Both the position numbers and the translations under genes were made by a program. Shown piece by piece: positions 1 to 32,000 of a stretch of DNA of 32,000 nucleotides (the first letter of the stretch is position 1; each line of letters starts with the position of its first letter). Source of the stretch: Thalassolituus hydrocarboniclasticus (lineage in GTDB: Bacteria > Pseudomonadota > Gammaproteobacteria > Pseudomonadales > Oceanobacteraceae); the NCBI RefSeq assembly GCF_025345565.1, contig NZ_CP054475.1:1300448-1332447 (forward strand), read 5' to 3'. The notes under the pieces were generated by a model. It saw only the letters and a program-made list of their open reading frames with translations, made no database searches and had not been told where the DNA came from.

Positions 1-78
1 GAGCAGACGCCGGGGCAATACCGTAAGGAAAAGAAAAGCGCCGGAGCTTAAAAAGCACCCTCGCAGAAAGTCTCTTGC

Positions 79-441
79 CATCTGGCTCCCACGCTCATCT
101 GGCTCCCATGTTCTGCGTATCCCTTGCCGGTACTGTTGCATTTCCACACGGAGCGGAGCGTTCCCACGCGGAGCATTCCCACGCGGAGCATGGGAACGAG
201 AAGAACGAGAAGAAACAGAAAGTCTCTTTCCATCTGGCTCCCACGCTCTGCGTGGTAGCCCTTGCCTGTACACACTAAGCAGGGCATTCCCACGCGGAGC
301 GTGGGAACGAGAAGAGCAGAGCATGGGAACGAGAATATCCATCTGGCTCCCACGCTCTGCGTGGTAGCCCTTGTCTGTACACACTAAGCAGGGCATTCCC
401 ACGCGGAGCCTGGGAACGAGAAGAACGAGAAGAACGAGAAG
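79..441. repeat. Cluster of GC-rich palindromic direct repeats (catctggctcccacgctctgcgtggtagccc...ggcattcccacgcggagcgtgggaacgagaa)
   Basis: Copies of catctggctccca start at 79 (degenerate), 231 and 340. The last two share about 80 bp of near-identity with a 109-bp period. Contains the inverted repeat CCCACGC-gga-GCGTGGG. Confidence 0.85.
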
Positions 442-446
442 AAAAT

Positions 447-2510
447 TTAATCCGGCAAAACAATCGCAAACGAAGTTGCAGGTTTTTCAAACAGGCTGAA
501 AAAACGCACCAGATCAATCTTGCTGCCATCAATGTTCAGGTCATCGGAAAACAGCGTGTCTTTTAAGCCGACTTCACCAATCAGCATGCTGATAAACAGC
601 GGGTGAGTCAGGTTCAGGCTGGCGTTGATTTCACCTTCTTCCGGCGTGTCTTTGCTCAGCTGACGATGATGCAGTACCGCATTTTCAACCCATAGCAGAT
701 GGCTTTCATTCAGATCGGTGAAATTAATTTTAATGCGCCAGTTTTTATCGGCGGCATCTTCGGCTTTTAAGCGCACGGCCAGAGTATCGAAGAAGTTGGC
801 AACCGGCGTCTGCAGCAGCATATCTTTCATGGTGGCGATATTAATGCCGGTTTCCGGTGTGCCGGTACGTAATTCCAGTGCTGCTGTTAAATACACATCA
901 CGCCACGGGCCGGACTCAGCCTGATAACCCAGCTGATCATAATTACGTGCCAGCAGTTTACGTGCCGCACTATTATCCGGTTCGGCAAACACCAGATGAT
1001 TCAGCAGCTCGGCACTCCAGCGGTAATTACCGGCATCAAACGCACTCTGTGCTTTTTCCAGCAGGGCACCGGCGCCACCGGCGAGAGCAACATAACCGGC
1101 GGCACGTTGCGGATCGGGCAGCGGATCAAGGTGGGCCGGGTTGGCGTCGTACCAGCCTAAATAGCCCTGATAAACCGCACGTGCATTGTGTTTGACCGTG
1201 CCGTAATAACCCCGGCTGGAAAAGGCCTGAGCGAGGGAGTCGGGCAGGGCCAGATCTTCGGCAATTTCACCCGGTGTCATGCCCTGGTTCATACGGCGTA
1301 CGGTCTGGTCGTGAATAAATTTATAGGTATCGCGCTGTTGTTTCAGGAAGGTCTGAATACGTTCTTTGCCCCACATCGGCCAGTGGTGGCTGGCGAAATA
1401 AATATCGGCATCGGCAAACAGATTACGTGCTTCTTCAATATAAGCACTCCATTTCATGGCGTCGCGTACTTTGGCACCGCGCAGGGTGTAGAGGTTGTGC
1501 ATATTGCGCGAAACCACTTCACCACCGCAGAAGGCTTTATATTGTGGTAAATAAAAGGTGAACTCGGCCGGTGCTTCGGATTCCGGGGTGTACTGGAACT
1601 GAAACTGAACACCGTCAATGGTCAGCTCGGTTGGGGTTTTACTGACTAGCTGGTTGGGTTCAATAATGCTGAACTCACCAAACGCCGGGCCTTTACCCAG
1701 GCCGGAATCCACATGGCCGAATTCGTCCCGCGCCAGATTTTTACCGTACATATACACCGCACGGCGGCTCATGGCGGTACCGGCAATAATATTTTCGCTG
1801 GTGGCTTCTTCCATAAATCCGGCCGGTGCAATCACCGGAATATTCCGCTGCTCAATTTCCTGCTGGCTGATAATGCCGAGCACGCCGCCAAAATGGTCGA
1901 TATGGCTGTGGGTAAATAAAATGGCGCTGATATTCCGTGTGTCTGGGTAGCGCTCTGCCAGTTGCTGCATGGCGAAATTAAAGGCGGTGCGTGATGTTTC
2001 TTTAGCGGTGATCGGGTCGATCACAATCCAGCCGCTGTCGCCTTTAATCAGCGTCATGTTGGATAAATCAAAACCACGCAGCTGATAAATGCCCGGCGTG
2101 ACTTCAAATAAACCGTGAATATTATTCAGCTGTGCCTGACGCCACAGGCTGGGGTTGACGCTGTTGGGTGCATCACCCTGAACAAAACCGTAGGCCGGCA
2201 TATCCCAGACGTTTTTGGCCGGGTCGGCCAGCGAAGCAACCTGCAGGTTTTCCGGGCTGGCGATCAGGCCACGGCGGGCATCGTTAAAATCCTGCTGATC
2301 ATTCAGGTTCAGTTGCTCTGCCACCTGACGGTTTGCCGCAATGGTGGTGGCGGTAGCCGCGCGTTCGTCGCTGCTGACGCTGATCTGGTTATCGGACTGA
2401 CCGCAGGCGCTCAGTAACAGACCGGCGCTGAGCAGCAGCCCGGCATGCAGGCTTTGCTGACCACGGATTTTGCGCAAGCGCAAAGCAGGGAAAGGAAGTT
2501 TGATTGTCAT
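447..2510 (-). CDS. Alkyl/aryl-sulfatase, MBL-fold (SdsA/YjcS-like) lipoprotein
   Basis: Metallo-beta-lactamase motif THSHIDHFGG; C-terminal SCP2-like sulfatase domain; lipoprotein signal LLLSAGLLLSACG. Start placed at MTIKLPF (2510); the ORF is open to 2582. Confidence 0.85.
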   Translation of the reverse strand: MTIKLPFPALRLRKIRGQQSLHAGLLLSAGLLLSACGQSDNQISVSSDERAATATTIAANRQVAEQLNLNDQQDFNDARRGLIASPENLQVASLADPAKNVWDMPAYGFVQGDAPNSVNPSLWRQAQLNNIHGLFEVTPGIYQLRGFDLSNMTLIKGDSGWIVIDPITAKETSRTAFNFAMQQLAERYPDTRNISAILFTHSHIDHFGGVLGIISQQEIEQRNIPVIAPAGFMEEATSENIIAGTAMSRRAVYMYGKNLARDEFGHVDSGLGKGPAFGEFSIIEPNQLVSKTPTELTIDGVQFQFQYTPESEAPAEFTFYLPQYKAFCGGEVVSRNMHNLYTLRGAKVRDAMKWSAYIEEARNLFADADIYFASHHWPMWGKERIQTFLKQQRDTYKFIHDQTVRRMNQGMTPGEIAEDLALPDSLAQAFSSRGYYGTVKHNARAVYQGYLGWYDANPAHLDPLPDPQRAAGYVALAGGAGALLEKAQSAFDAGNYRWSAELLNHLVFAEPDNSAARKLLARNYDQLGYQAESGPWRDVYLTAALELRTGTPETGINIATMKDMLLQTPVANFFDTLAVRLKAEDAADKNWRIKINFTDLNESHLLWVENAVLHHRQLSKDTPEEGEINASLNLTHPLFISMLIGEVGLKDTLFSDDLNIDGSKIDLVRFFSLFEKPATSFAIVLPD

Positions 2511-2665
2511 TATAAGCTCCTGTGCTGATCTCTCAGTGTAGGAGCCTGACTGCGGCGTTGCCGGTTCGCACCGGTCAGTCACTTGTCTTTACTGACCACT
2601 CTTAAGTGGCCAGTCTGAAGTGAAGTGGCCAGTCTGCTGATACTGCCCGGTTTAATGCTGGCGGT

Positions 2666-3913
2666 TTAATGTTGAGTCGTTAACGACAAGCGGTAGGCCG
2701 ACAGTGCCGGTAACAGGCCGGCGAGTAAAGCCAGAGCAATGCTCAGCCCTGCATAAAGCCCACTGCCGTCGAGGTTCAGCAAAGGTTCAATCAGCAAGCC
2801 ATAGTGTTCGGCCAGCAGCGGTTGTGCCAGCCATTGCGTAGCCGCTGCGATGCTCAGGGCCAGCAGCCAGCTGAGCAGCGTCAGCAGTAATACCTCGGTT
2901 TCCAGCAGCACAAAGAGGTACAGCGGGCGGGCGCCAATAATACGCAGCAGGGCAATTTCCTGACGTCGTCCGGCCACGGTGACCTGCAGCATAGCCACCG
3001 AGCCGAGCAGGCTGGTGATTAACATCAGCAGGCTCAGTGCCTGCAGCAGTTGTTCGGCATTACCCAGCAATTGCCAGAATTCGCTCAGGGCAACGCCGGG
3101 AATGACCGCGGTTAGCGGTTCCTGATGGGGCTGGTTTAAAACGTTCTGCAGCTGAAATAACAGCGGCCGTGAGGTCAGCCCAACAAAGAGGGCGGAGATG
3201 GCATCAGCCTCAGGCAGATCCTGCCAGCCGGCCGTTGTTAGACGCAGAGCCTGTTGCGGATCGTGCAGCGCTTCCAGCGTTTGCAGATGCACATGCAGCG
3301 AGCGGTCAACCGGCGTGCCGGTTGGCTGCAGGATACCGGCAACCACAAAATCCACCTCTTTGTGTTGCATAAAACTGTGGCCATGGCTGCCGTGGCTGAG
3401 GTGCAGATGATCGCCCACGGTATAGCCACGCTCGCGTGCCACGGTGGCACCAATAAATACCTGCAGCGGTGCGGCAAAGTGTGGTTGCTGCAGATTGATC
3501 GCCGGCAGGGCGCTGCTTAATTGCAGCGCCTGCTGGCGGCCGTAACGGAAATGGCGGAAGTAATCATCGTTGGTGCCGATCACCGCATAGCCCTGATGGG
3601 AGTCGCCGAGCACGATGGGAAAGGCCCAGGCGGTTTGCGGCCGTTGTTCGATTTCATGCCAGCGCTCTGCCGACATCGCCTGAGTTGGCGTGCCCATGCG
3701 GAATACTGAATACAGTAACACCTGCAGTGGATGGCTGCGGGCGGCCACAATCAGGTCGGTGCCGCTGATGCTGTTGCTGAAGCTGCTGCGTAACTCGCTG
3801 CTTAAGCTGCGGGTCAGTAACAGGGTGGCGAGGCTCAGGCTCATCGCCAGCACAATCAGCGCCACCGCCAGTTTACGCTGCAGCAGACTTTTAACGGCCA
3901 GACGCATCAGCAT
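2666..3913 (-). CDS. ABC transporter permease, FtsX/MacB-like
   Basis: N-terminal TM plus periplasmic domain and three C-terminal TM segments typical of FtsX-like permeases. Overlaps the upstream ATPase gene by 7 bp. Confidence 0.8.
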   Translation of the reverse strand: MLMRLAVKSLLQRKLAVALIVLAMSLSLATLLLTRSLSSELRSSFSNSISGTDLIVAARSHPLQVLLYSVFRMGTPTQAMSAERWHEIEQRPQTAWAFPIVLGDSHQGYAVIGTNDDYFRHFRYGRQQALQLSSALPAINLQQPHFAAPLQVFIGATVARERGYTVGDHLHLSHGSHGHSFMQHKEVDFVVAGILQPTGTPVDRSLHVHLQTLEALHDPQQALRLTTAGWQDLPEADAISALFVGLTSRPLLFQLQNVLNQPHQEPLTAVIPGVALSEFWQLLGNAEQLLQALSLLMLITSLLGSVAMLQVTVAGRRQEIALLRIIGARPLYLFVLLETEVLLLTLLSWLLALSIAAATQWLAQPLLAEHYGLLIEPLLNLDGSGLYAGLSIALALLAGLLPALSAYRLSLTTQH

Positions 3914-4659
3914 GGCAGTGGCTCCTTATCTGATTCCGGAGTGGCGCGCTGACCGGGCTTGCAGCTGGCGATATCCAGCACCCGGTCAAAATGCGGCTGC
4001 AGGCTGAGGTCGTGGCTGACCAGTAACAGGCTGGCACCGCTGGCGGAACACTCCTGCAGCAGCAGGCGCATAAAGGCATTTTTGTTGTCGTTATCCAGTG
4101 CCGAGGTCGGCTCGTCGGCGATGATCAGCGCCGGACGGTGTACCAGTGCGCGGGCAATAGCAGCGCGCTGTTGCTGGCCAACGCTCAGCCGCGCCACGGT
4201 CTGGTTAGCCTGTTTGCTCAGATTCAGTTGTTGCAGCAGATACCCCTGCCAGTGGCGGTCGTTGTGCTGCCCGGCAAAGTTCTGCATCAGCTGCAGATTT
4301 TCGCTCACCGTCAGATAGGGCAGCAGGTTAAAGGTCTGGCTGATCACTCCGGTTTTGCTGGCACGCAGGTGGTCGCGCTGACGCGCGCTCAGTTGCCACA
4401 GCGATTTACCGGCCAGCCAAATCTCGCCGGTACTGGGCTGACAGAGCCCGGCAATAATATTCAGCAGGGTCGATTTACCGCTGCCCGACGGGCCATGCAG
4501 AAAACAGCGCTCGCCGGCCTGTAATTGAAAATGGCGGATATCCAGCAGGGTTTCTGCCTGTCCGGATTGGGCATCCGGCCAGGCGTGCAGCAGATGGCGG
4601 ATTTCCAGCACCGGCTGTACGGCGACAGGTTGATCTGCGGAAAGATCGGCTGTGATCAT
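3907..4659 (-). CDS. ABC transporter ATP-binding protein, LolD/MacB-like
   Basis: Walker A GPSGSGKST, signature LSVGQQQR, Walker B ALIIADEPTSALD, followed by an SHD switch. Confidence 0.9.
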   Translation of the reverse strand: MITADLSADQPVAVQPVLEIRHLLHAWPDAQSGQAETLLDIRHFQLQAGERCFLHGPSGSGKSTLLNIIAGLCQPSTGEIWLAGKSLWQLSARQRDHLRASKTGVISQTFNLLPYLTVSENLQLMQNFAGQHNDRHWQGYLLQQLNLSKQANQTVARLSVGQQQRAAIARALVHRPALIIADEPTSALDNDNKNAFMRLLLQECSASGASLLLVSHDLSLQPHFDRVLDIASCKPGQRATPESDKEPLPC

Positions 4660-4664
4660 GTTGA

Positions 4665-6791
4665 TCAGAAGCTCCAGTTCAGCCCTAACTGCACATTGCG
4701 CCCGGCAAGCGGGGCCGCATGTTTCAGGTAGGACACATGGTTAACGGCGTATTGGTCGGTCAGGTTACTGGCGGCGAGGCGCCAGAGCAATTCGCTGTGC
4801 GCGAACAATTGGCGGTAACTGAGGCTGGCGTTCAGCAGCGTATAGCCGTCGCTGGGGTCTTCGTTGGCGGCGGTGCGCTTCTGGCTGGCTGTTGCCTGTC
4901 CTTCCAGGCGCATCAGCAGATGCCCGCTTTCCCGGTTGATGGCAAACAGGGCACTGGCCGGTGGCGTTCGTGGCAGATGATCACCGTTACGCAGACGCGC
5001 CTGAACCACATCGGCATTGATATCCAGATGCCAGAGTTCGTCAATGTTGTGCTGCCAGCTGAACTCCGCACCGAGAAAACGGGCATCGTCCTGCTCATGG
5101 CGATACACATGATTATCGTGGAAGGGATCGGTGAAATCTTTCAGCTCGTTGTAGATGTAATCCTGAAAACGGTAGTGGAACAGGGCGATTTTTACGCGGT
5201 CATGTTCGCTTTCACGCAGCCAGTTAATATCCACTGTCCAGGCGGTTTCCACGCTCAGGTCGGGATTATCGAGCTGGAATGAGAAGGTCGCATGGTGATC
5301 ACCATTCCAGAACAGCTCGGCGGCATCCGGTGCGCGTTGTACCCGTGCCAGATTCAGTCCCAGACGCTGTTGCTCATCCAGCACCCAGGTGCCGGCTGCC
5401 GACAAGGTCGCCGGATTGAAATTTTTGTCGTTGTAGTAGCTGCGTTGCTGGCGATAGTTGGGGTCAATCGGGTCCGGGTCTGAGCTGATACTGACAGAAT
5501 CAAGGCGTGCGCCAAGTTCCAGCGTGCCCTGTGCCCAATCGCGTTGCTCAACCAGAAACACACCGGTTTGCGTGGTTTCGTTCAGGGGCATTGGCGTTGA
5601 GTGGGAATGCAGAAAGCCGCCAAGTTCACGGTTTAACAGGTTGAATCCGGTTTCTCCGTCCCAGGCGGTTGCCGCAAACGAAGGGATGCCGCTGCAGCCG
5701 CTGTGATTATGGCATAAGGCCAGTTTCTGATATTTCATCTGCAGGCCAAAGGTTCCCTGCCATTGGCCGAATGCCGCATGGCGCATACGGCTTTGCAGCT
5801 CCCAGCTTTCCTGATCAAACAGGCCGATATCCACCGTGGCGGCACCGGGAATATCATTTCTGGCCCCGGTTTCTGCGTGTTCATAATCGTTGAATGACAG
5901 CTCGGTGCGCCATTCATCCAGCCAGCTGAAAGCGCTGGATGGGTCAGGACGCCAGGCACCTTTCAGGTCATAACGGACTTGCGTGGGCTTAACCCGGAAA
6001 GGCTCGCCATCGGTATTGGGCACGCCGTAGTCATATTCCAGAGTGCTGATGCTGCCACCGATAAAGCCCCGTTGACCGTCCGCCCAGCTCAGGGCAACAG
6101 CACCACCTGAGCCTTCGCTGTCGCTGTTGGCAATGCGGCCACTGTTGTTGGCGGCTGGAATGTCGCCGCGCTCGCCGCTGTGGTAATCAGCGGCACTGCG
6201 CTGAAAACCGTCGAGGTGCAGTGTCCAGTTGCCACGGCTTGTATCCATTAAGCCATCGGTGCTGTAACCGCTGTCGTTGCTGCTGCCTTTAATATTCAGC
6301 CCGCCACTCAGGGCTGAGCCTGGTTGTTCATGGATGCGGCGGTCAATCAGGTTAACCACGCCGCCAATGGCACCACCACCGTACATCAGGGTGGCCGGAC
6401 CGTAGATCACTTCAATCTGTTCTGCGGAGCTGGCTTCTGCCATCGGCGAGTGGTCGGAGCTCATGGCGGATAAGTCGGCGCTGTCACTGCCATTCTGCAA
6501 AATTTTTACCCGGCTGCCGCTCATACCGCGAATAACCGGCCTGCCAACGCCGGGCCCAAAGGAGGCGTTGGCAATACCTGGTGTGCTGTCGAGTAATGTA
6601 CCGAGAGTGTCACCCGGGTTGCCGTTGATCGCGTCTTTATCAAGAACGGTCGCAGGCTGGGCAACATCGTAGATTGAATTCTGTCCGGCACTGCTGACAA
6701 CAACGGTATCAAGTTCGGCGGAATGAGCGAGTACCTCAACGGACAGGCAAGCGGAGGTAAGACTTGTAATAACGGGAAACAGACGAGGCAT
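4665..6791 (-). CDS. TonB-dependent receptor, probable zinc/metal receptor (ZnuD-like)
   Basis: Plug domain (LDSTPGIANASFGPGVGRPVIRGMSGSRVKILQNG), beta-barrel with terminal aromatic residue (NWSF), His-rich loops, zinc-locus context. Start placed at MPRLFPV (6791); the ORF is open to 6863. Confidence 0.85.
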   Translation of the reverse strand: MPRLFPVITSLTSACLSVEVLAHSAELDTVVVSSAGQNSIYDVAQPATVLDKDAINGNPGDTLGTLLDSTPGIANASFGPGVGRPVIRGMSGSRVKILQNGSDSADLSAMSSDHSPMAEASSAEQIEVIYGPATLMYGGGAIGGVVNLIDRRIHEQPGSALSGGLNIKGSSNDSGYSTDGLMDTSRGNWTLHLDGFQRSAADYHSGERGDIPAANNSGRIANSDSEGSGGAVALSWADGQRGFIGGSISTLEYDYGVPNTDGEPFRVKPTQVRYDLKGAWRPDPSSAFSWLDEWRTELSFNDYEHAETGARNDIPGAATVDIGLFDQESWELQSRMRHAAFGQWQGTFGLQMKYQKLALCHNHSGCSGIPSFAATAWDGETGFNLLNRELGGFLHSHSTPMPLNETTQTGVFLVEQRDWAQGTLELGARLDSVSISSDPDPIDPNYRQQRSYYNDKNFNPATLSAAGTWVLDEQQRLGLNLARVQRAPDAAELFWNGDHHATFSFQLDNPDLSVETAWTVDINWLRESEHDRVKIALFHYRFQDYIYNELKDFTDPFHDNHVYRHEQDDARFLGAEFSWQHNIDELWHLDINADVVQARLRNGDHLPRTPPASALFAINRESGHLLMRLEGQATASQKRTAANEDPSDGYTLLNASLSYRQLFAHSELLWRLAASNLTDQYAVNHVSYLKHAAPLAGRNVQLGLNWSF

Positions 6792-6863
6792 AAAAAAGAA
6801 CCTGAAGCGTAAGGGCCAGCAGATGCTGGCCCGGGTTATCTGAGCAGGGGTTACGCAGAGCAA

Positions 6864-8321
6864 TTAATGATCGTGATCATCATCCGCGTGCTCTTCCTCT
6901 GCTGCATGAGCGAATACAGCGCTGAAGGCATTGTTCAGGTTGCTGTTGGCAGTCGTTGAGTGCAGGTGATAATCGTCTTCAGCACTATGGGCATCGACTT
7001 CGTACAACGTGCTTGTTGCACTGTTTACAACCAGAAACTCATAAGCACCGGCCAGCAGCTGAGCATTCGCTGTGCTCCAGATGGCTGCAGCGGCTCCCAG
7101 TTGCTCCCGTGCAGTTTCTCCGCTGGCTACCGGGTTGCTGCTTTCATTCACATCAAAGCGGCTCACGGCCAGTTTGCCGCTGTTACTCAGAAGAGCGATG
7201 GCATCGTCTTCGGTTGTTGTTGTCACCGCGATAATGTCACCGAAGTTTTCACCGGTAATGGAGACTAAATCGCCACGGTGCGGATGGTCGCTGTGGGCAT
7301 TAACCAGCCACAGCTGATCGGCCGACCAGGCCGCAATAACACTGTGTTCATGGTTCGTTTTGGTTAAACCGGTAATGTTTTCGATAAAGCCGGTGCTGCC
7401 TGTTGTGACTTCACCGATGGCACCTTCACGGCGTGGGGCGGCTTCAGGGTAGCGCTGGGTGACGTGGAGGGTTTCACCGGCGCCTGCCGGATGGCCGTCA
7501 ACGGTTACATAGCCGCTGATCAGCCAGCGCAAGGTGCCATCACCGCATAAAATAAGCGTGAAGTTATCAGTCTGAGCGGTTTGTTCTACGCCATCGGCGC
7601 AGGTCATGGATTCTGCAAAGTAGCCATCGGTATTCGGGCGTACCCAAATCAGACCATCGCTACCGGTTGTGCCGTCAGCATTAACCACAGTGATGTCGGT
7701 ATTGGTTGGGGTTACCGCGTTAGGCGTAAAGGTCATGAACTGACCGCCCTGTAAAGCCAGAGCCGGATAGACCAGGTTATTGGGTAGGGTCAGTCCGCTA
7801 ACTGCTTCGCCATCGGCGGCTTCCAGCAACAGGCCGCTGCCATCATTTTTCAGCACAGAGAAGTGGTCTGTTGTGGCGACTACCTGAGCAACATCGGTAA
7901 TGGGGGCTGCGGTTAATGTTGCAACAGCATGAGCGTGAGCATCTTCACCGTGCATATGCTCCAGACCCGAGCTGACAATGCTCAGATCACTGCCATTCAG
8001 CATGGCGAGGGTGACACCATCGTTAGACAGAACCAGCTGAGCATCGGCACCTGTGGCTACGGTGGTGGAGGTGAACTGCTCGCTTGTAACCGTCTGATCA
8101 AACATTTTCAGGGTGTCAGCAGAGCCGGACAGTGAGTAAATCAAACGACCACCTTCGGCGTGAACATGGTCATGATCGTGATCATCATCGCCATCATTTG
8201 AAGATGATCCGCCGCAGGCGCTCAGGGTCAGGGCCAGCAAGGTGGTTAACGCGGTGGTCGTTACCGGTTTAAGCAAATGGCGGTGACGGAAGCGTACCTG
8301 GGGTTGTGCTCGTAGGTTCAT
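6864..8321 (-). CDS. Histidine-rich periplasmic lipoprotein, probable metal-binding protein (possible beta-propeller)
   Basis: Lipobox LTLSACGG, then DDDHDHDHVHAEGG, internal HMHGEDAHAHA and C-terminal HAEEEHADDDHDH. Start placed at MNLRAQP (8321). Confidence 0.7.
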   Translation of the reverse strand: MNLRAQPQVRFRHRHLLKPVTTTALTTLLALTLSACGGSSSNDGDDDHDHDHVHAEGGRLIYSLSGSADTLKMFDQTVTSEQFTSTTVATGADAQLVLSNDGVTLAMLNGSDLSIVSSGLEHMHGEDAHAHAVATLTAAPITDVAQVVATTDHFSVLKNDGSGLLLEAADGEAVSGLTLPNNLVYPALALQGGQFMTFTPNAVTPTNTDITVVNADGTTGSDGLIWVRPNTDGYFAESMTCADGVEQTAQTDNFTLILCGDGTLRWLISGYVTVDGHPAGAGETLHVTQRYPEAAPRREGAIGEVTTGSTGFIENITGLTKTNHEHSVIAAWSADQLWLVNAHSDHPHRGDLVSITGENFGDIIAVTTTTEDDAIALLSNSGKLAVSRFDVNESSNPVASGETAREQLGAAAAIWSTANAQLLAGAYEFLVVNSATSTLYEVDAHSAEDDYHLHSTTANSNLNNAFSAVFAHAAEEEHADDDHDH

Positions 8322-8407
8322 GCTGAATTCCTTATAGTCTGCGTCTTGTGTCAGTAACGTTGGCGCTGCCGGGCTTGGCAAGGTGCGGCGCGCCAAAGAA
8401 ATGATAT

Positions 8408-8420
8408 GTTATATTATAAC
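8408..8420. promoter_or_regulatory. Zur-like operator GTTATATTATAAC in a divergent intergenic region
   Basis: Near-perfect 13-bp palindrome matching the core of the classical Zur box GTTATAWTATAAC, between genes starting at 8321(-) and 8443(+). Confidence 0.75.
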
Positions 8421-8442
8421 TTTTAGAATAGGAAACCCTGAG

Positions 8443-9036
8443 ATGGCTGTTTTTCGTTTTCTGTTGTCGGGTGGCTGCTTGCTGGCGCTTAGCTGTGTGG
8501 GTATCACACCGGCTGTGCTGGCCGCAGACCCGGTCTACCGCGAAATTGAATTTGCCGATTTGCTGCCGGATGAGGATTTCAAAGCGCTGTCGAATCCACC
8601 GGCCGAGCTGGCGGCGATTGCCGATGGTTCAGAAGAAGATCAGATTGATGCGGCGCTGGGGCAGGGCGAAGTGGGGAAAAACCCGGATCAGCCGCAGACT
8701 GACTGGCACCGGGCGTTGCAATCAACCAATATCCGCGCTGAATTTAACGGCCAGAAAGTCCGTATTCCGGGCTACATAGTGCCGCTGGAGTTTGATGACC
8801 AGCAGGTAGTTACCGAGTTCTTTCTGGTGCCTTACTACGGCGCCTGTATTCATCTGCCGCCGCCGCCACCGAATCAGCTGATTCTGGGCAAAAGCAGCGA
8901 TGGGGTAATGCTGGAAACCATCTACGATCCGTTCTGGATTGAAGGGACGCTGCTGACGGAAGTGAATAAAAATGACGTGGCGACTTCGGCCTACCGCATG
9001 ACGGTTGATCAGATTATTCCGTATAAAATGCAGTAA
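8443..9036 (+). CDS. DUF3299-family exported protein
   Basis: Signal peptide, then ...EIEFADLLPDEDFKAL...VRIPGYIVPLEFDDQQVVTEFFLVPYYGACIHLPPPPPNQ. Start placed at MAVFRFL (8443). Confidence 0.8.
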   Translation: MAVFRFLLSGGCLLALSCVGITPAVLAADPVYREIEFADLLPDEDFKALSNPPAELAAIADGSEEDQIDAALGQGEVGKNPDQPQTDWHRALQSTNIRAEFNGQKVRIPGYIVPLEFDDQQVVTEFFLVPYYGACIHLPPPPPNQLILGKSSDGVMLETIYDPFWIEGTLLTEVNKNDVATSAYRMTVDQIIPYKMQ

Positions 9037-9058
9037 GCCTGAGCCGTCGTAAGCGGGG

Positions 9059-10297
9059 TTACTCCCAGACCGGGAATGGGTCGGGCAGTTGTTGCCAGAG
9101 CTCTTGCCCGGCCAGCAGTTCGTCGTCGTTCAGCAGGCAGGCGTCCAGCTGCTGGTGGACGTCCTGTTGGTTGAGGCCCTGACCAATAAACACCAGCTCC
9201 TGGCGCATATCACCAAAAGGCTCCACCCATTTTTCGCGGATATAGGCGAGGGATTCTTCATCCTGTGGCCAGCGCTCATCGGGTACGGCTTTCCAGAACA
9301 TGCCGGCAAAACCATGGTGGGCAATTCCGCCAGCCTGACTCCATTGACCGGCAAATTGCGGGCGGCTGGCCAGCCAGAAATAGCCTTTGGAGCGCAGCAG
9401 CTTGCCGTCTGGCCAGTTCTGATGCAGAAAATCCCAGAATTTTTGCGGATGAAAGGGTTTGCGCGCACGGTACACAAAACTGCCGATACCGTATTCCTCG
9501 GTTTCCGGATGATGCTCGCCGCGTAATTCCTGCAGCCAGCCCGGTGCCTGAGCGGCCTGATCAAAATCAAAACTGCCGGTGCTCAGTACTTTATCCAGCG
9601 GCGCATTGCCTTTAACCATCGGGATCTGTTCAGCGCGTGGATTCAGGCTGTGCAGAATGGCCTGCAGGCGCTGCAGCTGCTCCGCGCTGACCAGATCGGT
9701 TTTGCTGATCAACAGCTTGTCGCAGAATTCAATCTGATCAATCAGCAGGTCGCTGACACTGCGCTGGTCGTCCTCACCCAAGGATTCACCGCTTTCCTGC
9801 AAGGAACGGGCAGCGTCAAAATCCTGCAGAAAATTCACCGCATCCACCACCGTGACCATCGTATCCAGACGGGCAATATCCGACAGGCTGACGCCATCTT
9901 CATCGGCGAAGGTAAAGGTTTCAGCCACCGGCAGCGGCTCGGCGATGCCGGTGGATTCAATCACCAGATAATCAAAGCGCCCGGCTTCCGCCAGTTGGCG
10001 TACCTCAATTAACAGGTCTTCGCGCAGGGTGCAGCAAATGCAGCCGTTGCTCATTTCCACCAGTTTTTCTTCACCGCGCTTCAGCTCAACTTCGTCTTTT
10101 ACGAAGGCAGCATCGATATTCACCTCGCTCATATCATTCACAATCACCGCCACCCGACGGTTATCGCGGTTATGCAGAATATGATTGAGCAGGGTGGTTT
10201 TACCGGCACCGAGAAAGCCAGACAGCACGGTAACCGGCAGGCGGGTATCGGCCATCGCCGGAGTTGCCCTTTCAGGGCTGCTTGCAGGAGCGTTCAT
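9059..10297 (-). CDS. zigA: G3E-family (COG0523) GTPase, zinc metallochaperone type
   Basis: P-loop [18 protein letters not shown]; metal motif [12 protein letters not shown]; CobW C-terminal domain; Zur-like box just upstream. The symbol is by similarity to ZigA and is tentative. Confidence 0.85.
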
Positions 10298-10329
10298 AAA
10301 ATCCTCTCGTGGCTGGTTTGTATTGAATT

Positions 10330-10342
10330 GTTATAACATAAC
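10330..10342. promoter_or_regulatory. Zur-like operator GTTATAACATAAC upstream of the COG0523 GTPase gene
   Basis: 13-bp near-palindrome about 33 bp upstream of the ATG at 10297. Confidence 0.7.
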
Positions 10343-10506
10343 ACTTAAGGTGAGACAGAAGCAAGAATGGGGACAAGTCTGCGCAGCTGTTGCAGGCCGG
10401 AAGAGGAGGGGAAAATCCGCACAGGTTGCCGCTCTGAGGTCACTGGGCTGTTGGCATTAAAACCGTTATCCTTGCGTTCTTTATGTTTAACGCGGATTTA
10501 ACCCAC

Positions 10507-11184
10507 ATGGCTTTTGTAAAACAGCACATAGATTGGATTTTATTTATTCTTCTGGCCGCAGTGTTTATCGCGTTTCCGCAGATTGATCTGAGCGTCAGCC
10601 GCTGGTTTTACGACGCAGAACAAGGCCGCTGGCCGCTGGCCAACCACCCGATCAGCGAGTCGGTGTATGCGTTATTCCGTTATGTTCCCTATGTGCTGGT
10701 GCCGGTTTTACTGATTGCCGTGGCGCTGACCTTTGTAAAAGGCGGCATTGCGCAGGCGCAGCGTAAAGCCTGGGTATTTATTCTGGTGTCGTTGCTGGCG
10801 GGCCCCGGCATTCTGGTGCATACCGTATTTAAAGAAGGTTTTGAGCGGGCGCGGCCAAAGCAGGTGCAGGAATTTGGTGGCCACAGTGGTTTTACACCGG
10901 CCTTTGTGATTTCAGACCAGTGTGCAAAAAAATGTAAATCTTTCGTTAGCGGACATGCGGCGATGGGGTTCTGGCTGATGGCGTTCGCCTGGGTTTTCCG
11001 TCGCCGCAGCTGGTTCTGGGCTGGTATGGCGGTGGGAATTGTGGTCAGCGCCGGACGTATTGTGCAGGGCGGACACTTTTTAAGTGATACGATTTTTGCC
11101 GGTTTTGTCTGCTATTTTACCTACCGGCTGATGAGCTACTGGATTCTGGGTTACAGCCGGATTCAGGACGATAAAAAAGCCTGA
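10507..11184 (+). CDS. PAP2-family phosphatase, inner membrane (lipid A / undecaprenyl phosphatase-like)
   Basis: KEGFERARPKQ and SFVSGHAAMGF acid-phosphatase motifs plus multiple TM helices. An alternative start at 10483 is possible. Confidence 0.8.
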   Translation: MAFVKQHIDWILFILLAAVFIAFPQIDLSVSRWFYDAEQGRWPLANHPISESVYALFRYVPYVLVPVLLIAVALTFVKGGIAQAQRKAWVFILVSLLAGPGILVHTVFKEGFERARPKQVQEFGGHSGFTPAFVISDQCAKKCKSFVSGHAAMGFWLMAFAWVFRRRSWFWAGMAVGIVVSAGRIVQGGHFLSDTIFAGFVCYFTYRLMSYWILGYSRIQDDKKA

Positions 11185-11196
11185 GAAAACTTCTGA

Positions 11197-11817
11197 TTAT
11201 TTTCTGGCAACAATAAACACAGACTGTGCTGCCGGTTGCCAGAGATGATCGATACTGAAGCCTGCCTGATTCAGTTTTTCCACTAACTCCGTTTTATTAA
11301 AACGATGTACAAAGGGCGCCAGACTCAGCATCTGCATCAGCGGAATCAGCATACGCACGAAGGGGTTCATTTCCTTCACCAGCGCTGTGCTGGTAATAAA
11401 TACACCGCCTGGCTTTAACGCCTTATAACTGATAGCGATGGCGGAATCCGGATCTTCCAGCAGGTGCAGGATATTCAGCCCCAGCACGGCGTCAAAGCTG
11501 GCCGATGGTGGATTAATACTTTCCAGCGTTCCCTGCTGAAAACGGATATTACCGATGCCCGCGTCTTTGGCTTTTTGTGCCGCAATGGCCAGCATATTGT
11601 CGGAAATATCCGTTGCCAGAACCTCTTTAACATACGGCGCATGAACCATCGCGGTGCTGCCGGTACCGCAGCCAAACTCCAGCACCGACCAGTCGGGTTG
11701 CAGATATTTTTCGGTGATATCCAGCTTCTTACGGTAGGCCGCTTCATCCTGAATCCGGCTTTTGGCATAGCGCTGTGCACTGTTATCCCAGAATGTCTTT
11801 GAATCCTTCATCGCCAT
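11197..11817 (-). CDS. Class I SAM-dependent methyltransferase
   Basis: Motif I VLEFGCGTGSTAM; FDAVLGLNILHLLEDP. Confidence 0.85.
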   Translation of the reverse strand: MAMKDSKTFWDNSAQRYAKSRIQDEAAYRKKLDITEKYLQPDWSVLEFGCGTGSTAMVHAPYVKEVLATDISDNMLAIAAQKAKDAGIGNIRFQQGTLESINPPSASFDAVLGLNILHLLEDPDSAIAISYKALKPGGVFITSTALVKEMNPFVRMLIPLMQMLSLAPFVHRFNKTELVEKLNQAGFSIDHLWQPAAQSVFIVARK

Positions 11818-11839
11818 CTCCTTTGCTTACCTGTGCGGA

Positions 11840-12334
11840 TTACGCCGTAAAGTGCAGCAGTAATTCAGTGTGTCCGGTATGACTGTCGGTTTGTTCCCGG
11901 ACCAGTGTAAAGCCCTGACTCCGGTAAAAACGACAGCTGGGTTCGTTGGCTTTATATACCGTAAGATGCAGCTCATTGCGCTGCTGTTTGGCGTGATTTA
12001 ATAATTGTTTACCAATGCCCCGACCCTGATGCTGCGGAGCAACAAAGATGGCAGCCAGCGTGTTGTTATGCAGAGCATAAAAACCGACAGCCTGTGCATT
12101 CAGCTCAAATACCCAGACATCGGAGTTGGGTAAATACACATCGCGCATATTATCCAGCTGAGACTGCCAGAATGATGGCTCAATAAAATCATGGGCTTTA
12201 ACGGACGCATCCAGCCAGACTGTCAGTATTGCGTCGATATCACTGCGGGCAGTCTGTGTGTCTGCGCCGGGTGGGGGCAGCGTAGCGGGGGAGGTTGTGG
12301 TATTCAGACGGATACCGGCAGCGGGTCTGATCAT
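11840..12334 (-). CDS. GNAT-family N-acetyltransferase
   Basis: Acetyl-CoA motif VAPQHQGRGIGKQLL and NEPSCRFYRSQGF. Confidence 0.85.
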   Translation of the reverse strand: MIRPAAGIRLNTTTSPATLPPPGADTQTARSDIDAILTVWLDASVKAHDFIEPSFWQSQLDNMRDVYLPNSDVWVFELNAQAVGFYALHNNTLAAIFVAPQHQGRGIGKQLLNHAKQQRNELHLTVYKANEPSCRFYRSQGFTLVREQTDSHTGHTELLLHFTA

Positions 12335-12351
12335 AATTATCCGGGGCTAAA

Positions 12352-12402
12352 TTTTAACAACAAAGATAGTTTTAACAACAAAGATAGTTTTAACAACAAA
12401 GA
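12352..12402. repeat. 18-bp tandem repeat TTTTAACAACAAAGATAG, about 2.8 copies
   Basis: Copies at 12352-12369, 12370-12387 and 12388-12402 (partial, one mismatch). Confidence 0.9.
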
Positions 12403-12406
12403 GGGT

Positions 12407-12814
12407 TCAGGGCATATCAAGGCAACTGAAGCTGTCTGGCAGAATCTGCTGCTGATTATCGCGCTCAAATTTTAAAAATCGTGTGGAACATTCCTGATTC
12501 TGCCAGGGTTTGCAGCTGGAAACCGACAGCGTACAGACTCCGTTATAACAACCGTAAATCAGGCGGTTTCTGCTGGTTGTATTATTCATTTCCAGCAGCG
12601 AGGCAATAACAGCTCCCACTGTGGTAACCGGGCTGCCTTCGCAGGCGTAATGCTCTGCGGCAATTTCCGTGCTGGCATAGCGCATCACATTTTCCAGTAA
12701 TGGCTGTTGGTCTGCCGCCACCGGACTTTGGTGATAGGAACAGACCCAGGCGCTGAATAAGCCAGTGGCCGTTCCCAGCAGGAAAACAGTAATAACCAGT
12801 GCTGTACGTTTCAT
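12407..12814 (-). CDS. Hypothetical secreted or membrane-anchored protein
   Basis: 135-aa ORF with an N-terminal hydrophobic signal (TALVITVFLLGTATGLF) and six Cys residues after it. Confidence 0.55.
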   Translation of the reverse strand: MKRTALVITVFLLGTATGLFSAWVCSYHQSPVAADQQPLLENVMRYASTEIAAEHYACEGSPVTTVGAVIASLLEMNNTTSRNRLIYGCYNGVCTLSVSSCKPWQNQECSTRFLKFERDNQQQILPDSFSCLDMP

Positions 12815-12829
12815 CGCATCACTTTCCGC

Positions 12830-13066
12830 TTATAAACCGGCTTTGGCCCGTTCAATCGCGGCATTGATCGCCGCTTTCGCTTGTGGGCTGTTTTTCCAGC
12901 AGGTGGTTCTCAGCATCTGAGCTACTCTCTCGGCGATATCTTCAGCGTTGTAAGCGGCCAGCTCAACCAGCGAACTGATACCAATTTCCTCAAAGCGTTT
13001 GATCACGGTTGGGCCGACGCCTTTTACTGCCAGCAGGGCTTCTTTTTCAGATTCAGAAAATTTCAT
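12830..13066 (-). CDS. Small helix-hairpin-helix protein (TfoX C-terminal-like)
   Basis: VKGVGPTVIKRFEEIGISSLVELA HhH signature. Confidence 0.7.
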   Translation of the reverse strand: MKFSESEKEALLAVKGVGPTVIKRFEEIGISSLVELAAYNAEDIAERVAQMLRTTCWKNSPQAKAAINAAIERAKAGL

Positions 13067-13120
13067 AGATTGCTTTATTTTAAGGGGGGCATTCGGACTT
13101 GGTAGTTTTCTCGGTAAAAA

Positions 13121-13284
13121 TCAAAGTCTTTCTTAGCTGAGTTATTTTTGGGATTGGACACCTCGTCGGTTTAAATTTGGTGTCCGTTAAAGCGGGGAAA
13201 GATCAAGGTCTTTCTTGGCTGAATATATTTTGGCATTGGACACCTCGTCAGTTTGACTTTGGTGTCCGTTAAAGCGGGGGAAGC
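13121..13284. repeat. Two tandem copies of an 82-bp repeat with internal inverted repeats
   Basis: Unit 'tcaa(a/g)gtctttctt(a/g)gctga...ggacacctcgtc...ggtgtccgttaaagcgggg' at 13121-13202 and 13203-13284. GGACACC/GGTGTCC arms at 13156-13162 and 13179-13185. Confidence 0.9.
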
Positions 13285-13399
13285 TCAGGGCGAACACGCC
13301 TGCGCTTGTTAGGTGCTTTTTGTTTAATTAACGGATTTTGAATCATAGCACTTTGCCAAATTAAAGACTTGAACTGGAATAATGTTTTATGATTTTTAA

Positions 13400-13543
13400 T
13401 CAGGGCCCAATGCAACAACATTTAACTACCTTTGTTTTATTAAAACCACTTGCACAAAGAACATGACCAATCTTCATTGCTCGCTTCAGCGAGCTGCTTT
13501 TAATCTTGGGTTTATCAGGTTTTCCTGAAATTGTATTTTCCAT
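13400..13543 (-). CDS. Putative 47-aa basic, Cys-containing protein inside a cassette-like interval
   Basis: Manual translation MENTISGKPDKPKIKSSSLKRAMKIGHVLCASGFNKTKVVKCCCIGP*, between the attC at 13594 and the half-site at 13314. Absent from the supplied ORF track. No strong RBS. Confidence 0.3.
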   Translation of the reverse strand: MENTISGKPDKPKIKSSSLKRAMKIGHVLCASGFNKTKVVKCCCIGP

Positions 13544-13593
13544 TCTTTGATTAAATACTAATTATCAAATCCCTTCTCTTTTTTCCTCTTTCC

Positions 13594-13698
13594 GCCTAAC
13601 GCCTGCATTTGCGGTTTGGGTGAAATGGCGGCTGTTTTGCATTTTTTTGCAAAACAGGTGACAGTTTACCCAAATCCGGCAAGATGCACTTGTTAGGC
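13594..13698 (-). other. Integron attC recombination site (105 bp)
   Basis: Outer cores GCCTAAC (13594-13600) and GTTAGGC (13692-13698). The arms pair imperfectly (gcctgcatttgcggtttgggt against acccaaatccggcaagatgcac), with a central hairpin CTGTTTTGCA-tttttt-TGCAAAACAG. Assigned to the minus-oriented ORF whose stop lies in the core. Confidence 0.85.
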
Positions 13699-15306
13699 AT
13701 TTTTTCTTGATAGAAACAATGAAAAATCATCATTTACCTTTGACGCCATCAAAGTTAATTTACTTCCGCCATCAGAAACAAAACCTATGCATGTATTGCT
13801 GGTGTTTCCAGCCAATCCAAGCAGGGTATTTGGGCTATCTCCAATCAATTTTTTTGTATATTGGCCCGAGAATGAAGAGCCAGAAACGCTGCCAATCAAC
13901 TTAACAGAATACTTGCTTACTCCAAGCGCTGAAGCTGGCTCTTCCCAAGACGCCTCTAACTTATGGTTACTTACTACAACTTTTGTCTGAGTTACGCCCT
14001 TAACAAACCATTCTCCCTCAAGCTCTTTAGGATTACCCAGATAATATTGCTCAATATAAGAACGAATTAGTTTCTGACGGCTGAGTGATTTTTTACTCAA
14101 TTTTTCCCACTTTTCTCTCTGCTCTTCTTTCTTTTCATTAATGGCAGTGATTAATCTATATACATTTTTATGCGTATCATCTGACTCTAATGCCTTTTTG
14201 GCAATTTCTTCTGCCTCTTCGGTAAAACCTGCATCTAATAGCAAATACCCTTGATTGGCCATTGCTAAAGTATTTTCATAACTGGCAGCTTTCTTATAGT
14301 TATCAATAGCTTTAATTTTCAAGCCAGCTTCTTGAGCACGCACACCCAGATTGTTTAATGCTGTAGAATTTTCACTATCAATTCTAATTAGTCTTAGGTA
14401 GTTGCTTATTGATATATCATCGATATCTTCATTGCTTGCTGCATAAGCAGAATTAAATAACTCGTCTCGATTATTGGGATCAAATTCCAAAGATTTATCT
14501 TTGCAATAGATAGAAATGGTTTTGTTACCTAGAGATTCTTCAATTTTAGAAAGGGCTTCATAAATTTTTGCCTTTTGATTTTCCTCTTCAACCTTTAACA
14601 AACGACTAATTAATAACTCTCGTGCTTGAACTGGATCATTATCTTTATTCATTGCATGGGCTAAGTTTACTTTAGCTTCTGTAATCAAAGGCTCTGATTT
14701 AAATTCGTTTGCTGCTTTTTCCCAAATCTGGACTTCCTTATTGTATTGCATACTGTCACTTAAACAGAATGAAAGCCATGTTAAGCTATTTAGCTTTGAT
14801 TCCTCGGTCTTTGCTGTACGCGCCAACTCTTCTAGCTCAAGAATTGCCGCGTTGTCCTTACCTTTCTCAAACTTAAAGAAAAGATAAATCGCCTTATTTT
14901 CCTCTAACTTAACTTCATCTTTTTCTTCCAATGCATACTTTTTAAAAACCTTTTCGGCTGCGTCTAAATCCCCATTTTCAAATGCAGTGTGCATCTCTGA
15001 AAACCAGCCTTCCTCCTTGGCCTTTTCTTCTTTTTCCGTCTCTTCATCATGGTCTATCGGCTTTTCATCAGCATTCGATAACTTAACTACTTTCTCGTCG
15101 CTTCCATTTATTGGCGCGACAGCGTTCATCCCAATCTCGGAATCGCCGTTCCTGAAAGAAAAAGAAGTTAGCCTAGAAATAAAATCAGAGATAGCATCTC
15201 TGCAAATTATTAATAGCACTAAAAACAAAAGGCTGACCATATTTTCAGATAAAAATCCAGTTATTATCTGCGTTATTTCTAGTGCGGTATTTGGTGTGTC
15301 AGACAT
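13693..15306 (-). CDS. Membrane-anchored TPR-repeat protein with a C-terminal beta-rich domain of unknown function (cassette gene)
   Basis: 537 aa. N-terminal TM (MVSLLFLVLLIICRD), acidic linker, degenerate TPR repeats (e.g. TALNNLGVRAQEAGLKIKAIDNYKKA, AMANQGYLLLDAGFTEEAEEIAKKAL), then about 110 aa of unassigned sequence. Confidence 0.75.
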   Translation of the reverse strand: MSDTPNTALEITQIITGFLSENMVSLLFLVLLIICRDAISDFISRLTSFSFRNGDSEIGMNAVAPINGSDEKVVKLSNADEKPIDHDEETEKEEKAKEEGWFSEMHTAFENGDLDAAEKVFKKYALEEKDEVKLEENKAIYLFFKFEKGKDNAAILELEELARTAKTEESKLNSLTWLSFCLSDSMQYNKEVQIWEKAANEFKSEPLITEAKVNLAHAMNKDNDPVQARELLISRLLKVEEENQKAKIYEALSKIEESLGNKTISIYCKDKSLEFDPNNRDELFNSAYAASNEDIDDISISNYLRLIRIDSENSTALNNLGVRAQEAGLKIKAIDNYKKAASYENTLAMANQGYLLLDAGFTEEAEEIAKKALESDDTHKNVYRLITAINEKKEEQREKWEKLSKKSLSRQKLIRSYIEQYYLGNPKELEGEWFVKGVTQTKVVVSNHKLEASWEEPASALGVSKYSVKLIGSVSGSSFSGQYTKKLIGDSPNTLLGLAGNTSNTCIGFVSDGGSKLTLMASKVNDDFSLFLSRKNA

Positions 15307-15329
15307 GAATTATATTTATCACCTTGTAA

Positions 15330-15336
15330 GCCTAAC
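15330..15336 (-). other. attC/attI-like core (minus strand GTTAGGC) upstream of the TPR gene
   Basis: GTTAGGC on the minus strand, 23 bp before the ATG at 15306. Consistent with a cassette insertion junction. Confidence 0.45.
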
Positions 15337-16185
15337 AGTTTCTTAGTAGGCATGCTCATTAACACACCTAAGCCCTTATTCAGATTTCCAGCCTAACCTA
15401 TTGTCCGGGCTGTAGAAATCATCGTTATTTTCTTTCTTGTCAGGATATAAACGTGCATGCGCGCTTTTACCCTGAGTCGCTCTTTACACTTTGCGCGTTA
15501 TCACTTTTCGTAAAAGCCTAAATGATTGATTTTCTTCCATTCATTCTGGGCCGAAGGCGTCAATCCGCGCATGCGCGTTTTGCTGCCGGAGCGTAAACGC
15601 GCATCAGATTGTACAAAAAGTAAAATATACGGGTTGTTTGTACATGATCTTTCTCTGGTCATTTTCAGTGCTTTTCCGGCAGTGAAAATCGTTCTGGTCT
15701 GCTTGTATTCCAGACACGCTGCCGCCCGTCCTTATATACGCAGGGCAGGAATGGCGTGGTTTATCATTCGGGATTGAAGCGGGGAGGGCGTGTGTCCGGA
15801 CGGTGTGTTCGTACGATATGGCGGCATCCCTGCTGTGGTTCGAGAGTACTGAAATTCGGGGTTGGGTTCAATAATTGATAAAACTGGTTACAAGTGGCAA
15901 ATGACGACAGGTATTGCTTTGGCTCTTCTTGATAATGAAAGCTGTGATCTGGTGGGCAGTGCCCACCCTACATATCAATACGAACGTATGGCAGCTTCTG
16001 TCACGGATAAGATCCGCTCCCACAATACATTGCCTGCTTTGAAATGTGGCTTTGCATCATGGTTTGTGCGCCTGCGTTGGGCCAAAGGCGCTTATATCAC
16101 TGTGCGAAGTTTCCTTTCAGAAAATACCCTGTCTGCCCTGAAAAGCCGCGTTGCGTCTGAATAAACGCGGCATTTGTGCGTTGCC

Positions 16186-16308
16186 AGCCAACCAGGCAGC
16201 CAATCCGGTGGAAAGCACGACCCGGCCCGGAGCTTCTTCTACTAAGGGTTTTAGGCTCTAAGCTCCGGGCGAATTGTTGTGCGGGCCGGATTGGCCACGC
16301 AGTTGGCT
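16186..16308. repeat. Long imperfect inverted repeat / large potential hairpin
   Basis: The arms agccaac...gccaatccgg...gcccggagctt and the reverse complement of aagctccgggc...ccggattggc...gttggct match over about 50 nt each, around a loop of about 24 nt. Confidence 0.85.
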
Positions 16309-16384
16309 GAACAGCACCGCACAGCCGCAAGAGAGGATCGGAAGGAGATACTTCTCCTTGCATGGGGGCGCAGGGGGCGGAGCA

Positions 16385-16490
16385 CCCGCAAAGGCCTAAA
16401 CGAGATTAAAAAAACCACCCCGCGTAGCGGCTACTCAACCGGCCCCGAAAAGGCCTCAAAGAGACTAAAAAAACCAGCCCGCGCAGCGGC
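16385..16490. repeat. Two 47-bp direct repeats, 59-bp period
   Basis: cccgcaaaggcctaaacgagattaaaaaaaccaccccgcgtagcggc and cccgaaaaggcctcaaagagactaaaaaaaccagcccgcgcagcggc, 41/47 identical. Confidence 0.85.
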
Positions 16491-16595
16491 CAAAAACAAA
16501 CCGGATATCGCGACTGAAAGTCGCTCCTGCTGAAAATAGCTCCTACTGCCGTTGACCCTGTAGTCGCCGTACTCTCCATCACAATAAACAGCCAT

Positions 16596-16627
16596 AAAAA
16601 AACTCCGGGCAAAACCCGGAGTTTTTT
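16596..16627 (-). terminator. Rho-independent terminator downstream of katG
   Basis: aaaaaaactccgggcaaaacccggagtttttt: GC-rich stem with flanking A/T tracts. Confidence 0.85.
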
Positions 16628-16705
16628 ATTATTGCCAGCAGCTGACTGAACCTGGTTTCAACACCACCTGATTTCAGTTAGAGCCGCCAGCAAAGGCGGC
16701 GGTCA

Positions 16706-19048
<2,343 letters not shown>

Positions 19049-19174
19049 CTATCGAACTTTTTAAAATAAGGATGACTGACTATCGTTAAGCGGCAGCAGG
19101 TGAGGTGGGAGGCATGGTACTGCAGATTGGGCGCCGTGCTGGCACCTGCCCCGGATGGGGCAGGCCGATAACGC

Positions 19175-19546
19175 TCAGTCGAGCAGGAACTCCTGCCATT
19201 CGCTGAGCAGTTCTTTAAAGTCGTCGAGGCCACAGGCGGCAAAGGATTCGGCGTCGTAAAACTCCAGATCTTCGCCTTCCAGTTCTTCCAGCGAGTGATC
19301 CTGCAGCAGCACTAAAGCAATTACCTCGGCGTCGTCACGGGTCAGGCGCAGTAAGAAGTCGCGCCCCTGCCACTGAAATTCAGTCTGTTGGCCCTGTTCC
19401 AGACTGCTGACAGCCTGCAACAGACGGCTCAGCTGCTCGGTATCGGCACCCAGTTCGTCGGTGAGCCAGAGGCCAAAGGCTTCGTGGTCCATCGACAGGC
19501 GTGCGCAGGGCAGCTGGCGTTCATTGTAGAAAAAACGGTAATCCAT
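19175..19546 (-). CDS. yacL: YacL/UPF0231-family protein
   Basis: MDYRFFYNERQLPCARLSMDHEAFGLWLTDEL...LEFYDAESFAACGLDDF matches the UPF0231 pattern. Confidence 0.75.
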   Translation of the reverse strand: MDYRFFYNERQLPCARLSMDHEAFGLWLTDELGADTEQLSRLLQAVSSLEQGQQTEFQWQGRDFLLRLTRDDAEVIALVLLQDHSLEELEGEDLEFYDAESFAACGLDDFKELLSEWQEFLLD

Positions 19547-19563
19547 AAAGGGTCTTCGTGTGG

Positions 19564-20226
19564 TCAGTCGTTGTCGTCACTCAGGTCGGCGCCAGCCAGC
19601 GGCCAGCCGCCCAGATCTTTGTAACGATTGATAATAAAGCAGAACAGTTCGGCGGTTTTGTAGGTGTCGTAAGCGGCACTATGCGCAGCACTGTTGTCAA
19701 AATCGATACCGGCCATTTTGCACGACTTGGCCAGCACGGTATGACCGAGGGCCAGCGCGGCAATGGAGGCGGTATCGAACGACGAAAACGGGTGGAACGG
19801 ATCGCGCTTGATATCGTTGCGGGCAACCGCGGCACGCAGAAAACCATGATCGAAGTGGGCGTTATGGCCGACCAGCACGGCGCGGTTGCAGCCGTTGGCT
19901 TTGATCTCACGGCGTACGGTCTGGAACATGGCGGTCAGGGCGTCGATCTCAAATTCGGCATCGCGCTCGGGGTCGAACGGATCGATGCCGGTAAAATCGA
20001 GGGCTTCCTGCTGCAGGTTGGCGCCATCAAAGGGGTGAATATTGGCGCTCAGGGTTTCATTCGGATGCAGATAGCCATCCTCATCCATGCGCAGTGTGAC
20101 CATGGCGATTTCCAGCAAGGCGTCGGTTTCGGCATCGAAGCCGCCGGTTTCAACATCGACAACCACGGGTAAAAATCCGCGGAAGCGCTGTGCCATCATG
20201 GTTTTTTCCTGTTTCTCTTCACTCAC
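19564..20226 (-). CDS. rnt: Ribonuclease T
   Basis: DEDD exonuclease motifs: [63 protein letters not shown]. Confidence 0.95.
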
Positions 20227-20228
20227 CC

Positions 20229-21275
20229 TCAGTACTCCAGTTTCCAGCGCAGGGTTTCGCCGGCACGCAGCGGCACAATAACATCTTTGCCAAACGGCAG
20301 TTCGGCCGGCGCCTGCCAGTCTTGTTTGATCAGGGTAATTTCGTCGCTGTTACGCGCCAGACCGTAGAAGTCCGGGCCGTAATGGCTGGCAAAGCCTTCC
20401 AGCTTATCCAGCGCGCCGAGGTCTTCGAAGATTTCGGCATACAGCTCAATGGCGGCGTAGGCGGTAAAACAGCCGGCACAACCACAGGCGTTTTCTTTGG
20501 CGCCTTTGGCGTGTGGCGCACTGTCGGTGCCGAGGAAGAATTTGCTGTTGCCGCTGGCGACCACATCCTGCAGCGCCTGCTGGTGGATATTGCGCTTCAG
20601 AATCGGCAGGCAGTAGAAGTGCGGCTTAATTCCGCCAACCAGCATGTGGTTACGGTTGTAGGCCAGATGCTGCACGGTGATGGTGGCGGCAACGTTTTCG
20701 CCCTGGCTTTGTACAAACTCGGCAGCGTCTTTGGTGGTGATGTGCTCGACCACTACTTTCAGGGTTGGATGACGGCTGACCAGCGGTGCCAGAATGGTGT
20801 CGAGGAATTCTTTTTCGCGGTCAAAGATGTCGATGTGGTTCTGGGTGACTTCACCATGCACCAGCAGCGGCATGCCGTTTTCGGCCAGTGCAGCGGCGAT
20901 ATCATCGAGCTTGCCTAGATCGGTAACACCGGAAGCGGAGTTAGTGGTCGCTCCGGCCGGATACAGCTTAACGGCTACAATGTTACCGGCTGCCTTGGCT
21001 TCAGCAATCATTTCCGGGGTGGTATTGTCGGTTAAGTACAGCACCATCAGCGGGTTGAAGTTCAGGCCCTGCGGCACGCGCGACAGAATACGGTCGCGGT
21101 ATTCCAGCGCCTGTTCGGCATTCATTACCGGTGGCTGCAGGTTGGGCATGATGATGGCGCGGCCCATCACCCGGGCGGTGGCAGGCACTGTATGTTGCAG
21201 CACGGCGCCATCGCGTACGTGCAGGTGCCAGTCGTCGGGGCGGGTAATGGTCAAACGGTCAGTCATGCTCTTCAA
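20229..21275 (-). CDS. pyrC: Dihydroorotase
   Basis: [42 protein letters not shown]. The start may be the internal M at 21266. Confidence 0.97.
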
Positions 21276-21325
21276 CCTTCAGCTAAAATTGATGGGGCAT
21301 TGTACCGAAAGCGGCCTTTAACCGC

Positions 21326-21352
21326 TTAATTTTTCTCGGAATTGGCCGATAA
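21326..21352 (+). promoter_or_regulatory. Sigma-28 (FliA)-like flagellar promoter upstream of motY
   Basis: TTAA-N15-GCCGATAA, compared with consensus TAAA-N15-GCCGATAA. Exact -10 element, 3/4 match at -35, exact spacing. Confidence 0.65.
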
Positions 21353-21387
21353 CTCACTAAAGCCCCGAATTTAACAGCCTCAACCGG

Positions 21388-22326
21388 ATGTCTATGCACA
21401 AACTAATAGCCTTAAGCTGCATGTTGCTCAGCGCTTTCTGCCAGGCGGATGCGGCGCTGGACTACGGCGGTGACATTGAAACCACCGACTGGTCGGTCAG
21501 TGGTTCGGTATTTGAGTGCCGTTTTGAGCAGACGCTGGCCGGTTATGGCCGCGCGGTGTTCTATCACGAGGCCGGCGAAGACGTTACCTTTCAGCTCGAA
21601 ACCCTGAAGAACCTGATGTCGTACAGTCAGGCACAGGTCAGTATTTTGCCGCCGCCCTGGCAGCCGGGGGCCAAAAGCGAAAATCTGGGTGTGGCGCGGA
21701 TTGTAAAAGACACGCCGAACCTGAGCCTGGATGCTACCCGCACCAATCAGTTTTTACATGCATTGCTGGAAGGTAAATGGCCGGCCATCAGCCATAAAAC
21801 CTATTACGACAAAAACCGCTTTGTAAAAGTGCATCTGTCGGCGGTGTCGTTCCCGCAGTTTTATCAGGATTATCTGGAGTGTGTGAAGCAGCTGTTACCG
21901 GTAAATTACCGGCAGGTGGCACGCTCGAAGGTGCTGTTTGCCAGTGGTGAAGATCAGATTGACGCCACCGATATCAAAGTGCTCGATCGCATTATTTTCT
22001 ATATCAAAAACGATCCGCGCATTTTTGCGGTGTATCTGGATGGCCATTCCGACAACATTGGCCGCCGTTACGATAACCGCCAGACCTCGAAGGCACGGGT
22101 TGAAGATGTGGAGCGTTACTTTATCAAGCAGGGCATCGATCCTGAGATGGTGACCACCCGTTTTCATGGTGACCGTTATCCGGTTGCCAGCAATAAAACC
22201 GCCGCCGGACGCGCCGAAAACCGCCGTGTGACCATCCGCATCGAACAGCGGGAAGATATGCCGATACCGGATAATCTGCTGTTTAAGCCTAAAGTCCGCA
22301 CCCAGACCACCGCCAGCGGCGACTGA
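21388..22326 (+). CDS. motY: Sodium-type flagellar stator protein MotY, OmpA-family C-terminus
   Basis: Signal peptide; OmpA-like motif [36 protein letters not shown]; located between argG and pyrC. Confidence 0.85.
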
Positions 22327-22486
22327 TACCCGCCGCGCTTTCTTTACTGCTCTTTTTTTGTCCTTTGGGTACGCCTGTTGGCTATCCCGTGCACAATCAG
22401 TACAATACCGCCCCTTTCATTATTGCTATCCGCCGGAGCGGGCTGTTTGCCCCCTGTGCGGCCAATCATCATCCTGGAGAATACCC

Positions 22487-23707
22487 ATGTCAGACATCAA
22501 GAAAGTGGTGCTGGCCTATTCAGGTGGTCTGGATACGTCCGTGATCGCCAAATGGCTGCAAGAAGAATACAAATGTGAAGTCGTAACCTTTACTGCTGAC
22601 CTGGGCCAGGGCGAAGAAGTTGAACCAGCGCGCGCTAAAGCAGAAGCACTGGGCATCAAAGAAATCTTTATCGATGACCTGCGTGAAGAGTTTGCCCGTG
22701 ACTTCGTATTCCCGATGTTCCGCGCCAACACCATTTACGAAGGCGAATACCTGCTGGGCACCTCGATTGCCCGTCCGCTGATCGCCAAGCGTCTGATTGA
22801 AATTGCCAACGCTACCGGCGCTGATGCCATTGCTCACGGTGCGACCGGTAAAGGTAACGACCAGGTGCGTTTCGAACTGGGTGCCTACGCCCTGAAGCCA
22901 GGCGTAAAAGTAATTGCTCCATGGCGTGAATGGGATCTGACCTCCCGTGAAACCCTGATGGCGTACTGCGACAAGCACGACATTAAAGTTGAGAAAAAAG
23001 CCGGTAAGAAATCTCCGTATTCTATGGACGCGAACCTGCTGCACATCTCTTACGAAGGCGACATCCTGGAAGACCCATGGAATGAGCCGGAAGAAGATAT
23101 GTGGCTGTGGTCTGTGTCTCCGGAAAATGCTCCGGACGAAGCGGCTTACATCACCATCAGCTTCAAAAACGGTGACCCGGTTGCCATCGATGGCGTGGAA
23201 AAATCTCCGGCCACCATTATGGAAGAGCTGAACAAGCTGGCCGGTGCTCACGGCGTGGGTCGTGTGGATATCGTAGAAAACCGTTACGTTGGCATGAAAG
23301 CCCGTGGCTGTTACGAAACTCCGGCCGGTACTGTACTGCTGAAAGCACACCGTGCGATCGAATCCATCACTCTGGATCGTGAAGCGGCGCACCTGAAAGA
23401 CGAACTGATGCCACGTTACGCCAAGCTGATCTACAACGGTTACTGGTGGAGCCCGGAGCGCAAAATGCTGCAGGCGGCTATCGACGAAACCCAGAAAGTT
23501 GTTAACGGCGATGTGCGCGTAAAACTGTATAAAGGCAACGTGATTGTGGTTGGCCGTCGTTCAGAAGATACTCTGTTCGATGAGAAAATCGCCACTTTCG
23601 AAGACGATGCAGGTGCTTACGACCAGAAAGATGCGGCCGGCTTTATTAAGCTGAACGCTCTGCGTCTGCGCACTGCTGCGAAAAAAGGCCGCAGCTTCCT
23701 GGATTAA
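22487..23707 (+). CDS. argG: Argininosuccinate synthase
   Basis: [18 protein letters not shown] and full-length family match. Start placed at MSDIKK (22487). Confidence 0.98.
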
Positions 23708-23732
23708 TTCCGGCGCTGTTGTTTTTCGCACA

Positions 23733-23761
23733 AAAAGAACCCGCTACGGCGGGTTTTTTTA
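23733..23761 (+). terminator. Rho-independent terminator after argG
   Basis: aaaaagaacccgctacggcgggttttttt. Confidence 0.85.
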
Positions 23762-23902
23762 TACCTGTTTCAGAACCGCCCGGCCTGTTGCTGGCGATTT
23801 TATGTGGTAATAAATCCCTTGTTTGCTGACGATCAGGCTGATAGGTTTGTTTTTAGCGTGGTGTCTTATTGATGATGGCGCTGCATGTCATGAAATGGCT
23901 GT

Positions 23903-24118
23903 TTGTTAAGGATAACAATGTCGGTATTTTTCAGCGGGATAGCACAGTTACGGCCGTCTTTTTTTCTGCCGGGTATTTATAATTTTCTGCAGCGGATATT
24001 TCTGGCGCTGATGCTGTTGTGGCTGAGTGGCTGCACCGCCAATGTGTATTTTCACCCGCCGGAAGACATCTACTTGGTGCAACCGGAGGTGAGGCTGAAA
24101 CAGGATCGTCAGCCCTAA
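23903..24118 (+). CDS. Putative small lipoprotein
   Basis: 71 aa with a lipobox-like LLWLSGCTANVYF. The true start could be internal. Confidence 0.35.
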   Translation: MLRITMSVFFSGIAQLRPSFFLPGIYNFLQRIFLALMLLWLSGCTANVYFHPPEDIYLVQPEVRLKQDRQP

Positions 24119-25191
24119 TCACGGGATGGGCTGATACGACCCAGATAACGGGGATGATGAATCAGCCAGCCACCAATAAGACCAATCAGACTACCCAGTA
24201 AAATATCACTGAAGCGTGCCAGCATCAGCGTACTCAGTGGACTTTGCAATGCGGTAACTTCGGCAAAAAGCAGTGTTAGTGGTGTAATAAATAACATGGC
24301 AATGCCGTAATTACGCACTACCAGAACCTCAATCGCAAAACTCAGCAAACCAATAATCAGCACCAGCATCCAACTGTTGGGCTGCAGGGCAAAAATCAGC
24401 CAGGCGATACCTAATCCCAGTGCGGTGCCGACGACGCGGTGTATTTTCCGCTGCCATACCAAACGAAAGCTGGCACCCTGCATAATCGCGGCGCAGGAGA
24501 TGGGCACCCAGTACGGATTATGTAATTGCAGTGCGCTGGCTAATAACGATGCCGCCGCGACAAAAACAGCAATAAGGCTGGCTTCGGCCAGTATCTGACG
24601 GGCCGGAGTTGTGTTGCGGGTTGGTGCTGTTGTTTCTGCTGGCAGCAGCAGGCTGTACAGCAGGGCCAGTATGCAGGCGCCTGCACTGCCAAGGCCAACG
24701 AACATCAGCCTTTGTGGAATCTGTTCCGGTTCATGGGGCAGGACGCTTGCCAGTGCGGCAACCAGAATAAAAAAGAAACTGCCCGGCGGTGGCATATTCA
24801 GGCGGCGTGTTACATAAGTACTGACGGTGGTGATGATCAACAGCATCAGGGCGGCGCTCAGGGGGCCTGCACTGCCGAGGCTGGCAAGCAGAAAACTGAG
24901 CTGGAAGCCAAGTGTGCAGGCCAGCAGAGTCAGTAAACGCCGGCGTAATCCGGCGGCGGGTAAGTACAGAATAACCAGCGCACCAACACAGCCGAGAATG
25001 CCGGATTTTATATCGCCATACAGTACACCGGCTAATGCCGGCAGTGCCGAACAGCACGCCACCAGTAAGGGTAAATGCCACGGCCGGGTGGTCGGATTAA
25101 GGTGCAGCAGGGCACGTATTTCCTGTTTTATGATGGGCCAGCGCGAGGAAGGCTGTGGCGAGGGCGGCATAGATTCAACCTGAGCATGCAA
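24115..25191 (-). CDS. FUSC-family membrane protein / aromatic acid exporter-like
   Basis: Repeated TM segments in two halves; HNPYWVPISCAAIMQGASFRLVWQRKIHRVVGTALG motif. Confidence 0.85.
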   Translation of the reverse strand: MHAQVESMPPSPQPSSRWPIIKQEIRALLHLNPTTRPWHLPLLVACCSALPALAGVLYGDIKSGILGCVGALVILYLPAAGLRRRLLTLLACTLGFQLSFLLASLGSAGPLSAALMLLIITTVSTYVTRRLNMPPPGSFFFILVAALASVLPHEPEQIPQRLMFVGLGSAGACILALLYSLLLPAETTAPTRNTTPARQILAEASLIAVFVAAASLLASALQLHNPYWVPISCAAIMQGASFRLVWQRKIHRVVGTALGLGIAWLIFALQPNSWMLVLIIGLLSFAIEVLVVRNYGIAMLFITPLTLLFAEVTALQSPLSTLMLARFSDILLGSLIGLIGGWLIHHPRYLGRISPSRD

Positions 25192-25234
25192 AGGTCTATG
25201 ATACGGCGATGAGTTATTGGCTTACAGAGGTTTT

Positions 25235-25513
25235 ATGTCGTCTTCAGTGGACAATCATGCCAGCGTTCCGAATGCTGAAAAGTCTTCAGGTGCTGGTGAT
25301 GAACAGTGTTGTCCGTTATGCGGTGGACAAAACCAGTGTGCGGTTGCTGCAGGTACCGAGCCGTCGGCTTGCTGGTGTTTCAGCAGCGGGGTGAGTATCC
25401 GTGAATTGCTGCGTCAGCGGCCGGATCTGGAGGAGCATTACTCCAGACAAACATCCTGCATCTGTTCGGCCTGCGTTTCCCGGCTTATGTCGGAGCAGGC
25501 GTGTATACCATAA
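25235..25513 (+). CDS. Cysteine-rich CWC-family small protein
   Basis: CCPLCGGQNQCAVAAGTEPSACWCFSSGVS...SCICSACV. Start placed at MSSSVDN. Confidence 0.75.
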   Translation: MSSSVDNHASVPNAEKSSGAGDEQCCPLCGGQNQCAVAAGTEPSACWCFSSGVSIRELLRQRPDLEEHYSRQTSCICSACVSRLMSEQACIP

Positions 25514-26313
25514 GGGCGGAACAGCTCCAGCAGTTTACCGTTGCTTTTTAACTCATCCATAAAGCGATTAATTTCCTGCGTGCCGGGATTAAAGCCGGGG
25601 CGGATTAAAGCGGAATGCTGATAACGCTGGTCGTAGCGTTCGGATATCAGGAATTCATCACGGGCCTGTGGATTTTCGTTAAAAAAACGATGCAGAAATG
25701 CTTTGCTCATCACGGCAATATCACCGTGGCGCTCTCGCAGTAATGACAGATTTTTTTCGTTGGTCCAGGACAGAATCATCTGAAAATTCTGCCGCAGAAA
25801 CTGCTCGTCGGCATTAAAACCGGCGAAGCCGTAATGAAAACCAAGGATGCCAATCATGCGTTTGTTGCTGAGATCGTCAAAGTACTGCTGATCGCGGTTT
25901 TTCTCTGCCAGTGCAACATAGACTTCGCCATCGGTCTGATAGGGACGGGAAATTTCGACCGGAATCCCCTGCCAGCCCCAGGCCGGATTCTCAAAAAAGA
26001 TAATGTCGTAATCGCCCATGACAAAGGCCTGATAACGGCGCTTGGGCGAAATGGGTACAGGCACAAACCTATACTGTTGCTGGTGCGCGTTCAGCAAATC
26101 AATCAGGCTGATGGCAATGCCATAGTATTCGCCTTCTTCGTTTTGTTCGACGTAAGGCGGATACGGGTAGATCCCCACTTTAACCTGAGCTTCCGGCTGT
26201 GCTGAGGCAAGCAGCTGCGGAGACAGTAAACACAGGGCCAGCCAAAGCATGATGCGGCGGCTGGCACTGATCTGTCGGAAGGGGGATGTTACTTTGTAAG
26301 ATTGCTTAACCAA
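25438..26313 (-). CDS. Extracellular solute-binding protein family 3-like (transporter substrate-binding domain)
   Basis: Signal peptide; VKVGIYPYPPYVEQNEEGEYYGIAISLIDLL; GILGFHYGFAGF. Confidence 0.75.
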   Translation of the reverse strand: MVKQSYKVTSPFRQISASRRIMLWLALCLLSPQLLASAQPEAQVKVGIYPYPPYVEQNEEGEYYGIAISLIDLLNAHQQQYRFVPVPISPKRRYQAFVMGDYDIIFFENPAWGWQGIPVEISRPYQTDGEVYVALAEKNRDQQYFDDLSNKRMIGILGFHYGFAGFNADEQFLRQNFQMILSWTNEKNLSLLRERHGDIAVMSKAFLHRFFNENPQARDEFLISERYDQRYQHSALIRPGFNPGTQEINRFMDELKSNGKLLELFRPYGIHACSDISRETQAEQMQDVCLE

Positions 26314-26512
26314 GTCCTTGGCCTCTTTTGTATAAGCATTGTATACAGAGTAGTCCTGTGTCCTGAGCTTGAAAAGATTTTACTCATCAGGCTCCGGAGC
26401 TGTTCACACTAATTTAACGGGCCCGGCTTGGGGGCGGCTCTGAGCGCTGTTATAGTCCGGCCTCATTGTTGCAACTTATTGCTCAGATTCCTTGTTCTGA
26501 TGCCTACGCAGG

Positions 26513-27070
26513 ATGCCTGGTATGACCGACTCATCTCCGCAGACGCTTTATCCACATGCCGATCAGGCGGCGGAATTACCGTCGACCCTCAGGTTGATTG
26601 ACAGTTTGCGCCTTAATGCCCAGCTGGGTAAGAACAGCCACTTTTACGCCTCGCTGAAGCGCCGTAACCTGCACATTCTCTGTGGTGTCCCGGTGGTGAT
26701 TATTAACCTGATTCTGGGGTCGGTATTTTTTGCTCTGTTGCAGGCGGAGTTACCGGACTGGGGCAAATGGCTCAGTGCTGGTCTGGCATTACTGGCAGCC
26801 GCTCTGGGTGGTGTGCAGACCTTTTTTGATTTTAAGAAAAACTGTGCCGGTCATCGCGAAGTTGGTAACGATTATCTGGAGCTGGCGCGTGAGTGTGAGC
26901 GCCTGCTGGCACTGTACGATGATGAGCTGATGAATCTGCAGCAGCTGGCGGTGGAGCTGCGCCGGCTGAATAAGGAATACGCCGAGATTAACGAACGGGC
27001 CGAGATGTTTATTGTGTCACCGCGTGAGTATGAATACGCCCGTCAGCGCTTACAGGCACGGACACAATAG
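26513..27070 (+). CDS. SLATT-domain-like two-TM protein
   Basis: N-terminal LRLNAQLGKNSHFYASLKRRNLHI, two TM segments, then FFDFKKNCAGHREVGNDYLELARECER. Confidence 0.6.
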   Translation: MPGMTDSSPQTLYPHADQAAELPSTLRLIDSLRLNAQLGKNSHFYASLKRRNLHILCGVPVVIINLILGSVFFALLQAELPDWGKWLSAGLALLAAALGGVQTFFDFKKNCAGHREVGNDYLELARECERLLALYDDELMNLQQLAVELRRLNKEYAEINERAEMFIVSPREYEYARQRLQARTQ

Positions 27071-27137
27071 CGCGGAGCCATCCCGGCAGCTGCTCTGCTG
27101 CCGGAGTCTGAAACTACATAATAATAAGGACGACAGC

Positions 27138-28616
27138 ATGCCAACCGATTGGGCTTATCAGAGTGCCACCCGCTTACTGGCGGCAATGGCCGCCGGACAG
27201 TTAAGCAGCCGCGACTTGCTCGAATATTACCGCCAGCGGATTGAACGCCATAACCCGCAGCTTAATGCGGTGGTGGCTACCGCGTTTGATGCCGCGTTCC
27301 GCCGCGCCGATGAGGCCGACAATGCGCGCCGTGAAGGTGTGTCCTGGGGACCGCTGCACGGTCTGCCGATCACCATTAAAGATACCTTCGAAGTGCAGGG
27401 GATGCCCTGTGTGGCCGGCGCACCGGCACTGGCTGGACACCGGCCGGGCAGTAATGCCTTTGCGGTGCAGCGCCTGCTGGATGCCGGCGCCATTATTTTC
27501 GGTAAAACCAATGTGCCGCTCTATGCCGGCGATATTCAGAGCTACAACAAGGTGTACGGCTCGACCAATAATCCCTGGGATAAAAGCCGCACGCCGGGTG
27601 GCTCGTCCGGCGGTGCCGCCGCAGCACTGGCCGCGGGCTTTACCGCACTGGAGCTGGGCTCGGATATCGGTGGCTCGATCCGTACACCGGCACACTTCTG
27701 TGGTGTGTTCGGTCATAAAGTGACCTACGGCATTGTCTCCAGTCGTGGCCATATTCCGGGGCCGCCGGGCATGCTGAGTGAACCGGATCTGGCGGTTCCC
27801 GGTCCGCTGGCGCGCAGTGCCGAAGATCTGGATCTGGCACTGCAGGTGGTGGCCGCCCCCGGCCCTCTGATGTCGGAGCACTGGTCACTCACATTGCCGG
27901 CACCACGGGCAACGCAACTGCAGGATTGTCGCGTGTTGCTGTGGCTGGATGATCCGCTCTGTCCGCTGGATGAAACCCTGAAGCCGGTGTATGACGGCCT
28001 GTATCAGCAGCTGCAGCAAGCGGGCGCGAAAGTGACGTACGGCGCTCCTGAAGGAATCTCACTGAGCCGCTTCTTTCCGGTGTATATGAGCCTGCTGGGC
28101 TCGGTGCTGGGCTCCGGCATGAAGCCCGGCCAGCGGCGCATGATGCGCCTGATGGGCGGCATGGCCAAACGTTTTGGCCGCTGGCTGAAAAGCGGCGCTT
28201 ATGGTGATGAGTTTTTGCTGGGTATGGGCCAGAGCCATGCCGACTGGGTAAGACGCAGTGAAGAGCGTCATCGCCTGACCGACTCTTTCAGCAAGCTGTT
28301 TGACGACTACGATGTGGTGCTGACGCCGGTGGCGATGACGGCGGCTTTCCGCCATTTACAGGATGTCCCGATTCAGGTGCGCAAACTGGATGTGAATGGT
28401 GAACGGCGTAACTACTCCGATATGTTTATGTGGATTGCACCGGCCACCCTGATGGGGCTGCCCGCGACCAGCGCTCCGATCGGTCAGACCGCCGCTGGTC
28501 TGCCGGTTGGTATTCAGATTCTGGGGCGCCGCTACGATGACCGTACGACCATTGAGTTTGCGCGGCTGCTGGAACAGGCCGGTATGAAGTTCCGTGCACC
28601 GCCGGGGCTGAGCTGA
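27138..28616 (+). CDS. Amidase (amidase signature family)
   Basis: GLPITIKDTFEVQG, GGSSGGAAAALAAGFTALELGSDIGGSIRTPAHFCGVFGHK. Start placed at MPTDWAY (27138). Confidence 0.93.
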   Translation: MPTDWAYQSATRLLAAMAAGQLSSRDLLEYYRQRIERHNPQLNAVVATAFDAAFRRADEADNARREGVSWGPLHGLPITIKDTFEVQGMPCVAGAPALAGHRPGSNAFAVQRLLDAGAIIFGKTNVPLYAGDIQSYNKVYGSTNNPWDKSRTPGGSSGGAAAALAAGFTALELGSDIGGSIRTPAHFCGVFGHKVTYGIVSSRGHIPGPPGMLSEPDLAVPGPLARSAEDLDLALQVVAAPGPLMSEHWSLTLPAPRATQLQDCRVLLWLDDPLCPLDETLKPVYDGLYQQLQQAGAKVTYGAPEGISLSRFFPVYMSLLGSVLGSGMKPGQRRMMRLMGGMAKRFGRWLKSGAYGDEFLLGMGQSHADWVRRSEERHRLTDSFSKLFDDYDVVLTPVAMTAAFRHLQDVPIQVRKLDVNGERRNYSDMFMWIAPATLMGLPATSAPIGQTAAGLPVGIQILGRRYDDRTTIEFARLLEQAGMKFRAPPGLS

Positions 28617-29411
28617 ATGCCGACAGGAGAGGACGGTGGCCTGCTGACGACGCTCTTTGCCGGTTTGTCCGGGACTGCGCTGCTGATATTGCTGTTATGC
28701 AGCTTTCTCGGCTCATTGCTGACGGCGGCACTGGGTGTTGGTGGCGGAGCATTTCTGATTACGGTAATGGCCGGTATTGTGCCACCGCTGGCACTGATTC
28801 CGCTGCATGGCATGGTGCAGCTGGGTTCTAACGGTTCCCGCGCCTGGCTGGCGCGGCGGCATACGCAATGGCCTAAGGTCGGTTGGTTTTCAGCCGGTGC
28901 TTTACTGGCCGTGGTGTTATCTGTACTGGCTCTGCACTGGCTGAGCGGACGCATGGACCCTGGTGTTATCCCGCTGTTTATCGCTCTGTTTATTCTCTGG
29001 CTGAGCTGGGGAAAAGTGCCGCCGGTTGGGCTGGGGGAGCATCCTCTGGGGCTGTTTACAGGAGGCTGGCTGACGACGCTGGCGACCATGCTGGTCGGTG
29101 CTACAGGGCCTTTGGTGTCGGCCTGGCTGGGGCGCAGCGCTGCTGACCGCTGGCAGTACACGGCCAATTTTTCCACCTGCATGAGCGTGCAGCATTTATT
29201 AAAAATCGTGGTCTTTGGCTTTGCCGGATTCGCCTTCAGCCAGTGGCTGCCATTACTGCTGCTGATGGTGCTGGCCGGTTATCTGGGTACCCGTGCCGGT
29301 CTGAAACTGATGGGCAGGATTCCGGAAGCGCTGTTCCGCACCTTGTTCCGTTGGCTGCTGACGCTGTTGGCGTTAAGGCTGATCTGGCAATTCCTGAGTG
29401 CCGGCTGGTAA
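28617..29411 (+). CDS. Sulfite exporter TauE/SafE (TSUP) family permease
   Basis: FLGSLLTAALGVGGGAFLITVM signature and repeated TM segments. Start immediately follows the amidase stop. Confidence 0.85.
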   Translation: MPTGEDGGLLTTLFAGLSGTALLILLLCSFLGSLLTAALGVGGGAFLITVMAGIVPPLALIPLHGMVQLGSNGSRAWLARRHTQWPKVGWFSAGALLAVVLSVLALHWLSGRMDPGVIPLFIALFILWLSWGKVPPVGLGEHPLGLFTGGWLTTLATMLVGATGPLVSAWLGRSAADRWQYTANFSTCMSVQHLLKIVVFGFAGFAFSQWLPLLLLMVLAGYLGTRAGLKLMGRIPEALFRTLFRWLLTLLALRLIWQFLSAGW

Positions 29412-29489
29412 TTTCACCTTTCGGGGTGAAGATCCTGACAGGCAGTCCTGATTAACTTCCGCGGATACACGGAACTATCAGGATGACTT

Positions 29490-30737
29490 ATGTTAACGAA
29501 TAAACTCCCTCTTGCTGTTTTACTCGCCGGCGTCTCAACGGTTGCACTGACCGGTTGCGGTGGTGGCAGCTCCTCAGGCGGTAATGGTTCGTCACAGAAC
29601 ACCACGTATACCGATACGGGCTGGTCTGTCGGCAGTGACGAACTGGTGGGGCTGACCTATCCGCAAGGTGCAGAGGATGGCCCGCTGGTGGCGCTGAAGC
29701 GTTCCACGGCAAGTGATAACCGTGTGACTCATACTCTGATGCTGGCAGATAGCACCACGAAAGAATTCACGCCGGTTGATGGTCTGACCCTGGCCAGCAA
29801 TTATTACCGTGATGTGCTGGCGCTGCCGGTATCCGGTACTGTTGACGGCACCGACGTCAGCACCGTACTGGTCGCGACCTGTGGCTACGCAGAAGCTTCA
29901 CTGCTGGAGGGTGGTACAGCGCCTGGTAGCGGTGCATCAGCAATGGCGGTAGCTCCGGCTGCTGCACCGGCTACGCTGGAAATCTATCTGCCAGGCCTGA
30001 ATGTGACCCACAGTGCAGATTTTGATGATGTGGGTGAAGTACTCATCGATTGCCATTCTATGGGTGGGCTGCAGGTGTTTGATACTGCGTCAAAAGGTGG
30101 CTCTTCTTACAACGTTACTTTCTATGTGTCCGGCCAGAAAGCCGATGGTGGTTTCGGACTGTTTGAAGTTACTGTGGATTATGACTATACGCAGAATGCG
30201 ATCACAAACGCAGAAATCTATGAGGCATCCTCCCTGGGCTTTTTCTTCTCGGCTGTCGAAGCTGATCCTGAGGATGACTATTTTGTAGCCCTCAGTGCCG
30301 AGGGTGATACGTACCTGTTGGATGATCTTGTAACACGAACCCCTGTCTTATCAGCAGATGGTAATCCATTTACCGCAGATACCAGTGAAGGTGCGATTAT
30401 TCTGGATCTTGCATTCAGCGGCGATAATTTACTGGCCGTTTCAGCGGATTCGGGTCTGCTTGGTGCGGATTTCACTGGCGAAGCTTATACGCTGCTGAGC
30501 GGCGGTGATTTCACCCGCTGTGTTGATCAGCTGGCCGTAAATGGAACGACCTTGTGGTGTCACGATTCGACGGATGAAGGTAAGCTGATAGAATTCACAG
30601 CACCAGATGTACCGCAGTCGCAAGCACCAGTAGTCGTTGCCGTCAGTCAGCGCTTTGTAAGTAAAGCGAGCAAAGAAGAAGCTGAGCAGATCAAGGCAGA
30701 ACTGGAAGGCGCAGGTGCGGAAGTTGAAGTTAAATAA
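29490..30737 (+). CDS. Hypothetical Gly/Ser-rich lipoprotein
   Basis: Lipobox STVALTGCGGGSSSGGNGSS; 415 aa with a repetitive beta-rich body; followed by a terminator. Confidence 0.65.
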   Translation: MLTNKLPLAVLLAGVSTVALTGCGGGSSSGGNGSSQNTTYTDTGWSVGSDELVGLTYPQGAEDGPLVALKRSTASDNRVTHTLMLADSTTKEFTPVDGLTLASNYYRDVLALPVSGTVDGTDVSTVLVATCGYAEASLLEGGTAPGSGASAMAVAPAAAPATLEIYLPGLNVTHSADFDDVGEVLIDCHSMGGLQVFDTASKGGSSYNVTFYVSGQKADGGFGLFEVTVDYDYTQNAITNAEIYEASSLGFFFSAVEADPEDDYFVALSAEGDTYLLDDLVTRTPVLSADGNPFTADTSEGAIILDLAFSGDNLLAVSADSGLLGADFTGEAYTLLSGGDFTRCVDQLAVNGTTLWCHDSTDEGKLIEFTAPDVPQSQAPVVVAVSQRFVSKASKEEAEQIKAELEGAGAEVEVK

Positions 30738-30758
30738 TTAACTCTTTGTCCCAGGTTT

Positions 30759-30785
30759 AAAAGCCCGGTTATACCGGGCTTTTAA
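30759..30785 (+). terminator. Rho-independent terminator
   Basis: aaaagcccggttataccgggcttttaa. Confidence 0.85.
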
Positions 30786-30843
30786 GTTTGTATAGTGCCG
30801 TACAGGCAAGTGATACCGGCCCCTTTTCACAGGGAGCTGTCAT

Positions 30844-30903
30844 ACAGAGCACTATCGCACAGAGCACTATCGCACAGAGCACTATCGCACAGAGCACTAT
30901 CTG
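30844..30903. repeat. 15-bp tandem repeat ACAGAGCACTATCGC, three perfect copies plus one degenerate copy
   Basis: 30844-30858, 30859-30873, 30874-30888, and partial 30889-30903. Confidence 0.95.
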
Positions 30904-31003
30904 TGCAGAGCCTCAGGATATTTCCGCAAATTGTTTGCCCGTATATAACGCGATATAACCGGACAGAATGATTGAACGAGTGGCAGGGGAAGGGCACAGA
31001 TTC

Positions 31004-32000
31004 ATGCTGAGCACATTGTACAAAAAGTATCTTTCAACCTTCCGGGATCACCCGCTGGCGACTGCAATTCAGTGGGAACGACACAATCTGTTCATGAGTG
31101 AAGTCGGTTCAAGGATGGTTACTTCGGTGATCGGTGCTGGCCTCGTCGGGTTGATGTTCTATTCATCAGCCCCCTTCACGGCGTTAGCAATATGGTTCGT
31201 TGCCATTGCTTTTGTCGCACTCAATTCCTGGCTGATTATCCGCCATCATTACCGTCATCCGGTACAGAATCAGTCGCAGGAAAACATTGGTTATGTCCGC
31301 CGCTGGCACTGGCTGAATCTGTATCTGGCGGTGATCTGGGGGATTTTATGGGGGCTGACCCCCTTTCTGTTTTTTCCGGAGGCATCGCAGGTTCAGATAT
31401 TATCAGTGCTGATGTTGGTGGTTGTACTGGTCTCGACGCCTTCGGTCACCATGGGCTGTTATCCGGATATTTATATTACGTTTCTGACACCGGTATTCTT
31501 CAGTTTTGGCTGGCATTTACTGGACGTCGATTTTGGCGGTGAATGGCTGCCGGTAATTATCGCGCCTTTTACCTGGATATCGCTGGTGGTGTTCAGTGTG
31601 ATGATTCACCGCACCCATATGGAGGCCATTATTCTGCGCCTCGAACACCGCGACTCCGAAAAACTGGCGCAGCGGCGTAATCAGGCAAAAACACGCTTTA
31701 TTGCGGTGGCCAGTCATGATCTGCGCCAGCCGGTACAGGCTGCAAGGTTGTATGCTGAGGCAATGCAGGGAAATGAGCAGCTGCGCAACGATGATACGAT
31801 CAATAAATTAACCGCCAGCCTGCATTCTGCCAGCCAGATGCTGGACAGACTTCTGGATATTTCCCGCATTGATGCCGGTGTGGTTAAGGTCGAGAAAAAG
31901 CGCCAGCGGCTGGATGATACCCTGAATCGTATAGCGGCAATCCATGCGATCCATGCGCAGGAAAAGTCACTACGTTTTTCTCTGGAAAGTCAGCCGCTGT
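31004..32000 (+). CDS. Sensor histidine kinase, membrane-bound, 3'-truncated by the window (probably hybrid)
   Basis: Open frame from ATG 31004 (MLSTLYKKYLSTFRDHPLATAIQWERHNLFMSEV...) through H-box FIAVASHDLRQPVQAARLYAEAM to the window end. Missing from the ORF track because no stop is reached. Confidence 0.85.
   Translation, partial: MLSTLYKKYLSTFRDHPLATAIQWERHNLFMSEVGSRMVTSVIGAGLVGLMFYSSAPFTALAIWFVAIAFVALNSWLIIRHHYRHPVQNQSQENIGYVRRWHWLNLYLAVIWGILWGLTPFLFFPEASQVQILSVLMLVVVLVSTPSVTMGCYPDIYITFLTPVFFSFGWHLLDVDFGGEWLPVIIAPFTWISLVVFSVMIHRTHMEAIILRLEHRDSEKLAQRRNQAKTRFIAVASHDLRQPVQAARLYAEAMQGNEQLRNDDTINKLTASLHSASQMLDRLLDISRIDAGVVKVEKKRQRLDDTLNRIAAIHAIHAQEKSLRFSLESQPL

Follow-up and report, generated by a model that had tools for sequence, protein, structure and literature searches.

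The imperfect palindrome at 13594–13698 is very probably the attC site of a gene cassette that was inserted at the attI-like site of an integrase-less chromosomal platform of Thalassolituus hydrocarboniclasticus. The site was examined within the window (the whole 32-kb stretch of DNA that was analysed) and by comparison with other loci, which are designated here by L numbers. The features of the site and of its cassette, designated cassette 1, are as follows.

13594–13698, minus strand: attC of cassette 1, assigned from its sequence, its folds, a full-length match to covariance model R1, a background test and family covariation
13698 to 13692, minus strand: R'' of attC 1, GCCTAAC; the stop codon TAA of the ORF lies in R''
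13600 to 13594, minus strand: R' of attC 1, GTTAGGC; crossover between G13600 and T13599
13600–15335, minus strand: gene cassette 1, 1736 bp, 34–40% GC, starting TTAGGCTTACAAGGTGATA.., with a 537-aa ORF and the attC at its end
13693–15306, minus strand: cassette ORF, 537 aa, on the same strand as the attC top strand, with its stop inside R''

Anatomy and covariance score of the attC site

The element measures 105 nt end to end, from GCCTAAC (13594–13600) to GTTAGGC (13692–13698). These ends agree exactly with the attC cores RYYYAAC/GTTRRRY on both strands, confirming the bounded palindrome that a previous sequence-only reading had described. An exact GCCTAAC-N75-105-GTTAGGC pair was found once in the window compared to 0.01 expected from shuffled sequences, and 4 of the 5 GTTAGGC heptamers of the 32-kb window are inside the 1.8-kb element. 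The GC content was 34–40% over 13501–15500 compared to 52–60% in most of the window, consistent with the AT-rich surroundings noted before.

Folding of the plus strand as single-stranded DNA gave −35.9 kcal/mol with a z score of −8.9, while the minus strand gave −27.7 kcal/mol with a z score of −5.8; neither value was equalled by any of 200 shuffles, and the plus strand fold was the more stable by 8 kcal/mol. The fold ends in a 26-nt variable terminal hairpin (13632–13657), which is the central hairpin formed by CTGTTTTGCA (13632–13641) and TGCAAAACAG (13648–13657) around a T6 loop. The plus strand fold contains three bulged bases, T13675, G13678 and G13683, all of them on the 3' arm, so that both the extrahelical bases and the strong central hairpin recognised from the letters were reproduced in the calculated structure. 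A second inverted repeat pair (L''/L') is found past a short unpaired spacer, where the L box TGCAT (13604–13608) is paired with ATGCA (13684–13688) beyond an internal loop of 2–3 nt.

According to structural work on VCR and attC-aadA7, the extrahelical bases of attC sites are carried by the bottom strand, in its R''/L'' arm. As all the bulges of the present site are on the 3' arm of the plus strand, the plus strand is identified as the bottom strand and the minus strand as the one on which the cassette is read; the extrahelical bases are therefore on the single strand opposite the cassette ORF. The sequence-only reading had reported a complete attC, and the site is genuine, but the strand in which it was given (plus) is the bottom strand, with the cassette and the 537-aa ORF on the minus strand. 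The −35.9 kcal/mol fold is thus the bottom-strand fold which that reading had proposed as a check. Read along the top strand, the order is R'' GCCTAAC, AAG, TGCAT-C-TTGC-C-GG-A-TTTGGG.., the terminal hairpin ..CCCAAACCGCAAATGCA, GGC and R' GTTAGGC. Judged by sequence and predicted structure, the site has every feature by which attC sites are recognised.

The attC sites (59-base elements) of class 1 cassettes, for example dfrA1 and arr-2, likewise have RYYYAAC/GTTRRRY cores. The context AAG..AGGCGTTAG of attC 1 is found in the dfrA1 attC as well, and the bulge spacing of 5 bp-1-4 bp-1-2 bp-1 is that of the arr-2 attC of a class 1 integron. Also shared with the class 1 sites are an L box past an unpaired spacer, bottom-strand extrahelical bases, a variable terminal hairpin and a position at the 3' end of a promoterless ORF with the stop in R''. 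A difference is that the sequence of attC 1 is new, with 44–64% identity to the other attC sites recovered, and unlike the class 1 examples the gene of cassette 1 is not resistance-related and was not found on plasmids.

The site was scored using R1, a small surrogate attC covariance model. Class 1 integrons were found in 9 plasmids via the 5'-conserved segment and arrays were taken from these; the training set consisted of 16 distinct attC sites directly following annotated cassette genes in the 9 plasmid integrons, with the window site left out. R1 was built from alignment A1, and its paired columns cover the R box and the proximal L box only. A search of the window with filters off gave a full-length match on the minus strand from 13698 to 13594, with a score of 30.9 bits and an E-value of 6.3e-6, the E-values of this model being rough. 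The next-best matches scored 15 bits, over 35 nt of a coding region, and 11.9 bits, leaving 13594–13698 as the only strong match in the window.

A set of 80 unrelated katG loci without synteny, amounting to 1.4 Mb, was used as a negative control. Matches above 22 bits were found there only in the L009 cassette array, and elsewhere scores were 21 bits or lower. Because the control exceeded 22 bits only at a real array, the 30.9 bits of the window site are within the range of genuine attC sites, and the covariance test suggested by the sequence-only reading, performed here with the surrogate model, placed the site well above background. The L009 array (L009:154–5342, Arenicellales MAG JARFQE010000030.1) contained six R1 matches on one strand, scoring from 45 to 14 bits; its sites are regularly spaced, and this array, unrelated to that of the window, is located a few kb upstream of the katG of that genome.

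Covariation was measured over 18 R1 matches from all loci, in an alignment that was fitted to the R1 model, which favours the structure. Compensatory changes were present in 7 of 7 L-box pairs and 93% of cells were paired, while sliding the partner reduced the paired cells to 27–37%. TAAC/GTTA was invariant across the 18 matches. The 105-nt element was single-copy in the window and across 1.96 Mb of compared sequence, so attC 1 is not a dispersed repeat, the outcome that the sequence-only reading had named as counting against an attC.

A strict RYYYAAC/GTTRRRY regular expression was dropped as an attC test after several known plasmid attC sites were missed. Rfam gave no match at gathering thresholds over the whole window and none at relaxed thresholds over 12800–16800. 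The inverted repeat 15449–15470/15559–15580 was rejected as an attC, as it has no core sites and is a product of repeated GCGCATGCGC palindromes. A palindrome at 16186–16308, which follows the ORF 15901–16164, is a symmetric 123-nt sequence (AGCCAAC...GTTGGCT) that folds with −34 kcal/mol (z = −4.6) and no bulged bases and scores 11.9 bits with R1 (E 0.48); the region 16151–16465 is not conserved in L125. This palindrome was considered together with ORF100 as a second, opposite-strand cassette and rejected, because 11.9 bits is within the noise, there are no bulges and L125 shows no conservation of the region around it. A degenerate attC and a hairpin of unrelated origin are the two readings left for it.

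The cassette and the attI-like platform

The ORF from 15306 to 13693 is the sole long ORF near the attC, and its stop codon TAA is the TAA of GCC-TAA-C. The cassette is AT-rich and looks foreign. The 537-aa product is predicted to be a membrane-anchored TPR protein with an N-terminal helical anchor, a disordered acidic linker, a superhelix of approximately 8 TPRs and a C-terminal beta domain. The AlphaFold model had a pLDDT of 78.6, the only Foldseek matches to this model were TPR superhelices, and Pfam gave weak TPR matches. PADLOC, which covers defence systems, gave no match for the protein and it was not found in plasmids; exact-protein look-ups with the 537-aa protein and with the 78-aa, 135-aa and 206-aa proteins gave no match. 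Its 147 homologues are scattered over many metagenomes as well as Thalassolituus, Shewanella, Aeromonas, Marinobacter, Amphritea, Kushneria and Nitrosomonas. More remote homologues, located on metagenomic contigs or arrays, were flanked by same-strand R1 matches of up to 42 bits. Copies of the cassette at the DNA level were as follows.

Thalassolituus MAG (L092–L097): 94.8% DNA identity over 13701–15336; third in an array beside cysS
Shewanella alkalitolerans (L098): 89.4% DNA identity; alone, flanked by cydX and a chemoreceptor gene
L099: 82.6% DNA identity; alone

The left ends of these DNA matches were at 15336 in L092–L097, at 15329 in L099 and 19 nt further, at 15355, in L098. The left junction G|TTAGGCTTACAAGG (G|TTAGGC) is common to the window, L092 and L098, and is preceded by three different upstream flanks. 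The right ends differ, being a 105-nt attC in the window and 72-nt sites in L098 and L099 that have the same core layout with unrelated sequence. The attC marks the 3' boundary of a cassette that recurs in different contexts, with the same left boundary in at least two of them, and the presence of one cassette in several genomic contexts is the behaviour of an integron cassette. In L092 the attC after the TPR cassette is replaced by approximately three 66-nt tandem repeats (GATTCAAGGGGTCAGAGTCGTTGATTCC..., L092:11611–11841), and the C-terminus of the L092 protein is 9 aa longer. For the copies in Shewanella and L099, the sequences upstream were considered as homologous attI platforms and rejected, as the similarity reaches only about 20 nt.

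The sequence upstream of cassette 1 in the window contains the following features.

15330–15397, minus strand: attI-like core region, defined by comparative junctions across Thalassolituus sequences
15336 to 15330, minus strand: attI-like R box GTTAGGC; crossover between G15336 and T15335
15351 to 15346, minus strand: GCCTAC, an incomplete inverted copy of the R box, located 9 nt upstream
15363 to 15357, minus strand: direct copy GTTAATG, 27 nt upstream of the R box
15397 to 15391, minus strand: direct copy GTTAGGC, 61 nt upstream of the R box
15331–15899, minus strand: conserved non-coding platform, in the place normally taken by integron promoters and intI

The platform has 88–91% identity to L117 and L121–L125, while L120 contains it only in part, with 84–86% identity. 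The match ends at the crossover in L117 and L121–L126. Alignment of six Thalassolituus sequences, including that of the window, revealed conservation up to ..CTAAGAAACTGTT followed by wholly different cassettes; the conserved stretch of this alignment ends in ..GCATGCCTACTAAGAAACTGTT, with scattered substitutions in L121 and greater divergence in L120. The platform core of L120 is ..TAAATTATT, with ATT in place of GTT. This platform copy (L120:6350–7110) is missing the part that matches 15500–15696 of the window, and at its core, ..AAATTATTAGC, an A replaces the G at the crossover.

As the relatives break off at the GTT of 15336, the region 15331–15899 appears to hold a conserved attI-like docking site. 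A shared junction followed by divergence is, on this comparison, the signature of repeated insertion at a single attI crossover, G15336|T15335. The assignment as attI-like is based on the comparative junctions and on resemblance to the layout of attI1; the R box with its inverted and direct copies is, we take it, reminiscent of that site. Because the divergence occurs at the attI-like GTT, the window cassette is the first, attI-proximal one and is not at the far end of an array. The suggestion that the site could be the far end of a sedentary chromosomal integron was thus not upheld, and the array instead comprises this one intact cassette and one truncated cassette.

The final ~245 bp of the platform have a paralogue with 67% identity, which heads the cysS-side array of L092 and ends in ..AATAAACTGTTATGC where the first cassette begins. 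Palindromes similar to GCGCATGCGC are spaced about 110 nt apart in the platform, at 15352, 15462 and 15573 on the minus strand of the window, and at 8757, 8868 and 8975 in the L092 paralogue. The platform also contains the inverted repeat TGTACAAA-N18-TTTGTACA at about 15646 to 15610. The palindromes and the inverted repeat may be protein-binding sites.

Array setting, absence of a nearby integrase and alternative explanations

The region on the other side of attC 1, together with the gene that adjoins the platform, is arranged as follows.

13288–13599, minus strand: second-cassette remnant, starting TTAGGCGGAAAG, AT-rich, ~300 bp, with a 47-aa ORF and an attC stump
13543 to 13400, minus strand: 47-aa ORF of the second-cassette remnant
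13314 to 13297, minus strand: attC stump ACCTAAC AAG CGCAGGCG, without a matching 3' half
13113–13276, no strand assigned: tandem pair of 82-nt units separating the array from the HHH gene, with one GGACACC-N16-GGTGTCC hairpin in each unit
12830–13066, minus strand: 78-aa helix-hairpin-helix (HHH) gene of the conserved flank, 100% identical to a T. hydrocarboniclasticus protein
After the HHH gene: genes for a 135-aa protein, a GNAT protein and a methyltransferase, forming the conserved chromosomal flank
15901–16164, plus strand: small genus-specific ORF, 87 aa from its ATG, divergent from the platform and at the usual position of intI

At its downstream junction attC 1 has a perfect GTTAGGC followed by an AT-rich cassette-like piece, and 13288–13599 is read as a truncated second cassette. 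Over 24 nt its attC stump has 79% identity to the 5' end of attC 1, and the stump was missed by R1; no relative of this remnant was detected in any compared locus. The 82-nt units are 85% identical to each other, with a single copy in L121, L122 and L124 and only the left half in L117, L118, L119 and L123. They were rejected as the missing half of attC 2 since they contain no GTTRRRY and are part of the conserved distal flank.

Two proteins encoded in the window, that of the HHH gene among them, are 100% identical to T. hydrocarboniclasticus proteins. In related Thalassolituus genomes the flanks are 88–95% identical with different cassettes between them. The stretch 10000–13087 of the window has 91–95% identity to L117–L124, and between the same conserved flanks these loci have 3–5 different small same-strand ORFs upstream of the HHH gene, most of which end in an R1 match of 12–39 bits. 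Each relative has 2–5 R1 matches at this locus and the whole array occupies 2.5–3.5 kb between conserved genes, while the array of the window is bounded on both sides within 2.3 kb by conserved flanks. Three combinations of platform flanks were observed, katG-ORF with HHH in the window, Tim44-like with HHH in L117 and L120–L124, and katG-ORF with aldose epimerase in L125 and L126, which suggests chromosomal rearrangement by recombination between two arrays. The 87-aa ORF is beside katG in L125 and L126 in the same arrangement. It has only 7 homologues, and those with an organism name are from Thalassolituus; it gave no family match and is not integrase-related.

The earlier statement that there is no integrase in the window was borne out. 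A tblastn search of the whole window with IntI1 gave a best E-value of 0.27, inside katG, and Pfam gave no match in the three forward frames of 15337–16400, where there is no integrase-like reading frame. Taken together, IntI1 tblastn and Pfam on the adjoining frames detected no integrase within 13.5 kb to the left or 18 kb to the right of the attC, and tblastn with IntI1 of the related loci with 9–10 kb of flank revealed no integrase or remnant.

When the locus was compared with known integron types, it resembled a CALIN in being a chromosomal cassette array with no intI or recognisable intI pseudogene nearby, which is the situation of 95% of CALINs (PMC4889954). A CALIN requires at least 2 attC sites (PMC4889954), while the window has 1 intact attC, the second being a 5' stump; the CALIN label fits at the level of the locus because the relatives carry 3–5 cassettes there. 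The CALIN assignment of the sequence-only reading consequently holds for an integrase-less locus of this kind, while the window taken alone, with one intact attC, is SALIN-like. In contrast to the surveyed CALINs, the start of the array can be mapped here, at a conserved attI-like site. The attI sequences of most integrons are unknown, which is why CALIN surveys miss them (PMC4889954). A single intact attC with a gene and no integrase is also what defines a SALIN (10.1101/2022.09.11.507474), a class with no other att site; here a comparatively identified attI-like site adjoins, and a conserved platform that is used for other cassettes in other strains differs from a random GWT site. The same cassette in Shewanella alkalitolerans (L098) is apparently a SALIN.

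The locus is also similar to the sedentary chromosomal integrons of marine Gammaproteobacteria, for example the Vibrio superintegron, in that it is fixed across the genus and its variable cassettes are mostly of unknown function; toxin-antitoxin cassettes, as in the Vibrio superintegron, occur in the sister array of L092. Unlike the sedentary integrons it has no intI beside attI, arrays of 1–5 cassettes, and heterogeneous attC sites, those of these arrays being 59–133 nt long and 44–64% identical to the window site. A site that takes cassettes is present by comparison, while an intI adjacent to the attI and divergent from it is absent from the window, and because there is no intI the locus falls outside the definition of a complete integron. 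By its attC count the window locus is a SALIN, and sequence comparison with its relatives makes it a reduced form of an integrase-less array that is found across the genus. The window element is a CALIN/SALIN-type integron remnant and so of a known kind, the only unusual point being an integrase-less attI platform with cassette turnover.

Three other explanations were weighed against insertion at a conserved attI-like platform. The cassette could have been inserted off-target at an ordinary attG site (consensus GWT) with no integron platform, as the single intact attC, the missing integrase and the isolated appearance of the cassette in Shewanella alkalitolerans and L099 would suggest; SALINs are frequent, with 3400 found in 21,105 genomes (10.1101/2022.09.11.507474). 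This is nevertheless very unlikely, because the same GTT carries other first cassettes in L117, L119, L121, L123 and, with a diverged core, L120, because 570 bp of platform conserved at 88–91% precede the insertion point, and because the perfect GTTAGGC downstream of attC 1 is followed by another AT-rich cassette-like piece. An isolated insertion is contradicted by the junction alignment of the six sequences. An even smaller probability was given to a large sedentary chromosomal integron that has its distal end here and its integrase and attI outside the window, although the chromosomal locus is conserved in the genus and the cassettes vary between species. As the cassette reads towards lower coordinates, the attI must be on the high-coordinate side, which is where the conserved junction is found; in addition the array is confined to 2.3 kb by conserved flanks, with 2.5–3.5 kb in the relatives, and there is no integrase within 13–18 kb.

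The least probable explanation, with hardly any weight left to it, is that GCCTAAC/GTTAGGC ends are present by chance on a palindrome unconnected with integrons, for example a terminator belonging to the TPR gene, a REP-type element or a MITE. In its favour, the element is a strong hairpin immediately 3' of a gene, and attC sites can themselves attenuate transcription. However the hairpin is not followed by a T-run and the site was not reported by a terminator scan. The element is single-copy, its one-sided bulges and R/L boxes fit R1 at a score reached only by real arrays, and elsewhere the homologous gene precedes unrelated 72-nt sequences with the same core layout.

Proposed recombination and its wider setting

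Insertion of the cassette at the attI-like platform would involve the following steps, which were drawn from established integron biology. The cassette extends on the minus strand from 15335 to 13600 and carries a promoterless gene for the 537-aa TPR protein. The plus (bottom) strand of the attC would fold to a hairpin in which GCCTAAC/GTTAGGC forms the R box and TGCAT/ATGCA the L box, with three bulged bases (G, G and T) that would mark which strand recombines. IntI would then cut the bottom-strand AAC between A and C, corresponding to G|TT on the top strand, and strand exchange with the double-stranded attI would occur at G15336|T15335. Through this exchange a circular cassette would enter or leave as the first cassette. 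We infer that the IntI comes from another place in the genome or from a visiting element and that cassette 1 is presumably still mobilisable.

A broader proposal is that the platforms of Thalassolituus work without an integrase in cis, with cassette turnover at several orphan attI sites driven in trans by an integrase, and with the chromosome reshuffled through recombination between arrays. This is put forward tentatively, as a possibility to which we give somewhat less than an even chance. It is based on the non-coding module of ~570 bp conserved at 88–91% between species, its 67% paralogue beside cysS, its occurrence with the three flank combinations, the lack of intI or an intI remnant in any platform copy, and the different first cassettes at the GTT in different strains.

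The core finding is ordinary, because thousands of integrase-less cassettes have already been catalogued and this is one more. It is a rare case in that the attI of an environmental integrase-less array was pinned to the nucleotide by comparison. Variation of cassette content among close relatives without an adjoining intI also bears on whether a CALIN is a dead remnant or still has an integrase acting on it in trans. The gene of the 537-aa TPR cassette travels widely, being present in Thalassolituus, Shewanella, Aeromonas, Marinobacter and others. Integrons in Thalassolituus are mentioned in one paper, which says only that remnants exist.

Other observations concern the strand setting and the katG side of the locus. 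The cumulative GC skew rises across the window, which suggests that the plus strand is the leading strand, and in that case the lagging-strand template would contain the bottom strand of the attC. An arrangement of this kind promotes folding and is characteristic of mobile integrons, not of large sedentary ones. Downstream of katG, two 59-nt tandem repeats at 16385–16490 each contain a terminator-like hairpin and a T-run on the minus strand, and a bidirectional terminator is present besides these repeats at 16597–16630.
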